Positions 1-64,000 of a stretch of 64,000 bases of DNA are shown here, in pieces. The DNA is taken from NCBI GenBank assembly GCA_045611765.1, contig JAZKXT010000011.1, positions 38,130 through 102,129 on the forward strand. The letters are read 5' to 3'. Within the stretch, counting starts at the first letter, position 1. Each line of letters starts with the position of its first letter. The position numbers were made by a program, and so were the translations under genes. The stretch comes from Clostridia bacterium (lineage in GTDB: Bacteria > Bacillota > Clostridia > TANB77 > CAG-465). Below the pieces are notes generated by a model. That model made no database searches and was not told the origin of the DNA. It saw only the letters and a list, made by a program, of their open reading frames with translations.

Positions 1-9596: not shown

Positions 9597-9617
9597 TCAT
9601 TTATTATGACGCGCTTT
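9597..9617 (+). repeat. 21-bp direct repeat, copy 2
   Basis: Exact match to 7390-7410. Confidence 0.9.
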
Positions 9618-9640
9618 CATGCTTCTTGTTATAAATTTAA

Positions 9641-9669
9641 TTGACAACAAATAAACTATTGTATATAAT
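9641..9669 (+). promoter_or_regulatory. Sigma-A promoter of glyA-topA
   Basis: TTGACA-17 bp-TATAAT, perfect consensus. Confidence 0.85.
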
Positions 9670-9693
9670 AGTTGAAGTTAGGAGGCTGAGAAT

Positions 9694-10923
9694 ATGTATA
9701 ACAATTTAAAACAATCAGATGAAGAAATATATAACATTCTATTAAAAGAGTGTAAAAGACAAAATGAAAATATAGAGTTAATCGCATCGGAAAACTTTGT
9801 AAGTGATGCAGTTCTTGAAGCAGTAGGAAGTGTCCTTACTAATAAATATGCCGAAGGATATTCTGGAGCAAGATATTATGGTGGATGCGATAATATAGAT
9901 GAAATAGAAACAGTAGCTATAAAAAGAGCTAAAGAGTTATTTGGAGCTGAACATGTCAATGTTCAACCACATAGTGGCTCAAGTGCTAACATGGCTGTAT
10001 ATATGGCAATGTTACAACCTGGAGACACAGTACTTGGGATGGACTTGTCGCAAGGGGGCCATTTAACACATGGAAGTAGAGCAAGTTTTTCTGGTAAACT
10101 ATATAACTTTGTATCATATGGTATAAATGATGAGGGCTTATTAGATTATGACGATGTGCGTAAGAAAGCATTAGAATATAAACCTAAAATGATAGTAGCT
10201 GGAGCTAGTGCGTACCCAAGACAAATAGATTTTGCCAAATTTAGAGAAATAGCAGATGAAGTTGGTGCGCTACTTATGGTGGATATGGCTCATATTGCTG
10301 GTTTAGTATGTGGAGGAGAACATATGTCACCTGTACCATATGCAGATTTTGTAACAACTACAACACATAAGACATTACGTGGACCTCGTGCGGGATTAAT
10401 ACTTTGTAAGTCAAAATATGCAAAAGCTATAGATAAAACAATATTCCCAGGTATACAAGGGGGACCATTAGAGCATGTTATTGCTGGTAAAGCAGTATGT
10501 TTTGGTGAAGCGTTGAAACCAGAATTTAAAGAATATGCACATCAAATAGTGTTAAATGCTAAAGCTTTAGCAAATGGTTTAATAGAAAAAGGATTCAAAT
10601 TAGTATCTAACGGCACAGACAATCACTTGATGTTAATAGATTTAAGGAATAAAGAATTAACAGGAAAACAAGCAACTGAACTTTTAGATAGTATTGGTAT
10701 TACTGTAAATAAAAACTCAGTTCCAAATGACGACCAGCCTGCAAGTGTAACAAGCGGAATAAGAATTGGAACGGCTGCAGTTACAACTAAAGGATTAAAA
10801 GAGCAAGATATGATACTTTTAGCTGAGGCGATAGATTTAGTATTAAGAAAAGAAAATAAAGAGGAAAATATTTTACGAGCAAAAGAGATTGTGAATGTAT
10901 TGCGCGGGAGGTATATTAAATAG
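9694..10923 (+). CDS. glyA: Serine hydroxymethyltransferase
   Basis: [40 protein letters not shown]. Confidence 0.98.
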
Positions 10924-12998
10924 TGGCTAAGAAATTAGTAATAGTTGAGTCACCATCGAAAGCAAAAACAATAAAAAAATACCTTGGGAAGGATTACGAA
11001 GTAATTGCGTCCCAAGGACATATTATAGATTTGCCATCTAGTAGATTTGCTGTTGATGTAGACAATGACTTTAAAGCAGAATATATAAAAATGAAAGGTA
11101 AAGCCAAGCTTATAAAAGAGATACATAATGAGGCTAAGGGAAAAGAACAAGTACTTCTTGCGACTGACCCTGACCGTGAGGGAGAAGCTATAGCATGGCA
11201 TTTGAGAAACGAATTAAAAATAGATTCTAAAGATAAATGTAGAATAGAATTTAACGAAATAACAGAATCAGCAGTAAACGAAGCAGTAAAAAAACCAAGA
11301 ACAATAGATATGGATACTGTTGATGCTCAACAAGCAAGAAGGATATTAGATAGAATTGTTGGGTACAAAATAAGCCCACTGTTATGGAAAAAAGTAAAAA
11401 GAGGACTTAGTGCAGGACGTGTACAATCGGTTGCTCTTAGAATAATAATGGATAGAGAAAATGAAATTAGAAACTTTGTCCCAGAAGAATATTGGAATCT
11501 TGATGTATTACTAGAAAAACAAGAGGATAAAAAAACGGTAAATGCTAAATTCTATGGAGATGTTAATGGCAAAATTGATTTAAAAGCAGGTGAGCAGGTA
11601 AAGGCTATTGTAGATAAGATACAAGGTCAAAAATATAAAGTGGTAGATATTAAAGTTACAGAAAAAACAAAAAATCCACCACCGCCATTTACAACATCAT
11701 CAATGCAACAAGATGCATCAAGAAGACTAGGTTTCCCGGTTAAGAAAACAATGATGCTTGCACAAAGGCTTTATGAAGCCGGTTTTATAACATATATGAG
11801 AACAGACTCTACAAGAGTATCTGATGATGCAATAAAAATGGCAAAAGCATATATATGTAAAACATATGGTGAAAACTATTATCTAAATAGAACATATAAA
11901 ACAAAAGCATCAGCACAAGATGCACACGAAGCTATTAGACCTACACATCTTACAGATATTGCTAAAGTTACAGCAGAATTTGGTAAAGATGAAGTAAGAT
12001 TATATAATTTAATATTAAATAGATTTGTTGCAAGTAAAATGGCAGCGTGCATTTATGACTTTACAAAAGTTACATTCAATGTTCAAGATTATATATTTAA
12101 TAGCACAGGTTCTGTTATAAAATTTGATGGATTTATGGCGCTTTACACAGAGTCTAAAGAAGAGGGCAAAAAACAAGACGAAGAAGATTTAGATGAAGAA
12201 TCAAAAGAATTACCAAAACTAGAGATAGGTGAGGTATTAGATGAGAAAAAACTAGATTTCGAGCAGAAGTTTACAGAGCCGCCTTCAAGATATAGCGAAG
12301 CAACTCTTGTTAAAGTGATGGAGGAAAAAGGTATAGGACGTCCTAGTACGTACGCACCTACTATTTCTACTTTAATAGATAGGTTCTATGTAGAAAAAGA
12401 AGGTAGAATGCTTATACCTACAGAACTTGGTGAAGTAGTAAACAATATAATGGTAGAGCATTTTAAAGACATAGTAGATATTGGATTTACTGCAAATATG
12501 GAGGATAAACTAGACTATATTGCAGAAGGTAAGTTGAATTATGTAGAAATGTTAAGAGAGTTCTACACACCTTTTATTACAAACTTGGAAAAAGTAAGCG
12601 ATACAATAGAACACGTAAAACTACAAGAAAAAGAGACAGATGTTGTATGTGAACTATGCGGACGAAACATGGTTATTAAAAGAGGAAGATTTGGTGAGTT
12701 TTTAGCATGCCCAGGATATCCTGAATGTAAAAATGCAAAGCCAATTGTAAACAGTATTAAAGAACCTTGTCCTCATTGTGGTGGCAAGGTATTAACAAGA
12801 AAATCTAAGACTAAACGTACTTTCTATATTTGTGAAAATAACACAAATGATGAAAACAAAAAATGTGATTATATTTCTTGGAACAAACCTGGAACTGAAG
12901 CGAAAAAAACTGTTAGAAGAGCTAAAAAAGCTACAACAAAGAAAACAACTACAGCAAAAAGTAAAACAACAAAAGCAAAGAAAAGTACAAAGAAATAG
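10923..12998 (+). CDS. topA: DNA topoisomerase I
   Basis: IVESPSKAK, ATDPDREGEAI, SAGRVQS, ITYMRTDS, Zn ribbons, Lys-rich tail. Confidence 0.98.
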   Translation: MAKKLVIVESPSKAKTIKKYLGKDYEVIASQGHIIDLPSSRFAVDVDNDFKAEYIKMKGKAKLIKEIHNEAKGKEQVLLATDPDREGEAIAWHLRNELKIDSKDKCRIEFNEITESAVNEAVKKPRTIDMDTVDAQQARRILDRIVGYKISPLLWKKVKRGLSAGRVQSVALRIIMDRENEIRNFVPEEYWNLDVLLEKQEDKKTVNAKFYGDVNGKIDLKAGEQVKAIVDKIQGQKYKVVDIKVTEKTKNPPPPFTTSSMQQDASRRLGFPVKKTMMLAQRLYEAGFITYMRTDSTRVSDDAIKMAKAYICKTYGENYYLNRTYKTKASAQDAHEAIRPTHLTDIAKVTAEFGKDEVRLYNLILNRFVASKMAACIYDFTKVTFNVQDYIFNSTGSVIKFDGFMALYTESKEEGKKQDEEDLDEESKELPKLEIGEVLDEKKLDFEQKFTEPPSRYSEATLVKVMEEKGIGRPSTYAPTISTLIDRFYVEKEGRMLIPTELGEVVNNIMVEHFKDIVDIGFTANMEDKLDYIAEGKLNYVEMLREFYTPFITNLEKVSDTIEHVKLQEKETDVVCELCGRNMVIKRGRFGEFLACPGYPECKNAKPIVNSIKEPCPHCGGKVLTRKSKTKRTFYICENNTNDENKKCDYISWNKPGTEAKKTVRRAKKATTKKTTTAKSKTTKAKKSTKK

Positions 12999-13008
12999 GA
13001 GTTAAAGT

Positions 13009-13872
13009 ATGGATAAAGCAAGTATTGCTGCAAAAAGGGTTGGGATTATTGGAATAATTTCCAACTTCTTTTTGTTATGTGCAAAATTTATAGTAGGAAT
13101 AATTTTTAAATCTCAAGGATTAATTGCTGATGCTGTAAATAGTTTTGGAGATGTTTTTTCTTCAATAATTACATACATTGGTGGTAAAATTTCTGAAAAG
13201 CCAGCAGATGAGGACCATGAATTTGGACATGGAAAAGCAGAATTTGTAGCTTCATTCCTTATAGGAATATTTATGGTAATGGTAAGTATCGATACGTTAT
13301 ATAGTGGAATAATGTCTATTGTAAATAATGAAAAGTTTACTTTTTCATATTTTCTACTTATTGTTCCAATAGTAACTATAATAACTAAAGGGGTATTATG
13401 GGTGTACTGTAGTAAGCAATATAATAAGCATAACTCACTACTTATTCTTTCTAACGCTAAAGACCATAGAAATGATATTATTTTATCTTTAGGTGTAATA
13501 ATAGGAATAGCTTGTGGATATTTTGGATACTACTTTGTAGATGGAATAGTTGGTATTGCAATTTCAGGAGTAATAATAGTTACAGGAGTACAAATTATTA
13601 AAGAAGCCTACGATGTGTTAATAGATAAATGTATAGACATAGAAATAGTTAATGAAATGAAAACTAAAATAGAACAAACAGAAGGGGTAAATCATTTAGA
13701 TAGTATTAAATCTAAACCAACAGGAACTTTACATATGTTAGTAGTTAAAGTGTCTGTAGATCCTGAAATGACGGTAAGAAGGAGTCATAACATTGCTGCT
13801 GAAATACGCAGTAATTTAAGGCAGTATCCAAATGTATATGATGTAGTTGTTCATATAAATCCGGATGAATGA
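13009..13872 (+). CDS. Cation diffusion facilitator transporter
   Basis: LIADAVNS, HEFGHGKAE, DHRND, VVVHINP. Confidence 0.9.
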   Translation: MDKASIAAKRVGIIGIISNFFLLCAKFIVGIIFKSQGLIADAVNSFGDVFSSIITYIGGKISEKPADEDHEFGHGKAEFVASFLIGIFMVMVSIDTLYSGIMSIVNNEKFTFSYFLLIVPIVTIITKGVLWVYCSKQYNKHNSLLILSNAKDHRNDIILSLGVIIGIACGYFGYYFVDGIVGIAISGVIIVTGVQIIKEAYDVLIDKCIDIEIVNEMKTKIEQTEGVNHLDSIKSKPTGTLHMLVVKVSVDPEMTVRRSHNIAAEIRSNLRQYPNVYDVVVHINPDE

Positions 13873-13958
13873 CAAATGATTGAAATTAAATAACTGCTAT
13901 GGTATAATCACTGTAGCAGTTATTTTAAACATCTTTTTTAATAAAAGGAGGTATATCA

Positions 13959-15029
13959 ATGAACAAAGTCTATGAGTACGTAATAACAGGTGGACCTTGC
14001 GCTGGCAAAACAACAGGACTTAGTAAGCTTGATCGGGTATTTACCGATAGGGGTTACAAAGTAATTATTGTTGCGGAGACAGCAACCGAAGTAATAATTT
14101 CTGGCGTAAACCCCAACGAGATCCCTATTATAGAGTTCCAAAGGCTAATTATGGAAAGAGGGAAAAATAAAGAAGAAACTATAAGAAGAGTAGCCAAGGC
14201 ATTTGCAAAAGATGTGATTATTTTTTATGATAGGGGAATGCTGGACAGCAAGGCGTACATGGATTATAACGATTTTATCCTAGTAATAAAAGAGATTGGC
14301 TTGACAGAAACCGAAGCGCGAGATAATTATGATGCAGTATTTCATTTAGTGACTGCAGCTATAGGAGCTTTGGAGTATTATACCACTATTAACAATGAGG
14401 CGAGAAGTGAAACACCAGAGCAAGCGGCAATATTAGATACAAAGACAAGAGATGCCTGGCTTGGACATCGCCATTTAAGAGTAATAGATAATTCAACTGG
14501 TTTTAGTGATAAAATTGATAGACTCATTAAGGAGGTATTTGTAGCAATGGGAGTTCCTACACCAATTGAAACTGAAAGAAAGTTTTTAATTAAATTGCCG
14601 TCTGAAGAACAACTTAAAGCTCATCAGACAGTTAAGTCGCACATAGTGCAAACGTACCTCAAGCGTACAGACCCGGAAGTGGAAAGACGGGTAAGACAAA
14701 GGGGTATTAATGGAGAGTTTTCGTATTATTATACGGAAAAGAAAAAATTATCCGATTGTAGTAGAGATGAAGTTGAAAGAAGAATTACAAAAGACGAATA
14801 CCTTTCGCTCCTTGTAGAAGGAATAGCAACAGTTAGGAAAGACAGATATTGTTTCTTTTATGAAAATCAATATTTTGAATTAGACGTATATCCTGATTGG
14901 GAAAATGAAGCTATTTTGGAAATCGAACTTACTTCTGAAGGCCAAGAGGTAAAGTTGCCTTGTTGGTTAGATGTTATTAAGGAAGTAACGGGGGACGATA
15001 GATATAAAAACGCAAATTTGGCAAAGTAA
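13959..15029 (+). CDS. AAA/NTPase plus CYTH-domain protein
   Basis: ITGGPCAGKTT P-loop, DRG, C-terminal ETERKFL and EIEL CYTH motifs. Confidence 0.8.
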   Translation: MNKVYEYVITGGPCAGKTTGLSKLDRVFTDRGYKVIIVAETATEVIISGVNPNEIPIIEFQRLIMERGKNKEETIRRVAKAFAKDVIIFYDRGMLDSKAYMDYNDFILVIKEIGLTETEARDNYDAVFHLVTAAIGALEYYTTINNEARSETPEQAAILDTKTRDAWLGHRHLRVIDNSTGFSDKIDRLIKEVFVAMGVPTPIETERKFLIKLPSEEQLKAHQTVKSHIVQTYLKRTDPEVERRVRQRGINGEFSYYYTEKKKLSDCSRDEVERRITKDEYLSLLVEGIATVRKDRYCFFYENQYFELDVYPDWENEAILEIELTSEGQEVKLPCWLDVIKEVTGDDRYKNANLAK

Positions 15030-15030
15030 A

Positions 15031-15062
15031 AAATAAAGGCATCCTTTTGGATGCCTTTATTT
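15031..15062. terminator. Bidirectional terminator between the CYTH gene and the tRNA
   Basis: aaataaaggcatcc-tttt-ggatgcctttattt. Confidence 0.85.
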
Positions 15063-15137
15063 GGTGCGACATCGGGGGCTCGAACCCCGGACCAATAGAT
15101 TAAGAGTCTACTGCTCTACCAACTGAGCTAATGTCAC
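15062..15137 (-). tRNA. tRNA-Lys(CTT)
   Basis: Reverse complement GTGACATTAGCTCAGTTGGTAGAGCAGTAGACTCTTAATCTATTGGTCCGGGGTTCGAGCCCCCGATGTCGCACCA: 76 nt, anticodon CTT, encoded CCA. Confidence 0.97.
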
Positions 15138-15298
15138 GTTATTACGAAATTAATTATAACAAAAACATATTAGAAAGTAAAGAAAAAAATCGAAAAAATT
15201 TGTCAAACAATATATTTTCAGCAATTTACTTTAGGAACTACATAAAAATAAGATAATAGAAAAACACAACCGATTCATTTGAACCGGTTGTATTTAAT

Positions 15299-15880
15299 TT
15301 AGTTGTGATGTTTATGGAGAGCTATTTTGTGGTAAGATTTAGAGAGGACGCGATCTTCGAGGTCGGGTTCTAATACGCCTTCATTAATAGCACGATTGAG
15401 AATCTGGCTAATAGAAGAGTGGCAGATACCATATGAAAAAGCGATGTCTCTGTGAGTTATGCGAGGATTACTTACATAAAGTTTTGCTATAATAATAACA
15501 ACTCTTTTGGGGGTAGCTGAGCCTAAACTTTTTCTGTTGAAAACTAGTTTGCGATAGAGTTTATCTATTACAGCATCAGATAAACCTTTTTGCCTTTCAT
15601 CGTCTATAAAAGCAGAAACTAACTGAATAAAGGCGTGTTCTTTTATTCCGTAAAGTTTGGCAAAATTTGCAGCTGTCAAATTAGATTTATAGAACAGACA
15701 TGTTAGTTCATTTGAAAGTTTATGACGAATAGAGGGTAAATAAGAGCTTTCGGGATGATGCTCAATAAAACGAAAAATGGCTTTGGGAATATCTGTTATG
15801 GGAATGTCGAGGTCTTCAGCTGTAGAAGCGATTGTGGCGCTTCGGCTAAGATATTCAAAAGTGATTTGGGAAGCGTTCAT
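15299..15880 (-). CDS. Hypothetical protein with C-terminal helix-turn-helix-like motif
   Basis: 193 aa; ITHRDIAFSYGICHSSISQILNR; RBS AGGAG. Confidence 0.65.
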   Translation of the reverse strand: MNASQITFEYLSRSATIASTAEDLDIPITDIPKAIFRFIEHHPESSYLPSIRHKLSNELTCLFYKSNLTAANFAKLYGIKEHAFIQLVSAFIDDERQKGLSDAVIDKLYRKLVFNRKSLGSATPKRVVIIIAKLYVSNPRITHRDIAFSYGICHSSISQILNRAINEGVLEPDLEDRVLSKSYHKIALHKHHN

Positions 15881-15882
15881 TT

Positions 15883-16344
15883 TTATTCTCCTTTTAATTC
15901 GCTTATGCGATTCTTTAGTCTAAACAGTTTATTTTGTATTTGAGAAATTTCACGTTCCAAAGAGTTTTTTGCCGGAGCGGATTGTTCACCGAAAAAGAAC
16001 TGGTCATAAGTTTCTAACTTGTACTGCAGCTCTCTTAAAAGACTAGTTTGATATTCGTATTCTTGCTCTACGATGGCTAGTAACCGTAGATCCAGTGCTT
16101 TTTTCCAACGGGCCTGTGTCTGCCGTACGTTTTCTGTGCTTTCGCAAACTTTAGTTGCTACTGCAACTGCGGTTATTTCGTCCAAAACTTGTTCCACTAC
16201 GCCACGAAACAAAATATCGGAAATGGTGCCAGCTGAAGAACTATATTTCTTTGCAAGTTTGTGCATAGTAACATAATCTTCAAGGTATTCCCGGGCGAGT
16301 TTGGAAATGAATTCGGGACTTACACGAGCTACATATAGTGCCAT
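15883..16344 (-). CDS. Hypothetical protein (HTH-like N-terminus, coiled-coil C-terminus)
   Basis: 153 aa; TMHKLAKKYSSSAGTISDIL; RBS AGGAGG. Confidence 0.65.
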   Translation of the reverse strand: MALYVARVSPEFISKLAREYLEDYVTMHKLAKKYSSSAGTISDILFRGVVEQVLDEITAVAVATKVCESTENVRQTQARWKKALDLRLLAIVEQEYEYQTSLLRELQYKLETYDQFFFGEQSAPAKNSLEREISQIQNKLFRLKNRISELKGE

Positions 16345-16556
16345 ATTTTCCTCCTTACTTAAATTATTAAATACTTATTAAAAAACAATATAGTAAATTG
16401 TTTTTTAATTAAACTTACAATATCATTATAACATAATATTAGACAAATAGCAAGCAAAGTAGACATAATGTAAAACGTAGGCGGTAAAAAGAATTTTGTA
16501 AAAGTTGAAATAACGTAATATATATGGTATAATTCTAATTGTTGTAATACAATGTA

Positions 16557-17480
16557 ATGGGTGAATTTATGGAAATAAATTTTAAAGATATTGAAAATTA
16601 TATAGACGGTTCAAAAGTAAGATATGATGAACCAATGAAAAAACACACTACATTAAAAGTGGGAGGAAACGCAGATGTTTTAGTCGTTCCTGAAACTGTT
16701 GATGATGTTATAAGTGTGATGAAATTTGCAAAGAAAGTTAAAAGTCCAGTTACCGTTGTAGGTAATGGTAGCAAACTTTTAGTAAAAGATGGTGGAATTA
16801 GAGGTATAGTAATTAAATTTGGAAGCAAATTTTCAGATGTTGAAATAGATGGAGAATATATTACAGTAGCGTCTGGAATGACTTTGCCTCGTCTTGCAAT
16901 TATAGCTAAAGACAACTCACTTTCTGGATTAGAATTTGCGGCAGGTATTCCAGGAAACGTAGGTGGAGCTGTGTATATGAATGCTGGTGCTTATGGTTCA
17001 GAAATGGCAAATATTGTTGACCAAGTTACTTATCTAGATGAGAATTTTGAAGTACAAACTATTACAAATGAACAATGTGAATTCGCATATAGAAAGAGTA
17101 TATTTAGAAAAAATAACAATGTAATATTATCTACTAAATTGAAATTGACTCAAGGAAATAAAAAAGAAATTGACGAACTAATGAAGCAAAACCAAACATC
17201 AAGAAAAGAAAAACAACCAATAGAATATCCTAGTGCTGGAAGTACATTTAAAAGACCAGAAGGATATTTCGTAGGAAAACTTATAGATGATTTGGGGCTT
17301 AAGGGATATACGATTGGTGGAGCGCAAGTATCTACTAAGCATTCTGGCTTTATAATAAACACAGGAAATGCTAAAGCAAAAGATGTTTTGGATTTAATAG
17401 AATATATTAAACAAAAGGTACTAAAGACAAACAATGTAAAACTTGAAGAAGAAATAATAATACTTGGAGAAGGAGAATAA
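16557..17480 (+). CDS. murB: UDP-N-acetylenolpyruvoylglucosamine reductase
   Basis: HTTLKVGG, GIPGNVGGAVYMNAGAYG, PSAGSTFKRP. Confidence 0.97.
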   Translation: MGEFMEINFKDIENYIDGSKVRYDEPMKKHTTLKVGGNADVLVVPETVDDVISVMKFAKKVKSPVTVVGNGSKLLVKDGGIRGIVIKFGSKFSDVEIDGEYITVASGMTLPRLAIIAKDNSLSGLEFAAGIPGNVGGAVYMNAGAYGSEMANIVDQVTYLDENFEVQTITNEQCEFAYRKSIFRKNNNVILSTKLKLTQGNKKEIDELMKQNQTSRKEKQPIEYPSAGSTFKRPEGYFVGKLIDDLGLKGYTIGGAQVSTKHSGFIINTGNAKAKDVLDLIEYIKQKVLKTNNVKLEEEIIILGEGE

Positions 17481-17483
17481 AAC

Positions 17484-18836
17484 ATGAGAACGTTTTTAGA
17501 ATGGTTAAAACCTGGAATTAAGGTAAAAAGATATATAGTATTGCAGCTCATATCAATAGCTACGCTTATATATTCAGTAATATCTCTTCAAACGAGAGAC
17601 ATACTTTTACCTAAAATACTTATAGCATATATTGCGTTAATTACATTATCGTTATTTTTAACAATATATTCATTTTTATTAGCACAAAGAAATGTATTAA
17701 AAGTAACTCTTAAAAATATGGCATATAAGGATAAGAATGTAGATATACGTAGATTGCTATATACAGAGACTATGTTAAAAAAAGGTCCTAAAGTTGTTAT
17801 GATAGGTGGTGGAAAAGGCCTTTCAAACATATTAAGTGGACTTAAAGAATATACATCAAACATTACATCAATTGTAGCGACGTTTGATGATGGTGGTTCT
17901 ACAGGAAGATTAATGCAAGAAATGGATATTTTACCACCAGGAGATATACGTAGAAGCATAATAGCACTTTCTCAATCTGAACCAGCAATGGAAAAATTAT
18001 TAAGTTATAGATTCCAAGATGGCAAGGTAAACAACCATTCCTTAGGCAACCTAATAATTGTTGCAATGACAGAAATTATGGGTGGTTTTGCACCGGCTAT
18101 ACAAAAATTGTCTAGCATATTTAATGTAAAAGGTAAGATATTACCAGTATCATTAGATAAGGCAAAATTATGTGCTGGATTAGAAAATGGAGAGATTGTT
18201 GTAGGTGAAGACAATATACGTCCAAGAGTTCTAGAATCAAAGAGCAGAATAAAACAAATCTTTTTAAAAGATACTGAAGCACATCCAGCTCCAGGTGTTC
18301 TTGAAGCAATAGCTGAAGCAGATGTTATTGTAATAGGGCCAGGAAGCTTGTATACAAGCGTTATATGTAACTTGCTTGTTAATGATATAGGAAAAGCTAT
18401 TATTCAAAGTAAAGCTAAAAAAGTAATGATAGCAAACTTAATGAATGAACCAGGAGAAACTTTAGGATATACTTTAGCGAAACATGTAAACGAAGTTGAA
18501 AGATATTTAGGAAAACATGCTATGGATTATGTAATTGCTAATAATGGTGAAATTACTGAGGATATGATATACGACTTTAACCAAGGAGCATCAACTCCAG
18601 TAACTATAGATTTAGAAAACATACAGAACAGAACAATTTCTGTTATAGAAGAGGACTTTGTAATAACAGCACCTAATTCTATACTTCATGATAATCTAAG
18701 AGTAGCTGAAATATTAATAGAAATTGCTAAATCTAAAAGCATAGGTTCTCTAAACCTTTTAAAAAGCAAAAATAAAAAAGAAAGAGTTAGTTTTAAAAAG
18801 AAAGTAGCAAGACTTTTTAAAAAGAAAACTAAATAA
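17484..18836 (+). CDS. YvcK/GlmR (UPF0052) family protein with N-terminal TM helices
   Basis: DDGGSTG, PPGDIR, HSLGNL, GPGSLYTS. Confidence 0.9.
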   Translation: MRTFLEWLKPGIKVKRYIVLQLISIATLIYSVISLQTRDILLPKILIAYIALITLSLFLTIYSFLLAQRNVLKVTLKNMAYKDKNVDIRRLLYTETMLKKGPKVVMIGGGKGLSNILSGLKEYTSNITSIVATFDDGGSTGRLMQEMDILPPGDIRRSIIALSQSEPAMEKLLSYRFQDGKVNNHSLGNLIIVAMTEIMGGFAPAIQKLSSIFNVKGKILPVSLDKAKLCAGLENGEIVVGEDNIRPRVLESKSRIKQIFLKDTEAHPAPGVLEAIAEADVIVIGPGSLYTSVICNLLVNDIGKAIIQSKAKKVMIANLMNEPGETLGYTLAKHVNEVERYLGKHAMDYVIANNGEITEDMIYDFNQGASTPVTIDLENIQNRTISVIEEDFVITAPNSILHDNLRVAEILIEIAKSKSIGSLNLLKSKNKKERVSFKKKVARLFKKKTK

Positions 18837-18873
18837 ATTATTAAGCTTACACAAGTTGCCTTTGAGGTGAAAA

Positions 18874-20697
18874 ATGATATACAAAAGAGTAAATAGAAGT
18901 TTAAAATCTGATTCTAAAATAGAATATGTAGAATCAAACAATCAAGGAATATATATAAACAGTTCAATTACGGGTGCAAATTTTGCACCCTATCATGGTA
19001 TATATATATATCAAGAACCTAAACGTGATACAGTGTATCTGTCTAAAGTTGTGGAACAAGTACAAATAGGTCATGAAAAGTTTAATATAATGGATATAAA
19101 AACAAGTGAAAAAAGTTATGAAGGAATGCAGTTTTTAGAAGAGTTTACATACGACTCAGTACCTACGTATACATATAATGTAAATGGTTGTGTTATAGAA
19201 AAGAAGTATAAATTACATCCAAATGAAAAAATACTTTGCATAGATTATAAAGTATCAAACAGCACGGGTAAGCCAGTGAAATTGAATGTGCTACCTTGTG
19301 TTACAAATAGAGGACTTTTTGATGTAAAGAGACAAAGTGATATGAAATATACTACACAAACTATGTCTACTTCAGTTAAAATAACTTTAAGTATTAGTGA
19401 AAATAAAGATTTGTATATAAAATCTCCTAATATGAAATACGACAAAAAAGATGGGTATATATGTGGAGTAAATTACGACTTTGAAAATGAACAGGGACAA
19501 ATAAAAACATATATAGAAGATTTATTTATACCGGGAAGCTTTGAAGCAAGTGTTAAGTCTGGAAACACAAATACTTTTAGTATATTTGTAGCTATGGAAG
19601 ATATAGATTTAAAGAGCTTTAGATCTGGCGATATAGAGATAGATATAAAAACTAGAGACAATATAAGATATGGCAATATAGATAAGAATTATTATGAGTT
19701 GTTAGGCTTAGCAAAAACAGCATATAATTTACATTATGTAGATAGAAATAAAAAAAGACTAGTTTTACTTGAAACAATTCCTGGAATACATGAAAATGAT
19801 GAATATGTTAAGAATATGATTATATCTATAGAAGGAAACTATTTATTGCTTAAGAGATATAAAGAGGCATATAAAATACTAGAGAGTATGATGGCCAAGC
19901 TTAAAGATGAGACGTATAAATTAAGTGAATTAGCACGTTGTGAGACAATGTTGTTATTTATAGAAGCACTTAACAGATATCTTATGGCTTCTGAAGCAGA
20001 TGAGGAACAAATAAGAGAATTTTATACATATATTAAGTCTAATATATATGAGTATTTAGATAGAAAGAACAAAAATGTTTATACAGATAGTGACTTTATT
20101 CTCCAAATTGAAGGGAAAAAGTACATAAAAATAAACGCACTTTGGTATAATGCACTGAGAATTTTTGTGGATTTAGCAGACAAGTTCCGTGAAGAGTCTG
20201 AGTTTATATACACAATTTCTGAACAATTAAAAGAAAATATTATACAAAGTTTTTGGGATGAAACAAATGGCGTGCTAAAATATGAAATAACAGATGTTGC
20301 ATACCCAACTTTTGATATGATATATTCTTTAAGCTTATCTTATCCATTAATAAAAGACCAAACTATGTCAATGAAACTAATGGATGTAGCATTTAAACAG
20401 TTGTATACAGCGTACGGCATGAGGCTTGGGGCTGTTAACACAAAACAATATGATGGGTATTTATATCCACACTTAATGGTACATTTCTTAAAAGCAAATT
20501 TAAGACAAATGGGAGTAACTAGAGCAAGTCAAAAATTGGCATATAATTTAGTCAAAGAAACGCTTGGAGAAATAGGTAAACACACTATAGGTACAGTAAG
20601 ATATAGATATAACGAAAAAACAAAAAAAGCATGTGGCAGTGAAGTAAGCGCAATTACAAACGCCGAATTAATTCGCGCTTTTGATATGCTAACTTAA
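18874..20697 (+). CDS. Divergent glycogen debranching enzyme / amylo-alpha-1,6-glucosidase-like protein
   Basis: SSITGAN..YHG N-terminal motif, INALWYNAL, LYTAYGMRL. Confidence 0.65.
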   Translation: MIYKRVNRSLKSDSKIEYVESNNQGIYINSSITGANFAPYHGIYIYQEPKRDTVYLSKVVEQVQIGHEKFNIMDIKTSEKSYEGMQFLEEFTYDSVPTYTYNVNGCVIEKKYKLHPNEKILCIDYKVSNSTGKPVKLNVLPCVTNRGLFDVKRQSDMKYTTQTMSTSVKITLSISENKDLYIKSPNMKYDKKDGYICGVNYDFENEQGQIKTYIEDLFIPGSFEASVKSGNTNTFSIFVAMEDIDLKSFRSGDIEIDIKTRDNIRYGNIDKNYYELLGLAKTAYNLHYVDRNKKRLVLLETIPGIHENDEYVKNMIISIEGNYLLLKRYKEAYKILESMMAKLKDETYKLSELARCETMLLFIEALNRYLMASEADEEQIREFYTYIKSNIYEYLDRKNKNVYTDSDFILQIEGKKYIKINALWYNALRIFVDLADKFREESEFIYTISEQLKENIIQSFWDETNGVLKYEITDVAYPTFDMIYSLSLSYPLIKDQTMSMKLMDVAFKQLYTAYGMRLGAVNTKQYDGYLYPHLMVHFLKANLRQMGVTRASQKLAYNLVKETLGEIGKHTIGTVRYRYNEKTKKACGSEVSAITNAELIRAFDMLT

Positions 20698-20718
20698 AGA
20701 TTAATAAAGGAGAAGCTA

Positions 20719-21207
20719 ATGTATATATTAGGAATTGACCCTGGTTTTGGCCGTGTGGGTTATGGAATAATAGAATATAAACATAACAAATATAGGCCGG
20801 TAGAATACGGTTCAATAACAACAAAGACGGGTGAGAAATTATCTACAAGGCTTAAACAAATACACGAAGATTTAGAAGAAGTAATATCTAGATATAGTAT
20901 AGATGCTGCAGCAGTTGAGTCTTTATTCTTTAATACGAATATAACAACTGGCATACAAGTTGCTGAAGCAAGAGGGGTAATATTATTAACGCTTGAAGAT
21001 AACGGCATCCCTATAAGTGAGTATACTCCATTACAAGTAAAACAAGCATTAATTGGTTATGGTAGAGCAGACAAAATACAAATAAAAAATATGGTAAAAG
21101 ATATGCTAAAACTAGAAAAAATGCCAAAATTAGATGATACAACAGATGCTTTAGCTATTGCTATATGTCACGCAAATAGTGCAAAATATAACGAATACTT
21201 GAAGTAA
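20719..21207 (+). CDS. ruvC: Holliday junction resolvase RuvC
   Basis: ILGIDPG, EARGV, YTPLQVK, DDTTDALAIAICH. Confidence 0.97.
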   Translation: MYILGIDPGFGRVGYGIIEYKHNKYRPVEYGSITTKTGEKLSTRLKQIHEDLEEVISRYSIDAAAVESLFFNTNITTGIQVAEARGVILLTLEDNGIPISEYTPLQVKQALIGYGRADKIQIKNMVKDMLKLEKMPKLDDTTDALAIAICHANSAKYNEYLK

Positions 21208-21214
21208 AAAATAT

Positions 21215-21249
21215 ATAAACTAGAGAATTAGTATAGTTCTCTAGTTTAT
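21215..21249. terminator. Bidirectional terminator
   Basis: ataaactagagaa...ttctctagtttat between convergent genes. Confidence 0.75.
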
Positions 21250-21278
21250 TTTGTACTTAGTTTTTATTTAGATATATT

Positions 21279-22247
21279 TTACTCTACTTTCCGTATGAAC
21301 ATAGTAGATATTACATAACCATATGTGTCGCTTTTTTCTACACCAATACCTATATAATTATATGAGTTGGACAGAATGTTTTGCTTATGCGTAGGTGAAT
21401 TAAGCCAAGCCGTTACAGCATCTTGTAGACTTGGGTTGCCGGCAATATTTTCTCCGGCTACTTTGTAACTTACGTTATATTTTTTCATCATTGCAAAAGG
21501 ACTACCATAAGTAGGTGAAGTATGAGAAAAATATGAATTTTCAACCATATCTTGCGCTTTTAGACGGGCAACTTTAAATAAGTTGGCGTTTGTAGAAAGT
21601 TTTGGTAGACCAGCGTTAGTTCTTGCTTTATTTAATAAATCAAAAATAATTTTTTCATTTTCACTCATACTAAAAGAAGTAGTAGTTGAATTGGAGTTTG
21701 AACTATTGCTTGTTGATGGTGCAGAAAGATTTAAGAAATCTTTTCTAATACATCCCACTAGATTATTCTTCGTAACAACAATATACCAGTTGTCTATATA
21801 TCCTATAGCTTTTATACTAGTTCCTTTAGATAATGTAGTAATCTTTGCGAAATTTGTTCCGGGGCCTTTTCTTAGGTTTACAGAGGCATTGGTAGTTACA
21901 TTTTTGGGAGTCATACTAGTGTAGGTTTTAGCTCCGCTTGGAGCAGTTGTAACCGTTTGGATATAGTCTTTACTTAATGCTCCAATTTCATTTGTTCCAA
22001 GTTGGATAATATAGAAATTGTCGATGCTGCCAACCATTTTTACACTTGTGCCTTTGGTAAGTGTGCGGATTTTGCCGCTAGATGTAGAAGCTGTAGTTCT
22101 GAAATTAACATTGCTAGTTAACTTGCCATATTTTGGTTTAAAACTTGTAACTGAAGAATCGGCAAAGACAGATATAGAAAATATAAAAAGCATGGCTAAT
22201 GTTAAAATGAAAAACAAAGCTTTATTAGATTTAATTAATTTTTTCAT
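21279..22247 (-). CDS. Secreted protein with two SH3b domains and a CAP (SCP/YkwD-like) domain
   Basis: Signal peptide; VNFRTTAST and VNLRKGPGT; YFSHTSPTYGSPF, GENIA, WLNSPTH. Confidence 0.88.
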   Translation of the reverse strand: MKKLIKSNKALFFILTLAMLFIFSISVFADSSVTSFKPKYGKLTSNVNFRTTASTSSGKIRTLTKGTSVKMVGSIDNFYIIQLGTNEIGALSKDYIQTVTTAPSGAKTYTSMTPKNVTTNASVNLRKGPGTNFAKITTLSKGTSIKAIGYIDNWYIVVTKNNLVGCIRKDFLNLSAPSTSNSSNSNSTTTSFSMSENEKIIFDLLNKARTNAGLPKLSTNANLFKVARLKAQDMVENSYFSHTSPTYGSPFAMMKKYNVSYKVAGENIAGNPSLQDAVTAWLNSPTHKQNILSNSYNYIGIGVEKSDTYGYVISTMFIRKVE

Positions 22248-22358
22248 TTGAATCCCTCCAATTTATATATATGTACAAGCTTTAACTTTTAGAACTAAAT
22301 TCCTAAAAAATGTATATTATTTTCTAAAGTTAAAATAATATATTTGAGGTGTAGTGTA

Positions 22359-23591
22359 ATGAATATGACTCAAGGTAAAATGTTTTGGAACGAACAAATT
22401 GGGATAATACAAAAATACCCATATATTAGTAAAGATAAGAAATGCGATGTGCTGATAATAGGTGGTGGTATAGGTGGAGCTTTAAGCGCGTATATGCAAG
22501 CAAAACAAGGAGCTCAAGTAATTGTTGTAGATAAAAATATCATAGGGTACGGTGCAACATTACAAAATGACGGAACCATAATTTCAAGAGTGGATTTTGA
22601 TACGAGAGTTGTAAAAAATCTAAAAGAAAAAGATATATCTAAATGTAATAAATTATGTAAAAAAGCATTAGAGGATATACAGGAAATAATGCAAGATATT
22701 TCACGCGATGAAGAATGTAAAAAATATATAGATAAACTTCAATTCAAGAATGTGGATTTACTGTGTTATTCAGATAGAATAATGCAAAAGATAAGCATGT
22801 ACAAGAATTTTGAAAGATTGGGGAAAGAAGATAGTACAATAGAATATTTAGAACAAGATCCTTTAATTAATTTAAGAACAGGAATAATATTTCCAAGTAG
22901 TGCAATCACAGTAAATCCGTATGCATTTACTCAATTAATATTTATATTACTTAGTAAAATGAAAAATGTAGAAATATATGAAAACAGCGATATTACTAGT
23001 ATTAGCTCAAAAGATGAATTGGTTGAAAGCATTACAAATAATAGATTTAAAATATATTCAAAAAATGTAATTCTAACCAATGGAATACATGCATTAGAAT
23101 ATTTAGCGAATGAAGATATAACATTAAACAAAACATTTACATTAATTAGCGAAAAAACAAACGAGTTGCAAGATAGCGTAATAAATATAGTTGCACAAAG
23201 TATAAATAATCCAAGCATTTCTATTTCGTTTACACCAGATAAAAGGGTTGTTCTTTGCGGAGAAGATATAAAGCAAAACGATAAAATGTTAGATGACAAA
23301 TATTCTATACGTTTTGCAAATGGCAAATACAAAAAGATGTATTTGAATTTTAGAAAAATGTTAAATTTAAGTAGTGACGTAAAAGTGAGAAATTGCTTTA
23401 GTGGAATGTACTTAGAGACAAAAGATGGTCTTCCGATAATAGATGAAATACAAAATATGCCAAATGTATATTGTAATTTAAGTGTTGGAAGAAATGGAAT
23501 AATATATTCTATGATAGGTGCTAGAATGCTAAGAAACATCTCGAAGCAATGCCATGAAAAAGACATGTATTTATTTAGGGAAGATAGATAA
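22359..23591 (+). CDS. FAD-dependent oxidoreductase (DAO-like)
   Basis: DVLIIGGGIGGA, ETKDGLPII, NGIIYS. Confidence 0.8.
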   Translation: MNMTQGKMFWNEQIGIIQKYPYISKDKKCDVLIIGGGIGGALSAYMQAKQGAQVIVVDKNIIGYGATLQNDGTIISRVDFDTRVVKNLKEKDISKCNKLCKKALEDIQEIMQDISRDEECKKYIDKLQFKNVDLLCYSDRIMQKISMYKNFERLGKEDSTIEYLEQDPLINLRTGIIFPSSAITVNPYAFTQLIFILLSKMKNVEIYENSDITSISSKDELVESITNNRFKIYSKNVILTNGIHALEYLANEDITLNKTFTLISEKTNELQDSVINIVAQSINNPSISISFTPDKRVVLCGEDIKQNDKMLDDKYSIRFANGKYKKMYLNFRKMLNLSSDVKVRNCFSGMYLETKDGLPIIDEIQNMPNVYCNLSVGRNGIIYSMIGARMLRNISKQCHEKDMYLFREDR

Positions 23592-23632
23592 TAAGATAAT
23601 AAAAACAAATTAAAATGATATAATATAAAAAG

Positions 23633-23662
23633 CAAGAGAATGACCATTTGGTCATTCTCTTG
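23633..23662. terminator. Bidirectional terminator
   Basis: caagagaatgacca-tt-tggtcattctcttg. Confidence 0.8.
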
Positions 23663-23668
23663 TGTATT

Positions 23669-24460
23669 TTACATCTGCTTAGTTAGCTTGAGAAAAAGTC
23701 CTTTGGGCGTAGCGCCGGTTACGTGACATTCAACTTTTTGCCCGTAGGAAAGAGGCGTGACACAGTGCATAATGCCCGAAACTTGTGGGGTGACATTAAC
23801 GAAGTAGAAGGGTACTTCGGAGTCGCTAATATAGTCACCGACTTTACACTCGATTGATGTACCAACAGGATAATCATCCGGTGAATAGGCTTGGAAGGTT
23901 TGACGGTAAGAAAGATTTACGCGACCTTCGGAATCTACACCAAGGACTGCAGCGTGGATGCTTTGATGTTGCTGGAAATATTCAAAAGCGCTTCTGATAT
24001 GACATTTGCAAATATCATTGATATAGATAACGCCCATGATACCTTCGCCGCAGTCGGCAAAAACAGTGCGGTTAATGACGCCTGTAATGTAAGCCGGGAT
24101 GATATCCATCTTGTCAAATTTAGTCAAAGCTTCTCTCATGTTTTTCTTACGTGAAACAGTAATTGTGCTGCCGCAGATATTTGTGACTTTTACCCGAATT
24201 TTCTGTCTCAGCAAACAACATACGTTGGTTGGAATGTGAGTGTTGGTTTTCTTGCTGTAACGCAGTGGGTAGATGGTTGCTTCGTAATAGGGCATCTTTG
24301 CGATAATTCGCGAACCCAAACGCACGTTAAGTGCTTTTTCCTCTGCCGAGATACTTTCCACAAATCCTGTGACAGTGGAATTGGTATACATAGCTTCCTG
24401 GATGTTTTGCATGCTGAGGCTTGTGTAGTCGTGATAAATTTCGGGTTTAATCTTTTTCAT
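23669..24460 (-). CDS. S1/OB-fold repeat protein (divergent, RNA-binding-like)
   Basis: IRVKVTNICGSTITVSRK and AVLGVDSEGRVNLSYRQ resemble S1 domain ends; RBS GGAGG; GC higher than flanks. Confidence 0.65.
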   Translation of the reverse strand: MKKIKPEIYHDYTSLSMQNIQEAMYTNSTVTGFVESISAEEKALNVRLGSRIIAKMPYYEATIYPLRYSKKTNTHIPTNVCCLLRQKIRVKVTNICGSTITVSRKKNMREALTKFDKMDIIPAYITGVINRTVFADCGEGIMGVIYINDICKCHIRSAFEYFQQHQSIHAAVLGVDSEGRVNLSYRQTFQAYSPDDYPVGTSIECKVGDYISDSEVPFYFVNVTPQVSGIMHCVTPLSYGQKVECHVTGATPKGLFLKLTKQM

Positions 24461-24682
24461 CTTTTTTTCCTCCAAAAAAATTTTTTGTCTTTTAAAATTA
24501 CGACCACTTTTATTATACCATAAATATTATGTAAATTCAATAGCCGCCGAAGTGAAAATAATGGGCGATTTTATAGAGCACTGTAAAAACGAAAAATATT
24601 AAAATATAGCAAAAATATAAAATACAGTTGCAAATTTAAAAAATATGGTATAATATAAATGAAAAATAAGGAGGCTAAACAA

Positions 24683-26983
24683 ATGAGAAGTAAAAAGGGT
24701 GTATCACTTATAGTGTTAATAATAACAATTATAGTTATGACAATACTTGCTGGTGCTGTAATAATTTCATTAAGCAATGCTGGTATAATAGGTAAAGCTA
24801 GTGATGCGGTAGTAGCAAGTGATATAGCAAATATTCAAACACAAGTAGATATAGTTAAAGGAATGGCACAATTAGATGCCATAACTAATGGCGAAAAACT
24901 AACGCAAGAAAAATTGACACAAGAGATACAGAAACATTTTAAAGATAGTACGGTAGAAGGAAACATAATAACAGTAGAAAGAGGTAAATATGATATAGCT
25001 ATAGGAGAAGATTTAACTATATCTATTGGAAAACACGGAGAAGTTAGTGATAGCGTAAAGGATATTAAAGTAACTTACACAACAGAATATACCGGTAGTG
25101 GTACAATGATAAATTTGAAAATTGAATTGCTTAACAATAAAAAATATGAAGATTACAGCGAGGAAGAGTTTGAACCGGGGGTTGCGGAAGAATTTTTAAA
25201 CGGACTTGATTTAGATGAATTACTTTATAATGCTGCTATGGCAGATGGCTATGAGGATGGAGAAGACTATTATAATTCTGAAATACAACCCGACTTAATT
25301 GAAGCATTATCATATGAAGAGTTTATAAACGATAGCGATACGGATAAAATTGTAGAAGAAAGTGTTGGTTATAAAACGGCAAAACTATATGTAAAGTATA
25401 AAATTGCATATAATATCAAAGACATGAGATTTGTAAACTATTATGTGTCAACTATGTTGAAGGCGAAAGAACAGTATCCGGAAGTGTCTGGAAAATCATT
25501 TGAAGAATTACAAGACTTTATTGAAACTATATATGATAATGAAAAAACGTTTGATGAAATAACAACGGATTTAGTTTCTGATAGTTTTGAAAGCTGGTAC
25601 GGAGACCGTAATGATTATACTGTAGAAGAAGCATATGTATATACTCGCGAGCAAGTAGTGATAGCAATGATTTGGGATGCATTTGTAGATACACATCCTA
25701 TATTAATAGAGTACCCAGATGGAAGCCAAGAAGAAATAACATTTTGGACTGAACAAAATATATTTGAAGATTTGAGTTATATAATCACAACACCAGGTGA
25801 TTATACTATAAAAGTAACAAGCCCAAGTGGTTATACTGAAACGATTTACCTAAATCTAGAGGCAGAAGATTTGATTCAAGCAGTTCCTGAAAAATGGCAA
25901 TCGAATGTTGTTGCGATAGTAAATACAGTTCCAATCCCTAAAGGATTTGTGGCATCTCAGGCAACAGGAGAAAACACGAAAGAGGGTGGGCTTGTAATAT
26001 ATGAAGGGACAACACCTGTAACAGATGCAAATGTAGAAGCGGCAAAAAGAGATAGAAACCAATATGTATGGGTGCCAGTGGAAGACTTCAGTAAGTTTAT
26101 AAGACAAGAATTTGGTGTATCAACAGAAATATCTAATGAATTAGGAATGGAATATTGGGAAGTAATATTAGATATAACAACTAACATGCCGCTTAGCACA
26201 CAAAGTACAAGTTATATAACAGGTACGACTCTAGAGGAAGTACAAGAAATGTATGAAAGTGTAAAAGAATATCAAGGGTTCTATGTGGCAAGATATGAAG
26301 TCGGATTGGATGTAGAAAGCTACAAGACGGGTTATAGTGGTTCTATAATGTCGAATGTACATTCAAAAATGAATAAAGCACCATATAATTACATCAAATG
26401 GGGAAATAGTATGAGTGACGATAGATATGGAGCGGTAGAAGTAGCAAGAAGTATATATCCAAAAACAAATAGAAATTACGGAGTAGTATCTACACTAACA
26501 TATGGAGTACAATGGGATAGGACACTTGCGTGGTGGGTGGAAACCAAAGCTCAAAATGGGACAGGAGATATAATAATATCAAGCGACACACAGTTAAATA
26601 ACAGTACATTATATGGAAATCATACTGAGAGCGAAATATCAGTAAATTCCTTTAATGATGGAGCAAAGTACTTGTTGTATAGTAATTCTACGCTTGCAAC
26701 AACATATAAAGATGTAACAACCTATAAATCTTCAAGCGTATCTTGGTTGTTAACAACAGGAGCTACAGAGACCGCAAGGATAAATAACATTTACGATATG
26801 GCCGGAAATTTATATGAATATACTATGGAGGCTTATTCAAATAATAAACGTATTCAACGCGGCGGTGCGTACAGAGTAGCATACAGTTCTGGCGTTCCTC
26901 GTGTTACTAGTCGTTACATAGAGAATGTGGGTGCTATTACAGACTACTTTGGTTTCCGTGTAGCATTATACATAAAGAAATAA
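24683..26983 (+). CDS. Type IV pilin-like N-terminus, acidic insert domain and CLec/FGE-like domain, paralog 3
   Basis: KG|VSLIVLIITIIVMTILAG; C-terminal ~350 aa homologous to paralogs 1 and 2. RBS GGAGG precedes the ATG at 24683 (ORF track starts at 24659). Confidence 0.9.
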   Translation: MRSKKGVSLIVLIITIIVMTILAGAVIISLSNAGIIGKASDAVVASDIANIQTQVDIVKGMAQLDAITNGEKLTQEKLTQEIQKHFKDSTVEGNIITVERGKYDIAIGEDLTISIGKHGEVSDSVKDIKVTYTTEYTGSGTMINLKIELLNNKKYEDYSEEEFEPGVAEEFLNGLDLDELLYNAAMADGYEDGEDYYNSEIQPDLIEALSYEEFINDSDTDKIVEESVGYKTAKLYVKYKIAYNIKDMRFVNYYVSTMLKAKEQYPEVSGKSFEELQDFIETIYDNEKTFDEITTDLVSDSFESWYGDRNDYTVEEAYVYTREQVVIAMIWDAFVDTHPILIEYPDGSQEEITFWTEQNIFEDLSYIITTPGDYTIKVTSPSGYTETIYLNLEAEDLIQAVPEKWQSNVVAIVNTVPIPKGFVASQATGENTKEGGLVIYEGTTPVTDANVEAAKRDRNQYVWVPVEDFSKFIRQEFGVSTEISNELGMEYWEVILDITTNMPLSTQSTSYITGTTLEEVQEMYESVKEYQGFYVARYEVGLDVESYKTGYSGSIMSNVHSKMNKAPYNYIKWGNSMSDDRYGAVEVARSIYPKTNRNYGVVSTLTYGVQWDRTLAWWVETKAQNGTGDIIISSDTQLNNSTLYGNHTESEISVNSFNDGAKYLLYSNSTLATTYKDVTTYKSSSVSWLLTTGATETARINNIYDMAGNLYEYTMEAYSNNKRIQRGGAYRVAYSSGVPRVTSRYIENVGAITDYFGFRVALYIKK

Positions 26984-26995
26984 CAACAGAATATT

Positions 26996-27032
26996 GTATA
27001 AAACACAGGCGAGATATGCCTGTGTTTTATAC
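26996..27032. terminator. Intrinsic terminator, 15-bp perfect inverted repeat
   Basis: gtataaaacacaggc-gagatat-gcctgtgttttatac. Confidence 0.85.
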
Positions 27033-27124
27033 TCTCTTAGGCATAGTTAATTTGTAAATTGTAGCTATACTAGTTGTAGGATGAGGCTTTTTATGGTATA
27101 ATGAATGGATAGAGGGGGTGCGCT

Positions 27125-27787
27125 ATGTATAAAGTGCGTATAACATATACCAAATCTAAAGAAGCAGCTTTTATACCGTCTAAAGACTTAAAAAAAGTGA
27201 TAGAAACTGCCATGATAAGAGCAGGTATATATATAACATATACAAAAGATAACGAACCAAATATAGAATTTGCAGATAATATAGATTTGGGGATAGAAAG
27301 TACCTCTGAAATATGTGATGTAGAATTAAAAGAGCACGTTGAACCAGCCTTTATGATAAAAGGACTAAATCGCGAATTACCTGTGGGTATAGTTGTGCTT
27401 ACGGCAGAATATTTAAAAGACATAGACGTTCCAATTTCTCAAGGAGTATATGCTGTAACATATGAGATAATACCTAATTTAGGTGATGTTACTAAAATGA
27501 CTAATAGAGAATATGAAGATAGAAGAAAATGGTATAGATTTAGAATGGAAGAATATTTAGAAGAACCTGCCATATTAGTTCTAGTTAAAATGATGGAACG
27601 TAGTGAAAGAATAAATATTAAGCCAGCTATTTTAAGTTATGAAATGCATATAAATGATGCGCTTAGAATAACAATATCTAAAGATACAGATTATAGTTTT
27701 AATCCTAATTATATCATGGACGGCTTTAATGAATTTGTGAATGATAACATAGAATACACAATAAGAAGAACAAAAATATTATTTTAA
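27125..27787 (+). CDS. DUF2344 / radical-SAM-linked protein, divergent
   Basis: KVRITYTK..AAFI..DL...E.AMIRAG, LGIESTSEICDVEL, LNRELPVGI. Confidence 0.7.
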   Translation: MYKVRITYTKSKEAAFIPSKDLKKVIETAMIRAGIYITYTKDNEPNIEFADNIDLGIESTSEICDVELKEHVEPAFMIKGLNRELPVGIVVLTAEYLKDIDVPISQGVYAVTYEIIPNLGDVTKMTNREYEDRRKWYRFRMEEYLEEPAILVLVKMMERSERINIKPAILSYEMHINDALRITISKDTDYSFNPNYIMDGFNEFVNDNIEYTIRRTKILF

Positions 27788-27805
27788 CCAAGGATAGGAG
27801 ATAAA

Positions 27806-30800
27806 ATGAATCCGCTAGTAAAAGAATTGCCAAAGCATAGTAAGTTTAACGAACTGCTAAACAGTATAAAAAATAAAGAAAGTAATTTAAGTATAACGGG
27901 TCTTACGGACTCATCTAAGGCACACGTTATTTATAGTTTGTATAACTATAGTAATGTGCGTCCTGTTGTTGTGTGCCCCAATGTATCTTCGGCCAAGAAG
28001 TTTATACAAGACATGAAGTTTTATACGGACAAAGAAATTGTATTTTTACCAGCAAGAGAAGTTATATATTATGATGTAGATGTACAAAGTAGAGAGACAA
28101 ATAATGCAAGAGTATATGCGATTTCAAAATTAGTAAATGATGATGAAATGATACTTGTTACAACAATTGAAGCTTTGCTTCAGCCAATGCTTCCAAAACA
28201 AGAGTATGTTGGGCTTAACGTAAAAATTAAATTGGGAGACAAAATAGAGTTAAATAGTTTAATAGCGAAGCTTTTAAAGTTAGGATATTCTAGGGAAGAA
28301 TTAGTTGCGGCTAAAGGACAATTCTCTGTTCGTGGTGGAATTATAGACATATTTCCTGTGGAGATGAACATGCCATATAGAATTGAACTTTTTGGGGATG
28401 AAGTAGACAGTATAAGAACTTTTGATATCCTAGACCAAAGAAGTAAAGAAGTTGTAGAAGAATTCGAAATTAATTTTTCTACGGAATATATAATTTCTAG
28501 AGAAAATGTTAGCATATTAAGCGAAACATTAAATGGATTATTAGACACTGAAATTAATGCGGATTTGAAGAAAACAATATTACAAGATATTGAGAAAATA
28601 GAAAGTGAAAATTATTTAGGATTAATAGATAGATATTTTGAACTATTAATTCCCAATAGTGTAACGCTTTTAGATTATCTAGAAGATAATTATACAATAT
28701 ATTTAGATGAAACATCAAAACAAATAAGTAGAGCAGAAGCAATAAATTTTGAAAATAACGAGGCTATAAAAGTAGCAACGACATCAAATGTATATACTAA
28801 ATATACATTCAAATACGTTAGTTTTGAGACGATAGAGGCCAAACTAAAAAGCCTATCTTCAGTTTACATGAGTAAGCTTGGACAAGATAGAGTTATGCAT
28901 GCGAAAAGAAAAGAGTACAGCTTTAGCTGTAGGGAGGTCAACTTTTTTCGTAGCACAATGGATCTACTTATTAAGGATGTCAAAAAATACAAAGAACAAC
29001 AAAAAATAACTGTCTTAGTTTTTCCGACGGCCACTAAAGCAGAAACCGCAAAAAACGTTTTGCAGGATAGCAATATACCAGCAAAATATGTTATAGACAT
29101 ATCTATGGTAGATGAGCTAAAGCAAGGAATGGTATATATTTGTGTTGGAATATTGTCTTCTGGATTTGCTTATGACGATATAGATATTGTTGTTATGGCT
29201 GAACCTATTTCTGGGGTGGCCGAAAAGAGAAAAAGTACGAAAGACTTTTTAGGTGATGTACTTAACTCTTATGAGGATTTAAAAGAAGGTGACTATGTTG
29301 TCCATATAAATCACGGAATAGGAAAATACCTAGGCGTGGAAACTGTGGATACAGCAGGAATAGTTAAAGACTATATGAAGCTTGAGTATAAAGATGGTGG
29401 AGTTCTATATATCCCAATAACGAATTTAGACAATATAAAAAGATATGTTTGTGAAGATGGATTTAAACCAAAACTTAACAAACTTGGCACAAAAGAATGG
29501 GAAAACACTAAGTTAAAAGTGGCTAAACATGTAAGCGAGGTTGCCAAAGAATTGACGTTGCTATATGCTCTTAGAAGTAAAGCTCAAGGATTTGCTTTTT
29601 CGAAAGATACTCCATGGCAAAAAGAATTTGAGGCGGACTTTGAATATGAACTAACGGATGACCAAGCAAGAGCCATAAAAGAGATGAAGCAAGATATGGA
29701 ACAGGCAAAACCAATGGACAGGCTGCTTTGTGGTGATGTTGGCTATGGCAAAACTGAGGTCGCAATCCGCGGAGCATTTAAGGCTGTTATGGATTCGAAA
29801 CAAGTCGCTTACCTTGTACCAACAACCGTATTATCCCTACAACAATACAATGTGTTTAAAGAGCGTATGGAAAAGTTTGGTGTAAGAGTTGAAATGCTAA
29901 GCCGTTTTAAAACAAAAAAAGAACAGGAAGCAATTGTTAAAAAACTCGAACTTGGAGAGATAGATGTTGTTGTTGGAACGCATAGACTTTTATCTAAAGA
30001 TGTTAAATTTAAAGATCTTGGACTTTTAATAATAGACGAAGAACATAGATTTGGGGTTGAAGATAAAGAAAAGATAAAGAAGTATAAAAATAATATAGAC
30101 GTATTATCTATGACGGCAACGCCAATACCTAGAACGTTACATATGTCTATGATTGGAATAAGAGATGTATCTGTAATAGCGGAGCCACCACATGAAAGAT
30201 TGCCCGTTCATACATATGTATCTGAATACAATGCATCTATGATAGGTGAGGCAATTGAAAAAGAGATGGCTCGAGATGGTCAAGTCTTTTATATAAGTAA
30301 CAGAGTAGAGAACATTGAAAGTGTTGTGGCTAAAGTTAAAGGTATAGCTCCTGAAGCGAGAGTATCTTTTGCACATGGCCAAATGACACCAAATCAAATA
30401 GAAGATACAATGCTAGATTATATGAATAAAAAGACAGATGTTTTAGTGTGTACAACCATACTAGAATCTGGAATAGATATACCAAATGCCAATACTATAA
30501 TTGTAGAAAATGCAGATAAATTAGGACTAGCACAACTTTATCAAATAAGAGGAAGAGTAGGTCGTTCGAATAGATTGGCATATGCGTATGTTACATATAA
30601 CAGGGGTTCGGTATTAACTGAAGAAGCTTCTAAACGACTTAACGCTATAAAAGACTATAGTGAATTTGGAAGTGGATTTAAAATCGCTCTTCGTGATTTG
30701 GAAATAAGAGGAGCTGGAAATGTGCTTGGCGCTGAACAACATGGACACATGATGATGGTTGGTTATGACATGTACGCCGCTCTTTTAAATAAAGCTATAG

Positions 30801-31231
30801 AAAAAGAAAAATTAAAGATAGATAATGAACAAGATATACAAAAAGGTGAAATAAAGATATCGCTAGACGTATCTGCCAATATACCTAACGAATATATTTC
30901 GGATTCGATGTTAAAGATAGAAATGTATCAAAAGCTATCTAATGCAAATAATGATGAAGAATTACAAAATGTGATTGATGAGTTAATAGATAGATTTTCA
31001 GATATTCCTCAAGAAACATTGAATCTAGTAGAAATAGTTAGAATAAGGAATAAATGTAAGCAGATTGGAATAGATGAGGTTAAGATTATGGGCGAATTTA
31101 TTTGGTTTATTCAAAATAATTCGACAGCAAACCCAAAAAATCACATAAAGTTTAGGTTGACAAATGATATTAAACGTGGTATATTGTCATTTGTAAATAA
31201 CACCCTTGATAGCATAATTAGGGAAATGTAG
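27806..31231 (+). CDS. mfd: Transcription-repair coupling factor
   Basis: DYVVHINHGIG, MDRLLCGDVGYGKTEVA, DEEHRFG, TATPIPRT, QIRGRVGRS. Confidence 0.98.
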   Translation: MNPLVKELPKHSKFNELLNSIKNKESNLSITGLTDSSKAHVIYSLYNYSNVRPVVVCPNVSSAKKFIQDMKFYTDKEIVFLPAREVIYYDVDVQSRETNNARVYAISKLVNDDEMILVTTIEALLQPMLPKQEYVGLNVKIKLGDKIELNSLIAKLLKLGYSREELVAAKGQFSVRGGIIDIFPVEMNMPYRIELFGDEVDSIRTFDILDQRSKEVVEEFEINFSTEYIISRENVSILSETLNGLLDTEINADLKKTILQDIEKIESENYLGLIDRYFELLIPNSVTLLDYLEDNYTIYLDETSKQISRAEAINFENNEAIKVATTSNVYTKYTFKYVSFETIEAKLKSLSSVYMSKLGQDRVMHAKRKEYSFSCREVNFFRSTMDLLIKDVKKYKEQQKITVLVFPTATKAETAKNVLQDSNIPAKYVIDISMVDELKQGMVYICVGILSSGFAYDDIDIVVMAEPISGVAEKRKSTKDFLGDVLNSYEDLKEGDYVVHINHGIGKYLGVETVDTAGIVKDYMKLEYKDGGVLYIPITNLDNIKRYVCEDGFKPKLNKLGTKEWENTKLKVAKHVSEVAKELTLLYALRSKAQGFAFSKDTPWQKEFEADFEYELTDDQARAIKEMKQDMEQAKPMDRLLCGDVGYGKTEVAIRGAFKAVMDSKQVAYLVPTTVLSLQQYNVFKERMEKFGVRVEMLSRFKTKKEQEAIVKKLELGEIDVVVGTHRLLSKDVKFKDLGLLIIDEEHRFGVEDKEKIKKYKNNIDVLSMTATPIPRTLHMSMIGIRDVSVIAEPPHERLPVHTYVSEYNASMIGEAIEKEMARDGQVFYISNRVENIESVVAKVKGIAPEARVSFAHGQMTPNQIEDTMLDYMNKKTDVLVCTTILESGIDIPNANTIIVENADKLGLAQLYQIRGRVGRSNRLAYAYVTYNRGSVLTEEASKRLNAIKDYSEFGSGFKIALRDLEIRGAGNVLGAEQHGHMMMVGYDMYAALLNKAIEKEKLKIDNEQDIQKGEIKISLDVSANIPNEYISDSMLKIEMYQKLSNANNDEELQNVIDELIDRFSDIPQETLNLVEIVRIRNKCKQIGIDEVKIMGEFIWFIQNNSTANPKNHIKFRLTNDIKRGILSFVNNTLDSIIREM
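31157..31185 (+). promoter_or_regulatory. Probable sigma-A promoter for prsA inside the 3' end of mfd
   Basis: TTGACA-17 bp-TATATT with TG extension. Confidence 0.55.
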
Positions 31232-31248
31232 TAGAAAGAGGTATTAAA

Positions 31249-32271
31249 ATGGGAAATGATGTTAAAGTAAAAAAACCAATGAATAAAGACTCTTTAATAA
31301 TTGGAATTGTTGTAGCAGTTATATTGCTTTTAACTGCTGGAATAGTTGCATATTATTTCTGGGGAATAAACAGTGAAGTGCTAGTTAGATATGAAGGCGG
31401 AGAAATAACAAGAGGAGAATACGAAGCGGTATATAGATATTGGGCTCCACAACTTATATATTATGGTTATGAAGCTAATGATATAGACAATATAATCGTA
31501 GACGAAATATTGCTTAATGAAGTAATGTATAATGAAGCTGTGAAAGCTGGAAACAAATTGAGTGATGAAGATAAGGCGACAGTAGATAAAGAATTTGCAA
31601 ACGAAGAAAGTATAGCTGCGCTAAGATCAAGAGGAATAAATCCAGATTATTTAAAGGATTTCTTCTATAAAAATGAAGTTGTATCAGAATATTTAGAACA
31701 AAAAGGTAAAAATGCAACAACTGAAGAAATAAAAGCAACAATAATAGCTTCTGAAGGTGAAAAAGCAGATTTGAATCTGTATAAAACAAGACACATATTA
31801 ATATCTGTGGCATCTAATGCAACAGATAAAGAAAAAGCTGAAGCTTTAAAAGAAGCCAAAGACCTTCTTGCAAAAGTTAAAAAAGGAGAAGATTTTGCTA
31901 AACTAGCAAAAGAAAACTCTGACGATACTGGAACAGCTGCAGATGGTGGTAAATTCAATATGGTAAATAGCGAAATGGTTGATGAAGACTATAGAAAAGC
32001 AGTACTTTCACTTAAGGCTGGAAAAGTACATAGTACAGTTGTAGAATCAGATTTCGGGTATTTCATAATAAAACTTGAATCTATAGAAAAAGACGGAAGA
32101 CTTACAAACGATGATGATATTCAAGTATATATAAATGATTATATTGCAAAAACAGTTGAAGCGGTTTTCGATGTTGAAACAGAAGAAAACAAAAAACAAC
32201 TTGAGGGTGTAGCGGCAGTAGCAAACAAATTAAATTCTGAAATAGGAATAATATCTAGTAGTGAAGAATAA
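31249..32271 (+). CDS. prsA: PrsA-like parvulin peptidyl-prolyl isomerase
   Basis: N-terminal TM anchor, RHILI, FAKLAKENSDD, VESDFGYFII. Confidence 0.85.
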   Translation: MGNDVKVKKPMNKDSLIIGIVVAVILLLTAGIVAYYFWGINSEVLVRYEGGEITRGEYEAVYRYWAPQLIYYGYEANDIDNIIVDEILLNEVMYNEAVKAGNKLSDEDKATVDKEFANEESIAALRSRGINPDYLKDFFYKNEVVSEYLEQKGKNATTEEIKATIIASEGEKADLNLYKTRHILISVASNATDKEKAEALKEAKDLLAKVKKGEDFAKLAKENSDDTGTAADGGKFNMVNSEMVDEDYRKAVLSLKAGKVHSTVVESDFGYFIIKLESIEKDGRLTNDDDIQVYINDYIAKTVEAVFDVETEENKKQLEGVAAVANKLNSEIGIISSSEE

Positions 32272-33086
32272 TGATAACAAGTAAAATTAATGATAAAATT
32301 AAATATATAAATAGTCTAAAAAACAAAAAATATAGAGACAAATATAACAAATATATTTTAGAAGGAATTAAGCTTGTAGACGAACATATAAGCTCAGAGG
32401 ACGTAAAAGTCCCTGAGTTTATTGTGTTATCTAAAGAGCTGTTATTAAACAATGTTGGTGGAGAAAAAATATATAAAAGGATAAAAGACATGCCGAATGT
32501 ACTAGAAGTAGATGAGACGGTGTTTAAATATCTAACGGATACAGAAACTCCACAAGGAATATTAATTGTATTAGATAAAAAACAAAGTTTACTCACAGAA
32601 CTTCTAAAAAACATAACTGCGGGAGAAAAAATTTTGGTTCTTGATAGAGTTTCTGATGCGGGAAATATGGGCACTATAATAAGAACGGCGGTATCTTTTA
32701 ATGTAAGAAATATAATATGCATAAAAGGTAGTGTAGATGTATATTCTAGCAAAGTAGTAAGAAGTGCAATGGGAGCGTTACAAAAGCTCAATATTTTTTA
32801 CTTGGATTATAACGAAATTGAAAGCATAAAACCTAACCTAACAAACAATGGATACATGCTTGTATCAACAGATTTAAATGCAAAAAAATATTTAAATGAA
32901 ACTAGAATGACAGACAAGGTTGTATATGTTTTAGGTAACGAAGCAAATGGCGTGTCTAATGAAATGCGAAGTCTATGTGATGATTATATAAAAATTCCAA
33001 TGGAAGATGTACAAGAATCACTAAATGTTGGAGTTGCTGCGGCAATTCTTATGTATGATGTTTATTCTAAAGGAAGCAACATGTAA
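32271..33086 (+). CDS. TrmH/SpoU family RNA methyltransferase
   Basis: TETPQG, DAGNMGTIIRTA, GNEANG, ESLNVGVAA. Confidence 0.92.
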   Translation: MITSKINDKIKYINSLKNKKYRDKYNKYILEGIKLVDEHISSEDVKVPEFIVLSKELLLNNVGGEKIYKRIKDMPNVLEVDETVFKYLTDTETPQGILIVLDKKQSLLTELLKNITAGEKILVLDRVSDAGNMGTIIRTAVSFNVRNIICIKGSVDVYSSKVVRSAMGALQKLNIFYLDYNEIESIKPNLTNNGYMLVSTDLNAKKYLNETRMTDKVVYVLGNEANGVSNEMRSLCDDYIKIPMEDVQESLNVGVAAAILMYDVYSKGSNM

Positions 33087-33124
33087 TTGAATAAAAACAA
33101 ATAAATAGTAAAGAATATATACAG

Positions 33125-33658
33125 GTGACGATTATGTTAGAATGTATATATTTTTTTATTATAGGGGCTTTTGCTGGGTGGCTGTTAGAATGCGTGTTTA
33201 AATTTGCGTCCAAAAACTTTAGAAGAACTCCTGGAATATTAAATACTCCATTTTGTATATTATACGGTCTAGGAACGGTAGTACTTTCTCTAATAATTAA
33301 TAGAGTGACAGATAATATTTGGTTGCTATTTGCCCTTTCAATGCTAGTTCTAACTTTTATGGAATATGTAACGTTTATTTTACTAAAGGAAATATATGAT
33401 GTACAACTTTGGGATTATAACAATATGACATTTAGTATAAATGAAAAAGTGTGTTTAGAATTTGCTGTTGTTTGGGGAGTGCTTGGTGCACTATATATAA
33501 AATATTTATTGCCTATTCTTACAGATTTTTATAAAATGGCTCAAGGATATGCGCTTACAACATCTCTTTATTTGCTATTAGGTATAATTGTAGTGGACTT
33601 TATATATTCAAGTTATCTAATAATTAAGGAGAAGCGAGAATTGGTGGTAGAAAAATAA
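33125..33658 (+). CDS. Putative ABC-transporter-type IV membrane protein (CmpB-like)
   Basis: GWLLE, PFCILYG, LWDY, VCL motifs. Confidence 0.7.
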   Translation: MTIMLECIYFFIIGAFAGWLLECVFKFASKNFRRTPGILNTPFCILYGLGTVVLSLIINRVTDNIWLLFALSMLVLTFMEYVTFILLKEIYDVQLWDYNNMTFSINEKVCLEFAVVWGVLGALYIKYLLPILTDFYKMAQGYALTTSLYLLLGIIVVDFIYSSYLIIKEKRELVVEK

Positions 33659-33740
33659 ATAAAAATATATTATAATAAATACATAAATAAATGTTAAAAA
33701 TCGAGGTGTGTTATATACCTCGTTTTTTGTGCATAAAAAA

Positions 33741-33890
33741 GGAGATAACAGTAGATGATAAAACCCTTATATAAAGGTGGGCATCTGTTGCAACGTTTAG
33801 GATTCTCTAGTAAAAGAGCGTTCGACACCGGTTACAAATTCCTGATTCCCTATCAAATTGTTGTAGATTTTCATATAATCTGTTATCTCT
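33741..33890 (-). ncRNA. ssrS: Probable 6S RNA
   Basis: Ends pair (agagataacag...ctgttatctc); contains GCCCACCTT...GGGTT as recalled for Firmicute 6S; has its own promoter and a downstream U tract; no ORF. Confidence 0.7.
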
Positions 33891-33896
33891 AACGTT

Positions 33897-33925
33897 ATTC
33901 TACCATACTACTTGGATATTGTAAA
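33897..33925 (-). promoter_or_regulatory. Sigma-A promoter of the ncRNA
   Basis: On the minus strand: TTTACA-17 bp-TAGAAT with TG extension. Confidence 0.7.
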
Positions 33926-34113
33926 TAAAATATGTTAAATTTTTATTGGAAATTTTTTCAAATATTTTAGTTTAAAAGCTATTTTTGTACTTGATATAAA
34001 TAGCTTTGCAAACACATAAAAAAGATAGGGAGATATGTCGAAAAGTGTTGAAACTATAGTGGTTTTGTGATATCATATACGCAATGAAAATGTGTCAATA
34101 AGGGGATAGTGTT

Positions 34114-36126
34114 TTGGAAGAGAAAAATGAAATAAGAAATAAGATTATAAGAAAAGGAATACTAGTAATAATGGATGCATTACTGGTAGTTGTTTCATAT
34201 GCTTTAGCCAACTTTTTTACGGGATCAAACTACCTATTAAAGGGCCCAATTGCTATATATATAGTATCTATAATTGTTCATATAGCTTTTTATTTAGGGG
34301 CGAAGGTGTATAGAAGCATAGTAGAGTATACTAGAGCAAGAGAATATGTTATATATGCGGGTATAACTTTAGTTGCGGGAGTCCTTTCGGCAGTGCTTCA
34401 TAGGATTTTTAGCATACCAAGTTACAGTTATAGAGTAGTACTTTTGTCATCTTTCTTTATGGCAGGCCTTATGATAAGCGCAAGAGTGGCATTTAGATTT
34501 TTAAACTCGTTTTTACATACTAGGAAAATAAGAACTAAACAGGTTGAAAAAATATTAATAATAGGGGCTGGTAAAGTTAGCGCACAAGCTATACAAAATC
34601 TACTTTTAAATATAAATAGGAGATATAAGATAGTAGGAATAATAGATGATAGCAAGAAAAAGCAAAACAGCTATATAAATGGTGTTAGAGTAATTGGTGG
34701 AAGAGAAAACATTATACCAATTTGTGAAAAAGAAAAAATAGATATAATATTATTCACAATGGCAAGTAACAACAAACTACAAAGAAGAGAACTATTAGAT
34801 ATTTGTAGTGAAACAAAAGCTAAAATAAAAGAAATACCAAATTTGAAGGAACTATTGTTATCTGATGAACCTGTGAAAGTCGAATCTTTTAAAGATGTGG
34901 AGATAGAAGATTTATTAGGTAGAGATCCTATTAAGCTAGAGGATTCTCAAATAAAGAGATTTATATTTGGCAAAAGAGTACTTGTAACTGGTGGAGGTGG
35001 CTCTATCGGTTCTGAACTATGTAGACAAATAGCAAGCTTTGGGGCTAAACAGTTATTAATGGTAGACATATATGAAAATACATTATACGAAATAGAACTT
35101 GAACTTAGAAAGAAACATCCTGAATTAGATATGACAGCAATAATTGCCAGTGTTAGGGATAGCAAGAGAATAAATGAAATATTTGCTAAATACAAACCAG
35201 AGATAGTGTTCCATGCGGCAGCTCATAAGCATGTACCGTTAATGGAGACAAGCCCTATAGAGGCAATTAAGAACAATGTATTTGGCACATATAATGTAGC
35301 CAAAGCGGCACATAATCATGCTGTAGAAAAGTTCATATTAGTATCTACAGATAAAGCGGTTAACCCTACAAGTATAATGGGGGCCACAAAGAGAATTTGT
35401 GAGATGATTATTCAATCTCAAAATGCAAAATCTAAAACAAATTATGTTGCGGTAAGATTTGGTAATGTTTTAGGAAGTAATGGTTCGGTTATTCCAATAT
35501 TTAAAAAGCAAATTGCAGCAGGTGGTCCTGTTACTGTAACTCATAAGGATATAACAAGATATTTTATGACAATACCAGAAGCAGTAGGCCTAATACTTCA
35601 AGCGATAACTTTTGCTGAAGGCGGAGAAATATTTGTGTTAGATATGGGAGAACCAGTCAAGATATATGATTTGGCGTATAAAATGATAAAATTAAGTGGT
35701 TACGAACCTAATGTAGATATTCCTATCAAAATAACAGGATTAAGACCTGGAGAAAAATTGTATGAAGAGCTTTTAGTAGATGAAGAAGGGTTGGCTAAAA
35801 CGTTACATGATAAAATAATGGTAACTAAGATAATGGACTTTGATTCTAAAACGATATATAAAGATTTAGACATCTTAAAGAAGTTAATTCATTCAAAGGA
35901 AGCAGATAATAACGAAAAAGTAAAAAGTATAATAAAGAAAATTGTACCTACATTTATAGAGTCTGAAGAGCATACTAAAAAGGTAGAACAAAGCAAAGCT
36001 TGTGAACGAGAAAATGAAACTACTGAGAAGAAAGAAGAAAAAATAGAGTATGTTATAACAATAGACAGAAATAAAGGCACAAAAAAGATGGAGTGTAGAC
36101 CAAAAAAAGTTAAGGCAGCCAAATAA
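34114..36126 (+). CDS. CapD/PglF-type UDP-GlcNAc 4,6-dehydratase
   Basis: 4 TM segments, GGGGSIGSEL, HAAAHKHVP, STDKAVNP, RFGNVLGS, RPGEKLYEE. Confidence 0.93.
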   Translation: MEEKNEIRNKIIRKGILVIMDALLVVVSYALANFFTGSNYLLKGPIAIYIVSIIVHIAFYLGAKVYRSIVEYTRAREYVIYAGITLVAGVLSAVLHRIFSIPSYSYRVVLLSSFFMAGLMISARVAFRFLNSFLHTRKIRTKQVEKILIIGAGKVSAQAIQNLLLNINRRYKIVGIIDDSKKKQNSYINGVRVIGGRENIIPICEKEKIDIILFTMASNNKLQRRELLDICSETKAKIKEIPNLKELLLSDEPVKVESFKDVEIEDLLGRDPIKLEDSQIKRFIFGKRVLVTGGGGSIGSELCRQIASFGAKQLLMVDIYENTLYEIELELRKKHPELDMTAIIASVRDSKRINEIFAKYKPEIVFHAAAHKHVPLMETSPIEAIKNNVFGTYNVAKAAHNHAVEKFILVSTDKAVNPTSIMGATKRICEMIIQSQNAKSKTNYVAVRFGNVLGSNGSVIPIFKKQIAAGGPVTVTHKDITRYFMTIPEAVGLILQAITFAEGGEIFVLDMGEPVKIYDLAYKMIKLSGYEPNVDIPIKITGLRPGEKLYEELLVDEEGLAKTLHDKIMVTKIMDFDSKTIYKDLDILKKLIHSKEADNNEKVKSIIKKIVPTFIESEEHTKKVEQSKACERENETTEKKEEKIEYVITIDRNKGTKKMECRPKKVKAAK

Positions 36127-36143
36127 GATAAGGAGAGATATAT

Positions 36144-37343
36144 ATGAATATTAAGTTTTCGCCACCGGATATATCCGATAAAGAAATAGAGAATGTGGTA
36201 GAGGTTTTAAAATCTGGTTGGATAACAACTGGGCCAAAAACAAAATTGTTTGAACAAAGAATAGCAGAATATGTTGGAACAAACAAAGCTGTATGTTTAA
36301 ATTCAGCAACAGCTTGTCTTGAAATGATATTAAGGGTTTTGGGAGTTGGACCTGGAGATGAAGTTATTACATCAGCATATACATATACGGCATCCGCAAG
36401 TGTTATAGAACACGTGGGAGCTAAGATTGTTTTGGTGGATGTAAAACCAGATTCGTTTGAAATGGATTATGAAAAACTAGAACAAGCAATTAATGAAAAA
36501 ACTAAAGTGATAATACCAGTGGATATTGCAGGTATTCCATGCGACTATGATACTATTTTTGAAATTGTAGAAAGAAAAAAAGATTTGTTTAAAGCAAATA
36601 ATGAAATACAACAATTGTATAATAGAATACTAGTTGTTGCAGATGCTGCTCATTCTATAGGAGCAGAGTATAAAGGCAAGAGAACAGGTAATGTTGCAGA
36701 CTTCACAAGTTTTTCATTCCATGCTGTTAAGAATTTAACAACAGCAGAAGGTGGAGCTTTGACATGGAAACCAGTGGAAGGATTAGATGAAGAAAAACTA
36801 TATAAAGAATTTATGCTTTTAACATTACATGGGCAATCAAAGGATGCTCTAGCAAAAAACAAACTAGGCGCTTGGGAATATGATATTATATATCCAGCGT
36901 TCAAATGTAATATGACAGATATAATGGCAGGAATAGGTTTGGCGCAATTAGACAGATATGAAGGCATTGTAGAAAAAAGACATGAAATAATTAAAAGATA
37001 TACTGAAGGAATTAAAGATTTAGATGTAATTTGTCCTACACATGTAGATGGCAATATGAAATCTAGCGGACATTTATATTTGTTGCGTTTAAACAACATT
37101 TCTGAAGAACAAAGAAATGAAATTATAATAAGATTAGCAGAAAGAGGTATTGCTACGAATGTGCATTACAAGCCTCTTCCTATGATGACAGCATATAAAC
37201 AACTTGGATTTGATATTAAAGATTATCCAAATGCATACAATCAATATAAAAATGAAATATCACTACCACTACATACATTACTTACGGATGAAGAAATAGA
37301 GTATGTGATAAATGGAGTAAGAGAGGTATTGAAACAATGTTAA
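36144..37343 (+). CDS. DegT/DnrJ-family sugar aminotransferase (AATGal type)
   Basis: FSPPDI, SGWITTGPK, DAAH, SFHAVKNLTTAEGG. Confidence 0.92.
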   Translation: MNIKFSPPDISDKEIENVVEVLKSGWITTGPKTKLFEQRIAEYVGTNKAVCLNSATACLEMILRVLGVGPGDEVITSAYTYTASASVIEHVGAKIVLVDVKPDSFEMDYEKLEQAINEKTKVIIPVDIAGIPCDYDTIFEIVERKKDLFKANNEIQQLYNRILVVADAAHSIGAEYKGKRTGNVADFTSFSFHAVKNLTTAEGGALTWKPVEGLDEEKLYKEFMLLTLHGQSKDALAKNKLGAWEYDIIYPAFKCNMTDIMAGIGLAQLDRYEGIVEKRHEIIKRYTEGIKDLDVICPTHVDGNMKSSGHLYLLRLNNISEEQRNEIIIRLAERGIATNVHYKPLPMMTAYKQLGFDIKDYPNAYNQYKNEISLPLHTLLTDEEIEYVINGVREVLKQC

Positions 37344-38032
37344 CAAAGTGGGAAAAATTGCCGGAAGAATTAAGAAATGATGCATGTAAAGAGTACTATG
37401 ATATTTTAAACAAGAAAAAAATTAGCTTATTTATTAAACGTTTATTTGATATAGTTGTAAGCTTAATAATGTTGTTATTATTACTTCCGGTTTTTCTAGT
37501 ACTAGGTATAGCTATAAAAATAGATTCCAAAGGTCCTGTTTTCTATAGACAAGAAAGAATAACGACATATAACAAAAAATTTAGAATATTTAAATTTAGA
37601 ACTATGGTTCAAAATGCAGATAAAATAGGCTCATTAATAACTGTAGGACAAGATAGTAGAATAACTAGAGTGGGTAAATTGATTAGAAAGTGTAGACTAG
37701 ATGAATTGCCACAGCTCATAAATGTTTTATTGGGTGATATGACTTTTGTAGGTACGAGACCAGAAGTTGAAAAATATACTAAATGTTATACTGATGAAAT
37801 GATGGCAACCTTACTTATGCCTGCTGGAATTACTTCAATTGCAAGCATAAAGTATAAAGATGAAGATGAAATAATGAATGAGTATATTAAAAAAGGTGAA
37901 ACAATCGATGATATATATGTTAATAGAGTTTTGCCTGAAAAAATGAAATACAACTTAGAATATATACAAACATTTAGTTTTATCGGAGACATAAAGATTA
38001 TGATTAATACTGTAATAGAGGTGTTAAAATAA
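37337..38032 (+). CDS. Initiating polyprenyl phosphoglycosyl transferase
   Basis: KRLFDI, FKFRTM, DSRIT, LDELPQL, VGTRPE. Confidence 0.92.
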   Translation: MLTKWEKLPEELRNDACKEYYDILNKKKISLFIKRLFDIVVSLIMLLLLLPVFLVLGIAIKIDSKGPVFYRQERITTYNKKFRIFKFRTMVQNADKIGSLITVGQDSRITRVGKLIRKCRLDELPQLINVLLGDMTFVGTRPEVEKYTKCYTDEMMATLLMPAGITSIASIKYKDEDEIMNEYIKKGETIDDIYVNRVLPEKMKYNLEYIQTFSFIGDIKIMINTVIEVLK

Positions 38033-38042
38033 GGAGAATAAA

Positions 38043-39044
38043 ATGAGAGTTTCATTTATAATAGTTGCATATAACGCGGAAAAATTTTTAAATAATAGTT
38101 TGGAATGTATAAAAAAACAAGACTATGATCATAAAAAAATTGAAATTATTTTAGTTGACAGTAATTCTAGTGATAATACAAAGAATATAATGAACAATTT
38201 TAAAAACGAACAACAAAATAATTTCGATAGAATTGAAGTTCTAGACAATCCTAAAAGAACATTACCATGTGGTTGGAATGTGGCTTTGAAAGAAGTTACT
38301 GGAGAAGTAGTTCTTAGAGTAGATGCGCATACATTTTTTGATGATAACTTTATAACTAATAATGTGCAAGCAATGCAAGAAGGCGAAGATATAGTTGGAG
38401 GTAAATGTATAAGCGTAACTCAAAAAGACAATTGGAGAGAAAAGTTACTGCTAATTGCAGAAGAATCAATATTTGGTTGTGGAATAGCAGATTTTAGAAG
38501 AAAAGAAGAGAAAGAGTATGTTAGTACTTTAGCTTTTGCTATGTATAGAAAAAAGGTTTTTGATGAAGTTGGTCCATACAACGAGAATCTTGCAAGAACA
38601 GAAGATAACGAAATGCATTATAGGATGAAACAAAAAGGATATAAGTTTTTATTATCTCCTAATATAAAATCATATAGATATGCTAGAAGTGATCTAAAAG
38701 GCATGATAAAACAAAAATATGGTAATGGAAAATGGATAGGAATAACTTTAAAATATTGTCCTAAATGTTTTTCAATATATCATTTTGTACCATTTTTATT
38801 TGTATTAGGGATAATGTTTTCAGCTATTATGGCAATTATAGGACTACCAATATTTGCATATTTATTAGCTGGCGCTTATTTGTTGTTTAATATTGCAAAC
38901 ATAATTTTAATAGCGATAAAAAATAAATTTAGTATAACATATTTATTATTGCCATTTATTTTCTTTGCATTGCATTTTAGTTATGGCATAGGAACCATTA
39001 TTGGTATAATAAAGGGGATTTTTATAAAAAAGGGAGAAAAATAA
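38043..39044 (+). CDS. GT2 glycosyltransferase (ExoA-like)
   Basis: IIVAYNAE, RVDAH, RTEDNE; C-terminal TM segments. Confidence 0.9.
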   Translation: MRVSFIIVAYNAEKFLNNSLECIKKQDYDHKKIEIILVDSNSSDNTKNIMNNFKNEQQNNFDRIEVLDNPKRTLPCGWNVALKEVTGEVVLRVDAHTFFDDNFITNNVQAMQEGEDIVGGKCISVTQKDNWREKLLLIAEESIFGCGIADFRRKEEKEYVSTLAFAMYRKKVFDEVGPYNENLARTEDNEMHYRMKQKGYKFLLSPNIKSYRYARSDLKGMIKQKYGNGKWIGITLKYCPKCFSIYHFVPFLFVLGIMFSAIMAIIGLPIFAYLLAGAYLLFNIANIILIAIKNKFSITYLLLPFIFFALHFSYGIGTIIGIIKGIFIKKGEK

Positions 39045-40021
39045 TGAAACAAATTTCTGTTATAATACCTAACTATAATGCTGGGAAATATATACAAAAA
39101 TGTTTAGATTCTTTGCTAGAACAAGAGTATAGTGTTAACGAAATAATAATAGTTGATGATTATTCAACGGATGATTCAAAAGAGATTATAAAAAAATATG
39201 TTGATAAATATAATAAAATTGTTTATTTACAAAATGAAGCTAATAAAGGAGTTTCATTTTCAAGGAATAGAGGTATTGAACATGCAAAATTCGAATATAT
39301 AATGTTTTGCGATTCAGATGATTGGTATGAGAAACATGCTACTAAAATGATGATGGAATATGTGGAAAAATACCAAGCGGATTTTGTGTTTGCGGGACAT
39401 TATATTACAAATGCTAAGGGCGATAAAATAGAGATAAAATATGATAGCTTATTTAAGGATACAGTTATTGACAAAAAGAGTTGTATAGCGTACTTACCAA
39501 TAACATCTAGCGCAAAGTTAATAAAGAAATCTATTTTATTAGAACATAATTTGAAGTATCCAGAAGGAATAAAGAATTGCGAGGAATTACCAGTAATACC
39601 TGTTGCCGCATTTTTTGCAGAAAAAGTAGCGTATATAAATGAGTGTTTGTATAATTATTATCAAAGAGATACATCAGCTTCAAATAGAAGAATTACTGAT
39701 CTGTCATTTTATGATGTAACGTATGATAGATTTTGTGAAAAATTGCCTAGTGATTATATTCAAGACATAAATATTAGAATGGTTGAACATTTATTATATA
39801 GTAAGACATTTAGTTTAATTAAGGAAAACTTCCCCAATAAAATGATTATTGAAAATATAAGAAGATGCAAAAAAGATTTAAACGGACAAAAAAGTAGTAT
39901 AATTTTGCGAGCATTCCCGTTAAGAAAAAGAGTATTTATAAGATGTGCATTATTAGAAATGATATTGCCATTAAAGTTTTATGTAAAATTACAACAAAAA
40001 ATATTGAAGGAGACAAAGTAA
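39044..40021 (+). CDS. GT2 glycosyltransferase
   Basis: SVIIPNYN, DDYSTD, SRNRG, FCDSDD. Confidence 0.92.
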   Translation: MKQISVIIPNYNAGKYIQKCLDSLLEQEYSVNEIIIVDDYSTDDSKEIIKKYVDKYNKIVYLQNEANKGVSFSRNRGIEHAKFEYIMFCDSDDWYEKHATKMMMEYVEKYQADFVFAGHYITNAKGDKIEIKYDSLFKDTVIDKKSCIAYLPITSSAKLIKKSILLEHNLKYPEGIKNCEELPVIPVAAFFAEKVAYINECLYNYYQRDTSASNRRITDLSFYDVTYDRFCEKLPSDYIQDINIRMVEHLLYSKTFSLIKENFPNKMIIENIRRCKKDLNGQKSSIILRAFPLRKRVFIRCALLEMILPLKFYVKLQQKILKETK

Positions 40022-40022
40022 A

Positions 40023-41489
40023 ATGTTATTTAATTCGTATATATTTATTTTTGTACTTTTGCCAATAACCCTTTCGTTATATTTTGGCTTTAACAAATTT
40101 AAGAAATATGAAATAGCTAAATTCGTATTAGTAGTAGCATCTTTATATTTTTATGCTTATTTTAAAATAGATTATTTATATATAATAGTTATAAGCATAC
40201 TAGTAAACTATTTATTTAATAGAATTTTTAGAAAAGTAAGTGACAAAAAATTAAGAGTTGCAACGTTGGTCGGAGGACTAGTTTTCAATTTAGGGATGAT
40301 ATTCTACTACAAATATTATGACTTTATGATAAATATAGTTAATAGTTTGGCTTCAACAAACTTTAATTTTATAAATGTGATGTTACCATTGGGAATTAGT
40401 TTTTTTACATTCCAACAAATGGCATATGTCATAGATTCATATAAAGGTACAGTAAAAGATTACACATTGTTAGATTATTCACTTTTTGTTACATTTTTCC
40501 CACAATTAATAGCGGGACCAATAACTTTATATTCGGAAATGATACCGCAATTTGAGGATGAAAAAAACAAAAAGTTTAATGCTGAAAACTTTAGTAAAGG
40601 GTTAATGGCATTTTCTTTTGGTTTAGCTAAAAAGGTGTTATTAGCAGATACATTTGCTATTGCTGCGAATTATGTGTTTGCAAATGTCAATGATGTAAAT
40701 TCTACCAATTTAATACTAGGAATGTTGTCATATACATTCCAAATATATTTTGATTTTAGTGGATATTGCGATATGGCACTAGGATTAGGATATATGTTTA
40801 ATATCAAATTACCAATCAACTTTAATTCGCCGTACAAATCATATTCTGTTGTTGAGTTTTGGAAGAGATGGCATATGACATTGACTAGGTTCTTTACAAC
40901 GTATATATACATACCGTTGGGCGGAAACAGAAAAGGAAATATAAGAACATATGTGAACATTTTTATAGTATTTTTAGCAAGTGGAATTTGGCATGGAGCC
41001 AATTATACATTTATACTATGGGGAATATTACATGGAATAGCTTCAATATTAAACAGATTATTCAAAAAAGTAATAGAAAGTACAAATCCAGTATTCAATT
41101 GGATAAGTACATTTATATTTATAAATATAACTTGGATTATCTTTAGGGCTGATACCATTTCTGATGCATTTAGTATGATAAAACACATATTAAAGTTGAA
41201 CTTTGGTCCAGTTGCTTCTGAAATATCATCCGCATTTGCTTGGCCGGAATTTACATGGTTTGCAGACATGTTTAACAGGAAGGGCTGGATTGCAGAAAAT
41301 TATAATAATTTATATTTATTACTATTCTTTGTATTTGCTTTTTTTGCAATACTTTGTATGAAAAACACAAGTGAAAGAATAGAAGATTTTAAACCGGATA
41401 TTAAAACAGCGGCTATTTCGGCTATACTTTTAGTGGCCTCAATAGTTTCGTTGTCAGGTGTAAGCACATTCTTGTATTTTAACTTCTAA
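40023..41489 (+). CDS. MBOAT O-acyltransferase (AlgI/DltB-like)
   Basis: PLGISFFTFQ, FPQLIAGPI, YFDFSGY, FWKRWH, SGIWHGA. Confidence 0.93.
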   Translation: MLFNSYIFIFVLLPITLSLYFGFNKFKKYEIAKFVLVVASLYFYAYFKIDYLYIIVISILVNYLFNRIFRKVSDKKLRVATLVGGLVFNLGMIFYYKYYDFMINIVNSLASTNFNFINVMLPLGISFFTFQQMAYVIDSYKGTVKDYTLLDYSLFVTFFPQLIAGPITLYSEMIPQFEDEKNKKFNAENFSKGLMAFSFGLAKKVLLADTFAIAANYVFANVNDVNSTNLILGMLSYTFQIYFDFSGYCDMALGLGYMFNIKLPINFNSPYKSYSVVEFWKRWHMTLTRFFTTYIYIPLGGNRKGNIRTYVNIFIVFLASGIWHGANYTFILWGILHGIASILNRLFKKVIESTNPVFNWISTFIFINITWIIFRADTISDAFSMIKHILKLNFGPVASEISSAFAWPEFTWFADMFNRKGWIAENYNNLYLLLFFVFAFFAILCMKNTSERIEDFKPDIKTAAISAILLVASIVSLSGVSTFLYFNF

Positions 41490-41507
41490 CACATTGGAGA
41501 AAGAAAA

Positions 41508-42560
41508 ATGGGAAATAAAAGATTTATTTTTACTTATTTTACTATTTCAGGATGTTTGATGCTTGTATTTGGCATATGTATGTTTATAATAGACCCATTT
41601 TATCATTATCATAAGCCTATAGAACCAATGAAATTAATACCAGAACTACAAAAACAAGTATACCAAAATGTAGGAATGGCAAGGAACATACAGTATGATG
41701 CGATATTAACGGGTTCATCAATGACAGAAAATTTTAGAGTAAGCCAGTTAAATTTATTGTTTGATTGTAGTACTATAAAATTATCTTTTCCAAGAGGAAG
41801 GATGCATCATTATGATATATTGTTTGAACAAGCATTAAAAAACGAAGAAGTAAATATTAAGAAAGTATTTTATGGATGCGATATATCTGCATACATAGAA
41901 AGTCCAACAGCTCAAATACCAAATGAAATACCTAAATATTTATATGATGAAAATATATTTACAGATGTCAAATATTTGTTAAATAAGACAATAATGTTCG
42001 AAACAGCGTTGCCAAAATTAAAAATGTGTTTGGAGAATAATGTTCCGGATATAGATTATTCATACATGTGGTATATGTTTTATACTTTTAGTAAAACTTC
42101 AACAATGGCTGAATATCAAAGATCGAGGTTAGAGGAAAAAAAAGCTACGAACATATATGAGGCCAATGTAAAATACAATTGTGAAATAATAGGGAAATAT
42201 ATAAGAGAAAATCCAGATGTAGAATTTAATATATTCTTTCCACCATATAGTATTTTATACTATGACGAGTTTAATCAAAAAGGTGAGCTTGAAGCTGTGT
42301 TAACTGCACAAGAAAAGGTTACAGAATATTTTATACAATTCGAAAATGTGAAATTGAGTTCGTTTTTAGCAGATAAAGACATTATCTGCAATTTAGATAA
42401 TTACAAAGACTATACACATTATTCAGAAAAGATAAACGAATATATGGCTGAGAAAATAAAAACAGGAGAAAAACTTTTAAATAAAGAAAATTATAAAGAA
42501 TATTTTGAATCAGTAAGACAACTACTGTATAATTATAATTACAATCAACTATTTGAATAA
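41508..42560 (+). CDS. SGNH-like acetyltransferase partner of the MBOAT, copy 1
   Basis: N-terminal TM, DPF, GSS, DYTH (Ser...D-x-x-H). Confidence 0.7.
   Translation: MGNKRFIFTYFTISGCLMLVFGICMFIIDPFYHYHKPIEPMKLIPELQKQVYQNVGMARNIQYDAILTGSSMTENFRVSQLNLLFDCSTIKLSFPRGRMHHYDILFEQALKNEEVNIKKVFYGCDISAYIESPTAQIPNEIPKYLYDENIFTDVKYLLNKTIMFETALPKLKMCLENNVPDIDYSYMWYMFYTFSKTSTMAEYQRSRLEEKKATNIYEANVKYNCEIIGKYIRENPDVEFNIFFPPYSILYYDEFNQKGELEAVLTAQEKVTEYFIQFENVKLSSFLADKDIICNLDNYKDYTHYSEKINEYMAEKIKTGEKLLNKENYKEYFESVRQLLYNYNYNQLFE
42308..42541 (+). repeat. ~234-bp near-identical repeat with 43381-43614
   Basis: 4 mismatches by manual comparison; offset 1073 bp. Confidence 0.85.
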
Positions 42561-42568
42561 TAGAAGTA

Positions 42569-43633
42569 ATGGAGGAAAAAATGGAAGATAGATATAATAA
42601 ATTTATTGTTATATTCTCTACAGTATCGGTGGTAATGATATTATTGTTTATGTTAGCTATTATAGTAATAGATCCATTTTATCATTATCATGCACCAATT
42701 GAACCGATAAAATTAGTTCAAGAAAAGCAAGCATATCAAAATCTAGGAATTGCCAAGAATTTAAATTATGATGCATTAATGACCGGTTCATCGATGACAG
42801 AAAATTTTAGAGTAAGCCAATTAAATACTTTATTTGCTTGTAATACTGTAAAATTATCTTTCCAAGGCGGAAGAATACCTAATTATGCTTTGCTATTTGA
42901 TGCAGCATTTAAAAACAAAGATATAAAAATAAAGAAAATATTTTATGGATGTGACATATCAGCATATATTGATGATACAAATTCAGAAATACCCAATAAA
43001 ATACCGGAATATTTATACGATGAAAACATATTTACAGATGTAAAATATTTTTTAAACAAAACGGTAATGTTTGATTATGCACTTCCATACTTAAAATACA
43101 GTATACAAAACAATTTGCCCGATATAGATGATGCATATTCTTGGTACCAATTATGTACTTTTGACAGAAGAGAAGCAATGACTCAATATTCACGTCCAAG
43201 TATTGAAGAAAAGAAACCAATTAATATATATGATGATAATGTGAAATATAATTGTGAGACAATAGGAAAATATATAAGAGAAAATGCGGATGTGGAATTC
43301 AATATATTTTTCCCTCCATACAGCATATTATATTATGACTATTTCTATAGGCTTGGAATGCTAGAAGCAGTAATACACTCACAAGAAAAGGTTGCAGAAT
43401 ATTTTATACAATTTGAAAATGTGAAATTGAGTTCGTTTTTAGCAGATAAAGACATTATCTGCAATTTAGATAATTACAAAGACTATACACATTATTCAGA
43501 AAAGATAAACGAATATATAGCTGAGAAAATAAAAACAGGAGAAAAACTTTTAAATAAAGAAAATTATAAAGAATATTTTGAATCAGCAAGACAACTACTG
43601 TATAATTATAATTATGAAGAATTATTTAAATAG
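42569..43633 (+). CDS. SGNH-like acetyltransferase partner of the MBOAT, copy 2
   Basis: Tandem paralog of 41508-42560 with the same motifs. Confidence 0.7.
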   Translation: MEEKMEDRYNKFIVIFSTVSVVMILLFMLAIIVIDPFYHYHAPIEPIKLVQEKQAYQNLGIAKNLNYDALMTGSSMTENFRVSQLNTLFACNTVKLSFQGGRIPNYALLFDAAFKNKDIKIKKIFYGCDISAYIDDTNSEIPNKIPEYLYDENIFTDVKYFLNKTVMFDYALPYLKYSIQNNLPDIDDAYSWYQLCTFDRREAMTQYSRPSIEEKKPINIYDDNVKYNCETIGKYIRENADVEFNIFFPPYSILYYDYFYRLGMLEAVIHSQEKVAEYFIQFENVKLSSFLADKDIICNLDNYKDYTHYSEKINEYIAEKIKTGEKLLNKENYKEYFESARQLLYNYNYEELFK

Positions 43634-46227
43634 TGGAGGAACAAATGCTTAATAAATTTAAAAAAATAAAATTAGAACACATACTAGAGTTGCTTATTAT
43701 TGGCACAGCTTTTATACCGGGAATGATATTAAGGTTAATAAAAAGAGATATATGGATAGTTTCAGAAAATGGTGACGATGCCAAGGACAATGGATATACG
43801 TTCTTTAAGTATGTAATGGATAAAGAAAAAAAACAAGATGTATATTATGTGGTAAAAAGAGACTCAATATATTATGAAAAATTAAAAGAGTATTCAAAGA
43901 ATATTCTTTATCAAAACAGTCTTAAACATAATATATATACAATAGCTGCTACTAAATATATAAGCTCTCAAATAGGTTCGGGATTACCGTTTCCACAGAT
44001 AGTATTTAATTTACAAAAAACATTTATATATAGATTTAAATCGATATTTTTACAACATGGAATAACACAAAATAGAGTACAGTGTTTATTGCCTAATGAG
44101 AGCAAAGTAGATATGTTTTGTTGTGCCGCTAAGGATGAATACAATTTTGTCACAAAAGAACTATGCTATAATGAGGAACAAGTGAAGAAAACAGGCTTTT
44201 GTAGATTTGATTGGCTAAAAGATGAATCAGAAAAATACAACAAAATATTAATGATGTTTACATGGAGAAAACAATTTGAAAATAATGAAGAGGAATTTGT
44301 AAAATCAGACTATTATTTAACAATACAAGGGTTGTTAAATAATGAAAGATTGATAAATTTTTTGGAAAACCAAAAATTAGAATTGTGTGTATGTCTTCAT
44401 GATAATATGATGCAATATAAGGATAAATTTATGCCTTCAAGCAATAGAATAACAATTGTAGATAAAACGCAAAAAAGTATACAAGAACTATTGAGAGAAT
44501 GTAAATATTTAATAACAGATTATTCGAGCATTGCTTTTGATTTTGCATATATGAAAAAACCATTACAATATTTTCAATTTGATTATGAAGAATTTAGAGA
44601 AAAACATTTAAAAGAGGGCTATTGGAAATACGATGATGGATTTGGTAAAGTAACAACTACTGTAGAAGAATGTGTAAACGAATTGATAAAAAGCCACGAA
44701 AACAATTTTGCAGTTGAGCAAAAATATATAGAGAAATCAAAAGATTTTTATATATTTTCAGATGACAAAAGCTCTCAAAGGACATATGAAGAGATTGAGA
44801 ATATGAAGAATGATGGTATTGATACTGATTCGTGGTGGGCGTTAATCGCAATTTGTTTTGCAATAGGTTTTTTTACATCTCAGCTATTTATATTATTACT
44901 ATGTAGCATAGCAGGAATTATACTTAATATATTATATACAAAAAAAGAGTTAAAAGAAAAAATTTACTTTATATTATTTAATATAGTTACTTTTATATTT
45001 CTATTGTCTAAGCCGGCTGTGAGTGTTTTTAATGGAATAAATTGGGCAAATAAATTTCCTGTTGAAACACAAAAAAATGCGTTTTTGCTAATATTTATAT
45101 CAATATTATCTTTATATATAGGGACAAGATTAGCCAAAACAAATAAAGATGAAGAAAATATAAAACAAGTTAAGACTAAAAAAATATTTAAAAGTATAGT
45201 ATTAGTATTATTTGTAATATGTGCGATCTTTTCAACTATTATAGAATATGATAAATTAATATATATGTCAGGTAAAGACTATGTAGATTACTATTTGACA
45301 TATGAAAATATGTTTAATCCTATAATTACATTAATGGCTGGAATGGCAAATGTTTTCTTCTGCATATATTTAGCCTGTATGCCGGAAAAGAAGAAAGTAA
45401 TTTTGCCAATTGGGATATTCTTTTCATATAACTTGCCGACATTTATTATTGGGCAAAGGACTCCGTTAGTTGTTTCAATTTTATTTGTATTGTCATATTT
45501 TATAATTAGGGATTACCTAGATAACACTAAACCTTGGATAGGGAAATATGAAAAAGCGCTAATGCTATTCGCTATACCTTGCGCAATAATAGGTTTAGCC
45601 ATATTTAATTATTCAAGAGTAGATGAAGATTTGCCAACAAGGAATATAGTAGGATTATTTTGCGATTTCTTCTATAATCAAGGGGTAAGCTATGATGTTA
45701 TTAATATAGGATATATGAAAAAAAATGAAATAAAAAATCTTACAAACCATAATTATACTTTTGGACCTTTTATAGATTACTTTAAATATAGCACGATAAC
45801 GCAGGCTTTGTTTAACGTAGAAGATTTACCGGCAGGAAATAATGCTAAGAGAGCTTTAGAGTCAAGCAGTTATTCTCATATATTATCATATTTATCAAGA
45901 GAAGATTATTTGGAAGGCCACGGTTGGGGTTCGTGTTTTATACTAGAGACGTATACGGATTTTGGATATATAGGCGTAATCATATATAGCGTGTTATTGG
46001 GATACTTATTAACAGTAATACCAATTTTGTTGAAAAAAAACACATTCGTATCTTCAATCGTTCTAATAGCAACATTAAATATATTTATAATTCCTAGAGC
46101 TGAAGCATTGCAATTTTTGCAATTTATAATAACTCCACAATTCTGGGGGGCGTGGTTAATATGTATTGTTATATATAATATAACGGGAAGAATTATAGAT
46201 AAACGTGAAACAAGGAGAGGAAAATGA
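43633..46227 (+). CDS. Fusion: TagF-like glycerophosphotransferase plus Wzy-like polymerase
   Basis: N-terminal half DNG, FLQHGIT, GFCRFD, MFTWR, ITDYSS; C-terminal half multi-TM with GQR, NQGVS, GHGWGSCFILETYTDFG. Confidence 0.8.
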   Translation: MEEQMLNKFKKIKLEHILELLIIGTAFIPGMILRLIKRDIWIVSENGDDAKDNGYTFFKYVMDKEKKQDVYYVVKRDSIYYEKLKEYSKNILYQNSLKHNIYTIAATKYISSQIGSGLPFPQIVFNLQKTFIYRFKSIFLQHGITQNRVQCLLPNESKVDMFCCAAKDEYNFVTKELCYNEEQVKKTGFCRFDWLKDESEKYNKILMMFTWRKQFENNEEEFVKSDYYLTIQGLLNNERLINFLENQKLELCVCLHDNMMQYKDKFMPSSNRITIVDKTQKSIQELLRECKYLITDYSSIAFDFAYMKKPLQYFQFDYEEFREKHLKEGYWKYDDGFGKVTTTVEECVNELIKSHENNFAVEQKYIEKSKDFYIFSDDKSSQRTYEEIENMKNDGIDTDSWWALIAICFAIGFFTSQLFILLLCSIAGIILNILYTKKELKEKIYFILFNIVTFIFLLSKPAVSVFNGINWANKFPVETQKNAFLLIFISILSLYIGTRLAKTNKDEENIKQVKTKKIFKSIVLVLFVICAIFSTIIEYDKLIYMSGKDYVDYYLTYENMFNPIITLMAGMANVFFCIYLACMPEKKKVILPIGIFFSYNLPTFIIGQRTPLVVSILFVLSYFIIRDYLDNTKPWIGKYEKALMLFAIPCAIIGLAIFNYSRVDEDLPTRNIVGLFCDFFYNQGVSYDVINIGYMKKNEIKNLTNHNYTFGPFIDYFKYSTITQALFNVEDLPAGNNAKRALESSSYSHILSYLSREDYLEGHGWGSCFILETYTDFGYIGVIIYSVLLGYLLTVIPILLKKNTFVSSIVLIATLNIFIIPRAEALQFLQFIITPQFWGAWLICIVIYNITGRIIDKRETRRGK

Positions 46228-47813
46228 GAGTACTGAAATCAGCAAAAAACATAGTTTTTGCTTTGATGTGCAATTGTGTAAACATAGTATTGGGAATAGT
46301 TATTCAAGCCATATTCTTAAAAACATTAGGTGAAGAATACTTAGGACTCAATACTGTTTTGAGCAGTATACTATCAATGCTATCAATAGCAGAACTAGGA
46401 ATAAGCTCGGCAATAATATACAATTTGTATAAACCCATAGCAGTTGGAGATAAAGAAAGAATAAAATCGTTAATGAGTTTTTACAAACATTGTTATACAA
46501 TAATTATAATGGTTATGATAACAATCGGGCTAGTAATAAGTTCCTTTTTACAAAGTATAGTGGGGGTTACAAATCAAATACAAAATTTATATTTACTTTA
46601 CTTTTTATTTTTGGCGGATATAATTTTTTCATATATAATTGCATATAAAAGATCAATTATATATGCAAATCAAAAAGAATATATAATTAACGCAGTACAT
46701 TTAATTTATTTAGTAGTTATGAATGGTTTGCAAATTGTATTTTTATATACAACTCATAATTATTTGATATTTTTAATTATAAAGTTGGCGTGTAGAATAT
46801 TAGAAAATGTTTTAATCAACCTAATTGCTAATAAAAGGTATCCTTATATAAATGAAAAAGATGTTGCTGAATTAGAGAAAGAGACAAAAGATAGTATTAT
46901 AAAAAATATAAAAGCACTGTTTTTTCATAAAATTGCAGGATTTGTTGTAAACAGTACAGATACTATATTAATATCAGTATTTTTTGATGGATTAACAACA
47001 GTTGCATATTATTCAAATTATAATCTGGTATTAGCAGCAATTACTACAATTTTAAATCAATTCTTATTATCAGCAACTGCAAGTATAGGAGACTTGTTAA
47101 CAGAAAATAATAAAGAAAACAGTTATGCAGTATATAAAAAACTAAACTTCTTAAATTTTGTGCTTTTTATAGTAGGAACAACGGGAATAGTGTGTGTAAT
47201 AGAAGCATTTATAACAATGTTCTTTGGAAAAGAGTACATATTAGGAAAATTTATTCTAATATCATTAATAATAAAATTCTTTATACAAGGAATGAGAAGA
47301 ACACTAATGGCTTTCAAAGAGGCGGCAGGGATATTCTATGTGGATAGGCTTATGCCAATTCTAGAATCTATAGTTAATTTAATAGCATCCATTATATTGT
47401 TAAAACTTTGTGGATTGGCAGGAGTATTTTTGGGAACGGCAATAAGTTCTTTACTACTATTATTGTATAGTTATCCCAAATACGTATATAGGCCGTTATT
47501 TAACAAAACGTGGAAAGATTATTTTAAAGAATTTAGCAAATACATTTTTTATGCTATAATCATAGTTGTAATCACAATGATGATAAACAAACTAATAATA
47601 GTAGAAAACATATTATTGCAAGGTATGCTAAATATAATTGTTGCAACAATAATACCCGTGATTATTATACATATCATATTTGGAAGAACAGAAGAATTTA
47701 AATATTATGTGAATATTATAAAAACACTGTGTTTAAAACTGAATGGTAAAAAAGCAAACAATCAAAATGTTAAGGTGGAGAAAATATGGGAAGAAAAGAA
47801 AACAGAAGAATAA
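46224..47813 (+). CDS. Wzx-type flippase
   Basis: 12-14 TM segments; LSIAELGI, NLYKPIA, NSTD. Confidence 0.85.
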   Translation: MRVLKSAKNIVFALMCNCVNIVLGIVIQAIFLKTLGEEYLGLNTVLSSILSMLSIAELGISSAIIYNLYKPIAVGDKERIKSLMSFYKHCYTIIIMVMITIGLVISSFLQSIVGVTNQIQNLYLLYFLFLADIIFSYIIAYKRSIIYANQKEYIINAVHLIYLVVMNGLQIVFLYTTHNYLIFLIIKLACRILENVLINLIANKRYPYINEKDVAELEKETKDSIIKNIKALFFHKIAGFVVNSTDTILISVFFDGLTTVAYYSNYNLVLAAITTILNQFLLSATASIGDLLTENNKENSYAVYKKLNFLNFVLFIVGTTGIVCVIEAFITMFFGKEYILGKFILISLIIKFFIQGMRRTLMAFKEAAGIFYVDRLMPILESIVNLIASIILLKLCGLAGVFLGTAISSLLLLLYSYPKYVYRPLFNKTWKDYFKEFSKYIFYAIIIVVITMMINKLIIVENILLQGMLNIIVATIIPVIIIHIIFGRTEEFKYYVNIIKTLCLKLNGKKANNQNVKVEKIWEEKKTEE

Positions 47814-49282
47814 GGGAAAATACGGATAAACTAAAAATAAATGTGAAAGGTATATTAGGGGTAATATTTACAGTATTATCCATAGTATTTGCAGTAACGA
47901 CTGTGGTGTTCTTTGTTAAAATAGCAAAATTCAACATGCTACCAACAAAGTATTTAATTTTAGTGGCAATATTAATGGCCTTGTATATGGCAGTAGTTAC
48001 ATTTGTATTATGCAAAAAAAGAGTTAAACTAGTATTTAAAGTTATTTTAACAATTGTTGCTGGAGTGAGCATTTATTTGTATAGCTATGGCATGAATTAT
48101 ATGACGGCGACAGAAACATTTATAGAGGATATGACAACTGAGGTAGAAGAGACAGAGGATTATTATGTTGTTACATTGAAAGATAGTAAATATGCAACTA
48201 TGGAAAAATTGGAAAATATAAATATACATACTTTCATGTCAGGAGAAGATTTTACAGATGTTAAAGATGACGTGCTGGCAAAAACGAATGCATATTTTAA
48301 AGACGATGAAAGTTTAAGTGAACTTGCTACAAATTTATTAAAGAAAAATATATATGCCATACTAGTTAGTAGTTCACAATATGCAATGTTAAAAGACGAA
48401 AACACGGATTTTGAATCTAAAACATCGATAATACACACTTCTACACATACAATAAAGAAAGTAGAAGATATTGTTGAAGAGAATAAACAAGAAAAATATA
48501 CAATAGAGAACGGTTCGTTTAATGTATATATAAGTGGAATAGATACAGCGGGTAGAATATCTAATGTTTCAAGAAGCGATGCAAACATCCTAGCTACAGT
48601 AAATCTAAATACACATAAAGTACTTCTAACATCTATTCCAAGAGACTACTACGTAACATTACACAGTAAAAAGAAGTTAGACAAATTAACTCATTCTGGA
48701 ATATATGGAATTAAAGAAACGTATACAACAATAGAGGATTTACTAGATATAGACATAAATTATTATGTAAGAGTTAATTTTACAACATTAGAAAAGCTAG
48801 TTAACGCTTTAGGTGGAATATATGTAAATTCAGATTACTATTTTACAACTAGCGAAGGTTATGAGTTTTATAAAGGAAGAAACTATTTAAATGGAGCTGA
48901 AGCTTTAGCATTTAGTCGTGAAAGAGATGCTTTTGCTAGTGGAGATAGACAAAGAGGCATAAACCAACAGGCTGTTATAAAAGGAATAATGGATAAAGTA
49001 CTTTCAGCCACTATATTAAAAAAATACACTAGTATATTAAAATCGTTATCTGGAACATTCCAAACAAATATTTCAAACGCTGAAATAAGTAGTGTAGTAA
49101 AAGGACAGTTAGAAAATATGACGGGTTGGGATATAGAAAGCAATTCGTTAGACGGCAAAGGAAGCTATGGAAAAACATATTCGGGAGGTTCAACGCAACT
49201 TTATGTCATGGTCCCAAATGAAACATCTGTAGTAAATGCAATGAAAAAAATAAATCAAGTACTGGAAGAAAAAAATTCATAG
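47786..49282 (+). CDS. LCP (LytR-CpsA-Psr) family protein, CpsA-like
   Basis: 3 TM segments; SGID, RSDAN, SIPRD, RVNF, FSRER, GDRQR. Confidence 0.92.
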   Translation: MGRKENRRIRENTDKLKINVKGILGVIFTVLSIVFAVTTVVFFVKIAKFNMLPTKYLILVAILMALYMAVVTFVLCKKRVKLVFKVILTIVAGVSIYLYSYGMNYMTATETFIEDMTTEVEETEDYYVVTLKDSKYATMEKLENINIHTFMSGEDFTDVKDDVLAKTNAYFKDDESLSELATNLLKKNIYAILVSSSQYAMLKDENTDFESKTSIIHTSTHTIKKVEDIVEENKQEKYTIENGSFNVYISGIDTAGRISNVSRSDANILATVNLNTHKVLLTSIPRDYYVTLHSKKKLDKLTHSGIYGIKETYTTIEDLLDIDINYYVRVNFTTLEKLVNALGGIYVNSDYYFTTSEGYEFYKGRNYLNGAEALAFSRERDAFASGDRQRGINQQAVIKGIMDKVLSATILKKYTSILKSLSGTFQTNISNAEISSVVKGQLENMTGWDIESNSLDGKGSYGKTYSGGSTQLYVMVPNETSVVNAMKKINQVLEEKNS

Positions 49283-49306
49283 GTAAATAAAACATTAACA
49301 AATATT

Positions 49307-49339
49307 AACAAGCTTCACATATAATGTGGAGCTTGTTTT
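49307..49339 (+). terminator. Terminator of the polysaccharide operon
   Basis: aacaagcttcacat-ata-atgtggagcttgtt followed by tt. Confidence 0.8.
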
Positions 49340-49460
49340 CTGGTAGAACAAAATATAAAAACAATAAAGTAATAATCGCAAAAAAAGTATAATAATTTTT
49401 AATTATATATAGCCAATAAAATTTATTTGTGATAATATATTAATGTAATGTACGAGGGGG

Positions 49461-50288
49461 ATGGTTATGAAAACGGTTGTAATAACAGGAAGTGCTAGAG
49501 GACTAGGCTTTGAGATGGCTAAAGTATTTAGACAAAACAATGTTAATGTAATGTTAAGTGATTTAGACGAGCAAAAGTTAAAAGCCGCCAAGAGCAGATT
49601 GGAAAAAGTTGAAGGAAATGCTGGCATTGCATATGCTGTATGTGATGTAACAAAAGCAGAAGATATACAAAACTTAATAAAAGAAGCAAAAGAAAACTTC
49701 TTAAAGATAGACATATGGATAAATAATGCTGGTGTAAACCAACCAGAAAAACCTATTTGGGAGCTAACTGAACAGGAGATAAATACAGTTGTTGATGTAG
49801 ATTTAAAGGGTGCTATTTTAGGTTCTAAATATGCGCTATTAGATATGATGCAAGAACATGAAGGAGCTATATATAACATTGAGGGCTATGGAAGTAATGA
49901 TGCTAAAATGTTGGGATTATCCGTGTATGGAACAAGTAAAAGAGCTATAACATACTTTACACAAGCTCTAGCAAAAGAATCTCAAGAAAAAGATACTGGA
50001 GTTATAATAGGTAGACTTAGCCCTGGAATTATGATTACAGATTTTATAACAAATGCTTTAGGAGATAAGGAAAAAATAAGTTTATCTGAAAAAACTAAAA
50101 AAGTGTATAACATACTAGGAGATTATCCGGATGTAGTAGCCAAGTTCTTAGTAGAAGAAATGTTAACAAATGATACTAATGATATAAAGATAGAATGGCT
50201 TACTAGCAAGAAAGCTGCGTGGCGTTTTATGACAGCGGTGTTTAACAGAAGAGATTTCTTTAGTGAACCTAAGATGTTAGATAAATAA
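49461..50288 (+). CDS. Short-chain dehydrogenase/reductase
   Basis: TGSARGLG, NNAG, YGTSK. Confidence 0.92.
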   Translation: MVMKTVVITGSARGLGFEMAKVFRQNNVNVMLSDLDEQKLKAAKSRLEKVEGNAGIAYAVCDVTKAEDIQNLIKEAKENFLKIDIWINNAGVNQPEKPIWELTEQEINTVVDVDLKGAILGSKYALLDMMQEHEGAIYNIEGYGSNDAKMLGLSVYGTSKRAITYFTQALAKESQEKDTGVIIGRLSPGIMITDFITNALGDKEKISLSEKTKKVYNILGDYPDVVAKFLVEEMLTNDTNDIKIEWLTSKKAAWRFMTAVFNRRDFFSEPKMLDK

Positions 50289-50338
50289 ATTTAATAAATA
50301 TAATATATAGATGCAAATAGAATATAAGGAGCAAACAG

Positions 50339-50385
50339 ATGAAAACAAATAAAAAGGGATTAGTTTAATAGTAATTGTAATAACA
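50339..50385 (+). pseudogene. 5' fragment of an interrupted pilin-like gene (MKTNK-KGISLIVIVIT), 1 nt short in the A5G3 run
   Basis: RBS AAGGAG, ATG at 50339; ggg att agt tta ata gta att gta ata aca = GISLIVIVIT, matching the GVSLIVLIIT leaders of the intact paralogs. Confidence 0.8.
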
Positions 50386-51333
50386 GTAATAAGCACCTAT
50401 GATGAGGTAAATAAAATAGACAAAAATCCTCCCGAAAATAAAATAATATATGAGAATGAAGTAGTAGGTTGTAAAACTTACTACTTTTAATAATATAGTA
50501 GTCATGATATAATATATATGGTAGAAATTTATATTAGGAGGAAAATACTTTATGAAGATAGCAGTTTTTTCTGATATACACGGAAATTTACAAGCATTAG
50601 AAACAATAGTTCAAGATATTAAAAAAAACAACTTTGATGAAGTTATATGTTTAGGGGATATTATCGCTATGGGACCTAATCCTAAAGAGTGTATTGATTT
50701 GATAATTGAGAATAATTACAAAATGGTTTTGGGAAATCATGAATTGTATTATCTGAAAGGGACACAAATAGACGATGAAATGGGAGAAGGAGAAATACAA
50801 CACCAAAACTGGATTAAAGGACAATTAAAAGATGATTATATAGATTGCCTTAATAAATGCTCAATGAAAATAGAAATAACTAAAAATAATATAAAACTTT
50901 TATTTCAACATTTTTTAATTGATTATGATTCTAAAGATGAATATCCATTTGAGGATCTAAGTGTTGTTAAGGATGGTAGAATTAATAAGAAATTTGATAA
51001 AATTAACACAGATTATATGTTTATAGGCCATGAACATAAAAGTTTTGAAATTGAAATATATAATAAAAAATTAGTAGACATTGGGAGTAGTGGTTGTAGA
51101 AAAAATGACGAAACTTTCTATACTATTATTACAATTGAAAATGATGTTGTTAATATTGAAAAAAAATACTTGATTTATGACAGAGATAAATTTGTTTCAG
51201 CAATTAAGAATATAGAATACCCTGAAAGAAAAACAATTTCAAAAATATTTTTTGGAATAAATGATTTATAGAATATATAAAGAAATAAGAAATACAATAA
51301 AGTAATCCCTTGTCATAAGAACTTGTTAATACA
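50383..51333. mobile_element. 948-bp non-autonomous insert in a pilin gene, with serine-integrase-like attL/attR
   Basis: ACA core at 50383-50385 and 51331-51333; inner arms 50387-50407 and 51308-51328 form a 15/21 inverted repeat; removal rejoins IVIT|IIVMII in frame. Confidence 0.7.
50552..51271 (+). CDS. Calcineurin-like metallophosphoesterase (cargo of the insert)
   Basis: SDIHGN, LGD, GNHE, GHEH motifs. Confidence 0.92.
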   Translation: MKIAVFSDIHGNLQALETIVQDIKKNNFDEVICLGDIIAMGPNPKECIDLIIENNYKMVLGNHELYYLKGTQIDDEMGEGEIQHQNWIKGQLKDDYIDCLNKCSMKIEITKNNIKLLFQHFLIDYDSKDEYPFEDLSVVKDGRINKKFDKINTDYMFIGHEHKSFEIEIYNKKLVDIGSSGCRKNDETFYTIITIENDVVNIEKKYLIYDRDKFVSAIKNIEYPERKTISKIFFGINDL

Positions 51334-52518
51334 ATAATAGTAATGATAATAATAGCATCAACATTAGTTGTTTCAATGAACCTTACAAACATTATTGAAA
51401 AATCTGAGCAGGCGGTGCAAGGCTCGCGCTTGGCCTCGGCGAAAGTGACAATTGCGATGTATGCCCTATTAAATATACAACCACAAGATGTTGATGGCGT
51501 TGTAAAAAATGCTGTTGTAGACAATCAAAATAATATAATGGATGAAAGTTCATATAAGAATGTATTAGAGAAATCAGGCTTTAATTCTAACGATTACGTT
51601 ATTGTTGTTAATAAATGTGGATTTGTAGATAATATATTATTAAAAGAAGGCAAGTCATATATTGTTAAAAACACAACTCAAAATATATATTATGATAATA
51701 TGTTAGAGGCGCTAGAACAAGCAAATGCTAATGATATTATTGAAATTACAGGTGGAAAATTTGATTTTACAGAAAGTGGTTTAGTAATAGATAAGCCTTT
51801 AACAATAAAGGGAGTGAGCGCTAAGTCTAAACCGGTGTTTCTATTAGAAACGTCTGATGGTACAGGAGAACTTAATACAATAAAAAGTGGCATAATCATA
51901 AAGTCCGATAATGTTGTTTTAAGTAATTTGATTTTAAAAATATCAGAAGGATGTTTTTCTACAGGAAATCTGATATCAATACCATATAGGTCACAGTTAT
52001 ATACAGGAATTGTTTTAGATAATTGTGAATTTTATGGTTCTAATCACAGTGTACAAATTCATGCAAATAATATGAACATAAGAAATTGTATATTTATTGG
52101 TAGAGCTCAAAGAAAACACGGAATTTCTTTCTATTCTGCGCAGAACAGTAGCATATCAGGAAATATTATCATAAGAAATAATATATTCGAAGATATATAT
52201 AAGGGAATAGTTCATGAAAGCACAATTCCGTATTCTAATGTTAATGTAGAAATAAGTGGAAATATATTTGAAAATTATAAGAAAAAGGCAGTTTCTGTTG
52301 ATAATGGAGAATATCTTTCATATGTAGTTAAGGAAAATGTTTTTTCAATTCCAACGGGTGACACTGTAATAATAGATAACGGCGTGAATTTTCCTGTAGA
52401 TGCGAATGACAATTATTTTGGAGAAGAACAGCCGGTAAAATCCAATATATTTGAAGGAAACGTAAACGCAATATCATATTATATAGATGAGAGTAAAACA
52501 AGTAAGCAACAATGGTAA
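51331..52518 (+). CDS. 3' part of the interrupted pilin-like gene, with right-handed beta-helix domain
   Basis: Begins TIIVMIIIASTLVVSM (second half of the pilin helix); in-frame stop at 51316; no evident RBS; ALEQANANDIIEI..IDKPLTIKG and IxxNxF repeats. Confidence 0.8.
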   Translation, partial: TIIVMIIIASTLVVSMNLTNIIEKSEQAVQGSRLASAKVTIAMYALLNIQPQDVDGVVKNAVVDNQNNIMDESSYKNVLEKSGFNSNDYVIVVNKCGFVDNILLKEGKSYIVKNTTQNIYYDNMLEALEQANANDIIEITGGKFDFTESGLVIDKPLTIKGVSAKSKPVFLLETSDGTGELNTIKSGIIIKSDNVVLSNLILKISEGCFSTGNLISIPYRSQLYTGIVLDNCEFYGSNHSVQIHANNMNIRNCIFIGRAQRKHGISFYSAQNSSISGNIIIRNNIFEDIYKGIVHESTIPYSNVNVEISGNIFENYKKKAVSVDNGEYLSYVVKENVFSIPTGDTVIIDNGVNFPVDANDNYFGEEQPVKSNIFEGNVNAISYYIDESKTSKQQW

Positions 52519-52665
52519 GCGTTAGAAAAAGATATTATAAAAATAAATAGCTACAATAAAAACAAGGCAAAATATTCAGCTGCCTTGTTTTTCGTAGCCG
52601 AAAATGATAGAATCATAAAGTGACATCTGATTATATCATTAGAATTTCACAAGGAAGGAGTAAAA

Positions 52666-54618
52666 ATGTTTAAATTATATTCACAATTCCAACCAACAGG
52701 AGACCAACCTGAAGCGATAAAAGCTTTGGTAGAAGGAATAAAAAATGGAGATAAAGCACAAACATTACTTGGAGTAACGGGTAGCGGTAAAACATTCACT
52801 ATAGCAAATGTTATTAAAGAGGCAAATAAACCCACTATCATAATGGCGCATAATAAAACACTTGCAGGGCAGTTGTATTCGGAATTTAAAGAAATGTTCC
52901 CTGAAAACGCGGTTGAGTATTTTATTTCATATTATGACTACTTCCAACCAGAAGCATACATAGCTGCAACAGATACATATATAGAAAAAGACAGTAGCAT
53001 AAATGATGAAATAGATAGATTAAGACATTCTGCTACCGCAGCGGTGTTTGAAAGGAAAGATGTAATAATAGTTGCATCAGTATCCGCTATATATTCTTTA
53101 GGTTCGCCAGAAGAGTATAAAGACCATACATTATCCGTAAGACCAGGAATGAAAAAGACACGTGAAGAGGTAATGGAAAAGTTAGTTGAAATGCAATATA
53201 CAAGAAGTGATATGGAGTTTTTACGTGGTAACTTTAGAGTTAAAGGAGACATCATTGATGTATATGAAGTTGGTAACAATGAACATGCGTTAAGAATAGA
53301 GTTCTTTGGCGATGAAATAGAGAAACTTACATTTATTGAACCAGTAAGTGGAAAAACTATAGCAAGGATTGACCATGAACTTATATATCCAAAATCTCAT
53401 TATGTTACTTCTAAAGAAAAAGTAAATGCAGCTATATATAAAATAAAGAAAGAATTAGATGAAAGACTGGCAGAACTAAGAGCGCAGGATAAAGTAGTTG
53501 AGGCGTATCGTCTAGAACAACGTGTTAATTTTGATATTGAAATGCTACAAGAAACAGGATTTTGTCAAGGCATCGAAAACTATTCAGTATATATGTCAGA
53601 TAGAGAGCGTGGAAGCACACCATATTGTCTCTTTGATTTCCTAGGAGATGATTTCCTAACAGTGGTAGACGAATCACACGTAACAATTCCTCAAATAGGA
53701 GGTATGTATAATGGCGATAGAGCAAGAAAGGAATCTCTTGTTGCGCATGGATTTAGACTGCCATCAGCTATGGATAACAGACCGCTTAATTTTAAAGAAT
53801 GGGAAGATAGAACACCGCAAATTATATTTGTAAGTGCAACACCTGGTAAATATGAAGTGGAAAGGTCTACGCGTGTTGTAGAACAAATTATACGTCCAAC
53901 AGGTCTTGTTGACCCACAAATTATAGTAAAAGAAACAACAGGCCAAATAGAAGATTTAATACAAAATATAAATGAAAGAGTAGCTAAAAATGAAAGAGTA
54001 CTTGTTACAACTTTAACTAAAAAGATGGCAGAAGAGCTTACAAGTTATCTTGAAAACAAAGGTATAAAAGTAAGATATATGCATTCAGATATAAAAGCAT
54101 TAGATAGACTTGAAATAATACGTGAATTAAGACTAGGAAAATTTGATGTGCTAGTTGGAATAAACCTTTTAAGAGAGGGATTAGACATTCCAGAGGTATC
54201 TCTTGTAGCAATTTTGGATGCAGACAAAGAAGGATTTTTGAGAAGTGAACGTTCTTTGATACAAACAATAGGTAGAGCGGCAAGAAACGCATCAGGCCAA
54301 GTTATAATGTATGCGGATGAGCTTACTGATTCAATGAGGAGTGCTATAAAAGAAACAAATAGAAGAAGAAAGATACAGGAAGAATACAACAAAAAACATG
54401 GTATAGTTCCAAAGAGTATAGTAAAAGATGTTCGAGATAGCATTAAAGCTGTATTTACTGATGAACAAGCTTCTAAGATTGAAATAGATAAAGAGGAATC
54501 ATTAGATAAAACAATAGAAAGACTTACTGAAGAAATGTTTGCTTATGCAAAGGCGTATGAATTTGAAAAAGCAGCAGTTATTCGTGATTTAATACATGAG
54601 CTTAAAAATATAGAGTAA
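52666..54618 (+). CDS. uvrB: Excinuclease ABC subunit B
   Basis: [37 protein letters not shown]. Confidence 0.98.
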
Positions 54619-54702
54619 TAACACAAAATTTCCCACAAAATTCACTTGAATTACGTGGGAAATTATAATATAATGTCTATGACAATTGAAAGGAAGATTT
54701 AT

Positions 54703-55416
54703 ATGAAGAAAGAAAATAAAAAAGTAGAAAAAAAAGCAAAAGATAAAGTACAAAAGAAAGCAGTAAAGAATGTGGAAGAAAATTTAGTTGTAGCTGAAAC
54801 TAAAGAGGTTGTTAAGAACAAGAAAAAGGTAAATATACCTAATATATTAACAATTTTTAGAATAATACTAGTTCCTATATTTGTAGTTCTAATGGCATTA
54901 GACGGAACATGGGAATATATGAGATATGTTGCATTAGGGATATTTGTAATAGCATCAGTAACTGATTGGTTAGATGGCATTATTGCTAGAAAGAAAAATA
55001 TAGTTACAAGATTTGGAAAACTTATGGATCCACTTGCAGATAAAATTCTTGTAGCTGCTGGTTTTATAATGTTAACAGGATTAGATGTAATTCCTGCTTG
55101 GGTAACAGTTATTGTTGTAGTAAGAGATTTCTTACTTAACACATTAAGAATGTTTGGAACAGAAGCTGGTGAAACTATAGCAGCTGGAGTTTCAGGAAAG
55201 ATAAAAACAGCATTTCAAATGCTAACAATAGTACTTGGTATGTTAGATACAGCTGGTATGTTTGCATTTGCTTCAACAGGAGCAACAATGGAATTTGGTA
55301 CATTGTTACTAAATGTTGGATTTAGTATATCACTAGCTGTTGCAGTTATATTTACTTTATGGTCTTGCATAGAATATTTTGCAAAATACAGAAAATATAT
55401 AGATATAACAGAGTAG
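54703..55416 (+). CDS. pgsA: CDP-diacylglycerol--glycerol-3-phosphate 3-phosphatidyltransferase
   Basis: NIPNILT, TDWLDGIIARK...FGKLMDPLADK, GKIKT. Confidence 0.93.
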   Translation: MKKENKKVEKKAKDKVQKKAVKNVEENLVVAETKEVVKNKKKVNIPNILTIFRIILVPIFVVLMALDGTWEYMRYVALGIFVIASVTDWLDGIIARKKNIVTRFGKLMDPLADKILVAAGFIMLTGLDVIPAWVTVIVVVRDFLLNTLRMFGTEAGETIAAGVSGKIKTAFQMLTIVLGMLDTAGMFAFASTGATMEFGTLLLNVGFSISLAVAVIFTLWSCIEYFAKYRKYIDITE

Positions 55417-55435
55417 TTGATTTAAGGGGAAATAT

Positions 55436-57469
55436 ATGAATAATCAATTAAATCTTTTTGGAGAAATAGATAAAGATGATGTTGGGTTGGAGCAAGCTAA
55501 AAATGAACTGGCAACTCTAATAGAACAAATAAATTATCACTCGAATTTATATTATAATGAGGATGCTCCAGAAATTTCAGATTATGATTTTGATATGTTA
55601 ATGAAAAGATTAAAAGCATTGGAAGCAAAGTTTCCAATGCTTATAACTACGTCTTCACCAACGCAAAAAGTTGGTGGTAGTGCTAAAGAAAATATGGACA
55701 AAGTAGAACATTTGGTTCCAATGCAAAGCTTAAATGATGTATTTTCTTTTGAAGAAGTAGAAGATTTTGTTCGTAAAATAACAGAAGAATATGGGGAAAA
55801 TGTTGAATTTGTTGTTGAAACAAAAATAGACGGCTTATCTGTTTCGCTTGAATATGTAGATGGTCAATTACTGAAAGGTTCTACTAGAGGAAATGGACTT
55901 GTTGGAGAAGAAATAACACAAAACTTATTGATGCTAGATGAGATAAAAGAAAATCTTACATCTAATGATACTATAGAAGTAAGAGGAGAAGTATATTTAT
56001 CTCGTGAAAGATTTGAAAAGTTAAATGAAGAGCTAGAAAGAATGGGCAAACCATTAATGGCCAATTCTAGAAATGCAGCGGCAGGTACGCTTAGACAATT
56101 AAATCCTGAAATTGTAAAACAAAGAGGTCTTAGCATATTTGTGTTTAATGTTCAAAAGTCAGATAAGAAATTTACTAAACATAGTGAAACAATAGAATAT
56201 ATGAAGAGTATGGGAATATCTACAATAGCATATTCAAAAGTGGCGGTAGGCATAGAACAAGTAATCCAATATATTGAAGAGATAGGAATTCTAAGAGACT
56301 CTCTTCCTTATGATATAGACGGTGCTGTTGTAAAGATTAATGATTTGTCATTAAGAGAAACTTTGGGAACAACAACTAAAGTGCCCAAATGGGCCGTAGC
56401 ATATAAATATCCGCCCGAAGAAAAGGAAACAGTAGTTCAAAAAATAGCCCTTCAAGTTGGTAGAACTGGCCAGGTAACACCTCTTGCAATAGTTACACCT
56501 GTTAGAGTGGCTGGTTCAGTTATTTCAAAATGCACACTACACAATTTTGATTATATAAAAGAAAAAGATATTCGTGTTGGAGATACTGTAAAAATTAGAA
56601 AAGCAGGAGATGTTATACCTGAAATAGCAACAGTTGTTTTAAACAAAAGACTGGAAGGCAGCGCTAGGTATATTGCTCCAACAACATGTCCAATATGTGG
56701 CGAATTATTGGAAAAAGAAGACGGTCAAGTGGCTTTAAGGTGTACAAATAGCGAATGTGATGCGTTGAAATATAGGGCGATAACACATTTTGCTTCACGT
56801 GATGCAATGAACATAGAAGGCATGGGAGAAGCGGTAGTTGAACAATTAATTGATGCGGGATTTTTAAAAGATATTTCAGACATCTATTATTTAACATATG
56901 AACAAATAAGAAGTCTTGAAAATTTTGCCGATAAATCTGCAAACAATTTAATTGCTGCAATTAATAAAAGCAAGTCTAATAGTTTAGACATGTTAATATT
57001 TGGATTAGGAATAAGACATATTGGAAAGAAGGCGGCAAAAACTTTAGCTAAAAACATAGATAATATTCGCGACTTAGGACATATGAGTGTAGAAGAATTA
57101 ATGGTGTGGGAAGATGTTGGAGAGAAAATGGCAGAAAGCATTGCAGAATTTTTTAGCAAGGCTAAGACAAGCGACATAATAGAAAGATTAGATAATGCTG
57201 GAGTTAATTTGAATGGAATTAAAGAGGAATTATTGTCGAGCGTTCTAACTGGTATGACGATTGCTATAACCGGTTCATTTGAAGAAATTTCTAGAAATGA
57301 TTTATCTAAATTAATTGAACTTAACGGGGGTAAAACATCTAGTTCGGTTTCTAAGAAGACATCCTTTGTAATATATGGAGAGAATGCAGGCTCTAAACTG
57401 GAAAAAGCAAAGGAATTAAGCATTCCGATGTTAACATATAACGAGTTTAGGGGGGAATATGAGTTGTAA
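55436..57469 (+). CDS. ligA: NAD-dependent DNA ligase
   Basis: KIDG, EVRGE, DGAVVK, VGRTG, KAGDVIP, Zn finger, BRCT. Confidence 0.98.
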   Translation: MNNQLNLFGEIDKDDVGLEQAKNELATLIEQINYHSNLYYNEDAPEISDYDFDMLMKRLKALEAKFPMLITTSSPTQKVGGSAKENMDKVEHLVPMQSLNDVFSFEEVEDFVRKITEEYGENVEFVVETKIDGLSVSLEYVDGQLLKGSTRGNGLVGEEITQNLLMLDEIKENLTSNDTIEVRGEVYLSRERFEKLNEELERMGKPLMANSRNAAAGTLRQLNPEIVKQRGLSIFVFNVQKSDKKFTKHSETIEYMKSMGISTIAYSKVAVGIEQVIQYIEEIGILRDSLPYDIDGAVVKINDLSLRETLGTTTKVPKWAVAYKYPPEEKETVVQKIALQVGRTGQVTPLAIVTPVRVAGSVISKCTLHNFDYIKEKDIRVGDTVKIRKAGDVIPEIATVVLNKRLEGSARYIAPTTCPICGELLEKEDGQVALRCTNSECDALKYRAITHFASRDAMNIEGMGEAVVEQLIDAGFLKDISDIYYLTYEQIRSLENFADKSANNLIAAINKSKSNSLDMLIFGLGIRHIGKKAAKTLAKNIDNIRDLGHMSVEELMVWEDVGEKMAESIAEFFSKAKTSDIIERLDNAGVNLNGIKEELLSSVLTGMTIAITGSFEEISRNDLSKLIELNGGKTSSSVSKKTSFVIYGENAGSKLEKAKELSIPMLTYNEFRGEYEL

Positions 57470-57640
57470 GCAGTAGAACATGACAAACATGAAAAAGACA
57501 AATAAATATTGTTAAAAATTACTACTAGTAACTATATAAAATATATGGTATAATATACTTTGGATTGAAGTATATTATACTTTTTTATGTATATACACAT
57601 GTGAGTATAAACGTATATACATTTTATTTAGGGGGAACTT

Positions 57641-60463
57641 ATGCAAGATAAATTAGTTATAAAGGGAGCAAGAGAGAATAACTTAAAGAATATAGATTTA
57701 AAGATACCAAAAAATAGTCTTACTGTATTTACAGGACTTTCTGGTAGCGGAAAAACATCTCTTGCTTTTGATACCATATACGCTGAGGGACAAAGAAGAT
57801 ATGTTGAAAGTCTTTCCTCTTATGCAAGACAATTTCTAGGAATAATGGAAAAACCAGATGTAGATAGTATTGATGGACTTTCTCCAGCTATTTCTATAGA
57901 CCAAAAAACAACATCAAAAAATCCGCGTTCTACAGTTGGAACGGTTACTGAAATTTATGATTATTTAAGACTTCTGTATGCTAAAGTAGGTGTGCCGCAT
58001 TGTCCAAAATGTGGTAAGAGAATAGCTATGCAAACAGTAGACCAAATTGTAGATCAGATTATGGAACTAGAAGAAGGCACCAAAATTTTAGTTATGGCAC
58101 CGGTGGTTAGAGGCAAAAAAGGAGAACACACAAAAATATTGGACATGGCTATAAAAGAAGGATATATTAGAGCTAGAATTGATGGCAAAATTTATGATTT
58201 AGCAGAAGAATTGCCACAGTTAGAAAAAACTAAAAGCCATACAATAGAAATTGTTGTAGATAGATTAGTTGTATCTCAAAACATGCAAACAAGATTAGCC
58301 GACTCTGTAGAACTTTGTATGAAGCAAGCAAACAATCTTGTAATTATTAGTGTGGTAGATGGAGAAGAAATGTTATTTTCTGGCAACTATTCTTGCCCGG
58401 ATTGTGGGATAAGTATTGAAGAATTAACACCAAGAATGTTTTCATTCAATACACCTTATGGTGCTTGTCCTAATTGTACTGGTGTTGGTGAATTATTGAA
58501 GATAGACCCAGAGAGAATTATTTCTGATGAAAACAAAAAATTATCTGACCCATCACTGTTTCACGCGTGGGGAAGTCAAGGAGTAGATTCTGTAACGTTA
58601 ATGTATATGAGAGGATTATGCGAGTACTATGGCGTAGATATAGATACTTCTTTTAAGAAAGTGGCAAAAGAATTTAAAGATGTATTGTTATATGGCTCTA
58701 AAGGGGAAATAATTAAATTTAAACATGAATCAAGAACGTTTACTAGAGATTTTGAAGCGGAATTTGAAGGCGTTGTAAACATACTTGAGAGAAGATATAG
58801 GGAGACAAAATCTAATGGTATGAGAAGCTTTTATGAGTTATATATGAATACAATACCATGTAGAGAATGTAACGGAGCTAGACTTAAAGATGAAGTTTTG
58901 GCAGTAAAGGTTGGAAAATATAACATACATGAATTAACTTGCTTGCCTGTAAATGAAATAAAAGAATATATTAATAATTTACATCTAAGCCAAAAGAACC
59001 AGATGATAGCAGAACAAATTATTAAAGAACTGAATAATAGACTTGGTTTTTTAATAGATGTAGGCCTAGACTATTTAACGCTTGCACGTAGCGCGTCTAC
59101 ATTGTCTGGAGGAGAAGCCCAGAGAATAAGACTTGCCACTCAAATTGGTTCTGGCTTAACAGGAGTTCTGTATATACTAGACGAACCAAGTATAGGATTA
59201 CACCAAAGAGATAATGAGAAGTTATTGGCGTCTCTTAAAAAGATGAGAGATTTGGGAAACACATTAATAGTTGTAGAACACGATGAAGATACGATGAGAG
59301 AGGCAGACTATATAGTGGATATTGGACCTGGAGCTGGTGTACATGGTGGAGAAGTTGTATTTAGTGGTACTCCTGAAGAAATAATGAAGTGTACAAAAAG
59401 TGTTACAGGGAAATATCTAAGCGGAAAACTTAAGGTTGAAGTGCCCGAAGAAAGAAGAGATATTTCTGGAAATAAAATTAGCATAATAAAAGCAGAACAA
59501 AACAATCTAAAAAAGATAGATGTAGATATTCCACTTGGAACTATTACTTGTGTTACTGGAGTATCTGGTTCTGGCAAGAGCTCTTTAATAAATGAAGTGT
59601 TATATAAATATGTTGCTCAACAAATAAACAAGACTAAGGTAAATCCGGGTAAGGTTAAAGAAATTAAAGGTTTAGAACATATAGATAAGGTAATAAACAT
59701 TGACCAAACACCTATTGGAAGAACTCCAAGGTCAAATGCAGCAACATACACAGGTATGTTTGATCATATAAGAGAATTGTTTGCATCAACAAATGAAGCT
59801 AAACTTAGAGGATATAACAAAGGCAGATTTAGTTTTAATGTTCCTGGCGGTAGATGCGAGGCGTGCTCAGGCGATGGTATTATTAAAATAGAAATGCAAT
59901 TCTTATCTGATGTATTTGTGCCATGTGAAGTTTGTAAAGGAAAAAGATATAGCAGAGAAACTTTAGAGGTGAAATATAAAGGGAAAAACATAAGTGATGT
60001 GCTAGACATGACAGTTGAAGAAGCTTTAGAATTCTTTAAAAACGTGACACCAATAAAGAACAAATTACAAACACTTTATGACGTGGGCCTTGGCTATATA
60101 AAGATAGGACAACCTTCTACTACGTTGTCCGGTGGAGAGGCACAAAGAATAAAACTTGCCACAGAATTATCGCGTCGTTCAACTGGAAGAACATTATACA
60201 TATTAGATGAACCAAGTACAGGATTACACACAGCTGATGTACATAATTTAATAGGAATAATAAACAAACTTGTTGAAGGAGGAAATACTGCCGTAATTAT
60301 TGAACACAATTTGGATATTATTAAATCAGCAGACTATATAATAGATTTAGGACCTGAAGGTGGAAAACAAGGCGGGACAGTAGTAGTAACCGGTACACCA
60401 GAACAAGTTGCAAAGTGCAAAAACAGCTATACAGGTAAATTTTTGAAGCAGATGTTAAAATAG
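57641..60463 (+). CDS. uvrA: Excinuclease ABC subunit A
   Basis: Two ABC modules (GLSGSGKTS and GVSGSGKSS), LSGGEAQR twice, Zn fingers. Confidence 0.98.
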   Translation: MQDKLVIKGARENNLKNIDLKIPKNSLTVFTGLSGSGKTSLAFDTIYAEGQRRYVESLSSYARQFLGIMEKPDVDSIDGLSPAISIDQKTTSKNPRSTVGTVTEIYDYLRLLYAKVGVPHCPKCGKRIAMQTVDQIVDQIMELEEGTKILVMAPVVRGKKGEHTKILDMAIKEGYIRARIDGKIYDLAEELPQLEKTKSHTIEIVVDRLVVSQNMQTRLADSVELCMKQANNLVIISVVDGEEMLFSGNYSCPDCGISIEELTPRMFSFNTPYGACPNCTGVGELLKIDPERIISDENKKLSDPSLFHAWGSQGVDSVTLMYMRGLCEYYGVDIDTSFKKVAKEFKDVLLYGSKGEIIKFKHESRTFTRDFEAEFEGVVNILERRYRETKSNGMRSFYELYMNTIPCRECNGARLKDEVLAVKVGKYNIHELTCLPVNEIKEYINNLHLSQKNQMIAEQIIKELNNRLGFLIDVGLDYLTLARSASTLSGGEAQRIRLATQIGSGLTGVLYILDEPSIGLHQRDNEKLLASLKKMRDLGNTLIVVEHDEDTMREADYIVDIGPGAGVHGGEVVFSGTPEEIMKCTKSVTGKYLSGKLKVEVPEERRDISGNKISIIKAEQNNLKKIDVDIPLGTITCVTGVSGSGKSSLINEVLYKYVAQQINKTKVNPGKVKEIKGLEHIDKVINIDQTPIGRTPRSNAATYTGMFDHIRELFASTNEAKLRGYNKGRFSFNVPGGRCEACSGDGIIKIEMQFLSDVFVPCEVCKGKRYSRETLEVKYKGKNISDVLDMTVEEALEFFKNVTPIKNKLQTLYDVGLGYIKIGQPSTTLSGGEAQRIKLATELSRRSTGRTLYILDEPSTGLHTADVHNLIGIINKLVEGGNTAVIIEHNLDIIKSADYIIDLGPEGGKQGGTVVVTGTPEQVAKCKNSYTGKFLKQMLK

Positions 60464-60532
60464 AAAATAAATAAAAATTATTGTATACTGTGTTAAAATA
60501 TGTTAAAATATTAGTGTAGGGGAGGTTTTGTT

Positions 60533-64000: not shown

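What the first reader, a model, noticed from the sequence alone, without database searches (positions are those of the whole stretch)
50339..52518. Pilin gene split inside its conserved helix by a recombinase-less 948-bp cassette with serine-integrase-like att sites
Seen: a pilin leader (RBS, ATG at 50339, ...GISLIVIVIT) breaks off at ACA 50383-50385. The rest (TIIVMIIIAST... plus a beta-helix domain) resumes at ACA 51331-51333, 948 bp later. Deleting the insert gives gta ata ACA ata ata gta atg, and the stretch ataacaataatagtaatgataat is identical to the intact paralog at ~7640. The excised circle junction would read ccttgtcataagaacttgtta-atACag-taataagcacctatgatgagg: 48 bp, 21-bp arms matching 15/21 as an inverted repeat, with AC at the exact centre. 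Established: this is the architecture of large serine recombinase attP sites, and elements interrupting comGC-type pilin or sigK genes are known. Inference: this is a minimal element carrying one phosphoesterase gene and moved by an integrase in trans. It would act either as an excision-controlled pilin switch or as a cassette system using the multi-copy pilin helix as attB.
Basis: partly seen in the sequence, partly recalled or inferred. Interest (0 to 1): 0.88.

Follow-up and report, generated by a model that had tools for sequence, protein, structure and literature searches.

The report
Recombinase-less mini-element splitting a pilin-like gene
A surface-protein gene with a pilin-like leader is split by a 948-base, one-gene remnant of a mobile-element family whose serine integrase, absent from this genome, targets exactly this spot in the leader in related gut bacteria.

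Summary
The split is real. The leader-helix coding sequence stops after ACA 50383-85 and resumes at ACA 51331-33. The 948 bp between carry one metallophosphoesterase gene.

The two arms are not chance. They form a 15/21 inverted repeat; 14 of 200,000 random pairs reach that. The same geometry (GTCATAA-N12-AC, AC.-N11-TTATGAC) recurs in relatives. In G341 a stub plus left arm, cargo, a Mob_Pre relaxase and a large serine recombinase (LSR) are followed by the right arm and an orphan 3' half. In 21 of the 30 best loci holding that LSR's homologues, the stop codon is followed within 60 nt by a helix 3' half. Stub-plus-left-arm units occur in 26 of 401 genomes of the order.

This genome holds no serine recombinase. 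The insert is therefore a miniature, recombinase-less, CIME-like derivative of a Tn4451-like integrative mobilizable element family that uses the multi-copy leader helix as attB. Here it is probably stuck and the gene is dead.

Trans-mobilisation is inferred. A near-identical cassette contig in another metagenome run diverges exactly at 51333. The "switch" idea is unsupported. I rate it a new member of a known kind, of moderate interest.

The parts
50326..50385 (+). attL, host side. This is the 5' stub of a leader-family gene: RBS at 50326-31, ATG at 50339, leader and first half of the hydrophobic helix, ending in core codon ACA 50383-85. It carries a 1-nt frameshift in the A5/G3 run at 50351-58.
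   Evidence: sequence; the leader profile aligns up to profile position 66. G004 has an intact leader gene at the same place after the SDR gene.
50386..50495 (+). Left arm (LA, the element side of attL). It holds the P' half-site with motif CTATGAT at 50397-50403, 11 nt after ACA; a conserved TCCTCCC box at 50427-33; and a hairpin plus T-run (an intrinsic-terminator shape) at 50458-50487.
   Evidence: homology to 20 other left arms; invariant AC, TTATGAC-type motif and TTCCTC box. (fold, z -4.28).
50505..51271 (+). Cargo module: extended -10 tgatataat at 50505-13, RBS aggagg at 50536-41, and a 239-aa metallophosphoesterase ORF at 50552-51271.
   Evidence: (PDB 3rqz, E 1.2e-10); an 85% identical gene with its own promoter lies in another MAG without arms.
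51275..51330 (+). Right arm (RA, the element side of attR). Motif GTCATAA lies at 51312-18, followed by a 12-nt spacer at 51319-30.
   Evidence: 47/60 identical to the G031 right arm; the same motif and spacing lie after LSR stop codons.
51331..52518 (+). attR, host side. This is the orphan 3' half of the leader-family gene: core ACA 51331-33, the second half of the helix, then a repetitive C-terminal domain. The first ATG is at 51343, with no SD sequence before it.
   Evidence: It is the only orphan 3' half in the genome.
7616..7680 (+). Example of an intact, unoccupied attB: the leader-helix coding sequence of the paralogue at 7550-9013. A second copy lies at 24659-26983.
   Evidence: 13 intact copies in the genome.

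Best explanation
The 948-bp insert is a miniature, recombinase-less derivative of a family of Tn4451-like integrative mobilizable elements. In the vocabulary of integrative elements it is a CIME: attL and attR are kept, while the integration and transfer genes are lost.

Full members of the family carry a large serine recombinase of the DUF4368 type at their right end. They often also carry TnpV, a Mob_Pre relaxase and accessory genes. They integrate at one fixed point, an AC dinucleotide in the threonine codon of the ...VLVIT|IIV... helix. This lies in the conserved N-terminal coding sequence shared by a multi-copy family of pilin-like surface-protein genes.

Shown here:
- the split itself;
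- the homology and geometry of both arms;
- the association of these arms with the LSR in relatives;
- the absence of any serine recombinase in this genome.

Inferred:
- The ancestor integrated by attP x attB recombination at the AC core.
- Internal loss or cargo exchange left only a left arm (P' half-site plus a terminator that stops host read-through), one cargo gene with its own promoter, and a right arm.
- In this strain the element cannot move, and the interrupted gene is a pseudogene, since its stub is also frameshifted.
- A cognate LSR supplied in trans could still excise or move it.
For: The split and the single cargo gene are seen.

Arm symmetry is 15/21 in this window, 15/21 in G341 and 14/21 in G031, against 7/21 for an intact attB. 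Random pairs reach 15/21 or more in 14 of 200,000 trials.

G341:C113 holds the full layout: stub, LA, AlbA_2, AAA_25, Mob_Pre, LSR (Resolvase, Recombinase, Zn_ribbon_recom, DUF4368), then GTCATAA-N12-ACA and a helix 3' half.

In 21 of the 30 best LSR-homologue loci a helix 3' half starts within 60 nt after the stop codon. One locus was too short to judge and 8 have none. G369 has an intact 564-aa LSR followed by RA and an fn3 protein 3' half.

Stub-plus-LA units occur in 26 of 401 genomes of the order, all broken at the same helix position. The alignment of 21 left arms has an invariant AC, a TTATGAC-type motif and a TTCCTC box, and each arm ends in a hairpin with a T-run.

G031, from another genus, has a homologous LA and RA (47/60 identical) around a different cargo, a GH10-like/PHP protein.

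This genome lacks PF00239, PF07508 and homologues of the G341 LSR. It is 98.4% complete.

The cargo is foreign to the genus: it is found in 1 of 12 other genomes of the genus, at 33% identity.

X2 contig record 16 matches 51111-51333 with 2 differences, then runs on for 143 nt unlike the window. X1 record 8 has a right-arm-like stretch (51284-51355, 7 differences) between other sequences.

The CIME concept, and the fact that serine-recombinase IMEs integrate inside genes, come from passages of PMC5704250.
Against: - No empty site of this very gene and no circle junction was seen. The only skipping joint has a 20-nt side and is another paralogue.
- The cognate LSR for this arm subtype was not found. 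The arms here differ from the LSR-adjacent consensus: RA is 42/68 identical to G341, and LA has a 9-nt deletion and the motif CTATGAT instead of TTATGAC. They may no longer be substrates.
- None of the 30 loci first fetched with the general Recombinase domain had a leader nearby.
- The G031 element spans a contig gap, so whether it lacks an LSR is not proven.
- The LSR in G341 itself is read as two ORFs.
Confidence: 0.8

Rival explanations
1. The insert belongs to an actively spreading family of non-autonomous one-gene cassettes built on an LA + cargo + RA chassis. LSRs of co-resident elements move them in trans, and they exchange cargo. This would be an integron-like gene-capture system at the multi-copy leader helix, not a one-off decay product.
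For: This cassette and the G031 cassette share LA and RA. The RA homology is 47/60 and starts at the same point, right after unrelated cargo genes.

X1 record 8 shows a third right arm of this subtype with other flanks. The cassette interior is 99-100% identical in contigs of 4 runs from 3 studies.

L180 carries the same LA and first cargo ORF as G000 C7 stub 1, behind a different host gene.
Against: No circle or empty site was seen, and no LSR for this arm subtype was identified. The G031 cassette crosses a contig gap. Only 2 of the 19 species representatives of genera g1-g3 have such arms. Logan contigs are short and cannot show full contexts.
Confidence: 0.3
2. The insert is an excision-controlled switch, as with sigK/skin or comK prophages. 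It would be cut out under some condition to restore the surface-protein gene.
For: The architecture would allow precise restoration of the helix codons.
Against: There is no serine recombinase in a 98.4% complete genome. The stub is frameshifted. Stubs without partners (C7, G004, many f2 genomes) show that insertion is usually a dead end.
Confidence: 0.04
3. The insert is a cassette moved by a tyrosine recombinase: a Xer/dif-like module, an integron-like attC cassette, or the 381-aa integrase at C12.
For: The genome has XerD-like, XerC-like and phage-type integrases. The arms end in a ...CATAA / TTATG... pattern that distantly recalls dif half-sites. The dif motif is recalled and comes from no call.
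Against: The inverted motifs lie 26 nt apart, not 6-8. The junction folded as single-stranded DNA is no better than shuffles (z about 0). NCBIfam scores for integron integrase are far below cut-off. The same arms sit directly after LSR genes in 21 of 30 loci.
Confidence: 0.04
4. The insert is removed at the RNA level, as a group I/II intron or an IStron-like element.
For: The 5' and 3' ends are conserved around a variable ORF, at one precise position in a coding sequence.
Against: No Rfam family is found up to E 10 except three chance-level hits. The 5' arm ends in a terminator shape. Full elements are 10-kb DNA elements with a relaxase and an integrase.
Confidence: 0.01
5. The stub plus left arm is a real small gene, a roughly 60-aa pilin-like protein, and the downstream gene merely has a short N-terminus. 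On this view nothing is split.
For: 38 other short ORFs (42-76 aa) are 59-85% identical to the C7 stub ORF in the protein collection. Some differences between copies are synonymous (by eye, from the sequences).
Against: The two left-arm subfamilies are homologous as DNA but read in different frames after the TTCCTCC box, and G031 has a frameshift there. The hydrophobic stretch is cut to about 12 residues. The ORF tails follow the terminator hairpin. Homologues of the 3' half carry a full leader.
Confidence: 0.04

Closest known systems
Tn4451/Tn4453 family of integrative mobilizable elements of clostridia (TnpX large serine recombinase, TnpV, Mob/Pre relaxase)
   Same: Full relatives of the insert carry a DUF4368-type LSR, a TnpV protein and a Mob_Pre relaxase. 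Recombination appears to occur at a short core, here AC. Passages of PMC5704250 state that Tn4451 recombines between 2-bp identical sequences and encodes a MobV relaxase.
   Different: The review describes Tn4451 as having low integration specificity. This family hits one fixed point in a conserved leader helix. In this family the LSR lies at the right end and reads outward. The window's element has lost the LSR, TnpV and the relaxase. The gene order of Tn4451 is recalled, not checked.
CIMEs (cis-mobilizable elements: decayed ICEs/IMEs that keep attL and attR)
   Same: The insert keeps both att sites and has no integration or transfer genes, which matches the definition quoted in PMC5704250. 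The tandem stub arrays (G000 C7, G083) resemble the accretion and decay described there.
   Different: The cases I recall are based on tyrosine integrases, at gene ends; I did not check this. Here the integrase is a serine recombinase, the site is inside a gene, and the element is only 948 bp with one gene.
Multi-targeting clade of large serine recombinases with DUF4368 (Durrant et al. 2022, PMC10083194)
   Same: The domain architecture is the same. The paper's passages say such LSRs may have evolved to target sequences that occur at multiple sites in the host. Here the site is a helix-coding sequence present in 13 intact copies in this genome.
   Different: The passages I read name no pilin-like leader target. 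The supplements, which list target motifs, could not be seen.
Gene-interrupting elements excised by serine recombinases (sigK skin, comK prophages)
   Same: An element with LSR-type att sites lies inside a coding sequence, and precise excision would restore the gene. This comparison is recalled and comes from no call.
   Different: Those elements carry their own recombinase and act as developmental or regulatory switches. Here there is no recombinase and a frameshifted stub.
Integron gene cassettes
   Same: Both are small promoter-bearing or promoter-less single-gene units without their own recombinase, inserted at a specific site.
   Different: There is no attC-like single-strand hairpin and no IntI. 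Both ends are conserved double-strand half-sites of a serine recombinase.

Membership tests
LSR-integrated element (Tn4451-like IME) | Encodes a large serine recombinase (Resolvase + Recombinase + zinc ribbon) | tested here: not met
   None is found in the insert or in the genome. Relatives with the same arms do have one.
LSR-integrated element (Tn4451-like IME) | Junctions derive from an attP with imperfect dyad symmetry around a short core shared with attB | tested here: met
   Symmetry is 15/21 around AC. The same holds in G341 (15/21) and G031 (14/21). Chance is 14 in 200,000.
LSR-integrated element (Tn4451-like IME) | The same arms lie next to the recombinase gene in related elements | tested here: met
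   In 21 of 30 LSR loci the stop codon is followed by GTCATAA-type motif-N12-AC and a helix 3' half.
LSR-integrated element (Tn4451-like IME) | Relaxase/oriT for mobilisation | tested here: not met
   The insert holds only a Metallophos ORF. Mob_Pre is present in G341 and G148.
LSR-integrated element (Tn4451-like IME) | Excision to a circle and re-integration | not testable with these tools
   Only Logan contigs were available. No circle or empty-site joint was seen.
CIME (decayed element keeping att sites) | attL and attR retained | tested here: met
   Both arms are present with the motif and spacing of the family.
CIME (decayed element keeping att sites) | Integration and transfer genes lost | tested here: met
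CIME (decayed element keeping att sites) | Can be mobilised by a related element | not testable with these tools
   There is only a hint: X2 record 16 diverges from the window exactly at 51333.
Integron cassette | attC that folds as an imperfect single-strand hairpin; IntI integrase | tested here: not met
   The junction folded as ssDNA gives z 0.04 to 0.23. Integron-integrase models score far below cut-off.
Self-splicing intron / IStron | Ribozyme core recognisable by covariance models | tested here: not met
   The Rfam scan of 50250-51450 gives only three hits with E 0.42 to 3.1, all far below gathering scores.
Xer-dependent module (IMEX / pdif) | 28-bp dif-like site, two 11-bp arms around a 6-bp centre | tested here: not met
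   The inverted motifs are 26 nt apart. The dif layout is recalled, not fetched.
Type IV pilin (the interrupted gene) | Class III signal peptide with G at -1 and E at +5; N_methyl domain | tested here: inconclusive
   The KKG|ISLIV leader fits the G at -1, but +5 is V, and no Pfam N_methyl hit is found at E 0.01 or lower for the paralogues.
Type IV pilin (the interrupted gene) | Prepilin peptidase in the genome | tested here: met
   PF01478 is found at C12:24364-24729, E 2.8e-16.

The most novel reading that the evidence does not exclude
The LA + cargo + RA units may be a self-standing family of non-autonomous single-gene cassettes. DUF4368 serine recombinases of resident Tn4451-like elements would move them in trans between the many leader-helix copies of a genome, and between species. 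Functionally this would be a serine-recombinase analogue of the integron cassette pool, shuffling accessory genes and knocking out surface proteins in uncultured small-genome gut bacteria.
Probability: 0.3. Interest if true: 0.7.

Novelty: new member of a known kind. Interest (0 to 1): 0.5.

Why it matters
The finding ties an odd split gene to a concrete mechanism. It also uncovers a widespread element family in an order of small-genome, largely uncultured gut bacteria. Stubs occur in 26 of 401 genomes, and homologues of the LSR (at E<=1e-20, so not only this family) in 176 of 401.

The family uses the conserved leader-helix coding sequence of pilin-like surface proteins as a multi-copy landing site. 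That has three consequences:
- It explains a class of short 'hypothetical proteins' (about 60 aa) in public collections. They are artefacts made of a gene stub plus an element arm.
- It shows how surface-protein repertoires in these bacteria are eroded or varied by integration.
- It provides natural LSR/attB/attP sets, with a minimal 948-bp substrate that marks what the enzyme needs in cis. These may be useful as genetic tools for organisms that have none.

The kind of element (a serine-recombinase IME and its decayed derivative) is already known.

Tried and rejected
Searches and ideas that led nowhere:

- **Within-genome BLAST.** BLAST of the arms and the insert against the genome found no second copy.
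- **DNA searches of the family.** Searches with the window's own arms gave mostly AT-rich noise. Only G031:C15 was real.
- **Degenerate right-arm pattern.** With 2 mismatches it matched as often as its reversed control. That search was wasted.
- **Blind motif scan.** A scan of the fetched loci was noise.
- **C7 left arm as DNA query.** It found only G031 as a true hit.
- **Phosphoesterase as a handle.**
  - No viral contig.
  - No JGI metagenome contig.
  - One MAG locus (L028, 85% identity) without arms.
- **Right arm in viral contigs.** No exact match.
- **Stub family in viral contigs.** None found.
- **Cassette against plasmid and phage collections.** No match.
- **LSR loci fetched with PF07508.** The 30 loci had no leader within 1.5 kb. 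This first argued against an LSR, until the specific LSR subfamily was found through G341.
- **Other recombinase families.** IS110 and IS200 families are absent from the genome.
- **G031 contigs.** Contig C68, which holds an LSR, does not overlap the ends of C30 or C15. The G031 element could therefore not be closed.
- **Cargo function.** PADLOC gave nothing for the cargo.
- **Read laying.**
  - The four runs gave no cover over 51398-52518 and only about 87% identical cover over the upstream SDR gene.
  - The one joint skipping the insert (50358 to 51331, 25 other letters between, side 20 nt) is another paralogue, not the empty site.
- **The search of earlier findings.** It was closed.
- **Paper supplements.** They were not opened. 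The supplementary target-motif figures of PMC10083194 may bear on whether this target is already listed.
- **Literature.**
  - Search (serine recombinase / prepilin / pilin / attB / integrative and mobilizable) listed no paper on such a target. I saw listings only.
  - PMC5704250 and PMC10083194 were read as passages found by term search.
Full report
**The observation.**

The window is C11:38130-102129 of a 1.10-Mb, 12-contig, 31% G+C genome. Downstream of an SDR-type gene (49461-50288) lie an RBS (50326-31) and an ATG (50339). One frame over lies the reading GISLIVIVIT, which ends with ACA at 50383-85. The same hydrophobic helix continues at ACA 51331-33 (TIIVMIIIASTLVV...) and the frame stays open to 52518.

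The 948 bp in between hold one ORF of 239 aa, a calcineurin-like metallophosphoesterase:
- Pfam Metallophos, E 1.5e-15.
- Nearest solved relative 3rqz.
- No PADLOC hit.

The string expected after removal of the insert is found exactly at 7640-62 in an intact paralogue.

The ATG at 50339 is not in frame with the helix: frame 0 reads MKTNKKGLV-stop. One extra base in the A5/G3 run at 50351-58 would be needed to join them.

**What the interrupted gene is.**

The N-terminus K-K-G-[IV]-S-L-I-V-L-[IV]-I-T-I-I-V-M-I-I-L-A heads a multi-copy family. A peptide motif finds 18 places in the genome. A DNA profile of 13 intact copies finds three 5'-only stubs (this one and two in contig C7) and a single orphan 3' half, this one.

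The C-terminal domains differ between copies. Pfam sees only weak FGE-sulfatase-like matches, below cut-off, in two window paralogues, and nothing in the 3' half.

The four database homologues of the 3' half are 36-48% identical in the alignment. Three of them start with a full KGITLIALIIT leader. So the 3' half is a truncated member of the leader family.

Pfam gives no N_methyl hit, and residue +5 is V. The genome does encode an A24 prepilin peptidase. I therefore call the gene pilin-like rather than a pilin.

In the same-genus genome G004, an intact leader-family gene with another C-domain sits directly after the orthologous SDR gene. This fits the stub being the original 5' end of a gene at this place.

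**The arms are a recurring, specific structure.**

The 21-nt arms of the inferred junction are complementary at 15/21. Random 24+24-nt pairs from the window reach that in 14 of 200,000 trials.

The two C7 stubs break at the same threonine codon and are followed by sequence homologous to the window's left arm.

Genome G031, from another genus of the family, has two matching pieces:
- A stub with a homologous left arm running to a contig end.
- At the start of another contig, a GH10-like/PHP cargo gene followed by a right arm and an orphan 3' half of a BspA-type LRR protein. The right arm is 47/60 identical to the window's.

In all arms a 7-10-nt motif (GTCATAA on the right, its complement TTATGAC or a variant on the left) lies 12 and 11 nt from the ACA.

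**Spread of the stub-plus-left-arm unit.**

- The 61-aa ORF formed by C7 stub 1 plus its left arm has 38 relatives of 42-76 aa in the protein collection.
- A JGI contig (L180) carries the same left arm and first cargo ORF behind a different host gene.
- A profile of these ORFs finds stub-plus-left-arm units in 26 of 401 genomes of the order (7 of 78 in family f1, 18 of 276 in f2). All are broken at the same helix position.
- 29 distinct junctions were collected.
- An alignment of 21 left arms has as invariant columns the AC core, the TTATGAC-type motif and a TTCCTC box. Each arm ends in a hairpin of differing sequence followed by a T-run (fold of the window's arm z -4.28).
- The two left-arm subfamilies read in different frames after the TTCCTC box. 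The conservation is therefore in the DNA or RNA, not in a protein.

**The enzyme.**

Extending 20 loci showed what lies behind the left arms in family f2:
- DUF1016/YhcG, AlbA_2/Schlafen or KilA-N-like accessory genes.
- TnpV.
- A small HTH/DnaD-like protein.
- A Mob_Pre relaxase.

In G341:C113 the whole element lies on one contig. It runs stub, left arm, AlbA_2, AAA_25, Mob_Pre, two genes on the other strand, then a large serine recombinase (Resolvase; Recombinase, Zn_ribbon_recom and DUF4368; read as two ORFs). Nine bases after its stop come GTCATAA, 12 nt, ACA and the second half of a leader helix.

With the C-terminal half of that LSR as query, 176 of 401 genomes of the order have a match at E 1e-20 or lower. 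This genome has none. Of the 30 best loci:
- 21 show a hydrophobic helix 3' half starting at an ACN codon within 60 nt of the LSR stop.
- One is cut by a contig end.
- Eight show none. Three of those have the right arm joined to other sequence.

G369 has an intact 564-aa LSR with all four domains, followed by the right arm and the 3' half of an fn3 protein. The inferred junction of G341 is again 15/21 symmetric and that of G031 is 14/21. An intact attB scores 7/21.

**What the window's insert is.**

This genome is 98.4% complete and has no Resolvase domain, no Recombinase domain and no relative of the G341 LSR. It has XerD-like, XerC-like and one phage-type tyrosine recombinase. It has no IS110 or IS200 transposase.

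The insert keeps only four things:
- The left arm, made of a half-site, the TTCCTC box and a terminator shape.
- A cargo gene with its own extended -10 and RBS.
- The right arm.
- Nothing else: no recombinase, TnpV or relaxase.

The cargo is an accessory gene:
- Among the 12 other genomes of the genus, one has a relative, at 33% identity.
- The closest GTDB copy (85% identity) sits in another MAG, with its promoter but without arms.

[quoted passage not shown] It also fits that review's statement that serine-recombinase IMEs integrate inside genes and disrupt them (passages of PMC5704250).

The DUF4368 LSR clade has been described as multi-targeting, possibly through targets that occur at several sites in a host (passages of PMC10083194). 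Here the repeated target is the leader helix.

**Is it still mobile?**

This was not shown. Contigs of four gut-metagenome runs from three studies hold the cassette interior at 99-100% identity.
- X2 record 16 matches 51111-51333 with two differences, then continues for 143 nt unlike the window. It diverges exactly at the last base of the core.
- X1 record 8 holds a right arm of this subtype (7 differences in 72) between other sequences.

This cassette and the G031 cassette share a right-arm homology that begins at the same point, directly after unrelated cargo genes. This hints at a propagating recombinase-less chassis rather than two independent deletions.

Against that stand several points:
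- No circle or empty site was seen.
- The cognate LSR of this arm subtype was not identified.
- The G031 element crosses a contig gap.
- The window's left arm has a 9-nt deletion and a variant motif.

I put 0.8 on 'LSR-less derivative of this IME family, stuck in this strain'. Within that, I put about 0.3 on an actively trans-mobilised cassette family.

**Rivals.**

- An RNA-level intron is unsupported (Rfam).
- An attC-like single-strand hairpin is unsupported.
- A Xer-type site does not fit the 26-nt spacing.
- A regulatory excision switch lacks an enzyme and faces a frameshifted stub.
- A genuine 60-aa protein is contradicted by the frame differences between arm subfamilies.

**Verdict.**

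The kind of element is known (serine-recombinase IME, Tn4451-like, and its decayed derivative). The target, the breadth of the family in these gut bacteria and the one-gene miniature are new members of that kind.

Noticed in passing
G000 contig C7:87939-90627 (locus L130:1939-4627), outside the window: There is a tandem array: stub 1 + left arm + three small ORFs (one DUF3592), then stub 2 + left arm + one 130-aa ORF, then an intact leader-family gene with its own start. No right arm is present. G083:C69 has the same layout. It is probably the result of decay or accretion of elements in neighbouring paralogues.
   Followed up: partly
window 50427-50433 and the equivalent position in all left arms (alignment A4): A TTCCTC(C) box, complementary to a Shine-Dalgarno sequence, is nearly invariant in 21 left arms. 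In the window it is predicted to pair with the cargo RBS at 50536-41. Its role is unexplained; it could be a regulatory RNA, a protein-binding site or chance pairing.
   Followed up: partly
protein collection, P0009-P0046: 38 'proteins' of 42-76 aa in public collections are gene stubs fused to the element's left arm (consensus ...GISLIVLVITMIVPYYETLKASKIGKVPPKNKIE...). One is named a hypothetical protein of a Clostridia MAG. They are likely annotation artefacts.
   Followed up: partly
L212 (G148:C17) and L224 (G341:C113), inside the elements after Mob_Pre: Both elements carry, on the opposite strand, a leader-family gene whose frame breaks right after the helix and continues in another frame. 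The same oddity occurs in two genomes. It could be a programmed shift, an inversion scar or decay.
   Followed up: no
L231, L235, L237 (G078, G397, G283): The LSR gene and right arm are joined at the AC core to sequence that is not a leader helix. These may be secondary target sites, in keeping with a 'multi-targeting' clade.
   Followed up: no
G000 contig C12:79000-90200: A small island holds an Xre-type regulator, a 381-aa phage-type tyrosine integrase (82303-83448), a 709-aa protein and several unknown genes. It is unrelated to the leader-helix elements.
   Followed up: no
window 7550-9013 and 24659-26983: Two intact leader-family paralogues share a conserved C-terminal region of about 300 aa. 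Their FGE-sulfatase matches are weak and below cut-off. Several contigs of the assembly end inside such paralogues.
   Followed up: no
L167, L168 (G010, G011), downstream of the orthologous SDR gene: The closest relatives (SDR 93-95% identical) have other genes here: a transposase-like ORF in one, and an ORF that by eye resembles the DUF1016/YhcG cargo genes in the other. So the site after the SDR gene is a variable spot in the genus.
   Followed up: no
G007:C17:1447-2200 (L259/L262), same genus: A decayed C-terminal LSR fragment (53% identical to G341's, with one TGA inside) is followed by a right-arm-like ATCACAA-N12-ACA and a degenerate helix 3' half. It is a relic of the family in the window's own genus.
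   Followed up: partly
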